Sequence record: PP358550
Strand: one strand, 5' to 3'
Origin: Escherichia phage FL04
Length of the DNA: 64,000 bases
Shown here in pieces: positions 1-64,000 of this stretch; within the stretch, counting starts at the first letter, position 1; the number at the start of each line of letters is the position of its first letter. The notes under the pieces were generated by a model. It was not told the origin of the DNA and ran no database searches. It saw only the letters and a list, made by a program, of their open reading frames with translations. Both the position numbers and the translations under genes were made by a program.

Positions 1-2
1 CT

Positions 3-629
3 AATGCTTTACCGCCAAAATGGATCGTAAGTCGCTTTTATACTCTCAAGGAAGGTAACGCACCTGATGGTCGTCCGATCCGAGATCTGTTTCTGGAGAT
101 GACTACAGCCGAAGCACAGTTTTATAATGATCTGACAGACGATAAGCCATTTCTCGTAAATTCGGTGGACCTTGATGGCAATGTCACATCAATCATCACA
201 CATGGTGGGGGAGTGAAAAATATTACTTCTCTGCGTGATCACGGTTGGGAAATTGCTTGTGTATTTCCTGCGGATGTACGCGGATTCTTTGATGAGGTAT
301 CTGATATTAAAGTAAATGCACTGGAACCATATGACGAGATCCCACCACTGAAAGAAGAAAAAGAGTTGACACCAGAAGATGTAGATAGTACACTACACCC
401 AGACCTATTTAAGAAGATTAGCGGTTTATGGACTGTTACCCTGTATCCAACCGCATTAGGTCTAGAATTGGGTATGCCAACTTATTCTGATATTGATAAC
501 TGGAATAAGAGCATTGATAAAGAGGTTACAAGAGAGCGAAATAATGCTAAAATGCAACTTAAAGAGAAACGCAAAAATCTTGAACGACAACTGAAAGAAA
601 CAAAACATTTGCTTTCTACATTCGATTGA
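3..629 (+). CDS. hypothetical protein, 5-prime partial (reading frame open to window start)
   Basis: No stop codon in this frame between position 3 and 629; internal Met at 99; same orientation as downstream primase gene. Identity not recognised. Confidence 0.5.
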   Translation, partial: NALPPKWIVSRFYTLKEGNAPDGRPIRDLFLEMTTAEAQFYNDLTDDKPFLVNSVDLDGNVTSIITHGGGVKNITSLRDHGWEIACVFPADVRGFFDEVSDIKVNALEPYDEIPPLKEEKELTPEDVDSTLHPDLFKKISGLWTVTLYPTALGLELGMPTYSDIDNWNKSIDKEVTRERNNAKMQLKEKRKNLERQLKETKHLLSTFD

Positions 630-659
630 TCTATAATGAAACTCTAAGGAGACTATATT

Positions 660-1037
660 ATGAAAAATATGATTACGCCGGAAGATGTAGCATTCAAAAC
701 CGCATTCAACGGAGATATTCTTATTTTTATCGACGGTAAACACGCCGGAATGATTGAACCGGAAGGTCGCTGGGGTGTTGCTGAACTATATAACGTGGCG
801 GGTGTAGAAGGTCATAAAACAGCACTTGTTTTCTTGTCAGATAAAGATCAAATGCGTCGAAAAATTGCTGCGCTCTATAATGAAGCAGTATATTTCTACG
901 AACCGTTTCATCGTATTAAAACGATCTCCCGCGTGACTCGAAAAGATGTTAATGCTTGTGTTATCAAGATTGTAGAGAATCAGGATAAACTGACGAAAGA
1001 CCAGATTGTTGACTTACTGAAAGAGATTATTCTATGA
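660..1037 (+). CDS. hypothetical protein (125 aa)
   Basis: ATG preceded by AGGAGA; stop overlaps next start (ATGA). Confidence 0.65.
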   Translation: MKNMITPEDVAFKTAFNGDILIFIDGKHAGMIEPEGRWGVAELYNVAGVEGHKTALVFLSDKDQMRRKIAALYNEAVYFYEPFHRIKTISRVTRKDVNACVIKIVENQDKLTKDQIVDLLKEIIL

Positions 1038-1210
1038 TTGGATTTAAACAGTTTGTTGAAGAAAATAAACTCAAAGAAGATATGACCGCTGGCGATGCTG
1101 GCGGCAATCCTGAGAAGATCGCAGCAGGGGAAACGAGCGGATCTATTACCAATCGTGGACCTAGTGTAGCGGGTAAAGAAAAACGCAAAAAGGAGAAAGA
1201 CGGTGCTTAG
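1034..1210 (+). CDS. hypothetical small protein (58 aa, Lys-rich C-terminus)
   Basis: ATG overlapping upstream stop (ATGA); not in the ORF track (under 60 aa); part of a chain of translationally coupled small ORFs. Confidence 0.4.
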   Translation: MIGFKQFVEENKLKEDMTAGDAGGNPEKIAAGETSGSITNRGPSVAGKEKRKKEKDGA

Positions 1211-1361
1211 TATCATCATGTTTATCGTTGGCTTGCTGTCCGCTATTGTCGGTGTTGTTGTTTTCGGATTATCTGGACACAAAACAAAAACAGAAAAGTT
1301 ATCCGAGATCACAATGTATGTTGGTGTAGTTCTCATTCTGTTGTCGGTGGCGCTTAAATGA
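1203..1361 (+). CDS. hypothetical small membrane protein (about 52 aa, GTG start; alternative ATG at 1218)
   Basis: AAGGAG 7 nt upstream of GTG 1203; hydrophobic segments; stop overlaps ATG of next ORF. Confidence 0.35.
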   Translation: MLSIIMFIVGLLSAIVGVVVFGLSGHKTKTEKLSEITMYVGVVLILLSVALK

Positions 1362-1561
1362 TTACGATGAAATGTCTTAAAAGCACATATGCACTTTTTG
1401 AAGCCGGAAAAGAATATGAATTTACAGAACTTGATTCGGTAGGCCGTTTTCGTGTATTCTCTTACACATCGCCAGATGGTAGTGTCTACAAATTTGGCTT
1501 AGATGAGAACGGAGAGAATGAAAATGAAAGTGTGGGAACTTTCATGAAATTTGAGCTATAA
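1358..1561 (+). CDS. hypothetical protein (67 aa)
   Basis: ATG overlapping upstream stop; ends 10 nt before primase start. Confidence 0.55.
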   Translation: MITMKCLKSTYALFEAGKEYEFTELDSVGRFRVFSYTSPDGSVYKFGLDENGENENESVGTFMKFEL

Positions 1562-1570
1562 GAGGTTAAT

Positions 1571-2599
1571 ATGATTTACTACGCAGATTATGAAATAGCG
1601 GAAAAAGCCATATACGGCGAACGAAATTTTAAACGGTTGCATACTAGCTCATTTACGCTGGTCTGTAGTTGTCCGATCTGCGGTGACTCAAAGAAAAATC
1701 ATACTCAAGCGCGATTCCGTATCTATACCTATAAGGATAGTTTGCGTTGCGGCTGTTTCAACTGTAACTACAATCAGCCGTTAGGTGAATTTCTCAAACA
1801 GTATAAGCCGGACCTATTCAGGGAATGGCTTATGGAACGACGGAAGGAACAAGGCGACCACAAGAACACCACGTTCAAGCCACTGAAAAAGGTAGAAAAG
1901 CCGGAGATTAAGAAAGTGCAAACATTGCCTTTCTGCGAGAGATTAGATACTCTTCCGGCTAATCATCCTATAATAAAGTATGTCAGTGATCGCTGTATTC
2001 CTCACGATAAATGGGATCTTCTGTATTTCACTAGAGAATGGCAAAAGGTAGCAAATCACATTAAGGCTGATACTTTCAAGAATCCACAACCTGAACCGCG
2101 TTTAGTGATTCCTATCTTTAACCGCGAGAACAAGATAGAATCCATTCAGGGGCGAGCATTGAGAAAGGATTACGGAAAGACCAAATATATGACGATTAAA
2201 ACTCATGAGTTAGCGAGTAAGGTCTATGGTCTTGAACGCGCCGATCCGAGTAAACCAGTGTATTTCTTAGAAGGTCCGATCGATTCATTGTTTATTGATA
2301 ACGGGTGTGCAATTACTGGCGGTACTTTGGGATTAGATGAAATCCCTTTCCCAGACCAGCGAGTGTTTGTACTTGATGCGGAACCACGGTCTGCCGATAC
2401 AATGCACCGACTGGAAAAGTTTATCAATGCAGGTGAAAAGATTGTATTGTGGGACCGTTGCCCGTGGCATTCTAAAGACGTTAACGCCATGATTCAGGAC
2501 GAGGGCGCTACACGCGACCAGATCATGGAATATATCAAAGAGAACACCGTACAAGGTCTGATGGCTAAAATGCGGTTTATGAAATATTGTAAATTTTAA
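1571..2599 (+). CDS. 61: DNA primase gp61
   Basis: 342 aa; N-terminal Zn-ribbon CPICGDSKK...CFNCNY, conserved PIIKYV, LEGPIDSLFI, KDVNAMI..GAT motifs matching T4 gp61 along its length. Confidence 0.93.
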   Translation: MIYYADYEIAEKAIYGERNFKRLHTSSFTLVCSCPICGDSKKNHTQARFRIYTYKDSLRCGCFNCNYNQPLGEFLKQYKPDLFREWLMERRKEQGDHKNTTFKPLKKVEKPEIKKVQTLPFCERLDTLPANHPIIKYVSDRCIPHDKWDLLYFTREWQKVANHIKADTFKNPQPEPRLVIPIFNRENKIESIQGRALRKDYGKTKYMTIKTHELASKVYGLERADPSKPVYFLEGPIDSLFIDNGCAITGGTLGLDEIPFPDQRVFVLDAEPRSADTMHRLEKFINAGEKIVLWDRCPWHSKDVNAMIQDEGATRDQIMEYIKENTVQGLMAKMRFMKYCKF

Positions 2600-2607
2600 T
2601 TAATGAG

Positions 2608-3132
2608 GTGAATATGTCAGAATTTAATTCTTGTGCTGGTCTGGTTAACGAAAAAGATATTAACGCGGCTATCGCCGCATATCATCACGCTATTGCAGAA
2701 GGTAAAGATCCGTTTCAGGTGATGCTAGAAATGCAAACTGGTTTGCAGGTTGCATTATCAGAAAAATTTGATTGGGTCCCAAATCCAACTAAGCTAGAGA
2801 CTTGCGGTGAAATGCTGGATTGGATGCAGCGGATGGATGACGCTATCGCAGACGAAACACGAGAGCTTTACACATCGCTGGGTGGAATGTCCAATGGTAA
2901 AGATGCAAGTGCAATCTGGAAAATGTGGAAAAAGAACCACGGGGAAGCGCGAGCGCGTAAATTCTCTGAACTGTCACCGGAAGATCAGCTTGAAGTGAAA
3001 TTTGAATTTGTGGATGCGATCCACTTCATTCTGTCAAAGATGATCCCGCTGGGTATTGACGCTCAAGAACTCTTTATTCTGTACTATCTGAAAAATGCTG
3101 AAAACTTCGCCCGTCAAGAACGCGGCTACTAA
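2608..3132 (+). CDS. hypothetical protein, possibly all-alpha NTP-pyrophosphatase-like (candidate dCTPase gp56 analogue)
   Basis: 174 aa; acidic ExxxE / ExxD patterns (ETCGEMLDWMQRMDDAIADETRE, EDQLEVKFEFVD); T4 gp56 is recalled as a similar length, but that match is from memory and unverified. Confidence 0.35.
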   Translation: MNMSEFNSCAGLVNEKDINAAIAAYHHAIAEGKDPFQVMLEMQTGLQVALSEKFDWVPNPTKLETCGEMLDWMQRMDDAIADETRELYTSLGGMSNGKDASAIWKMWKKNHGEARARKFSELSPEDQLEVKFEFVDAIHFILSKMIPLGIDAQELFILYYLKNAENFARQERGY

Positions 3133-3139
3133 AAATTAG

Positions 3140-3168
3140 TTGACACTACTCTATAATGGTTTTATTAT
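3140..3168 (+). promoter_or_regulatory. sigma70-type early promoter (TTGACA-17-TATTAT)
   Basis: -35 TTGACA 3140-3145, -10 TATTAT 3163-3168; immediately followed by hairpin plus T-run. Confidence 0.5.
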
Positions 3169-3198
3169 GCCTCCCGTCGAAAGATTGGAGGCTTTTTT
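3169..3198 (+). terminator. hairpin plus T-run (terminator/attenuator) whose 3-prime arm contains the GGAGG Shine-Dalgarno of the next gene
   Basis: GCCTCC...GGAGGC stem followed by TTTTTTATT, 4 nt before ATG 3202. Confidence 0.55.
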
Positions 3199-3201
3199 AT
3201 T

Positions 3202-3705
3202 ATGCAATTTACACCAGAAGAACTTAACATCATTGATGAATTGATGAACTCTAAAGAAAATATCGATATGTCGATCCTTAATGGATTGATCGAAAAGACT
3301 GAACGGTTAGTGCATCATGAAGCCTTGTATCGCGGTGTGAGCAAAAGAGAAGGCCGTAAGCTGGATACCTTAATTGTAGGTGATTCTTTCGTTGTAGATC
3401 GTCCTATGAGCTTTACGCCACTGCAATCAACAGCAGAGGACTTTGCAACCGATGTTTATGCAACAGGAAAGATTATTGCAATAAAACCTACCAAGCCTTG
3501 CATGAATTATTACGAACATGCTATTGACCGAGTGGTGTCTAAAGAGTATGACAATCCGACTACTCGACTGTCTTTGTATGCTATGTTGGCAGATGAGCGC
3601 GAGTGCATATACAAGACAGGGACGACCATGATCCTTGATGAGATCGAGGAAGTTTACGCGTGTAATGGCGATCTGATAGAGATTTACAAATTTTCTTTAA
3701 TTTAA
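3202..3705 (+). CDS. putative ADP-ribosyltransferase (ModA/ModB-like)
   Basis: 167 aa; R (LYRGVS), S-x-T (MSFTPLQST) and E-x-E (ADERECI) motifs in the order expected for R-S-E type ARTs. Confidence 0.4.
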   Translation: MQFTPEELNIIDELMNSKENIDMSILNGLIEKTERLVHHEALYRGVSKREGRKLDTLIVGDSFVVDRPMSFTPLQSTAEDFATDVYATGKIIAIKPTKPCMNYYEHAIDRVVSKEYDNPTTRLSLYAMLADERECIYKTGTTMILDEIEEVYACNGDLIEIYKFSLI

Positions 3706-3708
3706 GTG

Positions 3709-3738
3709 TTGACAGCACAAACCAGATAGACAATAATA
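3709..3738 (+). promoter_or_regulatory. sigma70-type early promoter
   Basis: TTGACA 3709-3714, 17-nt spacer, AATAAT-like -10 at 3732-3738. Confidence 0.55.
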
Positions 3739-3766
3739 CACACATACCAACTAAGGAGAATCAATT

Positions 3767-4522
3767 ATGAAACTGTTTGCTTTTAAATCTAACGAAGAAT
3801 TGGCGCTGGTTGTTTTCCGGCTGAACTCTATCATGGCTGGCGCTTCACGTCGCAACAAAGACTTCTCTATGAGCTTAGTCACTGTTCGTAACATTTACCG
3901 TCAGACTCATTGTGTCTATTCAGGTGAGGCTTTCGGTGAAGGTGATGACGGACTCTCCTTAGAGCGCATTGATTGCAATCTGGGATATGTTGATGGCAAT
4001 GTAATTCCGGTTAAACTGAAATACAATTCTTTCCGTGGCAATCACACTATCGAATCTCTTAAAGAGATCCAAGAACTAGGAACTAACGGTAAACTTTCTG
4101 ATGATGAAATTGCCCTACGTGCGAAGTACATCGAGTGGATCGAACTTAACGAGAATCGCATCAAAAATCAGGAAATGGCAATCGAAGAAAAGAAATTAGC
4201 AATCGAGCGCCACAAAAAGCACAACGAACCGGAGAAAGCAGAGGCAGCCGAGCGAGCGATTAAAAATACTCTCTTCCGTATGGAAGAACGTTATCAGAAA
4301 ATTGCAGATCTCAAGCAAGCCCTTAGCGAAATCAACAAGAAAGAAGAAAAACTTAAGGCTATTGCAAACAATACCGAAATCGTGCTAAAATATACCAGCG
4401 TTTTGATTGAATCTCTTTCTAAGTATGAGAACTTAACGCCAGCACAAAAAGAACGCGTGAAATACGGGCTTCCGATTGATGCGTCGTGGATTGAATTGAT
4501 GAAAGCGAAGGTAGGTTTATAA
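3767..4522 (+). CDS. hypothetical protein with C-terminal coiled coil
   Basis: 251 aa; RBS AAGGAGA; N-terminal region has a degenerate HNH-like stretch (SLERIDCNLGYVDGNV) without His; C-terminal half is K/E-rich. Confidence 0.6.
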   Translation: MKLFAFKSNEELALVVFRLNSIMAGASRRNKDFSMSLVTVRNIYRQTHCVYSGEAFGEGDDGLSLERIDCNLGYVDGNVIPVKLKYNSFRGNHTIESLKEIQELGTNGKLSDDEIALRAKYIEWIELNENRIKNQEMAIEEKKLAIERHKKHNEPEKAEAAERAIKNTLFRMEERYQKIADLKQALSEINKKEEKLKAIANNTEIVLKYTSVLIESLSKYENLTPAQKERVKYGLPIDASWIELMKAKVGL

Positions 4523-4836
4523 TGCATGTATTTGCTGTATGTTATCGTGATAAAGACGGATTCTTTCAATACTCAGTGGACGCGAAAGGTCGCGTCCTAA
4601 CTTGCGAAACACATGATGCTGCGTTAGCGTCAATGTGTGATCAGATAGATTATTGTGAGAGTCTATTGGCGGGTGAACCGAAATACAAGGTTGTACCTAA
4701 ACGAAAATTTGGCATAATCCGGTCTTCTGAAATTGTTCGGGATGGTATAGAATATAAAATTCCTGAATATGAAAAAGAACGGGTACGGCGAGAACTCAAT
4801 ACTATCTGTGTTCGCAAGGTGAGGATTTTAGGATAA
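4522..4836 (+). CDS. hypothetical protein (104 aa)
   Basis: Start overlaps upstream stop (TAATG); stop overlaps dda start. Confidence 0.55.
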   Translation: MHVFAVCYRDKDGFFQYSVDAKGRVLTCETHDAALASMCDQIDYCESLLAGEPKYKVVPKRKFGIIRSSEIVRDGIEYKIPEYEKERVRRELNTICVRKVRILG

Positions 4837-6227
4837 TGAGCAGAGTATTAACTTTCGATATGTTAACAGACGGGCAAAAACATGCTTTTGATGTTCTAAT
4901 GAAACGCATTGAACAAAAGAAGCATACAACTGTCCGGGGTGCGGCGGGTACTGGTAAAACCGCAATGATGAAATTCATTGTTCAGGAAATGGTCCGCCGT
5001 GGTGTAACTGGTGTGGTTTTGGCAACGCCTACCCACCAGGCTAAAAAAGTTTTGAGTAAAGCGGTAGGTCGTCAAGCATTTACTTTACATGCACTACTGC
5101 GACTAAACCCGACCAACTATGAAGATACTCAAGTATTTGAGCAAAAAGATACTCCTAAGCTAGATGATGTTCAGATCATCATTGTTGATGAAGCGAGTAT
5201 GGTCGATAAGAAACTATTTGATATTCTCATGAAGAGTATCAACGGTCGAATTGTTATTATTGCCGTGGGTGATCTGTACCAGTTACGACCAGTTGATCCG
5301 AGCGGTGCAACGTCGATCTCTCCTTTCTTCACCGATGAAAGGTTTCAGAATGTAGAACTTACAGAGATTAAACGATCTAATGCGCCAATAATTGATGTGG
5401 CGACCGCTGTCCGTAATGGTAAATGGGTATTCGAAAAGCAGTGCGGTAACGAGGGTGTATTCCATAGCTCAACTCTGCCGGAGTTTATGAAGCATTATTT
5501 CGAAACCGTTAAAACGCCGGAAGACCTTCTAGAAAACCGTATTCTGGCCTACACTAACAAGAGCGTCGAAAAACTCAATGAAATTGTGCGTAAGCGCGTT
5601 TATAACACCGATGAACCAGTGATTGTAGATGAAATTCTGGTTACTCAGGAACCATTGATCGAATATCTGCGAGATGAACGCGGGAAGAAGATTCCCAATG
5701 TTATTTTTAACAATGGTGAGATGATCCGAGTTAAAGAGGTCATCCCGCGTGAATTTACATTACGTTGCACGGGTGTAGATCCGCAACCAGTTTTAGGATA
5801 TACTCTGAAAGTGGAAAGCGTCGATGATGACGAAGACAAAGAAATCCTAAATCAGAAAGTCGGTTTAGATGCAGTCGGAATAACTACAGATAAACCAGAT
5901 TTAGTAGAAATCAACATTCTGACAGAACAACGTCAGAAGAACATTTTCTCTATCTATCTGAATACGGTCGCCGGACAATATCGCGAAATGAAGAAAGAGA
6001 ATCCGAATTTTAAACCGGATTGGGATTCTTTCTGGACGATGAAGCGTATGTTCTTGAATGTAAAAGCATTACCAGCTTGCACTATTCATAAGTCACAAGG
6101 AATCAGCGTAGACCGCGTGTTCCTGTATACCCCTTGCATGTGTACAGATAATGTTGACTTTGAATTGGCAATGCAGTTATTATATGTGGGTGTTACCCGT
6201 GCACGGTATCGTGTAGACTATATTTGA
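4836..6227 (+). CDS. dda: DNA helicase Dda (SF1B)
   Basis: 463 aa; Walker A GAAGTGKT, IIVDEASMVD, VGDLYQLRPV, RSNAPIIDVAT, LYVGVTRARY; collinear with T4 Dda. Confidence 0.93.
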   Translation: MSRVLTFDMLTDGQKHAFDVLMKRIEQKKHTTVRGAAGTGKTAMMKFIVQEMVRRGVTGVVLATPTHQAKKVLSKAVGRQAFTLHALLRLNPTNYEDTQVFEQKDTPKLDDVQIIIVDEASMVDKKLFDILMKSINGRIVIIAVGDLYQLRPVDPSGATSISPFFTDERFQNVELTEIKRSNAPIIDVATAVRNGKWVFEKQCGNEGVFHSSTLPEFMKHYFETVKTPEDLLENRILAYTNKSVEKLNEIVRKRVYNTDEPVIVDEILVTQEPLIEYLRDERGKKIPNVIFNNGEMIRVKEVIPREFTLRCTGVDPQPVLGYTLKVESVDDDEDKEILNQKVGLDAVGITTDKPDLVEINILTEQRQKNIFSIYLNTVAGQYREMKKENPNFKPDWDSFWTMKRMFLNVKALPACTIHKSQGISVDRVFLYTPCMCTDNVDFELAMQLLYVGVTRARYRVDYI

Positions 6228-6238
6228 GGAATATTATT

Positions 6239-6406
6239 ATGATTATGCGAAGTATCCCAGAATTTGACGAAGTGAAAGTATCGTATCATGGCGAATGTGT
6301 ATACATGCATTTCAGGTGGGGTAACTACGGATGGGGTATATCTGGAATCAGCGAGGCCGATTGTATTAATTCCATGATAGATCACTTCACTAAGCGGGGT
6401 TACTGA
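6239..6406 (+). CDS. hypothetical small protein (55 aa)
   Basis: ATG 6239 with GAGGA 8 nt upstream; track ORF begins at an upstream TTG. Confidence 0.45.
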   Translation: MIMRSIPEFDEVKVSYHGECVYMHFRWGNYGWGISGISEADCINSMIDHFTKRGY

Positions 6407-6407
6407 T

Positions 6408-6647
6408 ATGATGATTATTGATGAACTTGATAAACTGTTATGTTTAGATGCCATCGTAACATTCCATCGTGATAAAATTCACGCTGATTATGCACAACAT
6501 GTAATGTCTTTTCGACATAAAGTACAGTCGGTACAGGCGATGGAAAGTTTACTGATTAATGTTTGCAATTATCGGTCAACCAAATGCAATCTAGTGTTAG
6601 ATAAAAACGATCTGGAGTTATTCCGGCACATCGCGGAGGATATTTAA
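6408..6647 (+). CDS. hypothetical protein (79 aa)
   Basis: Tightly packed between upstream ORF and dexA. Confidence 0.5.
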   Translation: MMIIDELDKLLCLDAIVTFHRDKIHADYAQHVMSFRHKVQSVQAMESLLINVCNYRSTKCNLVLDKNDLELFRHIAEDI

Positions 6648-6648
6648 A

Positions 6649-7317
6649 ATGCTTCCAGTGGATTTAATGATTGACTTTGAAAGTTTAGGTTATCCGCCTG
6701 ATGGGGCGGTTATCAATATGGCGGCAATCGGATTTAAAGAAGATCCGCACAATCCACCTACATTTAAAGAACTGGTCGACAATTCCTTTCTGGTAAAATT
6801 TGATATTCCTTCCCAGAAAGGTGTAAGGGTGTTTGATCATGGTGTGGTTGAATGGTGGAAGAATACCGCCTCAGAAGGCATGAGAAAGCAATTAATCACA
6901 AATGGTACGGAAGTATCAACTAAAGAAGGTTTAGCGCGTTTTAACGCATTCTGTGAAGCCGTAGGAGTAGATCCGGTTAAATCCGTAATGTGGTCACGCG
7001 GTAATGCGTTTGATATTCCGTTACTAGTTGATATGATCCGCCGTGCACACAATACACGAGAGACGTTCAGCCTTGAACCTGTGCGATTCTGGAATATCCG
7101 AGATGTTCGCACCGCCATTGAGCGTACATTGATGCATCGCGGGATGTGTGAGTGTCCGTTACCAATGGGTACGCTAGATGGTTTTATCGCACATGATGCA
7201 ATTCATGATTGCGCTCGCGATATTCTTATGCTAATCTATGCACAACGTTATGCTATGGGTCTGGAAGACCTACCAGAAAATCCAGATCCAAATTCAGTTA
7301 AGAAACAAAGGGGATAA
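6649..7317 (+). CDS. dexA: exonuclease A (DexA, DnaQ-like 3-prime to 5-prime exonuclease)
   Basis: 222 aa; N-terminal DFESLG exonuclease motif, later HDAIHDC; T4 synteny (dda-dexA). Confidence 0.8.
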   Translation: MLPVDLMIDFESLGYPPDGAVINMAAIGFKEDPHNPPTFKELVDNSFLVKFDIPSQKGVRVFDHGVVEWWKNTASEGMRKQLITNGTEVSTKEGLARFNAFCEAVGVDPVKSVMWSRGNAFDIPLLVDMIRRAHNTRETFSLEPVRFWNIRDVRTAIERTLMHRGMCECPLPMGTLDGFIAHDAIHDCARDILMLIYAQRYAMGLEDLPENPDPNSVKKQRG

Positions 7318-7318
7318 T

Positions 7319-7492
7319 ATGCCATTATACGATTATTCTTGTGAAGAACACGGTCAATTTCAGAAAATCCGCAAAATTTCCGAACGTGAAAAGGCAGAAT
7401 GCCCTGAATGTGGTAAAGAATGCAAACAGGGATTAACTGCCCCGCGCGGTATTAATGGCGGGTACTATGATAAAAATGTGCGCGTGTCATGA
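7319..7492 (+). CDS. FmdB-like zinc-ribbon protein (57 aa)
   Basis: MPLYDYSCEEHGQF...CPECG pattern typical of FmdB-family Zn-ribbons; not in track at this start (track ORF starts further upstream). Confidence 0.5.
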   Translation: MPLYDYSCEEHGQFQKIRKISEREKAECPECGKECKQGLTAPRGINGGYYDKNVRVS

Positions 7493-7595
7493 GTCATATA
7501 CTTGACAATCACTCAATTTTTAATATGATTGTTGCAGCCGTCTTTGTGGCGGTTGCAGTAAGTTATGGTTATGTTATGTATTGGAGAGAGAAAAA

Positions 7596-8324
7596 GTGAA
7601 CATCAAAAAGTTTATTGTTGATGTTCTGGAGGCGAAAAGCGGAAATAGACTAAACTCAAATCTTTTTAAAGAAAATAAAATTCCAGAAATGGAAAAATTG
7701 TATCCTGCGGAATTTCAGATTATAAGGAATGAGTTTAAGTTCTGTAATGGAGGTCTCAGAAATCAACAACCATATAACGAGGCTGTTTATAGATTGCGCC
7801 ACGGAATAACAGGAAGAGTTAAATGTGCAAGATGCCCAAATCCTGTAAATTATCATACATACTCTAGAGGCTATCATAAATTTTGCTGTTCTCGTTGCGC
7901 ATCGTTGGACCAGGCACAAAACATAAAGATTGAACGAGAATGCGCTAAATGTGGTAAACCATTTGTTGCAATAAACGTATCTCAAAAGTATTGTTCTGAT
8001 GAGTGTCGATTGTTCGAGAAGCGAGAGCGAGAACTAGATAGGCCATATCATCATGCCGAAAATGGTATAAAAATATCAAAAAGAGAAGCGTTAGAAATTT
8101 TAGGCAGAGTTGACAATTGCGAGATATGCGGTGTAAAATTCATAAATGAACGATGCGGCGTGAGAAAACGCCAAAAGTGGAAACATCTTGACCATAATCA
8201 TAAGACTGGTAAGATAAGAGGTGTTCTTTGTGGAAAATGTAATGCCGGATTAGGGATGTTCAAAGACGATCCTCAAAGATTATATGCGGCATTGGAATAC
8301 CTGAAACGAACTGACGGAGAATGA
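7596..8324 (+). CDS. Endonuclease VII-domain (HNH-like) nuclease with N-terminal Cys-rich zinc-ribbon repeats; putative homing endonuclease
   Basis: C-terminal HLDHNHKTGKIRGVLCGKCNAGLG matches Endo VII catalytic motif; several CxxC pairs upstream; probable GTG start at 7596 after GGAGAGAG (track starts at TTG 7581). Confidence 0.7.
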   Translation: MNIKKFIVDVLEAKSGNRLNSNLFKENKIPEMEKLYPAEFQIIRNEFKFCNGGLRNQQPYNEAVYRLRHGITGRVKCARCPNPVNYHTYSRGYHKFCCSRCASLDQAQNIKIERECAKCGKPFVAINVSQKYCSDECRLFEKRERELDRPYHHAENGIKISKREALEILGRVDNCEICGVKFINERCGVRKRQKWKHLDHNHKTGKIRGVLCGKCNAGLGMFKDDPQRLYAALEYLKRTDGE

Positions 8325-8330
8325 TATAAT

Positions 8331-10154
8331 ATGTCTGAATTTTTGCTGTTAGATGATCGCGCTCACTGTCTTAAGAGACCTTCAATGTACATCGGGTCAA
8401 CGACTTATGAATCACACAATCGTTTCCTATTTGGAAAATGGACCAAAGTTTCATACGTTCCTGGTCTAGTTAAAATTATTGATGAAATTATCGACAATTC
8501 TGTAGACGAGGCGATCCGCACTAATTTTGAGTACGCTAATGTTATTAGTGTGGATATAAAAGATAACATTGTGTCAGTAACAGATAATGGTCGCGGTATT
8601 CCGCAACATATTGTTACGACGCCAGAAGGGAAACAGATTCCACAACCAGTTGCTGCATGGACACGAGCTAAAGCAGGGTCTAACTTTGATGATACAAATC
8701 GTGTTACTATGGGTATGAATGGGATCGGAAGCGCGCTCACATCATTTTTCTCGTCCTGGTTTACTGGTGTGACGTGTGACGGAGAGAATGAACTGACCGT
8801 TCAATGTACCAATGGTGCAGAAAATATTAGCTGGTCATCTAAGCCGTCAAAACTGAAAGGAACTAAGGTTACGTTCTGCCCCGATTTCGATCATTTTGAA
8901 GGTATGATCATGTCACAAGAAATTTCAGATGTAATTTGTGACCGTATGTATTCCTTAAGTGTAATCTTTCCTAAGATCACGTTTAAGTTTAATGGCAAAA
9001 AGATAACCAGCAAATTCAAGGATTATGCTAAACTATACAATGATGATCCGTTTGTCATTGAAGATAAAAACTTTTCACTTGCCCTAGTTCCTGCGGTTGA
9101 AGGTGAAGGTTTTAAATCAGTATCATTTGCTAATGGTCTGTTTACCAAAAACGGGGGAACACACGTTGATTATGTGACAGATGATCTTTGTGAAGAGATT
9201 GTAAAACGAATCAAGAAAGAATATAAGGTTGATGTTACTAAAGCTGCGGTTAAGTCTGGATTGACCTGTATTCTTATTGTTCGTGAATTGCCAAACCTCC
9301 GTTTTGATTCACAGACAAAAGAACGATTGACTAATCCAACTGGTGATATCAAGCGTCATATTGATCTTGATTTTAAAAAACTGGCTAAAGTCATTGCGAA
9401 GAAAGAAAACATTATCATGCCTATTATTGCTGTAGTCCTGGCACGCAAAGAGGCAGCAGATAAAGCGGCAGCGACTAAGGCAGCAAAGGCAGCGAAACGG
9501 GCTAAGGTGGCAAAACACGTTAAAGCTAACCTTATTGGAACTGACGCAGAAACTACCCTGTTTTTGACGGAAGGTGATTCCGCGATCAACTATCTGATCT
9601 CTGTACGTGATCAAGATTTACATGGCGGTTTCCCGTTGCGAGGCAAAACTCTTACAACGTGGGAACAACCGGAGGCAAAGATCGTTAAGAACGCCGAAAT
9701 TTTTAACATCATGGCGATCACTGGCTTGCAATTTGGTGTTGATGCATTGGAAGTTATGCAATACAAAAATATTGCGATTATGACAGACGCTGATACTGAC
9801 GGGATTGGGTCTATTAAGCCTAGTCTGATCTCTTTCTTTGCACGTTGGCCTGAATTGTTCGAAGATGGACGAATCCGGTTTATCAAAACACCTATTATCA
9901 TTGCGGAACCAAAGAAAGGTGATGATGTTCGATGGTATTATGACCTAGAAGATTTTGAGAACGACCGAGATAATATCAAAGGTTATAGCATTCGATATAT
10001 CAAAGGGTTAGCATCGCTTACAGAATCAGATTATCATCGCGTGATCAACGATCCTGTAATGGAAATCATCACGTTACCGGAAAACTATAAAGAGCTATTC
10101 GATTTGCTCTATAGTGAAGATGCAGATCAGCGCAAAATTTGGATGCAATCATAA
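8331..10154 (+). CDS. 39: DNA topoisomerase II large subunit gp39 (unsplit, GyrB-like ATPase)
   Basis: 607 aa; Bergerat ATPase motifs (IDEIIDNSVDEAIR, DNGRGIP), Toprim region (LTEGDSA, MTDADTDG); length matches a fused gp39+gp60 as in T2-type phages. Confidence 0.93.
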   Translation: MSEFLLLDDRAHCLKRPSMYIGSTTYESHNRFLFGKWTKVSYVPGLVKIIDEIIDNSVDEAIRTNFEYANVISVDIKDNIVSVTDNGRGIPQHIVTTPEGKQIPQPVAAWTRAKAGSNFDDTNRVTMGMNGIGSALTSFFSSWFTGVTCDGENELTVQCTNGAENISWSSKPSKLKGTKVTFCPDFDHFEGMIMSQEISDVICDRMYSLSVIFPKITFKFNGKKITSKFKDYAKLYNDDPFVIEDKNFSLALVPAVEGEGFKSVSFANGLFTKNGGTHVDYVTDDLCEEIVKRIKKEYKVDVTKAAVKSGLTCILIVRELPNLRFDSQTKERLTNPTGDIKRHIDLDFKKLAKVIAKKENIIMPIIAVVLARKEAADKAAATKAAKAAKRAKVAKHVKANLIGTDAETTLFLTEGDSAINYLISVRDQDLHGGFPLRGKTLTTWEQPEAKIVKNAEIFNIMAITGLQFGVDALEVMQYKNIAIMTDADTDGIGSIKPSLISFFARWPELFEDGRIRFIKTPIIIAEPKKGDDVRWYYDLEDFENDRDNIKGYSIRYIKGLASLTESDYHRVINDPVMEIITLPENYKELFDLLYSEDADQRKIWMQS

Positions 10155-10157
10155 CAC

Positions 10158-10185
10158 TTGACATACAAGGGAGATTCTCTATAAT
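10158..10185 (+). promoter_or_regulatory. early promoter cassette with hairpin (PeSL-like)
   Basis: TTGACA 10158-10163, TATAAT 10180-10185; inverted repeat AGGGAGA/TCTCCCT brackets the -10. Confidence 0.6.
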
Positions 10186-10219
10186 GGGAGTCTCCCTTTT
10201 CTTTTATGAGGATTTAATA

Positions 10220-10519
10220 ATGAGCAAAAAGAATAACATGATGATGAGTATGGCAAAGTTCATGGAAGCAGACCTGATCAAAAATACAGTACAGCATGAA
10301 CGCCAGAGAGAAGCCGCAGTGATTGCAGAACAAGGTTTTCAGGTTATCCACAATCCACCTAAAGACACGGTTAAATCGAAATACAGAGACGATCTGAAAG
10401 ACCATGAAGTACGGGAACTGGTTAATGATCTGCGTGACATTGCCATCAAATATCATGGTTATCAGTGCTTACGAGAACTGATCGCAGAGCGAGTAATGGA
10501 TGCATTGAAAAAAGATTAA
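10220..10519 (+). CDS. hypothetical protein (99 aa)
   Basis: ATG 10220 with GAGGA upstream, downstream of promoter cassette. Confidence 0.55.
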   Translation: MSKKNNMMMSMAKFMEADLIKNTVQHERQREAAVIAEQGFQVIHNPPKDTVKSKYRDDLKDHEVRELVNDLRDIAIKYHGYQCLRELIAERVMDALKKD

Positions 10520-10526
10520 AAATCTG

Positions 10527-10555
10527 TTGACACTGGATCGGGGATATATCATAAT
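10527..10555 (+). promoter_or_regulatory. early promoter cassette with hairpin (PeSL-like)
   Basis: TTGACA-17-CATAAT; GGGGA/TCCCC inverted repeat spanning the -10. Confidence 0.6.
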
Positions 10556-10585
10556 GTCCCCATCGAAAACAAAAGGTTGACTTAT

Positions 10586-10780
10586 ATGAAACCGTTTAAG
10601 AATGAAGAAACTCAAAAATTTTGTGAAAAAATTGCAGAAATCTACTTGACAGGGAATAAGGAAAAAGCTAATATTATGTTCAAAGAGTCGGTTTCCATGA
10701 TGAAAGTAGCACGCTGGGAACTGATCGCAATGCAAGACCAAATTCGTTATCTAGTAACAAAGGAGAATCAAAATGCGTAA
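10586..10780 (+). CDS. hypothetical protein (64 aa)
   Basis: ATG 10586 downstream of promoter cassette. Confidence 0.5.
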   Translation: MKPFKNEETQKFCEKIAEIYLTGNKEKANIMFKESVSMMKVARWELIAMQDQIRYLVTKENQNA

Positions 10781-10967
10781 CCATTACATCGAACTGGCAA
10801 GCCGTAAAGTTTCAGACCTGAAAGGCGTAATTGCTTACTATGAAGAAGTCCTGAAAAACAAAATTGCTGATTGGGAACGTAAAGAATACAGCAAGTGCTT
10901 AGAGAAAAGCCGCGCTGAACTGGTTGACGCAGAAGCCCATCTGCAATGGGTAATTGAAAATGTATAA
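10773..10967 (+). CDS. hypothetical protein (64 aa)
   Basis: AAGGAGAATCAAAATG initiation region. Confidence 0.55.
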   Translation: MRNHYIELASRKVSDLKGVIAYYEEVLKNKIADWERKEYSKCLEKSRAELVDAEAHLQWVIENV

Positions 10968-10978
10968 GGAGTAGAAAA

Positions 10979-11236
10979 ATGAGTCGAAGTTTTGATTTTA
11001 TGATCGCCAAGTGTCATCGAGAAAAGAAATCGATGGACCTGTTTATGAAATGTCTGAGGTATGAATATGCACACCTTCGTAAACACAAAATTGATCCGCA
11101 AGTTTCCTACGAAAACATCAAGAAATATGCGAAAGAAGTGATTGACAACGATTGCACCGTGACATATAATGCGTTTATTGATTTATGGGCGTGGGATGTA
11201 ATCTACGCAGAGATGGACAAAGAAGATTTTAATTAA
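10979..11236 (+). CDS. hypothetical protein (85 aa)
   Basis: RBS GGAG upstream; precedes rIIA. Confidence 0.55.
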   Translation: MSRSFDFMIAKCHREKKSMDLFMKCLRYEYAHLRKHKIDPQVSYENIKKYAKEVIDNDCTVTYNAFIDLWAWDVIYAEMDKEDFN

Positions 11237-11250
11237 GTGAGGATTATATT

Positions 11251-13359
11251 ATGAAAATGCATATTGATAATGAAGAAGTATTTGGCAGTGACTTGAGCGG
11301 TGCGGTTGATTTTTCTCTGAAAGCAAGTAGCAAGGCTTTTATGGTGCTTTCTAAAAACACTTATCAATATTGTGAACGTGCTTGTGTCCGTGAGTATTCA
11401 TGTAATGCCACCGACACCCACAAAGAAGCCGGAACCTTAGATCGTCCGTTTGACATTCATTTACCGACTGCAATCGAACCGTATTTTTCTGTGCGCGATT
11501 ATGGTACTGGTATTCCGTCTAAGAAAGAATTAGAACAACTGTTTACGGTTTACTTTGAATCAACAAAAGACCAGACTAATGATTATATCGGATCTTTTGG
11601 TTTAGGTGCGAAGTCTGCTTATAGCTATACCGACACCTTTACAATCGTAAACTATTACAATGGTCGCGCTTATGGCTTTACGGCATTTGTGCAAAACTCT
11701 ATGCCGAAAATGGTGCAGATTTTCGACGAACCGACCTGTGAAGACAATGGTCTGAAAATCACTATTCCGGTGAAAGAAAAAGACATTCAGACATGGCATC
11801 GAGAAGCGCAATTTGTACTGCGTCATTTTGGGGAACACAAACCGAATATCAATGCAATCGAAATTAATTATTTCCCTAGCTTTGATAATTATTATGTTTG
11901 TAATGGGCGTGATAACGATTCCTATGTAGTATATGCAATCATGGGTAAGATCCAGTATCCGATCCCGTATGAATATGTTCGCGGAACATGGTTAGAAGCT
12001 GTAAACCGCCAGCACCAGACCATTTACATTAATTTTGAGTTGGGTGATCTAGACCTTATGCCATCGCGTGAAGAAGTTCACTTGTCAATTGAGACTAAAG
12101 CGAACATCGAAAAACGCATTGCAGAAATCAATGAAATGATGTTGGAAAAGGTTAAAGAAAAGATCGCCAACATTAAAACAGAGCGTAAACTTGCGCAATT
12201 TATGAGCGAGTATTCATCGACTCAACGCAATATTATTAGCAAGATGGGTAAGATCGGACAATGGGATGATCCGGTAGCAATCTATAATAAGTTTGTGAAT
12301 GCGGGTAAAGATTCGCCTAATGACGTAGAAGGTCAGGTGTATACTCTGTATCGTACTCGTCACACAATCAGTAAATTGCGCCCTGCTTTCGTTAGCAGTC
12401 AATACAACATTACGCATTTTGTATGGATGCATAAAGAAGATATTCTGTGTGTAATTGATGATACCGATAAACCGAAACTGCGTGCACTGACTCTTAACGG
12501 CATGGTCCAGGAATACGGAATCAATAAAAAGGTACTGGTGTTCCGTCAGCGCAACGAAAAACATATGGAGACTTTCGAGTACATCAAACAGTATTATGAT
12601 GATTCTGAAATGACCGTGATTAAGGTATCAGAGGCCGATGATCTGCGTGCTAAAGCAGTTAAACCGGAGAAGACCGAGCGTACACAACGTGAAGCTACTC
12701 CCAAGCTGCCTAACGTGTATATTATGGAAAAGATTGGTGACAGTTGGCATAAAACCAGCCATCACATGAAAGCGGCAGAGATTCGCGAGTTATCAGGCTT
12801 GCACATGTTCCGCGTAGGTGATGCATTCGAAAGCCGTAGTCGTAAATCGATCTATAGTGAAAATACATTACATACGGCGCTTGACTACTTCGGGGTAACA
12901 AAGTATATTATTACTCGAAACGAGACACAAAAATATCTCGTTGACGAACAATTGGAATGTGCGCTAGAATTTGTTCGCGGTAAGCTGGCTGGTCTGGCTA
13001 AGAAGGTTAAGACCAATCATCTGGGGTATGGCGAATATCTGGGTGTGATCACTATGTTGTTTCATGACGATGAACTAGAACGCTGTGTTCCAGAATTTAT
13101 TGACAGACTGTACGGTCGTCATTATAATAAAGAGGTTTCCAAGTTACTCCTTCGTACTCGTTGGATTATGGACGAAGAAACTAAAAAGATCTGTGATGAA
13201 AAATTCACGGCAGCAAACGAACGAATTAAAGCAGTTTGTGCGAAGTTTAAAGAGAATAGCCCGTTACTGTATGATATTGTAGATAACTGGTATCGTATTC
13301 TGCACAACGACAAACGCGCACAAGACTTTATGAAACTGGTTAAGAATGTTAAATTTTAA
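11251..13359 (+). CDS. rIIA: rIIA protein (lysis inhibition / membrane integrity protector)
   Basis: 702 aa; N-terminal region and overall length similar to T4 rIIA; adjacent to rIIB in conserved order. Confidence 0.8.
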   Translation: MKMHIDNEEVFGSDLSGAVDFSLKASSKAFMVLSKNTYQYCERACVREYSCNATDTHKEAGTLDRPFDIHLPTAIEPYFSVRDYGTGIPSKKELEQLFTVYFESTKDQTNDYIGSFGLGAKSAYSYTDTFTIVNYYNGRAYGFTAFVQNSMPKMVQIFDEPTCEDNGLKITIPVKEKDIQTWHREAQFVLRHFGEHKPNINAIEINYFPSFDNYYVCNGRDNDSYVVYAIMGKIQYPIPYEYVRGTWLEAVNRQHQTIYINFELGDLDLMPSREEVHLSIETKANIEKRIAEINEMMLEKVKEKIANIKTERKLAQFMSEYSSTQRNIISKMGKIGQWDDPVAIYNKFVNAGKDSPNDVEGQVYTLYRTRHTISKLRPAFVSSQYNITHFVWMHKEDILCVIDDTDKPKLRALTLNGMVQEYGINKKVLVFRQRNEKHMETFEYIKQYYDDSEMTVIKVSEADDLRAKAVKPEKTERTQREATPKLPNVYIMEKIGDSWHKTSHHMKAAEIRELSGLHMFRVGDAFESRSRKSIYSENTLHTALDYFGVTKYIITRNETQKYLVDEQLECALEFVRGKLAGLAKKVKTNHLGYGEYLGVITMLFHDDELERCVPEFIDRLYGRHYNKEVSKLLLRTRWIMDEETKKICDEKFTAANERIKAVCAKFKENSPLLYDIVDNWYRILHNDKRAQDFMKLVKNVKF
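13100..13128 (+). promoter_or_regulatory. internal sigma70-type promoter near the 3-prime end of rIIA
   Basis: TTGACA 13100-13105, 17-nt spacer, TATAAT 13123-13128. Confidence 0.45.
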
Positions 13360-13370
13360 GAGGTGATATT

Positions 13371-13502
13371 ATGACTAAACTGACCGCTATCCAGAAAGAA
13401 ACCATCCGTAAACAATACGCTCGCGGCTTGACTAAAGGCGAACTGGCACGAATCTATAATGTATCAGACCGCACAATCCGCAAGGTTGTAGAAGCAAAAT
13501 AA
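13371..13502 (+). CDS. small helix-turn-helix protein (43 aa)
   Basis: ATG after GAGGTGA; HTH-like GLTKGELARIYNVSDRTIRKV; not in track (under 60 aa). Confidence 0.45.
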   Translation: MTKLTAIQKETIRKQYARGLTKGELARIYNVSDRTIRKVVEAK

Positions 13503-13514
13503 TTCTGGTATAAT
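13486..13514 (+). promoter_or_regulatory. promoter with extended -10 (TTGTAG-17-TGgTATAAT) followed by leader hairpin
   Basis: TGGTATAAT at 13506-13514; hairpin GGGCG...CGCCC at 13525-13542 in the rIIB leader. Confidence 0.5.
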
Positions 13515-13564
13515 GATGTGAATCGGGCGGCGATAGTCGCCCAACTAATAGAGGAATGAATACT

Positions 13565-14557
13565 ATGACTAAAGCAAAAATCACCGTCTCTGACCGTAAC
13601 GTTCAATGCCTGGATTCTGCGAAACAAATCAAACTGGCTAAACAGTGGGGCGAAGGTAAGTTTACTACCCGCGAAGCACTTGCGGCAGCATTTGGTGTAT
13701 CTCGTCGCACTGCCTCCCGTGTATTACTGATTCAGAAAGACGCAGTAGCGGAAGGTCGCCAGGCACTAGAAAAACGTAAAGCACGCCGTAAAACCAGTAA
13801 AGGAAAAGGCGGTGAACGCGCAAAAAAGCCCGTGACTACTTCCTCAAAAATCGTAGCAATAGCCTCAACTAAGTTTATTACTATTACATGCGGTGACATT
13901 GTTTATACTGCTGATCCGTCGCATGTTAACTTTAATGAAGCACTGGAAGCGATTAAACATAATGATTTCATCAAAGCTATTACGCTGATTGACATTAAGA
14001 AAGCGGTTGAAGTATATTATCACGGCGCTTTCCGTATCGAAAATGGTATTGTGTATTATCATAATATTGTTCTTGATAATAATCTGACTCGTCGAGTTGT
14101 GGAGTCGATTAAAGAGAATAAGCCATATACGCACTATCTGAACTTCTTTGAGAAGTGCAAGAAAAACCCTAGCCGTAAGGCCGTAGATCGTCTATTTGAC
14201 TTCTTAGAGCACAACGACATTGAGATCGTGGAAGATGGTTGTTTCTATGCATGGAAACGTGTTGATGTTGATTATAAAGATTTCTTTACGCATACGTTTG
14301 ATAATAGCCCAGGTCGCACGGTTAAAATGAAGCGTAAAGACGTGGACCCAGATGATGATCGCACTTGCTCTAATGGACTCCACGTTGCAGCGAAACACTA
14401 TATTCCGCACTATGGCGGTGGACGAGGCCGAATCATTAAATGTAAAGTTGATCCGCGTCACGTTGTAAGTATCCCGAAAGATTATGCGAATGCCAAAATG
14501 CGCTGTCATCGTTACTATGTGGTTGAAGATGTGACCGAAGGGTTTAGCCATTACTAA
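13565..14557 (+). CDS. rIIB: rIIB protein
   Basis: Conserved blocks SRLFDFLEHNDIEI, FYAWKRVD, FDNSPG, SNGLHV, PRHVVSIP, AKMRC..Y.VVEDVTE matching T4 rIIB; start 13565 preferred over 13556 (RBS spacing). Confidence 0.88.
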   Translation: MTKAKITVSDRNVQCLDSAKQIKLAKQWGEGKFTTREALAAAFGVSRRTASRVLLIQKDAVAEGRQALEKRKARRKTSKGKGGERAKKPVTTSSKIVAIASTKFITITCGDIVYTADPSHVNFNEALEAIKHNDFIKAITLIDIKKAVEVYYHGAFRIENGIVYYHNIVLDNNLTRRVVESIKENKPYTHYLNFFEKCKKNPSRKAVDRLFDFLEHNDIEIVEDGCFYAWKRVDVDYKDFFTHTFDNSPGRTVKMKRKDVDPDDDRTCSNGLHVAAKHYIPHYGGGRGRIIKCKVDPRHVVSIPKDYANAKMRCHRYYVVEDVTEGFSHY

Positions 14558-14571
14558 CAGAGGAATTAATT

Positions 14572-14898
14572 ATGATTGATATGAAAGTTACTTGCGAAAG
14601 TGCACATGTTGAAGTTGAAAGTAGCCAATATTCATTGCGTCCGTCCGGTCGCGTTACTGTGACTATGGATGATGTTGATTTGGTTAATAATGTTAGTGTT
14701 GAAGATATCGTTAATGAGTATGATCATAGCGAACTGCTAGACGCAATTCCTGAACATGTTGTGATCCAGCACGTAGTAAGCAATAATGATCCATCGACTT
14801 TCATTAAAGAATATGGCGCTGATGAAATGCTCGATGAAATTGGTGAAAAGATTGTTATTGCATGGCTTGAAAACAACGGTTATACTGTAGAACAATAA
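14572..14898 (+). CDS. hypothetical highly acidic protein (108 aa)
   Basis: About 20 percent Asp+Glu, few basic residues; followed by terminator. Confidence 0.6.
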   Translation: MIDMKVTCESAHVEVESSQYSLRPSGRVTVTMDDVDLVNNVSVEDIVNEYDHSELLDAIPEHVVIQHVVSNNDPSTFIKEYGADEMLDEIGEKIVIAWLENNGYTVEQ

Positions 14899-14906
14899 TC
14901 AACATA

Positions 14907-14930
14907 GGCCGCTTTGCGCGGCCTTTCTTA
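14907..14930 (+). terminator. rho-independent terminator
   Basis: GGCCGC-TTTGC-GCGGCC hairpin followed by TTTCTTA. Confidence 0.6.
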
Positions 14931-14943
14931 GAGGGAATACATT

Positions 14944-15237
14944 ATGACGGTCACGGTTATTACCAAATACGACGACGAAAATGTGATTTACGGTGATGTG
15001 GTTGTTGTTCACGGTCGTAGCATGAAAGTTACTGGTAATTGTAAAGATGGTGCTATTATTTGCGGTGAATTGGTGAGAACAGTCAATCCTATCACCGACG
15101 AACAAAAGCGAGTCATTATCAGAAAACTTAAAGACAGTGGATATTGTAACGTCGTGGTGATTCAAGAAAAAATTGAAGTAGGCCAGTTATACACAAATCA
15201 GAAAACAATTCCAGTATCAATGATGAAAGGCGGTTAA
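14944..15237 (+). CDS. hypothetical protein (97 aa)
   Basis: RBS GAGGGA upstream of ATG. Confidence 0.55.
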   Translation: MTVTVITKYDDENVIYGDVVVVHGRSMKVTGNCKDGAIICGELVRTVNPITDEQKRVIIRKLKDSGYCNVVVIQEKIEVGQLYTNQKTIPVSMMKGG

Positions 15238-15239
15238 TA

Positions 15240-15602
15240 ATGCTAGGTCATTCTAAAATAGAAGATTGCTCATTCAGAGCAATGAAAGATGATTTTTCGG
15301 TCCTGTACGCGTCTATCCGAGAGTTGTTTGTAGATTTTAAGCAATTCAGGGAATACAAAGGCGTTAAGATGCGGGAGTGGGTATTCTGGCCTTTCTATAT
15401 CATTACTCTGTTTTCTATGGTATTTTGTTTTGTCGGGATCACTATCGCTAGTTTTGTCACTTGCGTTTTCCTGATTATCAGGTGTATCATGTTTGCTTTG
15501 ATTGCTGCCCCGTTTATTGTGTCAATCCTTCCGTTAAAATGGCTATTGGATTGGGCTGATAAATCTGATAAAGTAAAGAATGTGATTTGTAAGCGTGTAT
15601 GA
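15240..15602 (+). CDS. hypothetical membrane protein (120 aa)
   Basis: Two long hydrophobic segments (WVFWPFYIITLFSMVFCFVGITIASFV, MFALIAAPFIVSILPL). Confidence 0.55.
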   Translation: MLGHSKIEDCSFRAMKDDFSVLYASIRELFVDFKQFREYKGVKMREWVFWPFYIITLFSMVFCFVGITIASFVTCVFLIIRCIMFALIAAPFIVSILPLKWLLDWADKSDKVKNVICKRV

Positions 15603-15609
15603 GGTGAAG

Positions 15610-16956
15610 ATGAATAAATCAGTTACTTACCGCAGCCTTGAAAGCATTGTACATAATGAAGCTAAGGAATATGCGATCTATTCTGCCGAGGAACGCGGGA
15701 TTCCTCAATTAGTAGATGGGCTTAAACCAGTGCAACGCTTTGTTATGGAATGTGCTTTGCAAAAGAGTAAAGGCGACCGTAAGAAATTCCGTAAGATGGC
15801 AGATATTGGATCTGGTGTTGCTGAATTGGGGTATCACCACGGCGAAACTAATGCCGTAGAAGCCGGATCACTCATGGCGAATACATGGAGCAATAATACT
15901 CCACTGCTTGACGGTCAAGGTAACTTCGGATCTCGTTTAGTCCAGAAAGCAGGTGCAGCACGTTATATCTTTGCTCGTGTGCATGAAAACTTCTTTAAAA
16001 TCTATAAAGATATGAATTGCGCACCTAAGCACGAAGATCTGGAACACATCCCGCCAGCGTTCTACTTGCCAGTTGTGCCAATGGTATTGGCTAATGGTAT
16101 TAGTGGTATTGCTACAGGGTATAAAACTGACATTTTACCGCATTCACTGGAAAGCCTCATTGAATGCACAGAGCTAGCACTTGCCGGAAAACTGGATAAA
16201 GAACCTAGTGTTCAATTCCCGAAATTCACGGGTAAAGTTATCCCGCGAGATGATCGCGATGGTGTGATTCTTGAGGGTACATATGAACTAAACGGAAAGA
16301 CTAAGCTGACAATATCAGAAGTTCCTTATAAGTTCGACCGTGAGGAATATGTAGCGGTACTGGATGCACTGGAAGAAAAAGATCTGATTGTCTCATATAA
16401 TGACCGTTGCTCTAAGGACGGATTCAGATTTGAAGTAACACTGAAACGCGATTATTTCAAAAGCGAAGATGAATCCGCTCGACATGAGCAAATCATGAAG
16501 GATTTTAAACTAACGCAGTTAGTAGCCCAGAATATCGTAGTGGTTAATGAACGTGGTTTAGTAGAAGTATTCGAGAAAGCGAGCGATCTGATCCGTCGAT
16601 TCGTCGAAATCCGATTAGGGTATGTCGATAAACGCATTGAATTGATGCAAGCGGAAACGCTGGAAGCATACAATTATGCAATGGCTAAAGCCGAATTTAT
16701 CGATCGCGTAATTAAGGGCGAAATCGAGCTACAGGGCAAGAAAAAGGCCGAGGTAATGCAATCCATCAATGGACATGAAAAACTGCGTCCATACGCCGAT
16801 AAGCTAGTTTCTATGCCATTGTATAGCGTTACTCAAGAAGAGTATGATCGACTGGTCAAAGATGCCGATAAACATCATAGTGAATATGAGTATTGGACAA
16901 AGACGACCGCAATGAAGGAATATAAGAAAGATCTTAAAGAACTTAAGAAGGGTTGA
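15610..16956 (+). CDS. 52: DNA topoisomerase II medium subunit gp52 (GyrA-like)
   Basis: N-terminal AIYSAEERGIPQLVDGLKPVQRFV matches gp52/GyrA N-terminus; ATG 15610 after GAGGTGAAG. Confidence 0.9.
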   Translation: MNKSVTYRSLESIVHNEAKEYAIYSAEERGIPQLVDGLKPVQRFVMECALQKSKGDRKKFRKMADIGSGVAELGYHHGETNAVEAGSLMANTWSNNTPLLDGQGNFGSRLVQKAGAARYIFARVHENFFKIYKDMNCAPKHEDLEHIPPAFYLPVVPMVLANGISGIATGYKTDILPHSLESLIECTELALAGKLDKEPSVQFPKFTGKVIPRDDRDGVILEGTYELNGKTKLTISEVPYKFDREEYVAVLDALEEKDLIVSYNDRCSKDGFRFEVTLKRDYFKSEDESARHEQIMKDFKLTQLVAQNIVVVNERGLVEVFEKASDLIRRFVEIRLGYVDKRIELMQAETLEAYNYAMAKAEFIDRVIKGEIELQGKKKAEVMQSINGHEKLRPYADKLVSMPLYSVTQEEYDRLVKDADKHHSEYEYWTKTTAMKEYKKDLKELKKG

Positions 16957-17156
16957 TTATGAAAGAATATCCAGAAGGCGGTTATATTGCATTTCTGTAC
17001 AACAATAAAAAGATTGTGCCAATTGTCGTTGAAACACTGGAAGAATCCAACCGGATCACCAGTGAATCTCTGAGCAAATTAGCAGAAATGACAAACACGC
17101 CAGAACACAGAGCAAAGATCGACAGCTTGATGAAAGAATTATCAGAGAGGAAATAA
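16953..17156 (+). CDS. hypothetical protein (67 aa)
   Basis: Start overlaps gp52 stop (ATGA). Confidence 0.5.
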   Translation: MIMKEYPEGGYIAFLYNNKKIVPIVVETLEESNRITSESLSKLAEMTNTPEHRAKIDSLMKELSERK

Positions 17157-17159
17157 ATT

Positions 17160-17555
17160 ATGACTGAACGACGCATCACTTCAAATGGTTTGGGTACTCA
17201 TCATGCATGGATGGTTGACCCAGACAAAAATCCTTATAAACTTTACGATACAACAATTAAACCGTGGAATAATGGTGTGTGGAAAACACCACCCACAACA
17301 GCACCTATTATGACTGATCCGAAACCGATTAGCCCGATGGCGGAACCAGTACAGATCAAGCCGTTACCTTACCAGATAACGACGAATAGCATCACCAACA
17401 AACAAGAAAATGATATTGATATGATCTACGAGATGATTAAACTTTGGCGTGATGTTTATCTGGGTGTTCTATGCAACACAGATAAAAGTGCACATGCGGC
17501 AGCGGTGCTGGCATCTCATGCAGTAGACGAAGCCAAAAAGAAATTTAGTAAGTAA
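17160..17555 (+). CDS. hypothetical protein (131 aa)
   Basis: Followed by strong terminator. Confidence 0.55.
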   Translation: MTERRITSNGLGTHHAWMVDPDKNPYKLYDTTIKPWNNGVWKTPPTTAPIMTDPKPISPMAEPVQIKPLPYQITTNSITNKQENDIDMIYEMIKLWRDVYLGVLCNTDKSAHAAAVLASHAVDEAKKKFSK

Positions 17556-17565
17556 CTGACTATTA

Positions 17566-17592
17566 AGCCGATCCTTGTGGTCGGCTTTTTTA
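17566..17592 (+). terminator. rho-independent terminator
   Basis: AGCCGATC-CTTGT-GGTCGGCT hairpin plus TTTTTT; near-identical hairpin in opposite orientation at 28821-28853. Confidence 0.75.
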
Positions 17593-17605
17593 TTTGAAAA
17601 GTTGT

Positions 17606-17634
17606 TTGACTTCCATAATCCAGCATTGCATAAT
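17606..17634 (+). promoter_or_regulatory. sigma70-type early promoter
   Basis: TTGACT-17-CATAAT. Confidence 0.55.
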
Positions 17635-17665
17635 ACACACAGTGAAACAAAAAGGAGATTCAAAA

Positions 17666-17872
17666 ATGAAAGTACGTTGCATTGAAACCGATCACATCAA
17701 TTATAGCTTTGGTGTCGGGTGTGATTATGATGTTGATGTATTCACGGACAATAGCGGAAACACATTTGATGTAGTTCATGGTGACTATATTTGGTTTTAC
17801 TTTGACAAACAACAACTTACTGCAACCAAACGAAACGGTGATCCGGTAGCAAAATTTGAAATAATCGAATAA
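17666..17872 (+). CDS. hypothetical small protein (68 aa); paralog family with 47020 and frameshifted 44474
   Basis: AAGGAGA-N7-ATG; MKVRC...FGVG..YD... KFEIIE pattern shared with 47020..47238. Confidence 0.6.
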   Translation: MKVRCIETDHINYSFGVGCDYDVDVFTDNSGNTFDVVHGDYIWFYFDKQQLTATKRNGDPVAKFEIIE

Positions 17873-17878
17873 AATCTA

Positions 17879-17913
17879 TTGACACTGAATAATGGGAGTA
17901 GTAATATACTCCC
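17879..17913 (+). promoter_or_regulatory. PeSL-type early promoter (hairpin GGGAGTA-N6-TACTCCC overlapping -10)
   Basis: TTGACA 17879-17884, 17-nt spacer, TAATAT 17902-17907 inside hairpin. Confidence 0.65.
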
Positions 17914-17938
17914 ATTCCAAACAAAAGGAGAATCAAAG

Positions 17939-18211
17939 ATGAGCAACGAAAACAGCAAAGTGTTAGCAATTGCAAATAAAGTAGGTTACTGGAAATGCTG
18001 GGATGATATGGAGAAATTAGGCGGTCGCTATCTCGATAACTTAGAGTTGCATTATTGCCAAGCGCGTAATGCAGAAGTTGCTGGAGTAGCAATTGAAGAT
18101 ATCCCGTCTAAGGTCTTCGGATTCTCTAAAGATGATACTCTAGAATATGTTTTCAAGGCTGTTATGGATCAAGCATGGGAAGACGCAGAGACACGCGCTC
18201 TTGATTGGTGA
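17939..18211 (+). CDS. hypothetical protein (90 aa)
   Basis: AAGGAGAATCAAAGATG initiation region. Confidence 0.6.
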   Translation: MSNENSKVLAIANKVGYWKCWDDMEKLGGRYLDNLELHYCQARNAEVAGVAIEDIPSKVFGFSKDDTLEYVFKAVMDQAWEDAETRALDW

Positions 18212-18215
18212 TAAT

Positions 18216-18386
18216 ATGAACTGGTATAAAATTTGGAAAAATCAGGTGGAGGCTTATCTAGGGTATAAGCCCACCGACAAAGAATTACTTGATGCAATGT
18301 ATGAAGACGGACTAAATCCGAAAGTAGCCGCGCAAGAATACGCGGAATGGGTGAAGGTCGAAGATAACCTAAAGAGGAAACTATGA
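18216..18386 (+). CDS. hypothetical small protein (56 aa)
   Basis: ATG 18216 just after upstream stop. Confidence 0.45.
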   Translation: MNWYKIWKNQVEAYLGYKPTDKELLDAMYEDGLNPKVAAQEYAEWVKVEDNLKRKL

Positions 18387-18607
18387 AGAAAATGATTGCG
18401 ATTGCTTTGTTGGCGAGCGCATGTACTGTAAATGCTAACACCGCAGCGATGGTCGCGGCTGTAACTGCCGCAAATGCTTCCGTTATGGCATCGCAAGAGG
18501 CAGCACGCCAGCAAGCACAACAAGAAGCCAAGCGAAAAGCACATGAGGCGACGAAAAATTTTCACGAAAATAACAAAAAACTAGTTGACGCCAAAGGTCA
18601 TCGGTAG
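18383..18607 (+). CDS. hypothetical secreted protein (74 aa)
   Basis: Signal-peptide-like N-terminus MKKMIAIALLASACTVNA; Ala/Gln-rich mature part. Confidence 0.55.
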   Translation: MKKMIAIALLASACTVNANTAAMVAAVTAANASVMASQEAARQQAQQEAKRKAHEATKNFHENNKKLVDAKGHR

Positions 18608-18613
18608 TATTAT
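18585..18613 (+). promoter_or_regulatory. PeSL-type early promoter (degenerate hairpin)
   Basis: TTGACG-17-TATTAT; imperfect GGTAGTA/TACTCCC repeat. Confidence 0.55.
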
Positions 18614-18647
18614 ACTCCCATACCGAAACGAACTGGAGGAAATAAAA

Positions 18648-18890
18648 ATGGTTAAAGTGAATGTTATCGAAGTTGCACTGTACGACGCTGGGATCTTCCT
18701 GAATGAAAAAGAAGCTGCCGTGCTCGATGAACTGAAAACTGTTTTTGTTCCTGTAGTCGAAGACGATGAAGCAATCAAAATCGCTTCTCGTAAACTGTCC
18801 CGCGAAGCATTCGACATGATTGATCCGGTTTTCAAAGTTATGCACGAATGCGCGGTTATGATGACCGAAGAAGAAGCGAAAAATTTCTAA
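18648..18890 (+). CDS. hypothetical protein (80 aa)
   Basis: GGAGGAAATAAAAATG initiation region. Confidence 0.6.
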   Translation: MVKVNVIEVALYDAGIFLNEKEAAVLDELKTVFVPVVEDDEAIKIASRKLSREAFDMIDPVFKVMHECAVMMTEEEAKNF

Positions 18891-18897
18891 AAACTAG

Positions 18898-18932
18898 TTG
18901 ACGTAAAGATAAGGGAGTAGTAATATACTCCC
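18898..18932 (+). promoter_or_regulatory. PeSL-type early promoter
   Basis: TTGACG-17-TAATAT with GGGAGTA/TACTCCC hairpin. Confidence 0.65.
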
Positions 18933-18955
18933 ATACCAAACGAAAGGAGAATCAC

Positions 18956-19168
18956 ATGAAATCTATTGAGCAAGTAGTGACTGAATTTATGAGCTACGAA
19001 GGAAACCGCATCTTTGGACGTTCTCAAGTTCGCGAGATCGTAGAAGAAGTTGCGGGAGAGTTTGCGGAATCTGGTCACGTTATCACGCAAGAACGTAAAG
19101 AAGAAGCAGTAAGCCAGATCATGGCTATGCAGAAAATGCGTATTAATGCACGAGCGGGTAAAAATTAA
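18956..19168 (+). CDS. hypothetical protein (70 aa)
   Basis: AAGGAGAATCACATG initiation region. Confidence 0.6.
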   Translation: MKSIEQVVTEFMSYEGNRIFGRSQVREIVEEVAGEFAESGHVITQERKEEAVSQIMAMQKMRINARAGKN

Positions 19169-19178
19169 AAAATAGTTG

Positions 19179-19207
19179 TTGACAGGGGATCGCCGATCCC
19201 CTATAAT
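19179..19207 (+). promoter_or_regulatory. PeSL-type early promoter with palindromic 17-nt spacer
   Basis: TTGACA-GGGGATCGCCGATCCCC-TATAAT. Confidence 0.7.
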
Positions 19208-19238
19208 GAACTCATCAAGACAACGAAGGAGAATCAAA

Positions 19239-19394
19239 ATGAAACATACTCACAAATTAATGGTTAAATTTGAAGGCGCTAAGGGATATGAACGTTACGG
19301 TGTATTCTTCTCTGAGGATGATGCATGGGATGCTGGTTTGGCGACGTTCGCCGAGCACAACAACATTGAAGACTTTACTGTAGAAGAAATTTAA
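19239..19394 (+). CDS. hypothetical small protein (51 aa)
   Basis: AAGGAGAATCAAAATG initiation region. Confidence 0.5.
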   Translation: MKHTHKLMVKFEGAKGYERYGVFFSEDDAWDAGLATFAEHNNIEDFTVEEI

Positions 19395-19401
19395 AAAGTA
19401 T

Positions 19402-19436
19402 TTGACATCGGATTAAGGGAGTAGTAAGATACTCCC
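19402..19436 (+). promoter_or_regulatory. PeSL-type early promoter
   Basis: TTGACA-17-TAAGAT with GGGAGTA/TACTCCC hairpin. Confidence 0.65.
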
Positions 19437-19464
19437 ATCAAGACAAAACACTGAGGAATATATT

Positions 19465-20211
19465 ATGAAAAACATTATCGCTGCTATCGTTCTTTCTGCT
19501 ACTGCTTTCGGTGCTAACGCTGCGTCCTTTGATTGCGCTAAAGCTACTACCAAATCAGAGAAGTTTATTTGTGCTAATGAGTCTATCTCCGCACTGGACT
19601 CTAAACTTCATGAGGTGTATGTTAAGGCTGTTAAGATTGATCCGTCTCTGAAACAAGAGCAACGAAACTGGAATAAAACTGTTCGTGATACAATGATCAA
19701 TATCGGGCAGATTCAGCCACTGGAGGCTGTATATAACGCTCAAATCCAAAACTTGATGAATGTATTACCTAAAGAAGAAAGCGATTCAGAGACTTCTGCG
19801 AAGGTTGAAGAAGAACAACCGAAACAGGAAGCAAAAGTGGTAGAAGAACCGAAGGTCGAAACTTTTACCTATCAATGCACCGTTCGTTATGAGTGGAGTA
19901 TGAAAGATGGAATTTCCACAAAAATTAAAGAGGCTCCACTGTATGCAAAATATGGAAACCAGCCAGGGGATCTTAAAGTAACCATTAAAAATGGGAAGAT
20001 GGTTGATTTTGTATACATTGATGAATACAACGTACACAAAGCAAACGTACAAGAAACCGTTATGACTAAAGGCGGGTTTTATAAGAATGTTGGCAAGAAA
20101 GATCTATATGAATACTCCGTTTTCGAACCAAACGACGGAACTATTCGATTTGAAAAACGTCATCCTACATTCGGTGGCGCAATTGATGTAGATCAATACG
20201 TTTGCAAGTAA
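19465..20211 (+). CDS. secreted DUF1311/LprI-like domain protein
   Basis: 248 aa; signal peptide MKNIIAAIVLSATAFGANA; FDCAKATTKSEKFICANESISALDSKLHEVY...QRNWNK pattern typical of DUF1311 (LprI-like); acidic linker; C-terminal Cys-containing domain. Confidence 0.6.
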   Translation: MKNIIAAIVLSATAFGANAASFDCAKATTKSEKFICANESISALDSKLHEVYVKAVKIDPSLKQEQRNWNKTVRDTMINIGQIQPLEAVYNAQIQNLMNVLPKEESDSETSAKVEEEQPKQEAKVVEEPKVETFTYQCTVRYEWSMKDGISTKIKEAPLYAKYGNQPGDLKVTIKNGKMVDFVYIDEYNVHKANVQETVMTKGGFYKNVGKKDLYEYSVFEPNDGTIRFEKRHPTFGGAIDVDQYVCK

Positions 20212-20222
20212 GAGGTTAAATT

Positions 20223-20495
20223 ATGCAATTCAATAACATGAAGATTACAAAAGATTGGTGGAAGGCGATGCAAGATACTCCAGAAACCAAATTAAGCGAG
20301 ACAACAACCACAATACAAGTTGATTACGAAGATCCGAAAGACATATACAGAGAGCTTATAAAAGCTGGAAACTATCAAACACCAGATGGCCTTATTGACA
20401 TGATGGTTAAAGGTCTGTATAGTGGTAAAAATCCAGATATTTTACCGTGGTACGAGGGATATTTTAAAACATATCGTGACCACAACCGAAAATAA
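20223..20495 (+). CDS. hypothetical protein (90 aa)
   Basis: GAGG RBS. Confidence 0.55.
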   Translation: MQFNNMKITKDWWKAMQDTPETKLSETTTTIQVDYEDPKDIYRELIKAGNYQTPDGLIDMMVKGLYSGKNPDILPWYEGYFKTYRDHNRK

Positions 20496-20518
20496 TTTGT
20501 TGACGTGAGGATTATATT

Positions 20519-20710
20519 ATGGTAATTTTTAATCGTGATGGTATTATAGTTCGACAGCATCCATTCCTTGAATACTATCAGGTTGAACAATGGGGATATG
20601 GAGATTGCAACCGCTCATACGGTCAAAGCTGGGGATACCGTACAGTTTTTGAATCAACTAATATTGACAAAGTACGACAGAAAGTTTTAGAACTTCTTAA
20701 CGATAAGTGA
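20519..20710 (+). CDS. hypothetical protein (63 aa)
   Basis: GTGAGGATTATATTATG initiation motif. Confidence 0.55.
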   Translation: MVIFNRDGIIVRQHPFLEYYQVEQWGYGDCNRSYGQSWGYRTVFESTNIDKVRQKVLELLNDK

Positions 20711-20720
20711 GGATTACATC

Positions 20721-21089
20721 ATGGAAATTCAAAACAATTACGAAAAATGTGTTATTATCAATGATCTGCAACGTCAATTGCATCATTACGAAACCGATTA
20801 TAAAACAGCAACCAAAACCGGAAAGCTGAAAGTGTGGGAAGTCTGGTATAACCGGAACTATCTGGGAAGCATCCACAAACTTGATCGCAGTGATGTTTAT
20901 ACAATGCATGTGGGCGCGTGTGGCGAATCGGATGTAGCATCTAATTTCATGGAAGCACTTGCATTCTATGTAGAATATCTGGTAGACTATATCGAGTTGG
21001 AAGAGGAAGTGGTAGAATTGCTTCCTCCACCGGAAGAAGCGCCGGAAGCAACGATCCTGAAAGCATTAAAGAAAATCTTTGTTAAGTGA
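20721..21089 (+). CDS. hypothetical protein (122 aa)
   Basis: GTGAGGATTACATCATG initiation motif. Confidence 0.55.
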   Translation: MEIQNNYEKCVIINDLQRQLHHYETDYKTATKTGKLKVWEVWYNRNYLGSIHKLDRSDVYTMHVGACGESDVASNFMEALAFYVEYLVDYIELEEEVVELLPPPEEAPEATILKALKKIFVK

Positions 21090-21097
21090 GGTGAACT

Positions 21098-21430
21098 ATG
21101 AAAAATGTACTGATTGTGTGGGAACTGATTCCAGAAACTACTGAATTATATATGGTACAGGTTGATAATAAAGAATTTGAAATTCTGAAACGCGTCAACT
21201 GCAAATATATTAACATTGATGACATGACCCCAGAAATGGACTATGTAAACTATGCTCTCATGCAGCCTAGTTGGATTATGGATGAAACCAAAGCAGACGC
21301 CGAATCGCTGGGTGTGCCGGAAGAAGTATTAGCGAAATGGCATCAATTCAAAGTTGAAATAAAAGAGGGTGAACCGTTTATTCCTAGCGGTATGATCGAT
21401 GCGGTGATTGTAACAGGTTTTCATCTGTAA
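21098..21430 (+). CDS. hypothetical protein (110 aa)
   Basis: GTGAGGTGAACTATG initiation motif. Confidence 0.55.
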   Translation: MKNVLIVWELIPETTELYMVQVDNKEFEILKRVNCKYINIDDMTPEMDYVNYALMQPSWIMDETKADAESLGVPEEVLAKWHQFKVEIKEGEPFIPSGMIDAVIVTGFHL

Positions 21431-21442
21431 GGACATTATACA

Positions 21443-21775
21443 ATGTTTAACTATGACAAATATGAATCATGGAAAGCGACCGAATTGAAAGAGGCAGCGC
21501 GGTTAATCACACCGCGTCTTTATCCGGTGTTGTTTAGCGCCGATAAAGTAACAAGGGAAGTAAACGAGGCTCTATCGGTTTTAGGCTATCTGATCGATAA
21601 AGTAGAGAAAACATCGGTATTCACAAATAGTGTAGAATATACCCGGTATCGAGTGTTTTTAGATTCCTTGCTCGTTGTCATTAAGGCACTAAATGATCAT
21701 AACTACACCATGAACATGACGAAAATAATCGACGAAGCAAGAATTATGACAGAGAATATTTTCGGTAAATTTTGA
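21443..21775 (+). CDS. hypothetical protein (110 aa), tandem paralog of 21890..22213
   Basis: C-terminal ...DEARIMTENIFGKF versus paralog ...NDARKLAENVYGKF. Confidence 0.55.
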   Translation: MFNYDKYESWKATELKEAARLITPRLYPVLFSADKVTREVNEALSVLGYLIDKVEKTSVFTNSVEYTRYRVFLDSLLVVIKALNDHNYTMNMTKIIDEARIMTENIFGKF

Positions 21776-21889
21776 TTATGAAAGATGATGAATCATTGAA
21801 AATTGCACTGGTTATGCTATTACAAGGTATAGAATTAGCAAACCACGAAAAAATGTTGACACAACAGCGTGAAATTATGAGAGGTGATT

Positions 21890-22213
21890 ATGATCGAGTT
21901 TGAAATTGACAACTTTCACGAAAAAGCAGAAGACCTAACCAAAATTTTGATTAGTCGAGGTGCATATAATACGAAAGATATTATAAAAGAAGTTAATGTA
22001 GCGATGGACGCGATCCGAAAGGAATTTAAACATATTTCAGCGATTGGAGAAAATGGTCATCTTGAAGATGTTGAGCTGGTAGCACTGCGACGCTATTACT
22101 TCTTTGTTGATTGCATCATTGATCTAGCTAAAAATTATAGTCATTACATGAAAGATATTGTAAACGATGCACGTAAGTTGGCAGAGAATGTTTACGGGAA
22201 GTTTCCAGAATGA
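21890..22213 (+). CDS. hypothetical protein (107 aa), tandem paralog of 21443..21775
   Basis: ATG 21890 after GAGGTGA; shared C-terminal motif. Confidence 0.55.
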   Translation: MIEFEIDNFHEKAEDLTKILISRGAYNTKDIIKEVNVAMDAIRKEFKHISAIGENGHLEDVELVALRRYYFFVDCIIDLAKNYSHYMKDIVNDARKLAENVYGKFPE

Positions 22214-22458
22214 AATTAGAACAAGCGATTGTATACTTTGAGATGGGCTATGATATTGCTCGTGTAGAGTGGGAAGATGGTGATTTTGTCCGATTGATTG
22301 ATCTTCCAGAAACAGCTATTGCACTGGTCAAAGTAGAAAACGGCATACAACGAAATTACGCGTTTTCTGACGAAGACAAACAAGCCGATGACTGGTACGC
22401 TACCTGTTTTCATCATACAGCGTCAAAATGTGATTCAGGGGCTTCTATGCGCCAATAA
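22210..22458 (+). CDS. hypothetical protein (82 aa)
   Basis: Start overlaps upstream stop; last + strand gene before convergent terminator. Confidence 0.5.
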   Translation: MKLEQAIVYFEMGYDIARVEWEDGDFVRLIDLPETAIALVKVENGIQRNYAFSDEDKQADDWYATCFHHTASKCDSGASMRQ

Positions 22459-22490
22459 AAAGAAGGGGAGGCCGAAAGGCTTCCCCTTTA
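22455..22490. terminator. bidirectional terminator between convergent early (+) and late (-) units
   Basis: GGGGAGGCC-GAAA-GGCTTCCCC hairpin; T-run on - strand side (TTCTTTTTAT), short T-run on + side. Confidence 0.65.
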
Positions 22491-22492
22491 AG

Positions 22493-23149
22493 TTATCTAA
22501 TCCTTCCGAGGATTCTGGCAGATTGATTGCAAAGAGTATCTAAATTCTCAATGTCAATATCCGGTTTATTCTTCCATGAAATGGCGATACTACCAGAATA
22601 GACATTATCGAGATTGAATATAGGACAAGAATACATGAAACCTATATCGATATTCTCTAATTTCTTTTCTCTTGATGGAATATACTGGAAATCTTTATCG
22701 GTAAAATAGGATTTACCTAAAAGATGCCTACGATATTCTTCACTCGTTTTATTGATAGGGAATCCGCCTAAATTTTTTTCATCGATTGTATGCGGTAGCT
22801 TTCCTTCATATGCCACCAAATCAACAAAATAGTTTAGGTTTTTCGGACGAAAACTAAAAACAGCAGAAAAATCGGCATCAGCCGACACATGAACTATCTG
22901 TAACTGCTCCTGTGCTGCATTATCAAAATTGCGGTCTTTCTCTACCTGGAGAACGTGAGCATAAGTCTCATAACGAGTCTCTTTATACAAGGCAAATAAC
23001 TCGTTTTTACTATAGACGACAAATGCTAATATGGACAACACGACGGCAGCAAAAACACGAAGTACGAGCAACTCCGTGCTTTTAGTTGTGAAAATAGCGC
23101 GCAGGACATTTGAGATAGCAAAGTCTTTCCCTTTTTCAGAAACTTGCAT
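22493..23149 (-). CDS. t: holin T
   Basis: 218 aa, same length as T4 holin; conserved blocks EQLQIVH.S..ADFSAV.SFRPKNLNYFVD..AYEGKLP, MYSCP.FNLDN.Y.G, ARILGR; single N-terminal TM. Confidence 0.9.
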   Translation of the reverse strand: MQVSEKGKDFAISNVLRAIFTTKSTELLVLRVFAAVVLSILAFVVYSKNELFALYKETRYETYAHVLQVEKDRNFDNAAQEQLQIVHVSADADFSAVFSFRPKNLNYFVDLVAYEGKLPHTIDEKNLGGFPINKTSEEYRRHLLGKSYFTDKDFQYIPSREKKLENIDIGFMYSCPIFNLDNVYSGSIAISWKNKPDIDIENLDTLCNQSARILGRIR

Positions 23150-23182
23150 ATAATGCCCTAAGATAACTATGACAGTGTACTC

Positions 23183-23422
23183 TTATTTAGGTACTTGACT
23201 ATCACTATTTTTATTTTGCTCGTTGCTATCTTCTGACTGATCTTTATTAAACTCCTTATAAAGTTCTTCCACAAAACGATCATCAATTGGCGTATTGGTA
23301 TAAGCCGCAAGACGACGAGCGCAATAGAAGAAAATTTTAGTGAGCATCTTTTCACTAATTAACTTTGACAATAATTTCATTCCGAAATTAGACAAAGCAC
23401 CAATGACGATATTATAGACCAT
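23183..23422 (-). CDS. hypothetical small protein (79 aa) between adhesin and holin genes
   Basis: AAGGAG 7 nt upstream of ATG on - strand; hydrophobic N-terminus, acidic C-terminus. Confidence 0.5.
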   Translation of the reverse strand: MVYNIVIGALSNFGMKLLSKLISEKMLTKIFFYCARRLAAYTNTPIDDRFVEELYKEFNKDQSEDSNEQNKNSDSQVPK

Positions 23423-23487
23423 AGCCGTTTCTCCTTAGTAGTTTCCCCTTCCGTGGGAGTTTTCCTTAATTCTTTTTATAATTGCGT

Positions 23488-24270
23488 CTAAACAGCCGGT
23501 CCGTAAATAGCTCCGCGATTTTGCCACGTTGGAGAAGACCCTATAACAGCATATCCAGAATCGCCGCCATTATATTCAGATCCTTGACCACGAATATTAC
23601 ATCTACCTCCTGCGGCGCCTACCTCACCACCGCTTCCACCATTATAGATACCGTTCACGGACCCCGAACCGGGCGCATAAAGAGTACCAGCAGTTGCGCC
23701 TGATTGCATATCAATAGATCCGCCCGGCGCACCAAACGGACGCCCACCGCCACCGCCAAAGGTTAATCTCATTTGTGAAAAAGGAGAATAATACCCACCA
23801 CCGCCACCGCCACCGCCACCTGCAATAGCTCCACCATTATTAATTCTTAGTCTCCCACCAATATCATTTTGAATACAATGCCCACCGGCTGATCCAGGAC
23901 CATTGCTACCGCCATTCCCGCCACGACCATACATCGTTACGCCATGTATATTCAACTGAACATATTCATTCGGTGTATCTCCGTACATAAAGAATAAAGG
24001 AACATCTTTAGAATATGATACTAAATCTCCAGTGATATTAAACACTATAGGTGTACTACCTGCTTCAAAGCATCTATCACGGAACCACTGACCGTTGAAG
24101 TTATGGTCTGCACCAAGTGTATGAATAATTTCTCGCGAGCGACCTGCAAATTGACTCATCCAGCAAGGAACACCCAATCTTAATTGACCAGCCGCTTGAC
24201 TCATCCATCTTTGTCCTGTTTCATTTGCGGCTGAACTTCCAATCCAACCAGGAACACCAACTACTGCCAT
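23488..24270 (-). CDS. 38: receptor-recognising tail fibre adhesin gp38 (T2-type, glycine-rich motifs)
   Basis: 260 aa; N-terminus [48 protein letters not shown] matches T2-type gp38 attachment domain; poly-Gly motifs ([11 protein letters not shown]). Confidence 0.88.
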
Positions 24271-24285
24271 AATTTATACTCCAAA

Positions 24286-24300
24286 GGGGGCGTTGCCCCC
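24286..24300 (-). other. GC hairpin (GGGGGC-N3-GCCCCC) in the 37-38 intercistronic region, no U-tract
   Basis: Perfect 6-bp G/C stem; member of a recurring hairpin family (also 30017, 42099, 54848). Confidence 0.5.
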
Positions 24301-24306
24301 TTGTTG

Positions 24307-27105
24307 TTAGAATTTAAAATATTTACTAATTTTGCGAGCAATTTTAGTAAAGAGAGGCGTTTTCAATTCTTTAATTTCTTCACTCATTTCCTGAATAGCC
24401 TTAATTAAAAGAGCATTCACAGCGGAGTTAGAAATTGTCAGAACATCAGATCCATCAACTTCAACTTTAGACACAGCTTCCGGTAATTCTTTTTCAAGAT
24501 CCTGAGCAATAATACCAACTTCGCGTTTAATCACGCTACGATCTTTAATAGACTTAACTTTATCGTAAGTATAAACTTTCAGTCGGCAAACTTTTTCGAC
24601 CGCTCCATATTCTAATTCTTCTTTATTAATCTTGAGACGGGAGTCAGAACGAATATACACATCGCTAAAGCTACCATTTCCTGGTGTATAAAAGAATCCA
24701 TCATGATGGAATTCAAATATAGCTTGTGGGTGTCCAGCATCAGGAGAAGCCTCCGTGGATCCGACGCGAATGATTGCTTGCCCCCACTGTGATGGAATAC
24801 GACGCATACCAAAGTCAACAGCGGTGCTATATCCTTGATTGGTTATAACGCTTCTTGCTTTAAGAATAGGATAATAACTATCTTGACCAACATAACCATG
24901 ATCAACGAATAATGGAGCTTCTACTCGCCATTGGTTGCCCCAATCACCCGGTTGTCTAGCAATCCATCCAGAACCGTTAATGTGTACACGGTCGCGGTTA
25001 ACGTTAACCATTAAGGTATTTTGCGGGTTTAACGCAATCTCACCATTGTTTGTTATATGTACTGCCGCCTGAGTAGCATAGCTATAAAATGCTAGCGAAT
25101 TATCAGCACCACCTTTACCAATATACCAGTTACCATTCCCGTCTACGTCACCGCGAATATGCAAAGCGTTGCTGGCTGTAGTCGATAATACAATAGCATC
25201 ACCCGGACGTTTAATAGTCAATCGACCAGTTGATTCAACTTCACCAAAGAATTTAGTTTTAATTGCACCAGTCGCTAAAGTACGTTCAGTGGAAAAATGA
25301 GCGCCTTTACTATCTTCTAACTGAATAATGTTATCACGAGCGTTATTGCTATCACCCCAATGATTAAACCGGAAATAATCGCGTGATTGCTTACCACCCG
25401 CTTCAAACGTCAGCGTACCTTTACTTAAATTAACATCACCGCTAAAGGTAGCAGCAAGAGAACCGCCTTTTAATACTAAAGCGTTAGCACCGCTAGTGCC
25501 ACCCAAAGTAACATCGCCAGTTTTTAATTGATAGCGGAAAGGTCTATTTGTATTAAAGTTTCCATCTTGATCATTTTCGTCGGTGGAAAGAATATAAAGA
25601 CTTTCACCATCATTACGGAAAATTGTGCCAAATTTACCGCCATACATACGGAATGCATTAGATGAGCGGAATTTAACTTCTGTTTTAAATGTGGTAGTGT
25701 TATTAAGGTTAACAGTAGAGTTAAAATTGGTAGGAGCACCGAAGTTAACAGCACCATTAAAATCTTGTTGAGCTGTCCATGTGTGGCGACCATCTTCAAG
25801 AACAACACGGCGGACTGTGTAAGTTCTATTTCCAGAATTACCGAACACACGAACGACAAAATAACGGTAGTTTGTCTGGGATACAGTACCGCGCCAAACC
25901 TGAACAGTACGCCCTGTGCTAGTGTGTTCACTAGGACCAACGGAAAACATAACCAGGTTTCCGTCAATCGTCCCCCAATCCATATTTGCTGGCATGTTCT
26001 TTATTTTGTTCAAAGGAACGCTAAACATACTACCAGGAACAAAATCAAAGGTTTGCCAATCTAACTCCGCTAATTGAGCTTTAATACCACCCATACCCAA
26101 AGTAATTGGAAGAGAATAAGATGTATATACTTCGTTCCATACACCCCACGCACCACCAGTATATGCACGCTCAAAAATACGATCGCGAGTAGTTGCACCC
26201 GTTCCGGCAGTAGTAAATTTTTGGAAAATAGCACCACCAGAAGCACGCTGTTTAACTTCCAGCAAACCAACAATAACGGCTGGTAAACCTTCACCAGTAG
26301 GACAGTTAATAACGGCATCAGTGCCTAAAATGTTATATAACCCAGGAGTTTTAAAATCATTCAGATCTCCATCATAGAAAGTCGCTGGTGTGCCATGACC
26401 AACCTGCTTCCATTCCTCCCACTTAGGTGCACTAGCATCCCATGCAGCAGCGAGACAACGAGTATAAACCATACCCATGCGGGTAGTATAACGCTGCGTT
26501 CTTGTGTAGAAACCACCTTCAAATATTTCTAAAAATCCTTGTGCGGCTGATCCTTCTTCTGGATAATGGCGATCAAATGATGCGATTGCGCTTGAACTGT
26601 TTCTCCATAAGCCACAATGTTCTAATTCTCCCAAGCTATCAAGGTCAATCGTTTGTGAAAGTGGACGAGTTGACGCTTGAACATTACGCCACACACCCCA
26701 TGGACCATCTACACCATTCCATTTCGCAGACAAAGAACGGATATAAACGTTACCAGACCGAACAGTATAACGCTGAGTGCCAGCAAATTGACCAGCCACA
26801 AATACTTCTAATACACCTACAGCATTCTCTTCTGGGAATTTATTTGCTGGCTGCGCATTTGTTGAAGTTGATTTAGACCAAACGCCAGTAAATTTACCAG
26901 TAGGTCCATAATTATCTAAATTTGCATCAGATGGCAACTCACCGCGAAAGTGTCCCAAAGTAATTACATTATTGCTGTCATCTTTTGTATATAGTTCTCG
27001 ATCCGCTAGGTTAATAGCAAGTTCACCCGGAGTTAGAATATTCGCATCCGGCTTGCGACCTGCCGTACTTGTTCTTTTAAATTGGATTCTCTGTAAATCT
27101 GCCAT
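24307..27105 (-). CDS. 37: long tail fibre distal subunit gp37 with C-terminal intramolecular chaperone (S74-like) domain
   Basis: 932 aa; N-terminus MADLQRIQFKRTSTAGRKPDANILTPGELAINLADRELYTKDD matches gp37; C-terminal SDVYIRS/DSRLKINKEE...AVNALLIKAIQEM resembles autoproteolytic chaperone domain. Confidence 0.88.
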   Translation of the reverse strand: MADLQRIQFKRTSTAGRKPDANILTPGELAINLADRELYTKDDSNNVITLGHFRGELPSDANLDNYGPTGKFTGVWSKSTSTNAQPANKFPEENAVGVLEVFVAGQFAGTQRYTVRSGNVYIRSLSAKWNGVDGPWGVWRNVQASTRPLSQTIDLDSLGELEHCGLWRNSSSAIASFDRHYPEEGSAAQGFLEIFEGGFYTRTQRYTTRMGMVYTRCLAAAWDASAPKWEEWKQVGHGTPATFYDGDLNDFKTPGLYNILGTDAVINCPTGEGLPAVIVGLLEVKQRASGGAIFQKFTTAGTGATTRDRIFERAYTGGAWGVWNEVYTSYSLPITLGMGGIKAQLAELDWQTFDFVPGSMFSVPLNKIKNMPANMDWGTIDGNLVMFSVGPSEHTSTGRTVQVWRGTVSQTNYRYFVVRVFGNSGNRTYTVRRVVLEDGRHTWTAQQDFNGAVNFGAPTNFNSTVNLNNTTTFKTEVKFRSSNAFRMYGGKFGTIFRNDGESLYILSTDENDQDGNFNTNRPFRYQLKTGDVTLGGTSGANALVLKGGSLAATFSGDVNLSKGTLTFEAGGKQSRDYFRFNHWGDSNNARDNIIQLEDSKGAHFSTERTLATGAIKTKFFGEVESTGRLTIKRPGDAIVLSTTASNALHIRGDVDGNGNWYIGKGGADNSLAFYSYATQAAVHITNNGEIALNPQNTLMVNVNRDRVHINGSGWIARQPGDWGNQWRVEAPLFVDHGYVGQDSYYPILKARSVITNQGYSTAVDFGMRRIPSQWGQAIIRVGSTEASPDAGHPQAIFEFHHDGFFYTPGNGSFSDVYIRSDSRLKINKEELEYGAVEKVCRLKVYTYDKVKSIKDRSVIKREVGIIAQDLEKELPEAVSKVEVDGSDVLTISNSAVNALLIKAIQEMSEEIKELKTPLFTKIARKISKYFKF

Positions 27106-27140
27106 TTTATAAAATCCTTAACGGTTGTTAGAATAATATT

Positions 27141-27167
27141 ATTTAGAAAAGCGGGGATAATCCCCGC
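27141..27167 (-). terminator. rho-independent terminator after gp36 (- strand)
   Basis: GCGGGGA-TTA-TCCCCGC hairpin followed on - strand by TTTTCTAAAT. Confidence 0.6.
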
Positions 27168-27172
27168 TAGAA

Positions 27173-28663
27173 TTAGAAAGTACCAAAATCAATTACCGCA
27201 TTAAGCGGAACAGCGCCAACATCATCAGGAGTTGGTTTGTGTCCTTCGTGGTATAATTCAAATGTATCGGTGTCCTGAGTATTGTTGCGTGATTTAACGA
27301 AAATAATTTTAGAATCATGTGTGATGCCTAGTTTCTCGTGCGCTTTAATATCACTAACACGATGAATCATTGCTGTGCCATCTAAGCTATTAAGTCCAGC
27401 GTAGCAATTATCACCATTATAGTTAGCTTTTGCGGTACGAACGCCGTTTGCCGCCGGAACAGTTAACGGTCCTGTCATGGTATCGCCAGTTACGTTAACA
27501 TAGCGAATATCAGCCAATTTACGGTGATCTACATAGTTCCATGCAGTCCATGATTCATTAGAACACGAACGCCAGCACATCGGATGGTCAATAGATTCAG
27601 GATAATACACCTGAACAATTCGACGAGTACCGACCGCATCTTCTGGGCGATATACCATCAAAACGCCGTTATAATAGCTATCAGACGGTTTATTAGTACC
27701 TGATCCAGCATTTTCCACACGATAGATACCGCGATTAATAAGAGTGTTCCAATCAACGTTTCCAATGATTGTTGGATTTGCTACCATTGATTTTTTCTCA
27801 AAGTAGCTCAAACGAACCAATTCATTCGGACCAGCAGGATCGTTTGTCGCCAACATTCTAGGCGCTTGCAAGTTACCTTCCATAATATCACCAGCACGTT
27901 TAACCTGTGCATCATTGGTGACATTACCTAGTCCAACATCGGCTTTAGTTGGTTTATTGTTGGTGTGATAAAAACGACCTTCTTTGCCATTAACAAAAAT
28001 GGTAGGCTCATCTTTGCTACGGAATACCAACGTATCAAGAACGTTACCATAATAGATCTTAGTCGCATCAAAATTAATTAAATCACGTTCCCTTGCAATT
28101 AATTTCGAATCAACCGATAGTTTAACAGTGACAGTGTTTAAATTATATGTTCCTGTGAGAGTATCACCGCGACGAGACACCAAATCTAAATCATTATTCG
28201 TTGGTTTATTAACAGGGCTATAGACGCGTTGACCTGTGTCTTTAATGGTTGTCCCTTCGATAGTCCCTTTAGACTTAAATTCGCCCGTTGTGGTGTCAAT
28301 ATACGCCATAATAACGCCATCACGGGCATTAACAAAGCCTATTGACTTCCATGAATGCAAACCCCAGCTTACGCCGTCAAAATTAGCAGCGTCGCTCTGA
28401 CCTTTAAAGATACCATTCTTTTTGGTTTCCCCAGCCGATGCGCTACCTACGCTTAAACCTTCCTCGAAATGAACTTGCTTTTGAAATGTGCCACCTTCGG
28501 ATGCACTAACAGCATCAAAATCGGTAGCCGAAGGTCTATCAAAAGCGGTATAGATTTTATGACCTTTGTAGAAAAGCTGATCCCCCGCTGGCTGGATCGT
28601 CAAGTTTCCTTGCGTCCAAATGGGAGATCCACCTACAGTAGATCCATATTTCAAATCTGCCAT
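27173..28663 (-). CDS. 36: long tail fibre hinge/distal connector gp36 (enlarged, 496 aa)
   Basis: N-terminus MADLKYGSTVGGSPIWTQGN...PAGD matches T4 gp36 N-terminus; C-terminal extension relative to T4 (221 aa). Confidence 0.8.
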   Translation of the reverse strand: MADLKYGSTVGGSPIWTQGNLTIQPAGDQLFYKGHKIYTAFDRPSATDFDAVSASEGGTFQKQVHFEEGLSVGSASAGETKKNGIFKGQSDAANFDGVSWGLHSWKSIGFVNARDGVIMAYIDTTTGEFKSKGTIEGTTIKDTGQRVYSPVNKPTNNDLDLVSRRGDTLTGTYNLNTVTVKLSVDSKLIARERDLINFDATKIYYGNVLDTLVFRSKDEPTIFVNGKEGRFYHTNNKPTKADVGLGNVTNDAQVKRAGDIMEGNLQAPRMLATNDPAGPNELVRLSYFEKKSMVANPTIIGNVDWNTLINRGIYRVENAGSGTNKPSDSYYNGVLMVYRPEDAVGTRRIVQVYYPESIDHPMCWRSCSNESWTAWNYVDHRKLADIRYVNVTGDTMTGPLTVPAANGVRTAKANYNGDNCYAGLNSLDGTAMIHRVSDIKAHEKLGITHDSKIIFVKSRNNTQDTDTFELYHEGHKPTPDDVGAVPLNAVIDFGTF

Positions 28664-28696
28664 AAAGTAACCTCAAAAATTAGTTATAGTTCCGAG

Positions 28697-28704
28697 TATT
28701 TATA
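28697..28704 (-). promoter_or_regulatory. T4-type late promoter TATAAATA (for gp36)
   Basis: Exact TATAAATA on - strand about 35 nt upstream of gp36 ATG. Confidence 0.6.
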
Positions 28705-28820
28705 GAATGTTAACAAAATATCGCTTCGCGACGTGCCGTAGGCACTGACTAATTTTTAACCGAAACAAATTTCTATTATTCTAAAGATCTTTCTTCGTTT
28801 TGGTTACATTTTAACCAACT

Positions 28821-28853
28821 GTATAAAAATAAAGCCGACCACATGGATCGGCT
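28821..28853 (-). terminator. rho-independent terminator after gp35 (- strand)
   Basis: Hairpin AGCCGACC-ACATG-GATCGGCT (reverse complement of the 17566 terminator) followed on - strand by TTATTTTTAT. Confidence 0.7.
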
Positions 28854-28864
28854 TGTTAAAAATG

Positions 28865-30004
28865 TTAATCAACATCGAACTCTTTAAAGTTGTTGGATGT
28901 GATGTGTTTATTATCTCTAGGCAGTTTAAGAAGACTCATTACAGGGTTAGTAAAATCACCGTTATCCTGAATATGAGTTGTTCTAACACCATTAACACCA
29001 AATGAAGTAGGACCAGTAGTTTTGACGACTCCACTGATCGGCGTTATTAGTATGTTTCTAATTTTAACAATACCTTCATTGGAGTTGGTTGGATATCTGA
29101 TACAACCAGTTACTACACTATCAACTCCTTCCGGTACGGTATAGACGGCTTCAAACTTTTCCCATTGGTCTTTTTTGCTGGCATTGTATCGAACACCAGT
29201 TTGATATTGTCCATCGGTGAAGTAGTTGTGATAGAAACGCGCTGTTACGTTGGCTGCGGCTGCGGCACTATCACGGAACAATTCAAAGGATATTGATAGT
29301 TTGTCACCTGCCTTTATGTTAAAATCCTCAAGTGGGGCGCTGGTCTCATCATGAGGCCATTGTATTAGCTCGAAATGTTCGGCATCTTCGCTAACATACT
29401 CAACCGGATAATCTAAAAATCGTTGTGGTGTTCCTGTTATAGCAAGATCATCTATAGTATCATAGACTTTCTCAATTTGTATAGATGAATCTTGTCCTTC
29501 CCCGTTGGTCGCTTGCATCCCTTCACACACAATTTTACCCATTTTAGTAGAATAAATTGCTGCATAGGATACACGAGGCATTTGCTGTAGCAAAATGTGA
29601 TTCGGGAATGATACAGATCCCATCTTAGAAAATACAACATCACTTATCGGATCTGCAAACAATTCTCCATGCGTTGCCATCGCAATGATATAGTCACCTT
29701 TCAGCAAAGAAAGATAATCACGCATTGCCAAAACAGCACCGCGACCATAGAATACCTTTTCTTCGTGTAGTTGTCCAGTTGGAGTAAGAACTTTAAAATT
29801 TAGGCCATTTTCATAGCCAGTGCCAACGATCTCCACTCCATTAAATCTAATCCTTGCTGGTTTGGTAGAATCCGCATTAGATCCGCGTACTTCCAGCTTA
29901 TACATCACAGAGTTATTTTCTGAAATGCTGGTAAATGTCGCAGAGTCTTCGTCGAAATGCGCAAACCTAATTCCAGTGTTGCGTAATTCTATATCTTGTG
30001 TCAT
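28865..30004 (-). CDS. 35: long tail fibre hinge protein gp35
   Basis: 379 aa (T4 gp35 372 aa); position between gp34 and gp36. Confidence 0.7.
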   Translation of the reverse strand: MTQDIELRNTGIRFAHFDEDSATFTSISENNSVMYKLEVRGSNADSTKPARIRFNGVEIVGTGYENGLNFKVLTPTGQLHEEKVFYGRGAVLAMRDYLSLLKGDYIIAMATHGELFADPISDVVFSKMGSVSFPNHILLQQMPRVSYAAIYSTKMGKIVCEGMQATNGEGQDSSIQIEKVYDTIDDLAITGTPQRFLDYPVEYVSEDAEHFELIQWPHDETSAPLEDFNIKAGDKLSISFELFRDSAAAAANVTARFYHNYFTDGQYQTGVRYNASKKDQWEKFEAVYTVPEGVDSVVTGCIRYPTNSNEGIVKIRNILITPISGVVKTTGPTSFGVNGVRTTHIQDNGDFTNPVMSLLKLPRDNKHITSNNFKEFDVD

Positions 30005-30016
30005 AATAACCCCATA

Positions 30017-30032
30017 GGGGGCTTTCGCCCCC
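30017..30032 (-). other. GC hairpin GGGGGC-GAAA-GCCCCC (GNRA loop on - strand) between gp34 and gp35, no U-tract
   Basis: Perfect stem; 12 nt upstream of gp35 ATG. Confidence 0.5.
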
Positions 30033-30038
30033 CTTTAA

Positions 30039-33000
30039 TTAGTCTTCCCAGATAAAGTCTACGGTACGAGTCAGATTATTGGCGATGATTTTAACATTAC
30101 CAACTTTGATCCAATCACGAACCGTCATAGAGTTCATTAAACCACCTTCTGCAACTACTGCCCCGATTTCCTGAGCGGTAGGCTTATTCTGTTTGGTGTA
30201 AATTTCACCCCATGCGGTCCATTGACCACCAGTACCGGAACGGATATAATGTTTATGAGTACCATCAGGGGACCAAAGCTGGGTAAGCCCGTCCTCGTCA
30301 GTACCCCATTGCATCAGAGTACCGTTTTTCTTCTCTGGATAAGTTTCTTTGATGTTCTGGGTAGTAACTCGCATATTCCAGAAACCGATGTTACCGATTG
30401 CCGGAGCGGTTGCCGCGCTAGCTTCATGCTTAACAGAAACAATAGGCGCATTATCCATAGTCAGCTTACCGACCATTGTATCGCCAGCATTCTTAACAAA
30501 CTGACGGTTAAGAACTTCGTCAGCGTTTCCTGCGTGTACGATCTGATATTTCTGTCCGGAGATCTCTGTAGTTAACGTTTGAGAACCTGCCTTGATGTTA
30601 ACACTTCCACCGTGACCGATATTCAGCATACCATCTGGGGAACGAGTCATTGCCGGATTAGACTGGTCAACAATGTATAAACCGCCTTGTTTCGCATACA
30701 GGTTACGACCTGCAATAAAGTCTCTATATGCTGTCGCGTCGCCATTGTGTTCCATAGCAAAGGCGTAATGCTCGACGACTCCACCATCATTGATTTTACC
30801 GAAAGCAATAGCATCACTATCAACAACTTGCGCTGTTCCAGTACCACCAACGATAATAGACCAAGAGTTTTTCATGCCTTCCGATGCGGTTGTGCCATGC
30901 AGAGTAATTCCGGTGTGACCGTCAACTCCACGCTCCCCCAACACCAGATGACCATTACTCGGAACATCGGTCGAGTTCTTAGTCACAGACAGAGTTTCAA
31001 AGGAACCTGATTTTAAGCACTCTAAATCGCCCTTCACGTTAACGTTTTTATTAAACGTGTAATTGCTCTCTATGATCTGGTCAATGTCTCTACGCGCCCA
31101 TTTAGCGGCCTCTACGTTACCCAATTTCAAACTATTCTGAGCGGTTGCCATCTTAGGTAAGAAATTAGCAAGTGCGTAGTTTAATCCTTTCGGAGTTACC
31201 GCAATCCCGTCATGCTGGTAGTTTCCTAGCTCTTGAGTAGAACCTTGCAGATTATCACCAACAAAACAGTTTTCCTGAGTAGCAACTTTCAAGAAACCAC
31301 GACGCGCTTCGGTTGCTTTCCATGTATCCTCTGTCTGAACAACATATTTGAAGTTCTTCGGAGAAATTGCTACATTAGCCAGTGCACCAGCCACGGTTTC
31401 GGCTTGAGTACCAACTCGGATAATACCTTCTTTACCTTCGGTGGCCTTTTTGCCTTGCAGCTTTTTAGGAGTGATGATTGTAGTATCATCTTGACCAGCA
31501 TCCGTAAGCTGAGTAGTAGCAACTTTAGCGACACCTTTTGTGTCTTCGGTTGCATCCAGACCGCTGATCATGATACCTTGCCACAAATCACCAGTAAGGT
31601 TAAGCCCCTGAGTCGGATCTACTTTCAAACGCTGTGCATTCTCAAAGAAGGTTTTAATCTTCAATGGGGTAGAAATGCGAGCATCGTCACGACCTGCGTC
31701 AAATTCCGACTGAGTTGCAATTTCTGCTAAACCGTGTAAAGTTTCCGTAGCACGGCGAGTATGCAGTTTTTTAGGTGTGATAATATGGTTATCACTTTGG
31801 CCTAAGTTAGTTTCTTCCTGCGTAGCAATTTCAGCGATACCAGTACGGGATTCGGTAGCAGTACGCTTGGTTAACGTGCGAGTAGTGATCAGCAATGCAT
31901 CTTGCGGGGTTGATTCAGTAGCCCCTTGCACTTCCGCGTCAGTTGCCAGATACCCAACACCACGAGAAGTTTCAGTAGCTTTAACTTCGTTGATGTTTTG
32001 CGGAGTAACGATTTTAGCGTGGTCGTCGATGTTATAGATCCCTGTACCAGCTTCACCCCTTCGAGCGGCAGCATTACCGCCTACCTGAACAATTTCAGCG
32101 ATACCAGCAAGATCCTCGGACGCGCGACGTTCTTCTAACTTCTTAGGAGTGATTGCGCGGGTATCGTCTAAACCTTCGTTTGTTTCATGTTGAGTTGCAA
32201 TTTCCATCACACCACGACGGTCTTCGGTAGCAACACAGTCATTTAACTTTTTAGGTGTAACGATAACATCATCCAGGAAGCTGGAACCAGTATCTTGATG
32301 CGTTTCCGCTTGAGTTGCAATGCGAGCAATACCGCGTCGAGTTTCGTTGGCTGTTTTATTAGCCAGAACCTTTGGGGTCACCGCAACTTCGTCGCTAGGA
32401 TTATCTTCATGGTTTTTGTTTGTTTCATCCTGGGTAGCCAGTGCAATTACACCAACACGATCTTTACGAGTCGGATCTACTCGTTCTACAATCGGGTGAG
32501 CATGTGCCACCAACCAGTATTTCTTACCATCATCACCTTCTGAATAAGAGAACTCCAGATAAGGTACATAATCATTTGCAGCGTTGAAAGACAATTCAGA
32601 CACTCCAGTCCATGTATCGGTCCCATTGAATGGGTACTCGCTACGCTTAGGAAACTGAACCATGTTTTTCTGCATAAGGATTTTTGTATCCTCTTCTGAG
32701 GTAATGATTCGGCAAGTCTGGTTTCCGTGCATATACTGCATAGAAACTTGGATACGATCACCCGGCTCGACATTGGTCGGTAAAGTCAAGGTAACATCAC
32801 GATCACCAAATACTGCAACATAGCTATTAGGGGATAAGCGAGTATCACTAATGATAGGATTCAAGCGAACAGACTGATCGCCATCCCACAAACGCCATAA
32901 GTTTTCCGGTTTGTCAAAGATGAATACACCATGACCGCTACGCTTACCAACAATTTCTTTTACCCCGAAAGTACCGATCGATTGTTCTTGCGCACCTTCA

Positions 33001-33779
33001 TGTACTTTTACTGTAACATGGTTGGTTGCAGTCAATCCGTCAAGATCGGTAGTCTGGATCATATCACCGTTATTAGCAAACTTAGGAAGCATCAAAACAA
33101 TGTTACCTAAAGAACTACGACGGAATACCTGATCACCGTTTTGCATCTGAATCGGATCAATAGATGGCTGTGCATATACCCCGCGCGGCTCCGTTCCCGT
33201 CTGGTAAACGTGCCAGCGATTGCGAACAAAAATGAAGTAGTTCATTGCATAAGGGGTAGTACAATACCATTTGCGGTTGTTTACCACACCGTTATGATAG
33301 AACTCATGACCAGCCGCAAGGAACGATAACTCATTAACACCGCACTTGCCACCGATATCTTTTACTGTTATAGTGTCGCCCTCTGCCGGATTAGTAGGCA
33401 TTGAGAATGTCAAGTTTGCAAACTGACAGTCCGCTGCGATATAATCACCGGACTTTAAAGGAGTATCGCCGGAAGTTGCTGCAACATAATCCCAACGTGG
33501 GTCCGTGCGCAGTGCTTGCCATTTAGTCGGGTCAAAGTCACCTGCTGGTTTTGCGATATCTTCTTTTGCATAATACGGACGGTTTTGATAGATTGTAGTT
33601 CCGTATTGATCATAACCGCGAGTTGTGTCATACTGAGTAATACCATTATGGTAATTGAAAAATTCAACGTTGACCGCATCCGTTGATGTGTTTTTATCTG
33701 CGTATGCTACATTGACGACCTTTTCATTACCAGCGTCAAAGCCAAATGTGGCCTTGAAATGTTGAGAAAAATCTGCCAT
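30039..33779 (-). CDS. 34: long tail fibre proximal subunit gp34
   Basis: 1246 aa; N-terminus MADFSQHFKATFGFDAGNEKVVNVAYADKNTSTDAVNVEF resembles T4 gp34; internal repeats of type G(I/V)AxIATQxET. Confidence 0.88.
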   Translation of the reverse strand: MADFSQHFKATFGFDAGNEKVVNVAYADKNTSTDAVNVEFFNYHNGITQYDTTRGYDQYGTTIYQNRPYYAKEDIAKPAGDFDPTKWQALRTDPRWDYVAATSGDTPLKSGDYIAADCQFANLTFSMPTNPAEGDTITVKDIGGKCGVNELSFLAAGHEFYHNGVVNNRKWYCTTPYAMNYFIFVRNRWHVYQTGTEPRGVYAQPSIDPIQMQNGDQVFRRSSLGNIVLMLPKFANNGDMIQTTDLDGLTATNHVTVKVHEGAQEQSIGTFGVKEIVGKRSGHGVFIFDKPENLWRLWDGDQSVRLNPIISDTRLSPNSYVAVFGDRDVTLTLPTNVEPGDRIQVSMQYMHGNQTCRIITSEEDTKILMQKNMVQFPKRSEYPFNGTDTWTGVSELSFNAANDYVPYLEFSYSEGDDGKKYWLVAHAHPIVERVDPTRKDRVGVIALATQDETNKNHEDNPSDEVAVTPKVLANKTANETRRGIARIATQAETHQDTGSSFLDDVIVTPKKLNDCVATEDRRGVMEIATQHETNEGLDDTRAITPKKLEERRASEDLAGIAEIVQVGGNAAARRGEAGTGIYNIDDHAKIVTPQNINEVKATETSRGVGYLATDAEVQGATESTPQDALLITTRTLTKRTATESRTGIAEIATQEETNLGQSDNHIITPKKLHTRRATETLHGLAEIATQSEFDAGRDDARISTPLKIKTFFENAQRLKVDPTQGLNLTGDLWQGIMISGLDATEDTKGVAKVATTQLTDAGQDDTTIITPKKLQGKKATEGKEGIIRVGTQAETVAGALANVAISPKNFKYVVQTEDTWKATEARRGFLKVATQENCFVGDNLQGSTQELGNYQHDGIAVTPKGLNYALANFLPKMATAQNSLKLGNVEAAKWARRDIDQIIESNYTFNKNVNVKGDLECLKSGSFETLSVTKNSTDVPSNGHLVLGERGVDGHTGITLHGTTASEGMKNSWSIIVGGTGTAQVVDSDAIAFGKINDGGVVEHYAFAMEHNGDATAYRDFIAGRNLYAKQGGLYIVDQSNPAMTRSPDGMLNIGHGGSVNIKAGSQTLTTEISGQKYQIVHAGNADEVLNRQFVKNAGDTMVGKLTMDNAPIVSVKHEASAATAPAIGNIGFWNMRVTTQNIKETYPEKKNGTLMQWGTDEDGLTQLWSPDGTHKHYIRSGTGGQWTAWGEIYTKQNKPTAQEIGAVVAEGGLMNSMTVRDWIKVGNVKIIANNLTRTVDFIWED

Positions 33780-33807
33780 TATTGGGTCTCCTTTTATAGT
33801 ATGTTCA

Positions 33808-33815
33808 TATTTATA
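33808..33815 (-). promoter_or_regulatory. T4-type late promoter TATAAATA (for gp34)
   Basis: Exact TATAAATA on - strand about 30 nt upstream of gp34 ATG. Confidence 0.6.
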
Positions 33816-33853
33816 AAATAAGGCTTGATAGAAACAAAAGAGGATGATATATT

Positions 33854-34039
33854 ATGGTTAAAGTTGATTTGTCAGACGGTGCAAAATGGGTAGTTGACCG
33901 AATCCCTGATAAGGATTACAATTATTTTCGCGCAGAACTAAACAATGCAATTCTGCGAGTTATGGAGAAATACGGGTATGATCGTGAAGTATCTAGCTCG
34001 TTTGATGAGTCTGTTGTTGTGAGAGTGGAGAGAACTTAA
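33854..34039 (+). CDS. hypothetical protein (61 aa)
   Basis: Immediately upstream of rnh, same strand. Confidence 0.45.
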   Translation: MVKVDLSDGAKWVVDRIPDKDYNYFRAELNNAILRVMEKYGYDREVSSSFDESVVVRVERT

Positions 34040-34041
34040 TT

Positions 34042-34989
34042 ATGACGTATAACCCGTTTACAAAAACTACCGCTACACTTAATGATTTCTTTGATGATCC
34101 AGAAGATAAACTGCCGGAAGGTGTGCATTTGATTGATATGTCGCAGCTTATGATTGCTACTATCTCGCATACCTTTAAACCGGAAGATCCTATTAATGAA
34201 GGCATGATCCGTCATCTTATTCTTGACACCATGCGTTATAATATGACAAAATTCAAAGATCAATACCCAATCACGGTACTTGCTTTTGATTCAAGCAAAG
34301 GTTACTGGCGACGTGATATCGCACCTTACTATAAACGCAACCGTAAGGAAAAACGAGACGCAGATCCTCGTGATTGGGAGATGATCTTTGCTGCGATCAA
34401 TAAGATCACCGAAGAGTTTAAAGAGAACATGCCTTATCACGTTATTAAGGTTGACAAAGTTGAAGCAGATGATATAATCGCTGTGTTAACTAAAAAGTTT
34501 TCTGTAGAAGGTCGTCAGGTGCTAATCAACTCCGGCGATGGTGACTACACACAGTTGCACAAATACAAAAATGTGAAACAGTGGGCGCCAGTACAGAAAG
34601 CATGGAAGAAATGCAAATATGGTAGCCCTTACAAAGACCTTATGGTAAAATGTGTTAAGGGTGACGCAAAAGACGGTGTGGCTTCTGTCAAGTGTCGTAG
34701 TGATTTCATTATCTCTCGACTGGAAGGGGAACGAGCTAAACCAGTTCCAACCAAATGGTTGGAGCAAATTTTCGATGCCGAAGATCCAAAGTCTTTGATG
34801 ACAGAGGAAGAAGCACGACGATTTGACGAAAACCGCGAACTTATTGATTTCGATTACATCCCAGATGATATTCAGAATCAGATTCTGGAGTCATGGGAAA
34901 AATCTAAACCAGCACCACGCGGTAAAATTTATAACTATTTTGTAACAAATGCGTTAGTTAAAATGTTGCAGAAAATTGGTGAGTTCTAA
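34042..34989 (+). CDS. rnh: RNase H (5-prime to 3-prime exonuclease, FEN family)
   Basis: 315 aa; GYWRRD, MPY.V.K.DK.EADD.IAVL.KKFS.EG, DGD.TQLHKY.NVKQW, KDNVASVK.RSDF, LIDFDYIPD, PRGKIY.YFV matching T4 RNase H. Confidence 0.93.
   Translation: MTYNPFTKTTATLNDFFDDPEDKLPEGVHLIDMSQLMIATISHTFKPEDPINEGMIRHLILDTMRYNMTKFKDQYPITVLAFDSSKGYWRRDIAPYYKRNRKEKRDADPRDWEMIFAAINKITEEFKENMPYHVIKVDKVEADDIIAVLTKKFSVEGRQVLINSGDGDYTQLHKYKNVKQWAPVQKAWKKCKYGSPYKDLMVKCVKGDAKDGVASVKCRSDFIISRLEGERAKPVPTKWLEQIFDAEDPKSLMTEEEARRFDENRELIDFDYIPDDIQNQILESWEKSKPAPRGKIYNYFVTNALVKMLQKIGEF
34451..34478 (+). promoter_or_regulatory. internal sigma70-type promoter within rnh
   Basis: TTGACA 34451-34456, 16-nt spacer, TATAAT 34473-34478. 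Confidence 0.4.
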
Positions 34990-34999
34990 GGGTTGACAT

Positions 35000-35599
35000 A
35001 TGAAAGAACTTGAATTAAAATGCTATGCACACTCACAAATTGGCGTCGAAACCATCTGTGATTTGTGGGTGGCAATGTATGACGGATACAATCTCTTAGA
35101 CCGAGATAACATTCTAAAACACGAATTTTATTATGATACCGAAGATCATGCGCTACGTCAAAAAGGAATTTATGCACGACTTGACTGTCGAAAATCAGAG
35201 ATCATGGTCAAAATGGGTGATAATGAATCTGGACTATTCAACCGCGAGGAAATTACATTTTCAAATTGGGATGAGTTTGTCCATTTTATTGATAGTATAG
35301 GGGTAAACTCAGACTATATCACTACAACAATGCAAGTAATGACATATCGCAAGTCATTGACTATAGATATGGGTTGTGGTATAGTGGAAATGTGCAAAGA
35401 CACTTTCTATTATGGCAAAGTAGGCGAAGGATTGGGCGACACTGCTCATTATGAACTTGAGTTCGAGTTAAAATCAGGTGATGAAAAAGCACTTGACATT
35501 ATCCGAGAAATGATGCTAGAATATGTGGGTGACGATTTACGTCCTAGCGAAATCTCAAAAGCTGAACGTGGTTTTCAATTAATGACGAAAGAGGGTTAA
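35000..35599 (+). CDS. CYTH-like domain protein (triphosphate tunnel metalloenzyme family)
   Basis: 199 aa; N-terminal ExExK (KELELK), HEFYYDTEDHALRQKGIYARLD, REEITF, C-terminal HYELEFELK acidic strand motifs in the order typical of CYTH domains. Confidence 0.65.
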   Translation: MKELELKCYAHSQIGVETICDLWVAMYDGYNLLDRDNILKHEFYYDTEDHALRQKGIYARLDCRKSEIMVKMGDNESGLFNREEITFSNWDEFVHFIDSIGVNSDYITTTMQVMTYRKSLTIDMGCGIVEMCKDTFYYGKVGEGLGDTAHYELEFELKSGDEKALDIIREMMLEYVGDDLRPSEISKAERGFQLMTKEG

Positions 35600-35603
35600 T
35601 ATT

Positions 35604-36128
35604 ATGACTGAACAGAAAAAAGAAAAAGTAGTATTTGACGAAAATGTACACGGAAATACCCTGGCACAACTGATTAAAGAAGCCAGCGATCAGAAAACCA
35701 TTCAAGAAGCATACGGCGATAAGATCAAAGAGATCAAACAGCGTGCTAAAGAAGAATTAGGCGTAGACGGTAAAATGTGGGGCATTCTGTTTAAACTGTG
35801 TATCACCAGCAACAGCGCGAAACCTTCGAAGCAGAACGCGATGAAGCGGCAGAACTCTATGATCGGGTGTTCAATGCTTAATGAACATGCGGTAAAAGCC
35901 GCGAATAAAACAGCAAACGGTCTTGCAATCGAAAAACTGGTTGTTGAAGAGGGATTGACTTATCTTGAAGCGACCACTCAGTTTGTAGAGGAAAACTCTA
36001 TCGAATATGGTCACTATCAGAAATATATTCCGGTGTCCATTATTGACAAGATCACACAAGAATGTATAGTAAATAGAACGCTCAGGAAGGGAGTGATCGA
36101 CGAACCGACCAACACTCTCGATATTTAA
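35604..36128 (+). CDS. hypothetical protein (174 aa); positional equivalent of T4 gene 33
   Basis: Located between rnh-proximal gene and gp59; C-terminus ...TNTLDI; function not verifiable from sequence. Confidence 0.5.
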   Translation: MTEQKKEKVVFDENVHGNTLAQLIKEASDQKTIQEAYGDKIKEIKQRAKEELGVDGKMWGILFKLCITSNSAKPSKQNAMKRQNSMIGCSMLNEHAVKAANKTANGLAIEKLVVEEGLTYLEATTQFVEENSIEYGHYQKYIPVSIIDKITQECIVNRTLRKGVIDEPTNTLDI

Positions 36129-36137
36129 GGGGTATGT

Positions 36138-36818
36138 ATGATCAGAAACCGTCTTCCTCCAGATCCAGATATGCGAATTAATGCTAAATCTGTGTATATG
36201 TTATATTGCATGATGAAAGCTCACATGAACGGGCGTTATGATTGCGTAAAATATAATTGGAGGATGCGGTTGTCTGATGCCGCATTCAATAAACGCAGAG
36301 ATAAGTATTATTTCGCAAAATTAGCGGAAAAGTACAATCTAAGAGAATTATACTTCCTATTCCTAAGCAATCTGGTAGCTAATACCGATGCATGGGTAGG
36401 TGAAATCACCGATGTTGACGCATACGGGTTTTACATGGAGTACATCGGTAAAATCACTGATGCGGCAACACGATTTGACGATGACATTAAAAGTCTTGTA
36501 TACTTCTCAGAGAAACGCGGGGTTACTCTTAAAGAGCTAATTACATATAATCCCGCAACCGAAACTAGCGGTATCTTTAAACTACTGCAAAATCGGATTA
36601 TATCGTTTGAGTCGTTTATGTTGTTAGATAGCTTTCTAAATATAATCGACGAACACGACAAGGTAGCCAAAGACTTGATTTGGCAAACTTATAGTGTTAA
36701 AATGAAGGCGTACAAGAAACTACTTGTTATTGACGTCGCAAAAGCAAGAGCATTATTTGTTAAAGTAGTTAAAGAGTGTAAAGAAATATCTCAATTAAAA
36801 GCCGAAACAAATAGTTGA
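36138..36818 (+). CDS. 59: helicase loader gp59
   Basis: 226 aa; KSVYMLYCMMKAHMNGRYD.VKYNW.MR.SDAA..KRRDKY.F.KL.EKY.L.EL, LSNLVAN.DAW.G.I.D.DA matching T4 gp59. Confidence 0.92.
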   Translation: MIRNRLPPDPDMRINAKSVYMLYCMMKAHMNGRYDCVKYNWRMRLSDAAFNKRRDKYYFAKLAEKYNLRELYFLFLSNLVANTDAWVGEITDVDAYGFYMEYIGKITDAATRFDDDIKSLVYFSEKRGVTLKELITYNPATETSGIFKLLQNRIISFESFMLLDSFLNIIDEHDKVAKDLIWQTYSVKMKAYKKLLVIDVAKARALFVKVVKECKEISQLKAETNS

Positions 36819-36842
36819 CAAGTAAATTTAAATCTGTATAAT
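36815..36842 (+). promoter_or_regulatory. sigma70-type promoter upstream of gene 32
   Basis: TTGACA 36815-36820, 16-nt spacer, TATAAT 36837-36842. Confidence 0.55.
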
Positions 36843-36872
36843 AGTCTAGTAAATTAATCAAAAGAAGGAATA

Positions 36873-37847
36873 GTGAATATGTTTAAACGCCAAGATTCTT
36901 CCAAACTGCAAGCTCAACTGGCCGCACTGAAAGGTGGCAACGGTTTCTCCAAAGAAGATCCGAAAGAGTGGAAGATTAAGACTGATGCAGCAGGTAACGG
37001 TGAAGCCCTGATTCGCTTCCTGCCGTCTAAGACAGAAGACGGTCTGCCGATTGTGAAACTGGTAAACCATTCCTTCAAAGTTAATGGCAAATGGTATTGG
37101 GAAAACTGCTCCAGCACCCACGGTGATTTTGATTCTTGCCCTGTGTGCAAATATATTAACGAAAAAGACTTGTACAATACCGATAAAACCGAATGGCAAC
37201 TGATTAAGCGTAAAGCGTCTTACTACGCAAACATTCTGGTACTGAAAGATCCTCAAGCACCAGAAAATGAAGGTAAGGTATTCAAATTCCGCTTCGGTCA
37301 GAAAATTTATGATAAGATCGTTGCAATGGTGAACGTGAATACCGATATGGGCGAAGTTCCGGTAGATGTAACTTGTGTGTTCTCTGGTGCTAACTTCCTC
37401 CTGAAAGCTAAGAAGGTTGATAAACACCAGAACTATGATGATTCTCGTTTCATGCAGCAATCACAGCTTCCGAAAATTGAAGACGAAGCATATCAGAAAT
37501 ATCTGATGGAAAACATGGTTGATCTGAGTGAGATTGTAGCGCCTAGCCAGTTTAAACCGTTCGATGAACTGGAAACCAAATTTAAGAAAACTATGGGCGT
37601 TTCTATGGTAGCTGGTGCTGCGGCTTCCAGTGCTGCGGCAGCGATTAACAGCCAGCTTGACGATTTTGACGCACAGATGAATGCATTCGATTCTGGTATG
37701 ACCGCAGCTAGCACTGTAGTTGGTATTAACGCAGCTAGCACGGCGTTAGATTCTTCCGCTGATGACCTGATGGCATCTCTGGACCTGGGTGGCGGTACTT
37801 CCTCCGCTTCTGATCTGGATGATCTTGACGCTCTGTTAGGGATGTAA
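36873..37847 (+). CDS. 32: single-stranded DNA-binding protein gp32
   Basis: 324 aa; MFKR...EWK.K.D.AGNG.A.IRFLPSK, NHSFK.NGKWY.E.CSSTHGD.DSCPVC.YI...[19 protein letters not shown], acidic C-terminus (DLDDLDALL). Confidence 0.95.
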
Positions 37848-37858
37848 TGAATTTTACA

Positions 37859-37882
37859 GCCTCCCTCCGGGGAGGCTTTTTT
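37859..37882 (+). terminator. rho-independent terminator after gene 32
   Basis: GCCTCCC-TCCG-GGGAGGC hairpin plus TTTTTT. Confidence 0.75.
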
Positions 37883-37908
37883 ATTGCCTAAAATTTTATG
37901 AAAAGGTG

Positions 37909-37936
37909 TTGACATGCTTATGTGGTAATGTATAAT
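37909..37936 (+). promoter_or_regulatory. early promoter cassette (TTGACA-16-TATAAT, type TGTATAATGCACA)
   Basis: Followed by conserved CATCGAAACAA-GGAGGA initiation region; same cassette repeated at 39170 and 39553. Confidence 0.6.
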
Positions 37937-37966
37937 GCACACATCGAAACAATGGAGGATAAAAAT

Positions 37967-39181
37967 ATGTTAGTACGTCAAGCGCATGAAATTGAATGGA
38001 CTAAGGAGAAACATAATTGTAGAGCGAAAAGCCCAACAGATTTTTATGGTAAAATTTTAGAAATATGTAAAACAGAAAATTTAGTTTTTGTCGGCTTTGT
38101 TGGGGAATGGGAAGGAAACAAAACAAAAATAAAACTTATCTGCGAACATGGTCATGAATGGATATGTTCGATAGATAAATTTGTAAGTAAAGGAACAAGA
38201 TGTTCTCATAAACAATGTAAAGGTAAACGAATATCTAAAAAATTGTCTATATCCGAAACGGAATACAAAACGAGAATTTTAGAAATATGTGAAACTGAAA
38301 ATCTAATTTTCTTAGGTTTTGTTGGTGAATGGAAAGGGTGTGATACTAAAATTCGCATAAAATGCAAATACGGTCATGAATGGGATGTATCTATATATAG
38401 CTTCACAAAAATGAATACCAGATGCCCTACATGCGCAGGAAAGAACAAGACAAAAGACGAATACAAAACGAGAATTTTAGAAATATGTGAAACTGAAAAT
38501 CTAATTTTCTTAGGTTTTGTTGGTGAATGGAAAGGATGCCGCACAAAAATAAAACTTAGCTGCAAACACGGTCATGAATGGATATCTTCCATATTACATT
38601 TTGTGTATCAAAATACTCGCTGTCCTGTATGTGTTGGTAGATTGTCTATCGACGATAGAATGATACAGATTAATCAAGTTTGCAATTCTTTAGGTTATGT
38701 AATAATTAAGATCCACGAAGAATGGAAAAACACAGAAACTAAAATTGATGTTAAATGTTTATGTGATTATATATGGACAACAACAATACATAGAGTCATA
38801 CATGGGACTACAGGTTGCAGAAAGTGTGCTACATATGGATACAATACAAAAAAATCGGGGACTCTTTATATACAGAAATTAACCAACGATGATTCCTTTG
38901 TTGGTGTGAAATTTGGAATAACAAACAGAGACACGAATGAACGAATGAAAAACCAATCATCAAAGTCTAAATTCGACCATGAGATCTTTTATGAATTGAC
39001 TTTACAAGACGGTCAAAAGATCTTAGAATTAGAGAACAAGATCAAGGAAGCGATGAAAGGTAAAACTTCCTATATCTCAAAAGAAGATATGCCGGATGGC
39101 TGGACCGAAACAGTAGCGCCGTCTGAATTGAGCACTATCATGTATATCGTAAAAACTTTTGAAAAAGAGTTGACAGCGTAA
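37967..39181 (+). CDS. T5orf172 (GIY-YIG-like) domain protein with four N-terminal zinc-ribbon repeats; putative nuclease/homing endonuclease-like
   Basis: 404 aa; four ~70-aa repeats each with C..HGHEW ... RC..C; C-terminal GTLYIQKL...VGVKFGITNRDTNERMK pattern. Confidence 0.65.
   Translation: MLVRQAHEIEWTKEKHNCRAKSPTDFYGKILEICKTENLVFVGFVGEWEGNKTKIKLICEHGHEWICSIDKFVSKGTRCSHKQCKGKRISKKLSISETEYKTRILEICETENLIFLGFVGEWKGCDTKIRIKCKYGHEWDVSIYSFTKMNTRCPTCAGKNKTKDEYKTRILEICETENLIFLGFVGEWKGCRTKIKLSCKHGHEWISSILHFVYQNTRCPVCVGRLSIDDRMIQINQVCNSLGYVIIKIHEEWKNTETKIDVKCLCDYIWTTTIHRVIHGTTGCRKCATYGYNTKKSGTLYIQKLTNDDSFVGVKFGITNRDTNERMKNQSSKSKFDHEIFYELTLQDGQKILELENKIKEAMKGKTSYISKEDMPDGWTETVAPSELSTIMYIVKTFEKELTA
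38261..38547 (+). repeat. intragenic tandem direct repeat (two near-identical ~78-bp copies 210 bp apart, 38261-38337 and 38471-38547)
   Basis: GAATACAAAACGAGAATTTTAGAAATATGTGAAACTGAAAATCTAATTTTCTTAGGTTTTGTTGGTGAATGGAAAGG present twice; more diverged copy upstream. Confidence 0.8.
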
Positions 39182-39197
39182 CGCAATAGTGTATAAT
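39170..39197 (+). promoter_or_regulatory. early promoter cassette (TTGACA-16-TATAAT)
   Basis: Overlaps 3-prime end of upstream CDS; followed by CATATCGAAACAACGGAGGA. Confidence 0.6.
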
Positions 39198-39226
39198 GCA
39201 CATATCGAAACAACGGAGGATTAACA

Positions 39227-39556
39227 ATGTTTTTGAATGCCACCCTTTCCCAGAAAAGTGATAAAATCGAACTTCTGTATGTCATTGCTGATGTGGACGT
39301 ACAACGAAGAAATATAGATTTAAAAATTCACAAATATTATACTATGAGCGAATATCATGAAATAGAGATCCCACATAGTGTGTATCCTGCATTATTGTTA
39401 GGAAAAGGAAATCTAAGTGAATATTCTTTGAAAGTCATCAAAGATTCTAAATCAATGCTTGCTCATATGGAAAAAGATTTTCTTGATGAAGTTTCCGCGC
39501 TAGTTATTAAACTGAAAGAAGAAACAGCACCGCTTTTCATGGAACAAAAAGGTTGA
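39227..39556 (+). CDS. hypothetical protein (109 aa)
   Basis: GGAGGA RBS. Confidence 0.55.
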   Translation: MFLNATLSQKSDKIELLYVIADVDVQRRNIDLKIHKYYTMSEYHEIEIPHSVYPALLLGKGNLSEYSLKVIKDSKSMLAHMEKDFLDEVSALVIKLKEETAPLFMEQKG

Positions 39557-39580
39557 CGCCGAACACAGATGATGTATAAT
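39553..39580 (+). promoter_or_regulatory. early promoter cassette (TTGACG-16-TATAAT)
   Basis: Followed by ACATCGAAACAAAGAGAGGA initiation region. Confidence 0.6.
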
Positions 39581-39611
39581 ACAAACATCGAAACAAAGAG
39601 AGGACTATATT

Positions 39612-39941
39612 ATGTGGACAGTAGAAAAAATCGTTGACGAATCAACCGAAATTGTCTCGTGTGGCACTATTGAAGAATGTCTTAAAGCCGCTAACCGTGA
39701 ATGTATTACGGTTTATGAATCCCGTCGCGGTGATGGTAGCTTGATTCAAAGTGATTATCGTTACACCGCACATAAAATTGTATTCCGTTTCTGGGAAAAC
39801 GGTGTCAATGTCGGTGTCAGCTTACTGAAAATGTGGCGTGATTATTCCGAACGCTACTATGTTTCTCCTGATGATGGTAATGAATTTAAGACAGCAATCA
39901 CAGAAGAAAATGTAAACGAAAACTATTTCAAACTGATTTGA
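39612..39941 (+). CDS. hypothetical protein (109 aa)
   Basis: AGAGAGGA RBS. Confidence 0.55.
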   Translation: MWTVEKIVDESTEIVSCGTIEECLKAANRECITVYESRRGDGSLIQSDYRYTAHKIVFRFWENGVNVGVSLLKMWRDYSERYYVSPDDGNEFKTAITEENVNENYFKLI

Positions 39942-39956
39942 TGGGAGATTTATATT

Positions 39957-40526
39957 ATGATTCAATGTGTATTTGCTATTGGTGACACTAAAATGTCAGA
40001 TGAAAATTGGGCTTTTGGTTTTAAAGGCGGTTTACCGTGGGGGCGTCCAATTAAAAAGGACATGGAAAACTTTAAAATGCGCACTATGGGAGATGTTGAT
40101 CTTGCGGCGGTTGTAATGGGACGTAATACCTTTGAAAGTCTGCCTAAAGCACTGGAAGGTCGTCTTAATGTGGTTATTAGTACCGATGCCAGCAAGCCGA
40201 CACCGAAAGCCAAAAACGGCGACCAGCCTAATGTGTATACTGGAATTGAATTAAAGGATCTGTTAAAAGTCCTGGAGAAAACGCAAGGTTTGGTAAGTGT
40301 TATCGGTGGACCTTCCCTGATTGAAAAAGCGGTTGACTTTGCGGATCGTATTGTGTTAACATATGTTCAACGAGCAGGAATTAATGATCCGTTCGAATAT
40401 GATGTTGGTATCTCTAAGGAAATGATTCAGGAATTATATTTTGACTTTGCAACAAAAGAAGAACATAATTACTTCCTTGATGATTACCTGATCAGCGAAC
40501 AAATTTTAGAACGTAAGAAGGCGTAA
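39957..40526 (+). CDS. frd: dihydrofolate reductase
   Basis: 189 aa; FGFKGGLPWGRPIKKDMENFK, VVMGRNTFESLP, VIGGPSLIEKA matching DHFR motifs; T4 synteny (frd-td). Confidence 0.88.
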   Translation: MIQCVFAIGDTKMSDENWAFGFKGGLPWGRPIKKDMENFKMRTMGDVDLAAVVMGRNTFESLPKALEGRLNVVISTDASKPTPKAKNGDQPNVYTGIELKDLLKVLEKTQGLVSVIGGPSLIEKAVDFADRIVLTYVQRAGINDPFEYDVGISKEMIQELYFDFATKEEHNYFLDDYLISEQILERKKA

Positions 40527-40527
40527 C

Positions 40528-40620
40528 ATGAAAATTCTGACAGATTATGAGTGCAAACATTGTGGTGAATCTTTGATGTTTGCTGGTAGTCGGTGCTTAC
40601 ATTGCGGACGGGAACAATAA
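40528..40620 (+). CDS. small zinc-ribbon protein (30 aa)
   Basis: MKILTDYECKHCGESLMFAGSRCLHCGREQ; start overlaps frd stop; not in track. Confidence 0.35.
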   Translation: MKILTDYECKHCGESLMFAGSRCLHCGREQ

Positions 40621-40889
40621 TGAAAGTCGGTATTATTCAATTATGGACGGCTACCAGTGAAAACTACGCAGTAGCCGTAGATTATTACGGTTTACAATAT
40701 CTCTATGATGAAGCGAGCGCATCATGGCTTCCTGTGCAAGAAAATAGCGATATCTCAAGACCTGCTACTATATTCGACCGTGGCGTTGTCTTTATCGATA
40801 TTGACGAGACAGTAGCAAAACTGCGTAAGAAAGCAATCAATAAGAAAAAGGTGATGTGGGATGAAAGAATATTTGAAACTATTGCGTGA
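40620..40889 (+). CDS. hypothetical protein (89 aa)
   Basis: ATG 40620 overlapping upstream stop; 3-prime end overlaps td start by 29 nt. Confidence 0.45.
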   Translation: MKVGIIQLWTATSENYAVAVDYYGLQYLYDEASASWLPVQENSDISRPATIFDRGVVFIDIDETVAKLRKKAINKKKVMWDERIFETIA

Positions 40890-42093
40890 TGTTCTTGATA
40901 ATGGATGGCCTCGTGAAGACCGAACTGGGGTAGGTACGCTATCTAAATTCGGCGCAGAGATGCGAATTGATTTAAGCAAGGGTTTCCCATTACTGACCAC
41001 TAAAAAGATGGCTACAGCCTCTGTAATTGGCGAATTGCTATGGTTTATGGAGGGATCACTTGACCGCCGTCGCTTACAGGAAATTACACGCGGTAAGTTT
41101 GACGAAGAAGCCTTCGACATTTGGCGCGGCAACTGTCTTGATATGAAAGAAAAGAATCCTTTGCGATTCAATGGTTATAATGTCGGCAATATGTATGGTA
41201 TGGCATGGCGACGCAAACCGATTCATCCACACGGTGAAATCAAAATTAAGCGCGTTAAGAGCAAATATGCACATACATTTAAGCACCCGTGGGTAGAAGA
41301 CTTTACGCCAACCAATGAAACAGAAGACCGTTTATGTGCTATCTGGCGTGGTATGCGTTATGAAGAGTTTGATTCTGAATATAATCAATTCTTAGTAGCA
41401 GACCACTGGAAGACTCAATCTAATTTTGTTAATGATGCATATTGCTTGTGGGGATTCCAGGAATGGGTAGATGATGGTTATTTCGGTTATCTGCTTGATA
41501 GTGATTATCTGGGCGGGGATATTTTAGCGCCAGATACCACGATCTTTGCTAGTATGGACGTAGACACATCGAGCACTAAAGACGATGAAGAATATGTCTA
41601 TCGACCGAAGATTTGGGAAGACCAGTTACAAAACGTGATTGAACAAATTAAAAACAATCCAACGGATCGACGTATCATCATTGACTCATGGAACGTACAA
41701 GGAACACATAATGCTGTATTAGGTGTATGTCATCCTTTCGTGCAATTCTACGTCAATGAAGGTAAACTGTCTTGTATGTGGTTTCAGCGAAGCGTAGACA
41801 GCTTTTTAGGCTTGCCCTTTAACGTCGCCAGCTATGCGCTGTTAACTCACATCATAGCGAAAATGTGTGATCTTGAGGTAGGAGAACTGATTTTCTCTGG
41901 TGGAGATACTCACATTTACAAAAACCATTTTGATCAAGTTATGGAACAGTTAAGCCGTGTTCCGTTTGATAAACCAACGATTGAGTTGCCGGAATTTGAA
42001 TCTTTAGATGAGGTATTGACAAAGACTCCGAAAGACTTTAAAATTCACAACTATCAAAGCCATCCAGCAATCACCGCTCAAATGGCAGTATAA
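40861..42093 (+). CDS. td: thymidylate synthase with large internal in-frame insertion
   Basis: 410 aa; TS motifs DRTG.GT, LLWF, YG.AWR, DRRIII.SWN, active-site CHPFVQFYV, RSVDSFLGLPFN.ASYALLTHIIA, GGDTHIY; residues about 119-254 have no counterpart in canonical TS. Confidence 0.88.
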   Translation: MKEYLKLLRDVLDNGWPREDRTGVGTLSKFGAEMRIDLSKGFPLLTTKKMATASVIGELLWFMEGSLDRRRLQEITRGKFDEEAFDIWRGNCLDMKEKNPLRFNGYNVGNMYGMAWRRKPIHPHGEIKIKRVKSKYAHTFKHPWVEDFTPTNETEDRLCAIWRGMRYEEFDSEYNQFLVADHWKTQSNFVNDAYCLWGFQEWVDDGYFGYLLDSDYLGGDILAPDTTIFASMDVDTSSTKDDEEYVYRPKIWEDQLQNVIEQIKNNPTDRRIIIDSWNVQGTHNAVLGVCHPFVQFYVNEGKLSCMWFQRSVDSFLGLPFNVASYALLTHIIAKMCDLEVGELIFSGGDTHIYKNHFDQVMEQLSRVPFDKPTIELPEFESLDEVLTKTPKDFKIHNYQSHPAITAQMAV

Positions 42094-42098
42094 ACAAA

Positions 42099-42114
42099 GG
42101 GGGCGAAAGCCCCC
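42099..42114 (+). other. GC hairpin GGGGGC-GAAA-GCCCCC between td and nrdA, no U-tract
   Basis: Perfect 6-bp stem with GNRA tetraloop 6 nt after td stop. Confidence 0.5.
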
Positions 42115-42161
42115 AATATGGAGGATAAACTTGTTCCTGCTAAAATATGAAGTGAGGTAAT

Positions 42162-44405
42162 ATGATTAAAAATGTTGTTAAGTCTTCCGGTCTGACTGTT
42201 CCGTTTGAAAAAGAAAAAGTAATGAAAATTCTGGAAGCGGCAGCCGAAGGTCATAACGTTGATCCATATGAATTGTTTGATATGGTTGAACCACTTCTGA
42301 CAGAAGGTATGTCTACCAATGATATCCAGAAAGTATTGATTAAGGTCGCAGCAGATAACATTACTGTCGAAACACCCGATTATCAATATGTAGCAAGTAA
42401 CCTTGCAATGTTCGCGCTTCGCAAATCAGTATACGGTCAATTCCAACCTATTGATTTTTATAGCCATATTGAGCGTAATATTGCAACCGGAAAATATGAT
42501 CGCGAAATTCTGCAAAAGTATTCCCGTGAAGAAGTGGAATATCTGGAGAAATTCATCGACCATAAACTTGATTTTAAAATGACCTATGCTGGTGCGATGC
42601 AGTTAAAAGAGAAATATCTTGTTCAGGATCGCAGCACTAAGAAAATCATCGAAACACCGCAATTTGCGTATATGCTGATCGGTATGTGCTTGCATCAAGA
42701 AGAGACCGAAAATCGACTTGAACATGTGATTGATTTTTATAATGCGGTTGCGAATAAGCAAATCTCTCTGCCTACTCCGATTATGGCAGGTGTGCGTACC
42801 CCAACACGCCAATTTAGTTCGTGTGTGGTGATCGAAAGTGATGACTCATTGCAGGGTATTAATGAAACCGCAAATGCAATCATTAAGTATATTAGCAAGC
42901 GTGCTGGTATCGGTATCAACGCTGGCATGATTCGCGCGGAAGGATCTAAGATCGGGCATGGTGAAGTTCGTCATACTGGCGTTATCCCATTCTGGAAACA
43001 TTTTCAGACTGCCGTTAAGTCATGCTCACAAGGCGGTATTCGTGGCGGGGCAGCGACACTCTATTACCCAATGTGGCATTTAGAGTTTGAAAGTCTGATT
43101 GTGTTAAAGAACAATAAGGGCGTGGAAGATAACCGCATTCGCCATCTTGACTACGGCGTACAGATTAATAACCTGATGGTAGAGCGATTCCTTAAACGGG
43201 ATTACATTACTCTGTTTAGTCCAGATGTTGCGGGTGGCTTGTTGTGGGATCTATACTTCCGAGATGAGGAAGGTTTCCGCCAACTTTACGAAAAACTGGA
43301 AAAAGATCCGAGTGTTCGTAAAACTCGTGTTAAAGCCGAAGACCTGTTTTTAGCGGTGGCAATTGAACGTTTTAACACTGGTCGAATCTACCCAACGTTC
43401 ACAGACAACATGAACAATCACGGGGCGTTTATTCGTAATGTAGCACCGATTAAACAATCTAACCTGTGTTGTGAAATTGCACTGCCTACTAAACCGATGG
43501 GTCGTGATGATTCAGAAATTAGCCTATGTACTTTGGCAGCATATGTTTTAGGTAATTTCGATATCGAAAATATGGAAGAAGTAGAACGCATTGCTATGGT
43601 TATGGTGCGTGCACTTGACAACCTGTTAGATTATCAGGATTATCCTGTAGAACAAGCTCTGACAGCCAAAAAACGTCGCTCTCTGGGTGTTGGTGTTACT
43701 AACTTTGCATCATATCTAGCAGATAATTTCTTCACATATGAAGACGCTAACGAGTTTACGCATAAAACGTTTGAACGCTTGCAATATGCTCTGATTAAGG
43801 CTAGTGTGCGACTGGCTAAAGAGAAGGGTGCTTGCGAACTGATGCACGAAACACGCTATGGTCGCGGTGAACTGCCTATCGACTGGTACAAAAAGACAGT
43901 AGATGAACTGGTTGATCCGGTGTATGAGATGGATTGGGAAGAACTGCGCGAAGACCTGAAAAAATATGGCATTCGTAACAGTACACTGTCGGCGCTGATG
44001 CCTTGTGAGTCGTCTTCTCAGGTATCTAACAGCACAAACGGTATTGAACCGCCTCGCGGGATTGTATCGGTTAAAGGATCGAAAGAAGGACAATTTAATC
44101 AGGTTATTCCGAACGTAGAGAATAATGCTGATGTTATTGACCTGCTTTGGACACTGATCAAGAAAGGTAACAAGCCTTATCTGACACTGGCAGCAATCAT
44201 GCAGAAGTTTGTGGATCAGGCGATTAGTTCCAATACATCCTATGATCCAAGCACTTATAAGACTGGTAAAGTCGATATTGCTGATGTATTAGATGATATG
44301 TTGTTTGCTCAATATTACGGTCTGAAAACCCTGTATTATGCGAACGTTCGCGACGGTGCAGATGGTACGGAAGACGCTAGCGAGTGCTCATCTTGCAAGC
44401 TGTAA
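42162..44405 (+). CDS. nrdA: ribonucleotide reductase large subunit (class Ia)
   Basis: 747 aa; N-terminal ATP-cone region, catalytic region with SNLCCEI, C-terminal CSSCKL redox pair. Confidence 0.92.
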   Translation: MIKNVVKSSGLTVPFEKEKVMKILEAAAEGHNVDPYELFDMVEPLLTEGMSTNDIQKVLIKVAADNITVETPDYQYVASNLAMFALRKSVYGQFQPIDFYSHIERNIATGKYDREILQKYSREEVEYLEKFIDHKLDFKMTYAGAMQLKEKYLVQDRSTKKIIETPQFAYMLIGMCLHQEETENRLEHVIDFYNAVANKQISLPTPIMAGVRTPTRQFSSCVVIESDDSLQGINETANAIIKYISKRAGIGINAGMIRAEGSKIGHGEVRHTGVIPFWKHFQTAVKSCSQGGIRGGAATLYYPMWHLEFESLIVLKNNKGVEDNRIRHLDYGVQINNLMVERFLKRDYITLFSPDVAGGLLWDLYFRDEEGFRQLYEKLEKDPSVRKTRVKAEDLFLAVAIERFNTGRIYPTFTDNMNNHGAFIRNVAPIKQSNLCCEIALPTKPMGRDDSEISLCTLAAYVLGNFDIENMEEVERIAMVMVRALDNLLDYQDYPVEQALTAKKRRSLGVGVTNFASYLADNFFTYEDANEFTHKTFERLQYALIKASVRLAKEKGACELMHETRYGRGELPIDWYKKTVDELVDPVYEMDWEELREDLKKYGIRNSTLSALMPCESSSQVSNSTNGIEPPRGIVSVKGSKEGQFNQVIPNVENNADVIDLLWTLIKKGNKPYLTLAAIMQKFVDQAISSNTSYDPSTYKTGKVDIADVLDDMLFAQYYGLKTLYYANVRDGADGTEDASECSSCKL

Positions 44406-44413
44406 AATAAGTG

Positions 44414-44442
44414 TTGACGCGGGGAGAAATCCCCGCTATAAT
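44414..44442 (+). promoter_or_regulatory. PeSL-type early promoter with hairpin spacer
   Basis: TTGACG-GCGGGGA-GAAA-TCCCCGC-TATAAT. Confidence 0.65.
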
Positions 44443-44473
44443 ACAACCATCAAAAACAAGTGAGGATTTTATT

Positions 44474-44642
44474 ATGACCAAATTAAAATGTGTTGCTGTA
44501 GATTTTTGAACTAGCTGATAGCTTTGTTGTTGGTGATGAATATGATGCTCGACATGATGGGACTTGCTACTACGTCGAGGATGAATATGGTGTAGAATGG
44601 GCGATTCTTCCTGATGATAAATGTTTTGAGGTTGTCGGATAA
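44474..44642 (+). pseudogene. small ORF disrupted by +1 frameshift at a T5 run (or programmed frameshift / sequence error)
   Basis: MTKLKCVAVDF-stop at 44507; continuing in +1 frame from 44508 gives ELADSFVVGDEYDARHDGTCYYVEDEYGVEWAILPDDKCFEVVG; joined product resembles paralogs at 17666 and 47020. Confidence 0.45.
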
Positions 44643-44815
44643 TGGCTACTGTATGGTTATTGATTGCAATCAGCAATTCAATGTATAATTACGGAAATAT
44701 GTCAAGCATTGAATTTGCAACAAAGCAGGATTGCGTTAAAGCTCGCGAGATTATCCGCGAAGACAATAAACGATTTATGAATCTATATTGCGTTGAAAAA
44801 CAAAAGGTGAACTAA
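44642..44815 (+). CDS. hypothetical small protein (57 aa), tandem paralog A
   Basis: MATVWLLIAISNS... ; ATG overlaps upstream stop; not in track. Confidence 0.45.
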   Translation: MATVWLLIAISNSMYNYGNMSSIEFATKQDCVKAREIIREDNKRFMNLYCVEKQKVN

Positions 44816-44982
44816 TGGCTACATTATGGTTATTGCTTTCCGTTAGCGTAGGAGTATATAATAAAGGAACTGTTACCAGCGTAGAGTTTTCATCATATCA
44901 AAATTGTTTTGAAGCTGTGCAGGAATTGCAGCAGGATAGCGAAATAAACAGAAATACTAAGTTCTTTTGTGTTAAAAAGTGA
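44815..44982 (+). CDS. hypothetical small protein (55 aa), tandem paralog B
   Basis: MATLWLLLSVSVG... similar to preceding ORF throughout; not in track. Confidence 0.45.
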   Translation: MATLWLLLSVSVGVYNKGTVTSVEFSSYQNCFEAVQELQQDSEINRNTKFFCVKK

Positions 44983-44997
44983 TAGTGAGGTGAATTA

Positions 44998-46158
44998 ATG
45001 AGCGTATTTAACCGCGAACATGTTGATATTATGAACGAACCGATGTTTCTGGGTAGTGGGTTGGGTATCGCTCGCTATGATATTCAGCGTCATCAAGTAT
45101 TTGAAGAACTGATCGAAAAGCAATTGTCATTTTTCTGGCGTCCAGAAGAAATTTCACTTGCAACCGACCGCATTCAATATCTTAATATGGGTGACGTTGA
45201 AAAGCGTTTCTTTACTGAAAACTTGAAGTATCAGACATTACTTGATTCTATTCAAGGTCGCGCACCGTCCGCAGCATTTGGTCCAATTGTATCTGATCCA
45301 ACTCTCGATACATGGTTGCAAACATGGACATTCAGCGAAACGATTCATAGCCGAAGCTATACACACATTATGCGTAACTGTTTCATTGATCCGGCTAGTG
45401 AGTTCGACCAGATCATCGATAACCCTGCTATCATGAAGCGAGCGGAATCTATCGGGAAATATTATGATGATGTTCTTTATTGGATTCGTAAGTATGAGAA
45501 TGCAAAAGAAGATCTCCGCTATTGGGAAGAACGAGACGACCAGACAGCATTAGATGATGCAAGAAGATTTTTTGAAGATACAAAACGAGATCTGATGGCT
45601 TCGATTTATCTGTGTGCACACTGCGTAAATGCACTGGAAGCAATCCGTTTTTATGTGTCCTTTGCATGTACTTTCAGCTTTGCCGAACGTGGTTTACTGG
45701 AAGGTAACGCGAAGATCATGAAATTTATTGCGCGTGATGAACAACTTCACTTAAAAGGAACACAATACATTATTCGTCAATGGCAAACGGGGGTTGATGG
45801 TGATGAGTGGAAACAGATTGCGGAAGAACTTGAAGGCGAAGCAACGAAAATCTTTCTGGATGTTGTCGAGCAAGAAAAAGAATGGGTAGACCACCTATTC
45901 GCAATGGGGGCAATTCCTAACCTGTCACCGGAAATTCTGAAAACCTATGTAGAATACCTGGCAGATTCCCGTATGCGTGCTGCCGGACTGAAAAGCCCGT
46001 TTAGTGTTCGTCGTCATCCGTTACCGTGGATGCGTAAATGGTTGAACTCTGACGAAGTACAGAATGCAGCGCAGGAAGTAGAGATTATGTATCTGGTATC
46101 TCAGGTTAATACCGATTTAACAGATGACGACTACAACCGATTCGGGAAATATCTATGA
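44998..46158 (+). CDS. nrdB: ribonucleotide reductase small subunit (class Ia), uninterrupted
   Basis: 386 aa; di-iron ligand region (SETIHSRSYTHI, EAIRFYVSFA, LHLKGTQYI); no intron-like interruption. Confidence 0.92.
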   Translation: MSVFNREHVDIMNEPMFLGSGLGIARYDIQRHQVFEELIEKQLSFFWRPEEISLATDRIQYLNMGDVEKRFFTENLKYQTLLDSIQGRAPSAAFGPIVSDPTLDTWLQTWTFSETIHSRSYTHIMRNCFIDPASEFDQIIDNPAIMKRAESIGKYYDDVLYWIRKYENAKEDLRYWEERDDQTALDDARRFFEDTKRDLMASIYLCAHCVNALEAIRFYVSFACTFSFAERGLLEGNAKIMKFIARDEQLHLKGTQYIIRQWQTGVDGDEWKQIAEELEGEATKIFLDVVEQEKEWVDHLFAMGAIPNLSPEILKTYVEYLADSRMRAAGLKSPFSVRRHPLPWMRKWLNSDEVQNAAQEVEIMYLVSQVNTDLTDDDYNRFGKYL

Positions 46159-46631
46159 TATATTTTGTCGATTTAGATTTTACGATCACAGATCCAACAC
46201 ATCGACTAGCAAAGATGCCAACCGAAAATCTTGATAAAGTCGAGTCATGGATCGAATATAACAAAGCATGTGGGGGAGATTCCCCCATTTACGATGTAAT
46301 TCGTGTTATTAATGCTCTTTCCGACAACGGGCATTTGATTTACATCCTCACCGGACGAAGTTCACATGCTTACATGGAAACAATTGATTGGTTAATTTCT
46401 AACGGGGTGTGTTTTGATAAAATCTTTATGAGAGGCCGTACCGATTCCCGTAAAGATTATCACATCAAATTAGAGGTAATTAAATCCTTTGATAAAGATG
46501 AAGTTGTCGGAGTCTTTGAGGATAACCCAGAAGTGATTAAAGTTTTGCGTGAAAATGGTTATCGTGTCTTTGACGTAGGAAATCACAAAGATAAGACGCG
46601 AGCGGATATTGCAAATCACGGTCATGATTAA
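46155..46631 (+). CDS. HAD-superfamily phosphatase-like protein
   Basis: 158 aa; N-terminal DLDFT (DxDxT-like motif I), later ILTGRS, GVFEDNP; start overlaps nrdB stop. Confidence 0.5.
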   Translation: MIYFVDLDFTITDPTHRLAKMPTENLDKVESWIEYNKACGGDSPIYDVIRVINALSDNGHLIYILTGRSSHAYMETIDWLISNGVCFDKIFMRGRTDSRKDYHIKLEVIKSFDKDEVVGVFEDNPEVIKVLRENGYRVFDVGNHKDKTRADIANHGHD

Positions 46632-46643
46632 TGTTTGTTCAAA

Positions 46644-46667
46644 GTCGCCCATAGTGGCGACTTTTTT
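46644..46667 (+). terminator. rho-independent terminator
   Basis: GTCGCC-CATAGT-GGCGAC hairpin plus TTTTTT. Confidence 0.7.
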
Positions 46668-46678
46668 GTTATTGGGTG

Positions 46679-46707
46679 TTGACAATCTGATCTTGCCATA
46701 GCATAAT
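46679..46707 (+). promoter_or_regulatory. sigma70-type early promoter
   Basis: TTGACA-17-CATAAT followed by ACGCACATCGAAACGGAGGA. Confidence 0.6.
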
Positions 46708-46731
46708 ACGCACATCGAAACGGAGGAACAT

Positions 46732-46950
46732 ATGGAAACAGAAGAACAAGTCATTGCACATTTTCATCGTAAAAAGATGAAACTTAGAATTGAAAAGCAG
46801 TACATCAATCACTACATTGACCGAGTTCACTTAACAAGTACACCTTACCTATTCCGGTTGATAAACCCTAGAAAACGGTGGGAGAAGTTGGATAGAAACA
46901 CAAAAATAATTGATAAGCTCACCCAGTGGTGGAATGAATACAACAAGTAA
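46732..46950 (+). CDS. hypothetical protein (72 aa)
   Basis: GGAGGA RBS. Confidence 0.55.
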   Translation: METEEQVIAHFHRKKMKLRIEKQYINHYIDRVHLTSTPYLFRLINPRKRWEKLDRNTKIIDKLTQWWNEYNK

Positions 46951-46957
46951 AAAGTAG

Positions 46958-46992
46958 TTGACACTGAATAACGGGGGTAGTAAGATACTCCC
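46958..46992 (+). promoter_or_regulatory. PeSL-type early promoter
   Basis: TTGACA-17-TAAGAT with GGGGGTA/TACTCCC hairpin. Confidence 0.65.
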
Positions 46993-47019
46993 ATCGAAAC
47001 GAAACAAAGGAGAATCAAA

Positions 47020-47238
47020 ATGAAATTTACTTGCACCGACTCTATCAGCAAACACTTTGTAGTAGGCGAAGTATACGAATCTACTACCATTCGCCAGCGT
47101 GACCTGATGGGTCGCCTTTACAATCAGCCAGTATTCATTATTGGCGAAGAATTGTTCTACATTGAAAACCGTCCGTGGGTTGCTTTCAATAAACGAGGAC
47201 GCAAGGTAGCAAAATTCGAACTTGTCATTAAAAAGTAG
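47020..47238 (+). CDS. hypothetical small protein (72 aa), paralog of 17666..17872
   Basis: MKFTC...FVVGEVYE...VAKFELVIKK. Confidence 0.6.
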   Translation: MKFTCTDSISKHFVVGEVYESTTIRQRDLMGRLYNQPVFIIGEELFYIENRPWVAFNKRGRKVAKFELVIKK

Positions 47239-47273
47239 TTGACAGCATGAAACGGGGGTAGTAATATACCCCC
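47239..47273 (+). promoter_or_regulatory. PeSL-type early promoter
   Basis: TTGACA-17-TAATAT with GGGGGTA/TACCCCC hairpin. Confidence 0.65.
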
Positions 47274-47296
47274 ATCGAAACGAAATACACTTTAAG

Positions 47297-47455
47297 GAGA
47301 ATCAAATGAACAACTTTGACGCGGTACTGAAAATGGCAATCGAAACTTACGCGGAGATCTCCGGCGAGAAAGTAGAGGACATTATCAAAGAATGTCAGAA
47401 CTTTGAAAGCCAGACAGCCAAGAATGTTCAAATGTTGATGTTTGCGGTTGCATAA
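47297..47455 (+). CDS. hypothetical small protein (52 aa)
   Basis: AAGGAGAATCAAATG; not in track. Confidence 0.45.
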   Translation, partial: ENQMNNFDAVLKMAIETYAEISGEKVEDIIKECQNFESQTAKNVQMLMFAVA

Positions 47456-47464
47456 AAAAAGCAG

Positions 47465-47499
47465 TTGACAGCATATCACGGGAGTAGTAAGATACTCCC
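47465..47499 (+). promoter_or_regulatory. PeSL-type early promoter
   Basis: TTGACA-17-TAAGAT with GGGAGTA/TACTCCC hairpin. Confidence 0.65.
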
Positions 47500-47526
47500 A
47501 TACCAAAACAACTAAGGAGTATCAAG

Positions 47527-47925
47527 ATGATTAAATTTCAAACTCGCAAAGACGTTCTGGACTTCGTTAAAGTTTTCGGTTACGCTGCATTGCAACATGC
47601 AATGGACAAAATGACCATCTCCCCAGATCAGACTATGCTGATCCGTATGGTTAAAGCAACCGCCTACAAAAACGACATTACCCTCTCAGAAATCAACGAC
47701 GGTAATACTGTTCGCGAGGTAATTGTTTCTTTCGAATCACCGAAAATTGGCGGTTTTCATACCACGATGTTAGGTGAAATCACTGTCACTGTATACGGGC
47801 AAGGTGGCGGAGTGTTTACCGTCAAAGAAGCAATGGAAAATGGAACGCTGAACAAAGAAAAACTGGAATTTGTCCTGAAAATCATCAAGGAGCGTAACGA
47901 AGCTCGCGATATTCTGGAAAGTTAA
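47527..47925 (+). CDS. hypothetical protein (132 aa)
   Basis: AAGGAGTATCAAGATG. Confidence 0.6.
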   Translation: MIKFQTRKDVLDFVKVFGYAALQHAMDKMTISPDQTMLIRMVKATAYKNDITLSEINDGNTVREVIVSFESPKIGGFHTTMLGEITVTVYGQGGGVFTVKEAMENGTLNKEKLEFVLKIIKERNEARDILES

Positions 47926-47932
47926 TAAGGTG

Positions 47933-47957
47933 GGCGGGAGAAATCCCGCCTTTGTTG
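47933..47957 (+). terminator. rho-independent terminator
   Basis: GGCGGGA-GAAA-TCCCGCC hairpin plus TTTGTTG. Confidence 0.6.
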
Positions 47958-47975
47958 TGACGTGAGGAAAGGATA

Positions 47976-48437
47976 ATGATTAATGAGCTAATAGAAAACT
48001 ATGGATTCGTTAAATATTCATGTTTAGAGTGTAAAGATGGTGATGTGATTCTGCCGCCTCAGAAGAACCGTTTAAATGTTCTTTACGCTATTGTTGTTGA
48101 TGATGAACTGGTATACATTGGTCAGACTGTCAATCTCAGAAAGCGGATCAATTATTACCGGACTAGCATTAACAGACAAACACCAACAGCGGATACTCGC
48201 AAGAGTAAGAATATTCATAAGGCGCTAGAGGAAGGTAAGACAGTAACATTCTATTACCGACAGTGCTTTGAGTTGTACATCGAGAATCCAACGGGTAAGG
48301 ATATTATAAGCACTGCCGATATCGAAGAACCTGTTTTGATCACCAAATTTAAACCAGAATGGAACACAAATTATGTCAACAAAAGAAAACAACAAAAAAG
48401 TTTTAGCATTGTTCAAAAATCTGATGACACTATGTGA
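47976..48437 (+). CDS. GIY-YIG-like endonuclease domain protein
   Basis: 153 aa; NVLYAIVVDDELVYIGQTVNLRKRINYY resembles GIY-(N10)-YIG...R motif; 3-prime end overlaps rnlA. Confidence 0.55.
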   Translation: MINELIENYGFVKYSCLECKDGDVILPPQKNRLNVLYAIVVDDELVYIGQTVNLRKRINYYRTSINRQTPTADTRKSKNIHKALEEGKTVTFYYRQCFELYIENPTGKDIISTADIEEPVLITKFKPEWNTNYVNKRKQQKSFSIVQKSDDTM

Positions 48438-49542
48438 CGGATCTGATACGTTCTATTACAAAGATGAAATTACGGCGATGCAAACCCGTATGCGCATTTT
48501 TAGTTATCTGTACTTGAGCAAACCGGAAATGTGGAATAAACCAGATGCGTTAGAGTGTCGCGGGATCATGTTTGAAATTGACGATAAAGGTCGTCCGGTC
48601 CGCATCGCATCTCGTCCTATGGAGAAGTTTTTTAATTTGGGTGAGAATGATCGCGCTCGCTTTAAGCCGGAAGATGTGGAAATGGTCATGGACAAAATGG
48701 ACGGTAGTCTAGTAAGCACATACATTGATAACGGCTATGTTCAGTTGAAGTCTAAAGCGGCCTTGTACTCAAGCCAGGCAGAGAGAGCAAACGGTCTTCT
48801 GTATTCAGAGAAGTATGCGGATCTACGCGCTAAGATTGCTGATATTGGGTCTGATTATACTTTCAACTTTGAATATACAGCGCCCAGCAACCGAATTGTT
48901 GTAGAATATTCTGAACCGTCGCTAACACTTCTGAATGTACGCCATAACGTCACAGGAGAGTACGTACCGCATCAAATGCTATTTTCTGACGCAATCCTAC
49001 GTCCTCATCTGGTAAATGCGTTACAGGTTGATTCAGCGCGTTTTAGCAATATTCTTGATGAAGTTCGGACCGCAGAAGGTATCGAAGGAATTGTTGCACG
49101 CACTAAAGACGGTCAAATGTTCAAAGTGAAGAGTGAATGGTATATTGGTGTGCATAACATTAAAAACACATCGATGTTTCCTAATAACCTGATCTACTAT
49201 GTCGTAGAAAGCGAAACCGATGATTTGCGTGCTGCATATGAAGGCGAACCGGAAGCACTGGAACGAATCGAGCTATTCGAGGAAGCATTCAGGTCTATTC
49301 TTCGCAATGCCTTCACGACAGCAACAGAATTTTATAACGCACACGCGGGAGAAGACAGAAAGACATATGCATCAAATGCGACTATCGAATCACGTAAACA
49401 TGGTGATGCACAAGCATATATTTTCATGTGTCTGATGATTGCATTTGATGGTCTTGATTATGACCGTATTCTGGATTCAATGAAAACTTACTATCTACGG
49501 AATTATAAGAAACTTATTCCGGCTGATAAGATTGATTGGTAA
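48373..49542 (+). CDS. rnlA: RNA ligase 1
   Basis: 389 aa; conserved blocks ALECRGIMFE, PVRIASRPMEKFFNL, active-site DKMDGSLVSTY, NFE.TAP.NRIV, LLNVR.N.TGEY, KDRKTYA, FLKNYKKFIP-like C-terminus, matching T4 Rnl1. Confidence 0.92.
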   Translation: MSTKENNKKVLALFKNLMTLCDGSDTFYYKDEITAMQTRMRIFSYLYLSKPEMWNKPDALECRGIMFEIDDKGRPVRIASRPMEKFFNLGENDRARFKPEDVEMVMDKMDGSLVSTYIDNGYVQLKSKAALYSSQAERANGLLYSEKYADLRAKIADIGSDYTFNFEYTAPSNRIVVEYSEPSLTLLNVRHNVTGEYVPHQMLFSDAILRPHLVNALQVDSARFSNILDEVRTAEGIEGIVARTKDGQMFKVKSEWYIGVHNIKNTSMFPNNLIYYVVESETDDLRAAYEGEPEALERIELFEEAFRSILRNAFTTATEFYNAHAGEDRKTYASNATIESRKHGDAQAYIFMCLMIAFDGLDYDRILDSMKTYYLRNYKKLIPADKIDW

Positions 49543-49548
49543 TAATAA

Positions 49549-49572
49549 GCGGGGCTAGTTCCCCGCCTTTTG
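49549..49572 (+). terminator. rho-independent terminator
   Basis: GCGGGG-CTAGTT-CCCCGC hairpin plus CTTTTGT. Confidence 0.6.
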
Positions 49573-49586
49573 TCGTTGGGGGTAAT

Positions 49587-49910
49587 ATGTCAAAGCTGAT
49601 ATACATTGTTATCATCTCTGTGTTGCTAGGGGTAGGTGGTAATATGTGGTGGGAAAATAAAAAGGAGGTAGATCGACTGAATCAGGAATTTACAGAGTAT
49701 AAGAAAAAGACAGATGAAAAGATGAAGGTCGTAGACTCACTACAAAAGGAGATGTACGGAATAAGAACTAAGTTTGCAGAAGAACAAAACAAAGCAATGA
49801 AAGACGCTACACGAGGCTATGTAGTAGCACAAAAACCAAAGTTGGTAGAGAAACAGCTTAATGATTCATTTAAGGAGTTTACCGAAGAATTAAAGGAGGC
49901 TACTAAATGA
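49587..49910 (+). CDS. putative i-spanin (membrane-anchored coiled-coil protein)
   Basis: 107 aa; N-terminal TM (LIYIVIISVLLGVGG), charged helical remainder; position upstream of pseT as for T4 spanins. Confidence 0.5.
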   Translation: MSKLIYIVIISVLLGVGGNMWWENKKEVDRLNQEFTEYKKKTDEKMKVVDSLQKEMYGIRTKFAEEQNKAMKDATRGYVVAQKPKLVEKQLNDSFKEFTEELKEATK

Positions 49911-50026
49911 GCATAGAAATATTGCCTACACAAGAGCAGATAAGCAATTTTAATCTGGTTGATTATCTGTGGATAGGTGCAAGCATTATTATCCTGATGG
50001 TGTTTTCAATTTTCGTGATACACTGG

Positions 50027-50359
50027 ATGTTTAAGAAAGCACATAAGAATTTTCAGACCTCCATAATCCATGTCTTCGCTTTGCCTATTGTATTTGCGCT
50101 TTCTTCGTGTACAATGGACCATTATTCACAGGAACCGAAATTACATCCTCCACTACCAGCACCAATAGAAAAAGTTGACATTGACCTGAAAGTGGATACA
50201 ATAGACGGTAAACCTAGAGTTTCTATGTCGTGGGAGGACTCCCAAAAATTCAGAGTCTGGCTTGCGGATATTAAGAGATATACACTTGAAAGTAAGTTGA
50301 TCATGTGTTATTATCGAAAAGAACTTAATGAGGAACGGTGCAAACCGAAGGAGAAATAA
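50027..50359 (+). CDS. putative o-spanin (lipoprotein); alternative upstream start at 49907
   Basis: Signal peptide with lipobox ALSSC, Pro-rich mature region (PKLHPPLPAPIEK); start overlaps i-spanin frame. Confidence 0.45.
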   Translation: MFKKAHKNFQTSIIHVFALPIVFALSSCTMDHYSQEPKLHPPLPAPIEKVDIDLKVDTIDGKPRVSMSWEDSQKFRVWLADIKRYTLESKLIMCYYRKELNEERCKPKEK

Positions 50360-51237
50360 TGCCGAAATGTGAAGTGATTTTAACCGTTGGTTGTTCTGGG
50401 TCCGGTAAAACTACATGGGCGATGGAAACATGTAAACGGTTTAGTAATTATCGTAATGTGAATCGTGATGATCTTCGTCTTATGTTGTTTGGTGTTGACT
50501 CACATTTGAAATACAAGTATACTAAGGAAAAAGAAAAGCTGGTAGAGTCTATTCAGAGAATGATTGCTCGTGAGACTCTATCACGCGGATTGAGTATCAT
50601 TATCTCCGATACCAACCTGAAAGAAAAACATCGTGTATTCTACAAAGAACTTGCAAAAGAATTTAACGCGGTGTATACTGAACAAGTGTTCAATGAATCA
50701 TTTGAGACACTAAAGAAACGTAATTTATATCGCGGTGAGAAAGCAATTCCACTTTCTCATTTGCGCAACCAATTTTATCTGATGCAGGAATATATGGGTC
50801 AAGAAGTATACAAACCGAATACCATGCTGCCAAAGGCAGTGATCTTTGATATTGATGGGACATTAGCGGATAAGGGCGGTCGTCATCCGTTTGACTGGAC
50901 AAAGGTCAAAGAAGATAAACCTCGTCCGCAAGTGGTCGAAATGCTTAAACTGTATCGTGATAATGGTTATCGTATCATTACATGCTCAGGGCGTGAGGAT
51001 GTTTGCGAAGAAGATACTCTGCAATGGTTGCGTGAACAGGGTATTGAACCGAGTGATCACTTTCAACGTGAAACTAATGATCGTCGTCCTGATCATGAAG
51101 TGAAGAAAGAGATCTTCTTCTCTGAAATTGCACCGCGTTATCATGTTGTTTTGGCGGTAGATGACCGTGATCAAGTGGTTGACATGTACCGCTCAATTGG
51201 TGTAGAATGTTTTCAGGTTAACTACGGAGAATTTTAA
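50359..51237 (+). CDS. pseT: polynucleotide 5-prime kinase / 3-prime phosphatase
   Basis: Walker A GCSGSGKTTWA, NRDD.R, IISDTNL, phosphatase DIDGTLA, SGRE, KEEIF, AVDDRDQVVDMYRSIGVEC.QV matching T4 Pnk. Confidence 0.92.
   Translation: MPKCEVILTVGCSGSGKTTWAMETCKRFSNYRNVNRDDLRLMLFGVDSHLKYKYTKEKEKLVESIQRMIARETLSRGLSIIISDTNLKEKHRVFYKELAKEFNAVYTEQVFNESFETLKKRNLYRGEKAIPLSHLRNQFYLMQEYMGQEVYKPNTMLPKAVIFDIDGTLADKGGRHPFDWTKVKEDKPRPQVVEMLKLYRDNGYRIITCSGREDVCEEDTLQWLREQGIEPSDHFQRETNDRRPDHEVKKEIFFSEIAPRYHVVLAVDDRDQVVDMYRSIGVECFQVNYGEF
51179..51208 (+). promoter_or_regulatory. internal promoter-like element at the 3-prime end of pseT
   Basis: TTGACA-18-TAGAAT. Confidence 0.3.
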
Positions 51238-51440
51238 TGTTTACCGATAAACTCAAGCAATTAGGCGAAGCACTTGCTAAACGTGGTTTTAGTGTTGATA
51301 TTGAACCAGCGCCAGTTATGCCGTTTAGCGATGAACGTCGCAGTGTATATGTCATCATGAGAAATAATCATGGTGTGAATACATTCAATGTAAAACAGTA
51401 TAGCGACGGATCAGTAGAATACTTTCGCGTATACGGTTAA
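51237..51440 (+). CDS. hypothetical protein (67 aa)
   Basis: Start overlaps pseT stop (TAATG). Confidence 0.5.
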   Translation: MFTDKLKQLGEALAKRGFSVDIEPAPVMPFSDERRSVYVIMRNNHGVNTFNVKQYSDGSVEYFRVYG

Positions 51441-51461
51441 TTACTATGTGAGGATTATATT

Positions 51462-51968
51462 ATGTTGTCACAAACTTACATGCAGATCGCCTATCTAATC
51501 GCAAAGAACTCTAAATGCGTTTCGTGGAAGGTAGGCGCACTGATCGAAAAAGACGGGCGAATCATTTCTACTGGATTTAACGGAACTCCAGCAGGGCAAG
51601 TAAATTGTAGCTGTCATGCACATAAAAACGGTTGGCTGGATGATGACGGCAAAATGATCCCAGAAAAACGACCAGAGCATAGTGCATGGTCACAGAAAAA
51701 CGAGATCCATGCTGAATTAAATGCTATTTTGTTTGCTGCCCGTAGCGGTGTATCGATTGAAGGCGCTAGTATGTGGTGTACTGCTTCACCGTGTCCAGAT
51801 TGCGCTAAAGCAATTGCAAACAGTGGTATTAAACATCTATACTATTGCGACACATATGATCGAAATGGTGGGCGTGATTGGGCTGATATTCTGAATAATG
51901 CAGATATTACAATCACGCGTATTCCAAAAGCATTATTGACTGATTTGAAGGGTATTGATAATGACTGA
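51462..51968 (+). CDS. cd: deoxycytidylate (dCMP) deaminase
   Basis: 168 aa; zinc-binding HAELNAI and SPCPDCAK motifs. Confidence 0.88.
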   Translation: MLSQTYMQIAYLIAKNSKCVSWKVGALIEKDGRIISTGFNGTPAGQVNCSCHAHKNGWLDDDGKMIPEKRPEHSAWSQKNEIHAELNAILFAARSGVSIEGASMWCTASPCPDCAKAIANSGIKHLYYCDTYDRNGGRDWADILNNADITITRIPKALLTDLKGIDND

Positions 51969-52275
51969 ACAAGTTGATAATATCGCACTTCGTGAAGCAC
52001 TAAAGAAAATGTTTTCGGTCGGTACTCACTCTTTGCAGTTTACTAAGAAAGATGGTACTGTCCGTGAGATGATCGCCACGCGAGATCCGGCACTGATGCC
52101 GTTTGAAACATACGAAAAGTGGTTAGTTCCGAATGTTGAAAAACCGCGTAAAGAATCAGAAACATCTTTGCCAGTATATGAAATTGCAGTTGAAGGTTTC
52201 CGTAGTTTTGGGCTTGATAGTCTGATTAATGTAGACGGGCTGACTCCAGCGCAGATCGTCGAAATTTATAAATAA
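51961..52275 (+). CDS. hypothetical protein (104 aa)
   Basis: ATG 51961 overlapping cd stop. Confidence 0.5.
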   Translation: MTEQVDNIALREALKKMFSVGTHSLQFTKKDGTVREMIATRDPALMPFETYEKWLVPNVEKPRKESETSLPVYEIAVEGFRSFGLDSLINVDGLTPAQIVEIYK

Positions 52276-52316
52276 TTCATCATTAAACTGTATTGATTTG
52301 AAGAGGTAATAAAATT

Positions 52317-52640
52317 ATGACCGTTAAAACTCCTAAAGCACTTGGTGACTATGTGATCATTGAAGCTAAAGCAGAAAGCGCAGGGACAGAAGTAAAAAGC
52401 TCTATGGGGATCATTATTGAGCAAAAGCGCACTATGGGCGAGATTCCGCTGGTAGGTAAGATTATTGATATCGGTGAAACGGTAGATAAAGAATTGCTGG
52501 GTAAAACTGTTTTACTGCCACATGGCAAGATGAATAAAGTTCCTCATCCAGACGTTATTAACGGCGTTAAGAAGGAAGAAGAGATCGACCTGAAATGGAC
52601 TGTAACACACAAACAGAATATTGTGGTAGTTTACGGTTAA
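52317..52640 (+). CDS. 31: co-chaperonin gp31 (GroES-like)
   Basis: 107 aa; GroES-like pattern (GDYVIIEAKAES..., IIDIGETVDKELLGKTVLLP, NKVPHPDVINGV); T4 synteny (cd-31). Confidence 0.75.
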   Translation: MTVKTPKALGDYVIIEAKAESAGTEVKSSMGIIIEQKRTMGEIPLVGKIIDIGETVDKELLGKTVLLPHGKMNKVPHPDVINGVKKEEEIDLKWTVTHKQNIVVVYG

Positions 52641-52651
52641 TGATTTTAAAC

Positions 52652-52678
52652 GGCGGGAAATAATCCCGCCTATATTTT
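52652..52678 (+). terminator. rho-independent terminator
   Basis: GGCGGGA-AATAA-TCCCGCC hairpin followed by TATATTTTGG. Confidence 0.55.
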
Positions 52679-52723
52679 GGCTATATGATTTTGTAAGTTA
52701 TTGATTATTAAGGAAATTTTATT

Positions 52724-52888
52724 ATGAAAACTATGAATGTAAACATCCACGAAATCCATACCGAAGTATTCACCGAAGAAGACCAGTTTGGTGTATGGGT
52801 AAATCCTCATTCGATTACTATCGATATTCCTAATGACGATTATGATCCGTTCTCTCTGATTAGCGAGATTAGTTTCAATGACTTCTGA
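52724..52888 (+). CDS. hypothetical small acidic protein (54 aa)
   Basis: AAGGAAATTTTATTATG; not in track. Confidence 0.4.
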   Translation: MKTMNVNIHEIHTEVFTEEDQFGVWVNPHSITIDIPNDDYDPFSLISEISFNDF

Positions 52889-53357
52889 AATTGATATCTA
52901 TGCGGGTGGACCTTATCCATCGGGTGAATTGAGTAATTTCAATAAAAGACCATTCCGTTTATTTGGCTGCGATATTAACAGCACAGAAGGATTTTTACAG
53001 GGGCTAAGATTTAAGAACCCTCAGAGACAAAGAGAAATCTTTTTGATGCACGGTGGCAAAGCAAAAAGAACCGGAAGAACTGAAAAGATTGAGAATCACA
53101 TGTTATATTTTCAGGGTCGCCCGATTCATCGAATGAGTGAGCATTATTACAGACTGGTACATCTGGCATTTGTTACGATGGCACGGAATAACCCAGAATT
53201 TTGTAAAGCATTACTTGCTACCGGAAATAAGAAATTACGTCATAGCATAGGTGGAACTGATCCGTTAAAGACTATATTGACTGAATCGGAATTTTGTAGT
53301 ATCCTCAATGATATTCGTGAACGTTTAACAAAACGAGGTGAAAATGTCAATTCTTAA
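52878..53357 (+). CDS. NADAR-family (YbiA/DUF1768-like) protein
   Basis: 159 aa; GELSNFNKRPFRLFGCDINSTEGFLQGLRF and CKALLATGNKKLRHSIGGTDPL align with NADAR signature blocks. Confidence 0.65.
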   Translation: MTSEIDIYAGGPYPSGELSNFNKRPFRLFGCDINSTEGFLQGLRFKNPQRQREIFLMHGGKAKRTGRTEKIENHMLYFQGRPIHRMSEHYYRLVHLAFVTMARNNPEFCKALLATGNKKLRHSIGGTDPLKTILTESEFCSILNDIRERLTKRGENVNS

Positions 53358-54840
53358 TATCATTAATCAGCTTGCAGCAACAGACAAAACATCGCTGAAA
53401 GAAAAGATTCTGAAAGAATCCGCGAGCAATGAAACGCTGAAAGAATGCTTTTATCTGGCATATTGCAAACAGGTTACGTTTGGCGTAAAGAAATACGATA
53501 AACCGTCTCGCTATTCGTCTGTATTGTCTTTATCCGGTGCATTACAGGTCTTTAAAAATAAACTTGCCACGCGTCAAGTAACTGGTAATGCAGCATTACA
53601 GCTAGTTACCGATACTCTGACTTGCTTGTCAGAGGATGATGCTAAAGTTGCAATGATGGTCCTGAATCGTGATCTGGAATGCGGCTGTTCCGCTACCACT
53701 GCAAACAAGGTATGGAAGAAACTGATCCCCCAGCAACCGTGCCACCTTGCATCGTCATGTTCTGATAAGACTATTGCTAATATCAAGTATCCGGCGTATG
53801 CACAACTTAAAAGCGATGGCGCTCGTGGTATGGCTGATATTGACGGGGAAACATTAGCAATCTATACCCGCTCAGGTAATACCTATCAAGGGCTTGATGA
53901 TTTGTTTGCGGTTTTAGAGCGTCTACGAGGCCGTGGAATTGTTCTAGATGGCGAATTGGTATATATGCCTACCCTTTCGCAAACACCAGCGCAGAACTTC
54001 GTTGAAAGCGTTTATGATGGTACTCTGTCATGGATATTTGAAGAAGAGGAAATGCCATTAACGCCAGTAGCGGAAGCAGTGAAAGAATCCGTTGTTGCAG
54101 ATCGTCAGACCGGAAATGGTATCCTCAACAAATCACTTAAAGGAACTATTCCAAAAGAAGAAGCCCAATGTATTGTTTACACTGTCTGGGATGTTATCGA
54201 CCGTGATGTGTATTACGGAAACGAGAAAGCAACGAAGAAATATAAAGATCGATTCGAAGAACTAAAACAGATTGTTGAAGAACTTAACGATCCTCGTGTT
54301 CAGATCATAGAAAACACTGTAGTTAACAATATCGATGAAGCTCGCGAAGTATATCATCGTTATGTCAACATGGGCTTAGAAGGTATTATCCTTAAAAATT
54401 TACATGGTGTATTTGAAGATCGCCGTAGTAAAGATCAGGTTAAATTTAAAGAAGTGATTGACTTCGACGCGGAAATTGTTGATGTATATCCGCATAGTAA
54501 AGACCCCAATAAGGTAGGCGGTTTTACTGTCCGTAGTGCGTGCGGACGAATGATGACTAACACCGGATCGGGATTAACCGACACTACAACCGAAAAAGGT
54601 GATGATGGTACTGAACGTGTAATTCCGTTCGATCGTCGAAATGAACTCGACCGAGAAATGTTATGGGCTGACCGTCATAACCTGATTGGAAAAGTCATTG
54701 AGATGACATGCAACGGGTACATTCGCAGCAAATCACGTAAAGAAGATGAACCGGAGTTCTCTTTATTTCTCCCAATCATCAAACGTATTCGCTACGACAA
54801 GACCACTGCAAATACAGTAAAAGAGGTATTCGATGTGTGA
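53338..54840 (+). CDS. 30: ATP-dependent DNA ligase gp30
   Basis: 500 aa; adenylation motif I lysine in AQLKSDGARG, downstream nucleotidyltransferase motifs; N-terminus similar to T4 ligase. Confidence 0.92.
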   Translation: MKMSILNIINQLAATDKTSLKEKILKESASNETLKECFYLAYCKQVTFGVKKYDKPSRYSSVLSLSGALQVFKNKLATRQVTGNAALQLVTDTLTCLSEDDAKVAMMVLNRDLECGCSATTANKVWKKLIPQQPCHLASSCSDKTIANIKYPAYAQLKSDGARGMADIDGETLAIYTRSGNTYQGLDDLFAVLERLRGRGIVLDGELVYMPTLSQTPAQNFVESVYDGTLSWIFEEEEMPLTPVAEAVKESVVADRQTGNGILNKSLKGTIPKEEAQCIVYTVWDVIDRDVYYGNEKATKKYKDRFEELKQIVEELNDPRVQIIENTVVNNIDEAREVYHRYVNMGLEGIILKNLHGVFEDRRSKDQVKFKEVIDFDAEIVDVYPHSKDPNKVGGFTVRSACGRMMTNTGSGLTDTTTEKGDDGTERVIPFDRRNELDREMLWADRHNLIGKVIEMTCNGYIRSKSRKEDEPEFSLFLPIIKRIRYDKTTANTVKEVFDV

Positions 54841-55309
54841 TAATGAAGGGGCGAAAGCCCCTAAACCTAAAAAATTGTCAAAGAAAGAGCAACGCCAGAT
54901 CCTGAAAATGAAATATGGTGGACGTTGTGCCTATTGTGGTGAGGAATTAGGGGATCGCTGGCACGCAGACCACATCAAACCAGTATTGCGACGCTCAAAG
55001 GTAGTCTATGATGAAAATGGACGAATTGTCCGTAATGATGATGGATCGTGGAAGTATAAGGTTGTAGGAATGCATAAACCGGAGCATGATATACTTGATA
55101 ACATGAATCCGGCATGTGTGCAATGCAATCTTTATAAAAGCTGCATGGGCTTAGAATCCTGGCGTAAGTGTATACGCGAGAACTTCCAGAAGTACATTCA
55201 GCGCAATATGGGATTGCGAGCGGCTAAACGCTTTGGCTTGCTGTCAATCCACGACCAGCCAGTAGAATTTTATTTCGAAAAGTACGATCGCGAGCATCAA
55301 GAAAAATAA
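54833..55309 (+). CDS. HNH endonuclease
   Basis: 158 aa; CAYCGEEL...WHADHIKP...NMNPACVQCN HNH motif; start overlaps ligase stop. Confidence 0.7.
   Translation: MCDNEGAKAPKPKKLSKKEQRQILKMKYGGRCAYCGEELGDRWHADHIKPVLRRSKVVYDENGRIVRNDDGSWKYKVVGMHKPEHDILDNMNPACVQCNLYKSCMGLESWRKCIRENFQKYIQRNMGLRAAKRFGLLSIHDQPVEFYFEKYDREHQEK
54848..54861 (+). other. GC hairpin GGGGC-GAAA-GCCCC within the first codons of the HNH gene
   Basis: Same core as hairpins at 30017 and 42099. Confidence 0.45.
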
Positions 55310-55321
55310 TTCAAAAAGTTG

Positions 55322-55350
55322 TTGACAGGGGATCACGTATCCCCTATACT
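55322..55350 (+). promoter_or_regulatory. PeSL-type early promoter with palindromic spacer
   Basis: TTGACA-GGGGATCACGTATCCCC-TATACT. Confidence 0.65.
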
Positions 55351-55395
55351 ACACACATCAAAACGAAACACACTTTCTTAAACGGAGAATCAAAA

Positions 55396-55707
55396 ATGAA
55401 ATACATCGTAACGCTGCCAATGATTGACTTCGACGGAACCATGAACACTCAGAAGACCATGAGCGCGGAGAACCAACTGAAAAACGCTATCCTGATTCGT
55501 GAAGTTCGCAAGGCACTGGCAAAAGAATTTAACACCAAAATTCATTCTGTAACTGGCGAACGTTTCGCGGATCATCTTGATATCAATATCAAACCAGTGC
55601 GCAACGGTGTTATCTCTGTAACAACCAACCGCCCACATGCTGACGCTGATAATCTGACCGCTCGCGCAGAAGATGTAATTATGACCGTTATCATGGAAAA
55701 ACTTTAA
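55396..55707 (+). CDS. hypothetical protein (103 aa)
   Basis: ACGGAGAATCAAAAATG. Confidence 0.6.
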   Translation: MKYIVTLPMIDFDGTMNTQKTMSAENQLKNAILIREVRKALAKEFNTKIHSVTGERFADHLDINIKPVRNGVISVTTNRPHADADNLTARAEDVIMTVIMEKL

Positions 55708-55715
55708 AAAAGTTG

Positions 55716-55745
55716 TTGACAGGGGAGGTTAAACTCCCCTATAAT
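55716..55745 (+). promoter_or_regulatory. PeSL-type early promoter with palindromic spacer
   Basis: TTGACA-GGGGAGGTTAAACTCCCC-TATAAT. Confidence 0.65.
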
Positions 55746-55779
55746 ACACACATACCGAAACGAACTAGGAGAATCAATT

Positions 55780-55959
55780 ATGAACTTCAACGAAATCATC
55801 GCTAAAATCCGCTACAACGAAGAAACCATTGAACTGATGCAAAACAATATCACCAATGGCTATATGATTGCAGCGTCACAAGAAATCATTGATTTGACAG
55901 TAGCAGAAAATGCTCAGTTGAAACATCAACTTTCAACGGCTGGCGTAATTGTTATGTAA
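55780..55959 (+). CDS. hypothetical small protein (59 aa)
   Basis: AGGAGAATCAATTATG; not in track. Confidence 0.45.
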   Translation: MNFNEIIAKIRYNEETIELMQNNITNGYMIAASQEIIDLTVAENAQLKHQLSTAGVIVM

Positions 55960-55976
55960 TAAAGAGAGGTGACTAA

Positions 55977-56297
55977 ATGGCAAAAGTTCAGGTAGGCGAG
56001 GTCTTCAAAATGGAAGACCACACCGTGGAAGATATGAAAGGCGCAGTATTGAAAGTAATTAATTCAATGTGGCGTAGTGTGCTTTACATCAACTTTATCG
56101 ACGGTGATGTGTGGTGGGCTAGCGATAGCGTTAAATGGGATGAGGAAGGTAGTCTGATTATCAAGTTCTACAAAGGTCATACTCACTGGTTAGGATCAGA
56201 GGATGTTGTAGAAGTTCTGGCGGTTGATGTTATGCCAGGAGAGATAGAGAATCTTAGCGGAACAGCAAAAGAAGCATTGACACGCCATTTTGCGTAA
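55977..56297 (+). CDS. hypothetical protein (106 aa)
   Basis: AGAGAGGTGACTAAATG. Confidence 0.55.
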   Translation: MAKVQVGEVFKMEDHTVEDMKGAVLKVINSMWRSVLYINFIDGDVWWASDSVKWDEEGSLIIKFYKGHTHWLGSEDVVEVLAVDVMPGEIENLSGTAKEALTRHFA

Positions 56298-56353
56298 TGT
56301 AGTATAACAATAATCGGGAGGGTAATACTCTCCCACAAATTGAGGATAATATT

Positions 56354-56872
56354 ATGTGTGGTCTTAAAATGGTTGCTGAATACAAGCGGTCTGGTAATGT
56401 TATGATGTATCGACGCAATACCAACGAAGACTGGAAACCTTCCAAACGAATTAAATCCATCCAGACGTTTATGAATAACATAAAAGAAAACCTTTTCGTT
56501 AAGCGTGCTCTGGTGTTGGACATTGGGAAGTTTACGAAGCTGTATAATTTTGAGGAAAATACTATGGAACATACTAATTTGTTTGTAGCCGAACCTTTCG
56601 TTGAAGGCAATAAAAATCTTGCTAAAACAATCATTTTGTATTCGGATTGGATCTTTTATATCGATGGGAATTTAGACGTATATTGTCGCACAACTCCAAA
56701 TGATTCGTTTTATATCGAAGAAAACGACACTCATAATCATTGGTATGATGGAAACGACAAAACAGAACTAGCTGTTGTCCTAGCGTCAGACGTAGAACCT
56801 GAAAACGCGGACAAAGTAGCAGACAAATTTATGACGTACGCATATCAAGATAAAGATGAAGATGAAGAATAA
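56354..56872 (+). CDS. hypothetical protein (172 aa)
   Basis: TGAGGATAATATTATG. Confidence 0.55.
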   Translation: MCGLKMVAEYKRSGNVMMYRRNTNEDWKPSKRIKSIQTFMNNIKENLFVKRALVLDIGKFTKLYNFEENTMEHTNLFVAEPFVEGNKNLAKTIILYSDWIFYIDGNLDVYCRTTPNDSFYIEENDTHNHWYDGNDKTELAVVLASDVEPENADKVADKFMTYAYQDKDEDEE

Positions 56873-56879
56873 AAAGTTG

Positions 56880-56909
56880 TTGACAGGGGATCGGGAGATC
56901 CCCTATAAT
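56880..56909 (+). promoter_or_regulatory. PeSL-type early promoter with palindromic spacer
   Basis: TTGACA-GGGGATCGGGAGATCCCC-TATAAT. Confidence 0.65.
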
Positions 56910-56942
56910 ACACACATACCGAAACGAAATAGGAGAATCAAA

Positions 56943-57110
56943 ATGTTCGAGACTAAAGCAGCATGTGAAGCATATATCATTGAAACCCACGGCGAAGATT
57001 ATCTGAAATTTGACATTGTAGTAGCACAGAAGATTGTAGGGATGGTTGCGAAATACCTCGGAGTTAAAGAAGGTTACTATCCTAGCAACGCACCAGAAAT
57101 TAACAAATAA
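56943..57110 (+). CDS. hypothetical small protein (55 aa)
   Basis: AGGAGAATCAAAATG. Confidence 0.5.
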   Translation: MFETKAACEAYIIETHGEDYLKFDIVVAQKIVGMVAKYLGVKEGYYPSNAPEINK

Positions 57111-57124
57111 TTTTATAAAAAGTG

Positions 57125-57153
57125 TTGACAGGGGAGGATAACTCCCCTACAAT
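57125..57153 (+). promoter_or_regulatory. PeSL-type early promoter with palindromic spacer
   Basis: TTGACA-GGGGAGGATAACTCCCC-TACAAT; heads a six-gene operon. Confidence 0.65.
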
Positions 57154-57193
57154 ACAACCATCAAGACTAGATACCACTTAGGAGAATCAAACA

Positions 57194-57445
57194 ATGGCTA
57201 ACATCGAAACCGCAAAGAAAATCGCTAAAGACCTGAACGTTAAAGGCTTCCGTAAACTGAAATTACAGCGTGTACGCTACACCATCGGCAAACAGTGCTC
57301 TTTCATGAGCGAAGAAGTTGCTAACAGCCTCATTGATAACCTGATTGCGGCTGGCTGGGAAGTTGCGGATCTGAAAACTTGCCGCGAACTGGCTAACAAA
57401 GGTCTTTTAGATTCTGTTACTATCAAACCAATGGGGGCAGCGTGA
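57194..57445 (+). CDS. hypothetical protein (83 aa)
   Basis: First 16 nt of the ORF (ATGGCTAACATCGAAA) identical to ORF at 59748. Confidence 0.6.
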   Translation: MANIETAKKIAKDLNVKGFRKLKLQRVRYTIGKQCSFMSEEVANSLIDNLIAAGWEVADLKTCRELANKGLLDSVTIKPMGAA

Positions 57446-57687
57446 AAAGAAAATTAATTAAACGCAATAAGGAATTTCTTAATAACTGCATTAAGGCCGC
57501 TAATGGTTGGCCTTTGTGCCTCTTCCTTTATGATTGGTATTCTAAACAATCGGCTGAGGAAGCACGACACTATAAGAAGATCAGAAAAGAATCATATACA
57601 AAACAAGGCCGCATTAATGGACTTTACTTAATGTGGCACGGCAAAGAACCTTCTAAAATCTGTGTTGGATTAAAGGGGCGTATATGA
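57442..57687 (+). CDS. hypothetical protein (81 aa, GTG start)
   Basis: GTG overlapping upstream stop; stop overlaps next ATG. Confidence 0.5.
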   Translation: MKRKLIKRNKEFLNNCIKAANGWPLCLFLYDWYSKQSAEEARHYKKIRKESYTKQGRINGLYLMWHGKEPSKICVGLKGRI

Positions 57688-58400
57688 AACAAAAATTAAT
57701 ATTCTGTAACTTTGACGGATCGGGGATAATGGGGCTAGAATGGGCTAAAGCAGGTCATAAGGTAGTCTGCTTTAATGCGGATGACGCCGACCACGGTACA
57801 TACAAAAAGTATAATACCAGATTTGAACACCCAAACATTACCTATGTAAACACATGGATTGATTTGAACTGGCTAGAAAGAGCAATGGACCTTGAATGGG
57901 GGAAACCGGATATTATCTTTGCATTCCCACCGTGCACCAATTTAGCTGTTAGTGGCGCTGCACACTTTGAACGAAAGAAACGAGAACAAGGACCATTGAT
58001 TCAAGTTCATGATGTAAGGGCAGCTAAAATAACCGCTTATTTGGGTGAATGGCTAGGAGTTCCCTACATGATAGAGAATCCTGTAAGCGTTATCTCTAGC
58101 ATGTGGCGTAAGCCTGATTACATGTTCCACCCGTGGGAATATGGCGGTTATTTGCCGGAAGATGATAAACATCCTACTTTTCCTGAGTATATCGCCGCCC
58201 GTGATATGTACCCGAAAAAGACTTGCTTATGGACCGGACAAGGCTTTATAATGCCAGAAAAGAAACCGTTGCAGATTAATAAAGGGTACAGTAAACAGCA
58301 TTCTAAGCTAGGCGGGAAAGGAACGAAAACAAAGACTATCAGGTCACTTACCCCGCGAGGATTCGCAAAGGCAGTATTTGAAGCAAATAAGGATCTATGA
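57684..58400 (+). CDS. C5-cytosine methyltransferase-like protein (minimal catalytic core, no obvious target-recognition domain)
   Basis: 238 aa; motif I-like FCNFDGSGIMGLEWAKAGHKVVCFNADD, motif IV-like IIFAFPPCTNLAVSGAA (Pro-Cys), motif VI-like YMIENPVS; no recognisable motif VIII/TRD. Confidence 0.6.
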   Translation: MKQKLIFCNFDGSGIMGLEWAKAGHKVVCFNADDADHGTYKKYNTRFEHPNITYVNTWIDLNWLERAMDLEWGKPDIIFAFPPCTNLAVSGAAHFERKKREQGPLIQVHDVRAAKITAYLGEWLGVPYMIENPVSVISSMWRKPDYMFHPWEYGGYLPEDDKHPTFPEYIAARDMYPKKTCLWTGQGFIMPEKKPLQINKGYSKQHSKLGGKGTKTKTIRSLTPRGFAKAVFEANKDL

Positions 58401-58735
58401 TGAGATTGTTTAAGTATTCGCTAACGTCAAATTACGATAAACAAGGTCATTGCATCCGTTGCCCTGATTGTCATAGCCATAACATCGAAAGCAAGATCAC
58501 CGATCATATTGATGGACTTTGGTCGCCAGCAAGTGAAATAGAATACTATTGCGCTGATTGTGGAATTGTAGTAGCATATTGGGCATACGGATCATATGAT
58601 CCATACTTCCAGATGGGAGAACGTTCAATCCCTGCGCTTATCTGGAGAATTAAGAACAATATCCGCTATTCATGGGATGAGTTCTTAAAAGATATTGATT
58701 TACGTGATGATCCATTCAGGAGAACTATATTATGA
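58397..58735 (+). CDS. zinc-ribbon protein (112 aa)
   Basis: CIRCPDCHSH ... CADCG; start overlaps upstream stop (ATGA). Confidence 0.55.
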   Translation: MMRLFKYSLTSNYDKQGHCIRCPDCHSHNIESKITDHIDGLWSPASEIEYYCADCGIVVAYWAYGSYDPYFQMGERSIPALIWRIKNNIRYSWDEFLKDIDLRDDPFRRTIL

Positions 58736-58910
58736 TAACACCACAACTACACGGTAAAGAGATTTGCGATCTTACTTGGGAAGAGTTGGTCATGTATCGC
58801 GACACCTACAAATGGTTTGAATCCATGAAAGAATTTGTAGCAGCAGTACGAGAAGAAATGAGCATTCGCCAGTATGCGGACGCATATATTGAAAAGGTAA
58901 GCACACTATG
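58731..58910 (+). CDS. hypothetical small protein (59 aa)
   Basis: Overlapping start/stop with neighbours; not in track. Confidence 0.4.
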
Positions 58911-59426
58911 AACCGTTTAACGCCTAAACGCCGTTACTATACCAATACTAAAAACTTTGTCATCTCTGTTTATGAGGCGTGGTTAGAAGATGGCTTTATC
59001 AACATGAACCCAGATTATCAGCGTCCTTTGGTATGGGACACCGAAAACAAACGTATGTTTATCGAAAACCTGATTAATGATTTTCCGGTTGGTGCTATCG
59101 CAATGGCTAAGATTGATGATGGCTCTCGCTATGAGATCGAAATCGTGGACGGTAAACAGCGTTTAAACGCAATATTCTCCTTCATGAAGGATGAGTTTAG
59201 CATTGCTGGTAATGATGATTCTATGTTGTATTACAGTGATTTTACGCCAGCAGAAAAGCGACGTTTCCGAAATCTCGGACTACCCGCGATCATGATGGAA
59301 GAGAGCACACGAGAAGACCGATTAGAGTATTTCTACAAAACAAACTTTTTCGGTGTGCCTCAATCGGAAGAACATCGCCAGCATGTGATTGCCCTATTGC
59401 AAGATGAGCAATTAAAAAATAACTAA
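58908..59426 (+). CDS. stand-alone DUF262 / ParB-like (GmrS N-terminal type) domain protein
   Basis: 172 aa; DYQRPLVW and VDGKQRLNAIF (DGQQR-like) motifs; start overlaps upstream stop. Confidence 0.6.
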   Translation: MNRLTPKRRYYTNTKNFVISVYEAWLEDGFINMNPDYQRPLVWDTENKRMFIENLINDFPVGAIAMAKIDDGSRYEIEIVDGKQRLNAIFSFMKDEFSIAGNDDSMLYYSDFTPAEKRRFRNLGLPAIMMEESTREDRLEYFYKTNFFGVPQSEEHRQHVIALLQDEQLKNN

Positions 59427-59433
59427 AAAGTTG

Positions 59434-59462
59434 TTGACAGGGGATCATCGATCCCCTATAAT
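59434..59462 (+). promoter_or_regulatory. PeSL-type early promoter with palindromic spacer
   Basis: TTGACA-GGGGATCATCGATCCCC-TATAAT. Confidence 0.65.
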
Positions 59463-59496
59463 ACACACATACCGAAACGAACTAGGAGAATCAAAC

Positions 59497-59676
59497 ATGA
59501 AACACTTAACCATCGAATCGGCAATCATCGCAATCGCTAAAGTTCAAGCGGCTTATAATTGCACTGACATTGAAGCCATTTCAAAAATGCAAGCAGAAGC
59601 AGCAAAAGCGGGTGACGAGAAATCTTTAGATGTTCTCTGCGAAATCAAAGCAGAATTGATTTCAAAAATGTTCTAA
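59497..59676 (+). CDS. hypothetical small protein (59 aa)
   Basis: AGGAGAATCAAACATG. Confidence 0.5.
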   Translation: MKHLTIESAIIAIAKVQAAYNCTDIEAISKMQAEAAKAGDEKSLDVLCEIKAELISKMF

Positions 59677-59682
59677 AAGTTG

Positions 59683-59717
59683 TTGACATAACAGAGGGTG
59701 TATATCATAATACACCC
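59683..59717 (+). promoter_or_regulatory. PeSL-type early promoter (hairpin GGGTGTA/TACACCC around -10)
   Basis: TTGACA-17-CATAAT. Confidence 0.65.
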
Positions 59718-59747
59718 ATACCGAAACGAACTACTAAGGAGTATCAA

Positions 59748-59960
59748 ATGGCTAACATCGAAATCATCATTACCGACGTAACTTATGACCGCATTAACGA
59801 AATCGGTACTGCATTACTGGAAGATGGAACAACTCGTACCATCAACTACGCAGAATACGTTGAAATGCGCGGTTGTATTAAACGAGTAGGAAAATATATC
59901 CTGATTGAAAAAGACTATTCAGGATACACCTTAGAGCAATTGCTCGATGGTGCATTATAA
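59748..59960 (+). CDS. hypothetical protein (70 aa)
   Basis: Starts MANIE like ORF 57194; followed by terminator. Confidence 0.6.
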   Translation: MANIEIIITDVTYDRINEIGTALLEDGTTRTINYAEYVEMRGCIKRVGKYILIEKDYSGYTLEQLLDGAL

Positions 59961-59965
59961 TAAAT

Positions 59966-59987
59966 GGGGGCGTTAAGCCCCTTTTTC
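59966..59987 (+). terminator. rho-independent terminator
   Basis: GGGGC-GTTAA-GCCCC hairpin plus TTTTT. Confidence 0.7.
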
Positions 59988-60027
59988 ATAAATATAGGTT
60001 TATAGGTTATCAACTAGAGGATATAAA

Positions 60028-62079
60028 ATGTTTAACTTAGAAATCGACGATCTAATGATTGAATCTTTCGAGAAATGGCTGTTGACGGAAGAGGAAGAAA
60101 ACTTTGGCAGTATTGCTCCGGTACAGTGCTTAAAGCCTAAGCAGAATCCTAAACAGCTTTTTGCAGTACAGACACGCGATAAAGATGTGATTGTCCGTCT
60201 TTGTAACTTCACCAACAAAACACCTAAAATCATTCGTATGGGTGACAAGACCGCACATGTTGTACTGTGCGAAATGAACAAAAGCGGTCGTATTGTACAG
60301 CTTAAAAATGGTCTAGGCGATAACCCGATTGCAGTTATGTCAAGTGCTTTTGATGTGGTTATGGAAACAGCCCGTAAAGCGCAATTAGACGCTGTTATGT
60401 TCCGTTTTAACGTATCCCGCATGAAAGGTAAGACCGAACTGGTTAAGCGCGTTATAGAGCGTTTGGTGCGTCGTACACCGAAGTTTGAAGTATTCCAGCA
60501 GGAAGTAATGACCAGCAAAAAGATCGCTTTAGTTGTTGTCAAGCGTCGCGGGATGGCGATTGATAAGATTAAAGGGATTAAACTTGATGAATCCTTGTTC
60601 ACTAAAGTAGAAAGTGATTTAGGTGATCGCTGGGTATCTAAGGCTACTGGTGAATCTCTGACTAAAGATGAGGCATATGCGGCTAGTCTTGTGTCAGAAG
60701 AAGAACGAAACGCGGAAGCAGAACAACGAGTAGCGGCTAAATCTCGTTTGACTAAAGAAGAAATGCTGAAAACTCAAGCGACCTATAACAGCGACTATGT
60801 GAATCATCCAGAAAAAATTAATCTTAAACCGGAAGAAGATATCACCGAAGCAGAACCTAAGAAACAGTTTAATACTCTGATTGACCGTCAAGCCTTAGAA
60901 CGTTCAACCGCTCGTTCTCTGAATGACTGGACAAGTGATATTATCACTCGCTATGGTTTCATGCGTACTATTTTTGAAAGCGAAGCCGATGCAAAATACG
61001 CAGTAAGCGAACTGGTAAAAGTTCAGGATCAATATGATCCATTGTCTGCGGAAGTTATCGCAGCATCAATCAAACGCTTAAAAGAAATCATGAGCGAGGA
61101 AGTATTCGAAAACAAGATCACCGCCCTGGCAATGGATCGAGTAGACCAGTCTATGCCAGCAGATGTAAAAGCTGAAATGCTGCGTAGTCACATCACCCAG
61201 ATTAAAACCGATGCCCTACGTAATGTTGCTTCCGGTATGTTTGAAGCAATTGCTAGCAACATGGGTGAAATGATGGCAGATATTGATCTTGATCTGCCGG
61301 GCGCGGAAGGTTTTGTGTTGAGCGAATATGCCGATGCAGCATACATCAATATGAACAACTTCCTAACCGACCGTAAGCTGGAAGAGTTTGAAGGCATCGC
61401 AGATCCAGAAGAATTGGTCAAGATGTGCGATGCATTGGATAATGCCTTCTCCAACTATGGCGTTAAACTTGATCCGGGTACTATTCTGTATCGTGGTATG
61501 GACTTCCGGTCGCAAATGTGGGAAACTGCACGTAAGCAAAAAGCGTTTTACTTTAAAAACTATGTGAGCACTTCCCTTGCACCTAACATTTTTGGCGGCT
61601 GGAATGCAAACGTGGCTAGTGCCGTTGCTGGTGTTGATTCTATGGCTGGCTCTCGCGGTGAAGGTGGCGCTAATGTTGCTTTCTCCATTGCTGGCGCGGA
61701 AAACATCCCTGTATTGCCAGTAGGTAACAAAGCATTTGCTTACAAAGAATGCGAGATTTTACTTCCTCGCGGTGTTGTGTTATCCTTTGATACGGTAACT
61801 CGTGCTACGGCATCGACGGATTCACAAGAAACTTATTACATTGAGGCACATATTATGAACAAAAATGAACTGGCAGCATTACAAGAATCTGGCGAGATGA
61901 TCGCGGACGGTGATGCATTCATCCGTGAAGGTGTTATTAAACCTGCTTCTGACCTGTCTTTCTCCAGCTTCATTAGCGAAGCTAAAACCGAACGTAAGAA
62001 AGCAGATAAGGCAACTCTACGTCAGCTTATCGCTGATCTGGTATCTGTAGACGCAATGCCAGATAAATTTAAAATGTAA
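60028..62079 (+). CDS. alt: ADP-ribosyltransferase Alt
   Basis: 683 aa (T4 Alt 682 aa); C-terminal catalytic region with R (LYRGM), STS (YVSTSL) and ExE (KECEILLPRG) motifs. Confidence 0.8.
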   Translation: MFNLEIDDLMIESFEKWLLTEEEENFGSIAPVQCLKPKQNPKQLFAVQTRDKDVIVRLCNFTNKTPKIIRMGDKTAHVVLCEMNKSGRIVQLKNGLGDNPIAVMSSAFDVVMETARKAQLDAVMFRFNVSRMKGKTELVKRVIERLVRRTPKFEVFQQEVMTSKKIALVVVKRRGMAIDKIKGIKLDESLFTKVESDLGDRWVSKATGESLTKDEAYAASLVSEEERNAEAEQRVAAKSRLTKEEMLKTQATYNSDYVNHPEKINLKPEEDITEAEPKKQFNTLIDRQALERSTARSLNDWTSDIITRYGFMRTIFESEADAKYAVSELVKVQDQYDPLSAEVIAASIKRLKEIMSEEVFENKITALAMDRVDQSMPADVKAEMLRSHITQIKTDALRNVASGMFEAIASNMGEMMADIDLDLPGAEGFVLSEYADAAYINMNNFLTDRKLEEFEGIADPEELVKMCDALDNAFSNYGVKLDPGTILYRGMDFRSQMWETARKQKAFYFKNYVSTSLAPNIFGGWNANVASAVAGVDSMAGSRGEGGANVAFSIAGAENIPVLPVGNKAFAYKECEILLPRGVVLSFDTVTRATASTDSQETYYIEAHIMNKNELAALQESGEMIADGDAFIREGVIKPASDLSFSSFISEAKTERKKADKATLRQLIADLVSVDAMPDKFKM

Positions 62080-62096
62080 TTTTTAAGAAATAATGG

Positions 62097-62125
62097 TTGA
62101 CTCAAACGGGGACTAGTTTTATACT
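62097..62125 (+). promoter_or_regulatory. early promoter overlapping a hairpin/terminator after alt
   Basis: TTGACT-17-TATACT; imperfect inverted repeat CGGGGACTAGT/ACTAGCCCCG followed by TTTTCTG. Confidence 0.55.
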
Positions 62126-62157
62126 AGCCCCGTTTTCTGTTATATGGGAGGTTTAAA

Positions 62158-62982
62158 ATGTTCAAGAAATTACAGGATTTTCGTCTTTCAGAAGAATCAC
62201 GCGAATCAATGATGGAACGTATGGATAATTACATCGAAACATATGACATTGAGGGGATTAATGGTTACATGATCACTGAGATGATCAGCGATCAGATTAA
62301 CTTTGATGATTATGTGAAGGTTATCCGCTTCCTTGAGCGCGAGACACAAGATTATGGATTTGTCAAGAAAATCATTAATGTGATGTATGAAGTACACTCC
62401 GAAGACTTTGGAGATAATGTATTCAAACATTACAAACATAACAACATAACCCCAGCAGAATATAATGCAATCTGTGATTATGTGTCTGAACAATACGAAT
62501 GGGTAAATGGTGCTCTCTTAGGGGAAGAAGACATGACCGATGAGATATCAGAGATTGTTGATTTGATGGATTGTGTCATGGATAAAACCGAAAAGTTAAA
62601 CGGTACTCTTTATCGAGGTCAACATCTTGACATTCAGACAATAGAGCGTATCATTGAAGATAAGGAGTTTACCTTTAAAAACTTTGTATCTACCAGCATG
62701 ACACCGATCATCTTTGGAGGATGGCTATCAAACAGCACTAGCCTTTATTGTGAGAATCGATATGAATCAATGACCGGAAAGATGCAACATTCTTGTAATG
62801 TATCATGGGTAATTGACGTAAAAGATCATAAAGGTTTTGTTGTTGGGTCAATTGCATGGAACCCTTGCGAATGTGAAGTAATTTTACCGCGAGGGACTTG
62901 CGTCAAGGTAAACGACGTAGTAGAATCTTTCGGCGATGAGAATCGTAGACAATTTACAATTTTCGGTGAGGTGACTAAATGA
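62158..62982 (+). CDS. Alt-like ADP-ribosyltransferase paralog (274 aa)
   Basis: LYRGQ, FVSTSMTPIIFGGW, CECEVILPRGT mirror the Alt catalytic motifs. Confidence 0.65.
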   Translation: MFKKLQDFRLSEESRESMMERMDNYIETYDIEGINGYMITEMISDQINFDDYVKVIRFLERETQDYGFVKKIINVMYEVHSEDFGDNVFKHYKHNNITPAEYNAICDYVSEQYEWVNGALLGEEDMTDEISEIVDLMDCVMDKTEKLNGTLYRGQHLDIQTIERIIEDKEFTFKNFVSTSMTPIIFGGWLSNSTSLYCENRYESMTGKMQHSCNVSWVIDVKDHKGFVVGSIAWNPCECEVILPRGTCVKVNDVVESFGDENRRQFTIFGEVTK

Positions 62983-63464
62983 AAATGATTAAACTGATTG
63001 GTCTTGCGGCTGCATTCATGCTTACTGGTTGTGCCAACATGGAAGCTATGATGAATGCTAAATCAGATCCGGTTTTCTTGCTTCGTGAATGTAAAGCAGC
63101 ATATGCAAGTGATGATCAGATCGAATCATGCTTTATTTCTAAAATGGAACGTCGAGACGTGGATCGCGTTAAAGTTGGTTTAGCACCACAAACGCAGATG
63201 TTCAAGGATGCAATCAAAGAAGCGCGGGAAGAGAAAGCACAAGAAGAAAAGAAGCGTCAAGAAGAATTGCGCAAGCAGAAAGAAGAGTCTATACAACTTG
63301 AGAAGATGAAAGCGCGGGATCGCTGTATTATCATGTCTGACATGCAGATAGAGCAAGAAGCAAGAAAGGCAGCATTAAACGGTGATTATGACCGTTATGA
63401 AGAACTTAACAGCGCAGAATTTCAAACTAAGGCACTAAAATATTGCAATGATTTAGCAAAATAA
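62979..63464 (+). CDS. putative lipoprotein with coiled-coil region
   Basis: 161 aa; signal peptide with lipobox LTGC; K/E-rich central region. Confidence 0.6.
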   Translation: MKMIKLIGLAAAFMLTGCANMEAMMNAKSDPVFLLRECKAAYASDDQIESCFISKMERRDVDRVKVGLAPQTQMFKDAIKEAREEKAQEEKKRQEELRKQKEESIQLEKMKARDRCIIMSDMQIEQEARKAALNGDYDRYEELNSAEFQTKALKYCNDLAK

Positions 63465-63467
63465 AAA

Positions 63468-63486
63468 GGCGGGGATAATCCCCGCC
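63468..63486. terminator. bidirectional terminator between convergent genes
   Basis: GGCGGGGA-TAA-TCCCCGCC hairpin flanked by AAAAA and TTTCGTTT. Confidence 0.65.
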
Positions 63487-63495
63487 TTTCGTTTA

Positions 63496-64000
63496 TCAGA
63501 ACCAGTTAGTGACAGTATTCACCACACGTCCACCAACGCCATTTAGACGCGATAAAGCATTACCAGCAGCAGATAACCCACTATCAAGTAAATTATTGCC
63601 GAAAGTGTTTGTTATTGCGTTTATTGCCTTATCCTCAATCCATTCTCGCGCGGCTTGCTCTCCTACAGCACCAGTTTGCATAGTCCTATACGCAAAAGTA
63701 ACATCGAATGTTGTAATTTCGTTGTTGTTTTCATAGGTTAATTCCGGTGCACTCACACCAACAGGAACACAACCATTAAACATCATGATCGTGTGAGGAA
63801 CTCCCATTCGGTTATGTAAGTTAACCTGAATATCTGCTTCAACGTCAACAGGAAGCGCACGAAGCCCTGTAACTGGGTCTTCTACTGAGTTAACCCAATC
63901 CTGCATTGCTCTATAGTTTGATGCGCTAGAGTCCATTCTAAAGCTCAATACAAGCGGATCAAAATCACGTCCGGTAATTCGAATGTTTGGCGCATTGTGG
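63496..64000 (-). CDS. late structural protein, 3-prime part only (gene continues past window end); possibly tail-tube/baseplate family gp54 by synteny with alt
   Basis: Frame open on - strand from 64000 down to stop at 63496; convergent with alt operon; identity not verified. Confidence 0.4.
   Translation of the reverse strand, partial: HNAPNIRITGRDFDPLVLSFRMDSSASNYRAMQDWVNSVEDPVTGLRALPVDVEADIQVNLHNRMGVPHTIMMFNGCVPVGVSAPELTYENNNEITTFDVTFAYRTMQTGAVGEQAAREWIEDKAINAITNTFGNNLLDSGLSAAGNALSRLNGVGGRVVNTVTNWF

Follow-up and report, generated by a model that had tools for sequence, protein, structure and literature searches.

Phage-encoded lipoproteins that act at the envelope of the infected cell include Llp of T5 and Cor of T1, phi80 and N15, which inactivate the FhuA receptor, and Ltp of the temperate Streptococcus thermophilus phage TP-J34, which blocks DNA injection into a Gram-positive host and whose extracytoplasmic domain is all-helical. 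The two classical exclusion proteins of T4 are Spackle (Sp, gp61.3), a soluble periplasmic protein of 75 residues directed against the gp5 lysozyme, and Imm, an inner-membrane protein with transmembrane helices. Among host proteins, Braun's lipoprotein (Lpp) of Escherichia coli joins an N-terminal lipid anchor to a helical rod with a C-terminal lysine. The internal-protein cassettes of T-even phages reportedly follow a design in which a conserved N-terminal capsid-targeting leader serves as a recombination handle for a highly polymorphic mature protein.

Here we describe a lipoprotein gene found in a 64,000-nucleotide stretch of Escherichia phage FL04 (sequence record PP358550; the window), which is a real and well-conserved gene of the RB49-like (Krischvirus) coliphages and on which our literature search found no paper. 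Its open reading frame of 161 codons, as in the initial annotation, begins with an ATG that lies 5 nt downstream of a GAGGTG Shine-Dalgarno sequence and shares the tetranucleotide ATGA with the TGA of the preceding 274-aa gene. The product is 100% identical to RB49ORF182c of RB49 and Phi1, and the gene was found in all 58 Krischvirus genomes searched (gp5 is present in 59 records, one of which is a fragment with gene 5 only). The open reading frame is taken as coding because dN/dS of the mature part is 0.11 within allele A (see below), indicating purifying selection with no sign of bulk positive selection within that allele, and because about 50 homologue clusters exist.

The lipoprotein has relatives only among the RB49-like phages and is without a Pfam family or a structural match. 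Scans against Pfam, NCBIfam and PADLOC returned nothing above noise, the best PADLOC match being weak and of low complexity (E 0.005), and PHROG 16112, to which the protein belongs, is its own family, with no assigned function. The seven clusters found by phmmer among 1.84 billion representatives and the 46 proteins found with a mature-only profile all belong to the same family, while full-length and mature-only profiles gave no match in PDB sequence searches. Foldseek searches of the PDB with two confident models, representing two alleles, gave best E values of 0.67 and 0.85, and those of BFVD returned only the protein's own family. None of the sequence, profile and structure searches linked the protein to known exclusion proteins by homology or fold. 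The name "outer membrane protein assembly factor", which one source gives for P0039, is supported by none of these searches, and T4 alt.-3, which occupies the equivalent position in T4, is unrelated to the lipoprotein.

The lipoprotein gene is the second cistron of a two-gene unit that lies between a promoter/stem-loop element and a bidirectional terminator (Table 1). The lipoprotein gene had been placed at the end of the alt operon; it does lie downstream of alt, but a promoter and a stem-loop of the unit's own stand between alt and the 274-aa gene, so that this placement is correct only in part. The segment at 62097-62139, with its AT-rich upstream sequence, near-consensus sigma-70 promoter, GC-rich stem-loop on the -10 box and following Shine-Dalgarno sequence and start codon, has the anatomy that defines the PeSL cassettes of RB49 and phi1, of which roughly 50 have been tabulated (Arbiol et al., 2010). 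In experiments with phi1 and RB49, PeSLs proved strong both as promoters and as terminators (PMC2839356). Both promoter hexamers are invariant in nine loci, even where the coding sequence is only 44-62% identical, and compensatory changes preserve the stem in loci L006-L008. The stem-loop may attenuate read-through from alt. Judged from promoter anatomy, the two-gene unit is probably expressed early in infection, as it has its own sigma-70 promoter and stem-loop and ends in a bidirectional terminator (-19.6 kcal/mol on the plus strand, -20.8 on the minus strand, z of about -5). Upstream of alt lies a late-promoter-like element; the heptamer ATAAATA occurs 4 times in the window, against 22 occurrences expected.

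The first cistron encodes an ADP-ribosyltransferase with R / S-T-S / E-x-E motifs, which is a paralogue of the C-terminal domain of Alt, as was pointed out previously (PMC1524935). The order of this gene, the lipoprotein gene and the converging gene 54, annotated as such in RB49 and W115, is the same in all loci recovered. Scans of the lipoprotein region for tandem repeats and Rfam families gave nothing meaningful.

Table 1. Features of the lipoprotein locus and its surroundings, with positions in the window.
Feature	Position	Strand	Evidence or remark
Terminator-like hairpin	59966-59982		5' of the late-promoter-like element
Late-promoter-like element, CATAAATA	59987..59994	+	33 nt 5' of the alt ATG
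alt, packaged RNA-polymerase ADP-ribosyltransferase, 683 aa	60028..62079	+	PHROG 802, E 1.9e-179; Pfam PF03496; alt in RB49
Sigma-70-type promoter of the PeSL element	62097..62125	+	TTGACT, 17 nt, TATACT; 10/12 matches in promoter scan
PeSL stem-loop overlapping the -10 box, followed by UUUUCU	62104..62139	+	Minimum free energy -18.9 kcal/mol, z = -5.6
ADP-ribosyltransferase (RB49ORF183c), 274 aa, first cistron	62158..62982	+	PF03496, E 4e-16; PHROG 15144
Lipoprotein gene (RB49ORF182c, PHROG 16112)	62979..63464	+	161 aa; start overlaps the upstream stop codon
Predicted lipoprotein signal peptide, residues 1-18	62979..63032	+	G17 and C18 invariant; recombination border of the cassette on its left side
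Mature, allele-specific part (allele A)	63035..63448	+	22-31% aa identity to B1/B2 inside 96-100% identical flanks
Single long helix, residues 72-133 (predicted)	63192..63377	+	AlphaFold2 secondary structure
Bidirectional intrinsic terminator	63465..63490	.	Common to the lipoprotein gene and converging gene 54; terminator scan
Gene 54, 3' part (baseplate tail-tube initiator)	63496..64000	-	PHROG 45, E 7e-41; PF06841; runs past the window end

The N-terminus of the product, MKMIKLIGLAAAFMLTGC, has the features of a bacterial lipoprotein signal: an n-region with K2 and K5, an uncharged hydrophobic h-region and the lipobox L15-T16-G17-C18 (63021-63032), which agrees with the pattern [LVI][ASTVI][GAS]C of the PROSITE type and places the cysteine at 18, within residues 15-35. 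The LTGC motif recognized in the initial annotation is retained in all 26 aligned relatives, with G17 and C18 invariant down to 28% identity. As the residue at +2 is Ala in 25 of the 26 and Ser in the remaining one, but never Asp, so that the Lol-avoidance signal is absent, the protein is predicted to be sorted to the outer membrane. The host Lgt, LspA and Lnt would lipidate it, and Lol would deliver it to the inner leaflet of the outer membrane. Reading of the sequence revealed no hydrophobic segment past residue 18, and the C-terminus (...KALKYCNDLAK) is polar and charged, without a transmembrane segment.

A lipobox-type motif is found in only two annotated genes of a whole Krischvirus genome, the lipoprotein gene and an o-spanin candidate. 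That the lipoprotein is itself a lysis component, either an o-spanin or a unimolecular spanin, is suggested by its lipoprotein nature and by weak PHROG matches to Rz-like spanins (E 0.2-0.33), but these matches span residues 1-43 only. The missing C-terminal transmembrane segment sets it apart from u-spanins of the T1 gp11 type, and its 144 helical mature residues, which are not proline-rich, together with the lack of an i-spanin neighbor, make it unlike o-spanins of the Rz1 or PseT.2 type. Moreover, separated spanin genes of the T4 type have been assigned to RB49, Phi1 and JSE (PMC6139136), and in W115 a proline-rich lipobox protein is encoded next to the polynucleotide kinase gene and a second membrane protein, as are pseT.2 and pseT.3 of T4. 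A role as a spanin is therefore highly improbable.

The mature part of 143-144 residues is predicted to be all-helical (AlphaFold2, mean pLDDT 88.7), with one unbroken helix of 62 residues, or about 90 A. In the model of allele B1 an equivalent helix of 63 residues is found, and the order of helices is the same as in allele A even though the two are only about 30% identical. The K/E-rich helical segment noticed earlier is thus genuine: 64% of residues 83-110 (63225-63308), the center of the long helix, are charged, and every natural length variant (indels of -5, -7, -15 and +11 residues) falls in this center. Conservation and modeling together bear out an exported lipoprotein with a long charged helix. 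The sequence does not confirm a coiled coil, as the segment had been called, since the helix lacks a heptad seam: in the best register only 6 of 14 strong hydrophobic residues occupy a/d positions, with 0-1 in each of the central three heptads, and the number of such residues per heptad over residues 72-133 runs 2, 1, 0, 1, 1, 2, 4, 2 and 1. In a test for single alpha-helix domains, i/i+4 charge pairs were not significantly enriched in allele A (p = 0.29) and only marginally so in B1 (p = 0.044). Besides the lipobox cysteine, four further cysteines are invariant, Cys38 (63090), Cys51 (63129), Cys116 (63324) and Cys156 (63444), which fits the expectation for an oxidizing compartment. The pairs C38-C51 and C116-C156 are placed such that they could staple a helical hairpin at either end, and the disulfides would be made by DsbA.

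The overall design is that of Braun's lipoprotein, with a lipid anchor at the N-terminus, a helical rod about 90 A long, comparable to the distance between the outer membrane and the peptidoglycan, and a C-terminal lysine, which is present in 25 of the 26 family members and always 4-5 residues past the last invariant cysteine. Such a protein might serve as a lipid-anchored tether or stabilizer, whose far end touches the peptidoglycan or is cross-linked to it through the lysine and which reinforces or re-spaces the envelope until programmed lysis; natural variation of the rod length by indels limited to the charged center is compatible with this. The mature parts of the two proteins, however, are not homologous, as the hhalign alignment with E. 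coli Lpp covers the signal peptide only. The lipoprotein also lacks the heptad seam needed for an Lpp-like trimer, has four extra cysteines and small end domains, predicted to be disulfide-stapled, that are absent from Lpp, and in the Whisky allele ends in Asn. Lpp is also the only protein known to be cross-linked by L,D-transpeptidases in E. coli, which speaks against an Lpp-like tether. We regard this alternative as unlikely. A more elaborate version, to which we give only a slim chance, would make the lipoprotein a phage-made mimic of Lpp: the rod, its C-terminal lysine on the peptidoglycan, would re-tether or re-space the envelope early and so render the cell refractory to penetration by later phages or to lysis from without, and the three cassettes described next would be alternative solutions kept by phage-phage or phage-host competition.

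Comparison of the Krischvirus sequences resolves the mature part of the lipoprotein into three alleles, A, B1 and B2, which are 22-47% identical to each other and are reported here for the first time. Among the 58 complete genomes, 50 carry A, two B1 and six B2. The only residues common to the three are four cysteines, two glycines, D60 and S145, and their surfaces have diverged. The DNA alignments indicate that the alleles are swapped as a cassette of about 430 bp that reaches from the conserved codons of the signal peptide to the 3' end: identity to allele-B phages is high up to codons 15-22 and then collapses, and several independent comparisons place the breakpoints within the codons of the signal peptide. 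In PHB13, for instance, the cassette has been cleanly replaced, while the sequence on either side is 96-100% identical, and L004 and L005 show the same.

None of the phage genes tested (gp38, gp5, gp54, gp48 and gp29) co-varies with allele class. Co-variation with the baseplate-hub genes, hinted at by Whisky, is ruled out by L004 and PHB13, in which gp54, gp48 and gp29 keep 93-100% identity to the RB49 type next to a B allele. The gp5 lysozyme can be dismissed as a co-varying partner, since its identity is at least 98.8% in all records. The same applies to the adhesin gp38, as all three alleles are found with one gp38 class: the gp38 proteins of Sf20, JK32 and E26/PHB13, in which alleles A, B1 and B2 are represented, are each 83% identical to that of W115. 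Conversely, allele A is found with two gp38 classes, and the lipoprotein allele of Whisky differs from that of RB49 even though their gp38 proteins are close (PMC9569957).

These results bear on the comparison with Llp and Cor, with which the lipoprotein shares being phage-encoded, having a lipobox, being predicted to be sorted to the outer membrane and being probably made early in a virulent phage. A protein of this type would bind an outer-membrane receptor from the periplasmic side, block adsorption of the same phage and spare the progeny from being lost on debris. A weak match to PHROG 1119 (Cor; E 0.0074) points in the same direction, but it is restricted to residues 1-45, the region of the signal peptide, with which the similarity ends, and the lipoprotein, an all-helical rod, has about twice the size. 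Unlike the genes for Llp and Cor, its gene neither adjoins nor co-varies with that of the receptor-binding protein gp38, from which it is separated in W115 by about 66 kb (111.9 kb versus 45.4 kb). Among the known primary receptors, furthermore, are O antigens, to which a periplasmic protein has no access (PMC9569957). Receptor masking is thus doubtful in general and, where it would have to be matched to the phage's own adhesin, disfavored.

We tentatively propose that the lipoprotein is an envelope-conversion factor that guards the infected cell against secondary phage, either through superinfection exclusion or by making the cell resistant to lysis from without, a reading that in our estimate falls somewhat short of an even chance. 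To this end it would attach, on the periplasmic side, to a component of the host envelope. Its action would not rest on a match to the adhesin or tail-tip proteins of its own phage, as allele class is uncoupled from all of them. Superinfection exclusion, which the initial annotation had brought up for phage lipoproteins as a result of receptor masking or a block to DNA entry, is a reasonable guess; the conserved, early-type sigma-70 promoter and the predicted periplasmic location are consistent with it, as is the lack of a detectable homologue of T4 Imm or Sp. No such homologue was found by tblastn in the complete genome of W115 (for Imm nothing better than E 4), so that both functions have no recognizable provider there, although this is weak evidence because very diverged small proteins can escape tblastn. 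The role of Sp and Imm may accordingly be vacant in Krischvirus. The lipoprotein resembles these T4 proteins in being the helical envelope product, with a signal peptide, of a gene in a T4-type phage, but it has a conserved lipobox where Sp is soluble and cleaved by signal peptidase I, and lacks the transmembrane helices of Imm. Alignment with Sp by hhalign covered the signal peptides only, with a probability of 11%, and an inhibitor of gp5, which hardly varies across the genus, would not need three forms. With Ltp, it has in common that both are phage lipoproteins with an all-helical extracytoplasmic part, which for the lipoprotein is a prediction.

Alleles that have diverged deeply, with no phage partner that co-varies, are not a specific prediction of exclusion and would be expected just as much of a counter-defense factor or of a loosely constrained structural rod. 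The former could be a periplasmic counter-defense or host-manipulation effector, whose surface is varied by a polymorphic envelope factor of host or prophage or by escape from recognition and whose conserved leader is a recombination handle, as in the T-even internal-protein cassettes. The diverged surfaces on a shared scaffold, the position of the breakpoints, the uncoupling from every phage gene tested and the host-takeover genes in the neighborhood (alt, the ADP-ribosyltransferase and a GmrSD_N-domain protein) all fit such an effector. On the other hand, no periplasmic defense target for the lipoprotein came to light, the match in PADLOC is weak, and the dN/dS within allele A speaks against bulk positive selection. 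We consider an effector of this kind rather unlikely.

Whatever its function, the cassette is a clean natural case in which a targeting signal acts as the handle for recombination, with a conserved export leader and a conserved terminator on either side of an interchangeable mature domain. The evolutionary design is that of the T-even internal-protein cassettes, but the leader is a lipoprotein export signal instead of a capsid-targeting peptide, and the alleles are still homologous, with one fold in the models. Therapy cocktails make use of RB49-like phages, although about half of the genes of these phages are without assignment. The lipoprotein gene is a concrete candidate for the handling of secondary infection or for envelope conditioning in these phages, because all genomes of the genus that were searched contain it, its expression is probably early and its product is predicted to be envelope-bound, and because the two classical exclusion proteins of T4 are unrecognizable in the genus; its natural allele swaps are ready for experimental use. 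"ORF 182" has also been named among the open reading frames that databases associate with islands, plasmids or integrons (PMC2839356).

The lipoprotein gene has a GAGGTG Shine-Dalgarno sequence 5 nt before its ATG, which overlaps the TGA of the preceding gene for a 274-aa ADP-ribosyltransferase, a paralogue of Alt (ATGA). A classical lipoprotein signal is found at the N-terminus (MKMIKLIGLAAAFMLTGC), and lipobox residues G17 and C18 do not vary in an alignment of 26 relatives, the most distant being 28% identical, so the initial annotation of a 161-aa product with a lipobox is borne out. Residue +2 decides outer-membrane destination under the E. coli Lol sorting rule; as it is Ala or Ser in all 26 relatives, the lipoprotein should be sent to the outer membrane by E. 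coli Lol. The window belongs to an RB49-like, T4-type coliphage of the genus Krischvirus, and the protein is 100% identical in RB49 (OZ035808), Phi1, Cognac, ECD7 and others. Databases already list the gene: the original RB49 record calls it a "hypothetical protein" (RB49ORF182c), and the annotation of the RB49-like phage W115 a "putative lipoprotein"; our literature search found no paper on it. When the W115 genome was scanned in full, the lipobox motif occurred in only one other annotated gene, encoding a proline-rich protein, which adjoins the polynucleotide kinase gene, where T4 has its spanins. A lysis (spanin) role for the lipoprotein is disfavoured, as other genes take this role (PMC6139136) and the lipoprotein is without spanin features.

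A terminator-like hairpin followed by CATAAATA precedes alt. The ATAAATA motif found here occurs just four times in the window, against ~22 ± 5 expected from shuffles. Because this motif is rare in the window, yet present before alt, alt probably has a late promoter. The strong depletion of this late-promoter core across the whole window would itself fit selection that keeps spurious late promoters out of a region of mostly early genes. The spacer between alt and the Alt paralogue contains TTGACT-17-TATACT; a GC-rich stem-loop (-18.9 kcal/mol, z = -5.6) overlaps its -10 box and is followed by UUUUCU. This element matches the anatomy of PeSL, the sigma-70 promoter and stem-loop element of RB49 and phi1, other copies of which were shown by experiment to have strong sigma-70 promoter and terminator activity (PMC2839356). 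It is conserved in nine loci, and its stem is kept by compensatory changes where the ADP-ribosyltransferase is only 44-62% identical. The unit therefore runs from PeSL through the Alt paralogue and the lipoprotein to the terminator, and would be expressed early; the lipoprotein gene is not simply the last of an alt operon, as first annotated, since PeSL separates alt from the 274-aa gene. The R, S-T-S and E-x-E motifs of the Alt paralogue are intact; with Alt, this paralogue and a ModB homologue (W115 9476-9979), Krischvirus encodes at least three ADP-ribosyltransferases. Two further PeSL-type elements lie upstream of alt, each followed by a small ORF, and a weak Rfam match overlapping the terminator is almost certainly due to chance.

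Coordinates of the lipoprotein gene and other features in the window
Feature	Position	Strand	Remarks
ORF	57684-58400	+	238 aa
GmrSD_N-domain protein	58908-59426	+	172 aa
PeSL-type element	59434-59462	+	perfect TTGACA-17-TATAAT; GGGGATC...GATCCCC palindrome in spacer
Small ORF	59494-59676		no Pfam family
PeSL-type element	59683-59711	+	TTGACA-17-CATAAT; hairpin over -10 box
Small ORF	59748-59960		no Pfam family
alt	60028-62079		
PeSL	62097-62139		
Alt paralogue	62158-62982	+	274 aa; own sigma-70 promoter
Lipoprotein ORF	62979-63464	+	ATG start; 161 residues
Rfam match	63412-63491	+	Brucella sRNA CI337; 22 bits vs gathering score 229
Bidirectional terminator	63465-63490		shared with converging gene 54

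The new finding is that, by sequence comparison, the lipoprotein occurs as three alleles that are exchanged as a cassette from the signal-peptide codons to the 3' end. Among 59 records with Krischvirus gp5, one of them a gene-5-only fragment, 58 carry the lipoprotein gene: 50 have allele A (at least 95% identical to that of the window), two have B1 (Whisky and JK32) and six have B2 (PHB13, E26, 011D4, AV108, G37-3 and PTE-Eco09). In the mature part, A and B alleles share 22-31% identity, and B1 and B2 ~47%. When PHB13 is compared with an allele-A phage, both flanks are 96-100% identical, but the match breaks off near codon 15 and resumes some five codons ahead of the stop: ~430 bp have been cleanly replaced. 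The same pattern is found in metagenomic loci L004 and L005, where gp54, gp48 and gp29 are 98-99% and alt and the ADP-ribosyltransferase 96-97% identical. Whisky, locus L003 and PHB13/JK32 all have their left breakpoint in codons 15-22. In loci L011 and L013, synonymous divergence is ~0.2-0.3 in alt and the ADP-ribosyltransferase, intermediate in the signal-peptide codons (0.29 and 0.55), ~1.0-1.2 in the mature lipoprotein and 0.8-1.5 through gp29. Together, these patterns show that the signal-peptide codons act as a recurrent recombination boundary. The mature part of allele A is under purifying selection (dN/dS 0.11), akin to gp29. In a rival reading, the protein would be a periplasmic effector of counter-defence or host manipulation that follows a conserved leader, a design analogous to the internal-protein cassettes of T-even phages.

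No phage partner changing with allele class was found among gp5, gp54, gp48, gp29 and gp38. Across all records, B1 and B2 carriers included, the tail lysozyme gp5 shows at least 98.8% identity, which speaks against an inhibitor of the Spackle type fitted to gp5. Linkage to hub genes, considered from the pattern in Whisky, is ruled out, as gp54, gp48 and gp29 beside the B alleles of PHB13 and L004 are 93-100% identical; the Whisky pattern is thus physical hitch-hiking. One class of the adhesin gp38 (~83% identical to that of W115) accompanies allele A in Sf20, GEC-3S and Makalu, B1 in JK32 and B2 in E26, PHB13 and 011D4, and allele A is found with two gp38 classes; gp38 class and allele are uncoupled, in line with a comparison in the literature (RB49, Cognac, Whisky and Brandy; PMC9569957). 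Masking of the receptor in the manner of Llp or Cor, paired with the receptor-binding protein that the phage itself carries, is therefore disfavoured, and with it the receptor-masking form of the superinfection exclusion initially suggested; the lipoprotein reading itself holds. What is left is either a target in the host envelope or a role for which the scaffold is enough. Separately, among the baseplate-hub proteins of the genus, gp29 (tape-measure/hub) varies far more than any other (67-78% amino acid identity, compared with at least 98.8% in gp5), as seen in L001 (Whisky, 6517-8195), L002, L011, L013, L022 and L023; the Whisky annotation splits it into two CDSs, and a sharp mosaic boundary separates the nearly identical alt region from the divergent hub module.

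The AlphaFold2 model of the lipoprotein (26-sequence alignment, mean pLDDT 88.7) has helices at residues 17-27, 31-41, 45-65, 72-133, 137-143 and 146-158, and an independent model of the ~30% identical Whisky allele (pLDDT 86.7) has the same helix order, including a 63-residue helix. Residues 83-110 are 64% charged, and natural length variants (-5, -7, -15 and +11 residues) all fall within this charged centre. The coiled coil of the initial annotation was not confirmed: a/d positions hold only 6/14 strong hydrophobic residues of the long helix, whose middle has almost none. Enrichment of i/i+4 charge pairs in allele A was not significant, and the data support describing this part as a long solvent-exposed charged helix. 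Besides the lipid-carrying Cys18, Cys38, Cys51, Cys116 and Cys156 are invariant, as are D60, G67, G135 and S145; from the cysteine positions in the modelled helices, we infer that two disulfide-stapled hairpins may cap the rod, one at each end. The last residue is Lys in 25/26 sequences, and this anchor-rod-terminal-lysine design suggests an Lpp-like tether as another rival reading, although the alignment with Lpp is confined to the signal peptide.

A phmmer search of 1.84 billion representative proteins returned seven clusters, and a profile built from just the mature part found 46 proteins, all within the lipoprotein family, which is small and closed. Every recovered locus has the small ADP-ribosyltransferase, the lipoprotein and converging gene 54 in the same arrangement. 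The T4 genes at this position are unrelated: alt.-1 and alt.-2 are left over from a duplication of alt, and alt.-3 lacks a signal peptide and shows no similarity to the lipoprotein. Searches of Pfam, NCBIfam and PADLOC gave no family, and neither PDB sequences nor PDB and BFVD folds matched, apart from the protein's own family. The protein belongs to a known kind, phage-encoded envelope lipoproteins, and to none of the known families; its fold is unmatched and its allelic-cassette structure unusual.

In tblastn searches of W115, the best E value was 4 for T4 Imm and 0.049 for T4 Sp, the latter inside the coding region of gene 41 (primase-helicase) and probably spurious. With no recognisable T4 Imm or Sp in these searches, protection against secondary infection has no assigned provider in W115. 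A lipoprotein that faces the periplasm and is probably made early is a reasonable candidate, and may protect the infected cell against secondary infection; this is the favoured explanation, though a tentative one, and such confidence as it has lies mostly with the molecular description, not with the function.

Further upstream, the 238-aa ORF resembles cytosine-5 DNA methyltransferases by eye (motifs FDGSG..., FPPC... and ENP) and has no Pfam match at E <0.01. The 172-aa protein downstream matches the N-terminal (DUF262) domain of the restriction endonuclease GmrSD (PF03235, E 5e-20), is without a nuclease domain and keeps its place in related loci; a decoy or anti-defence role is possible.
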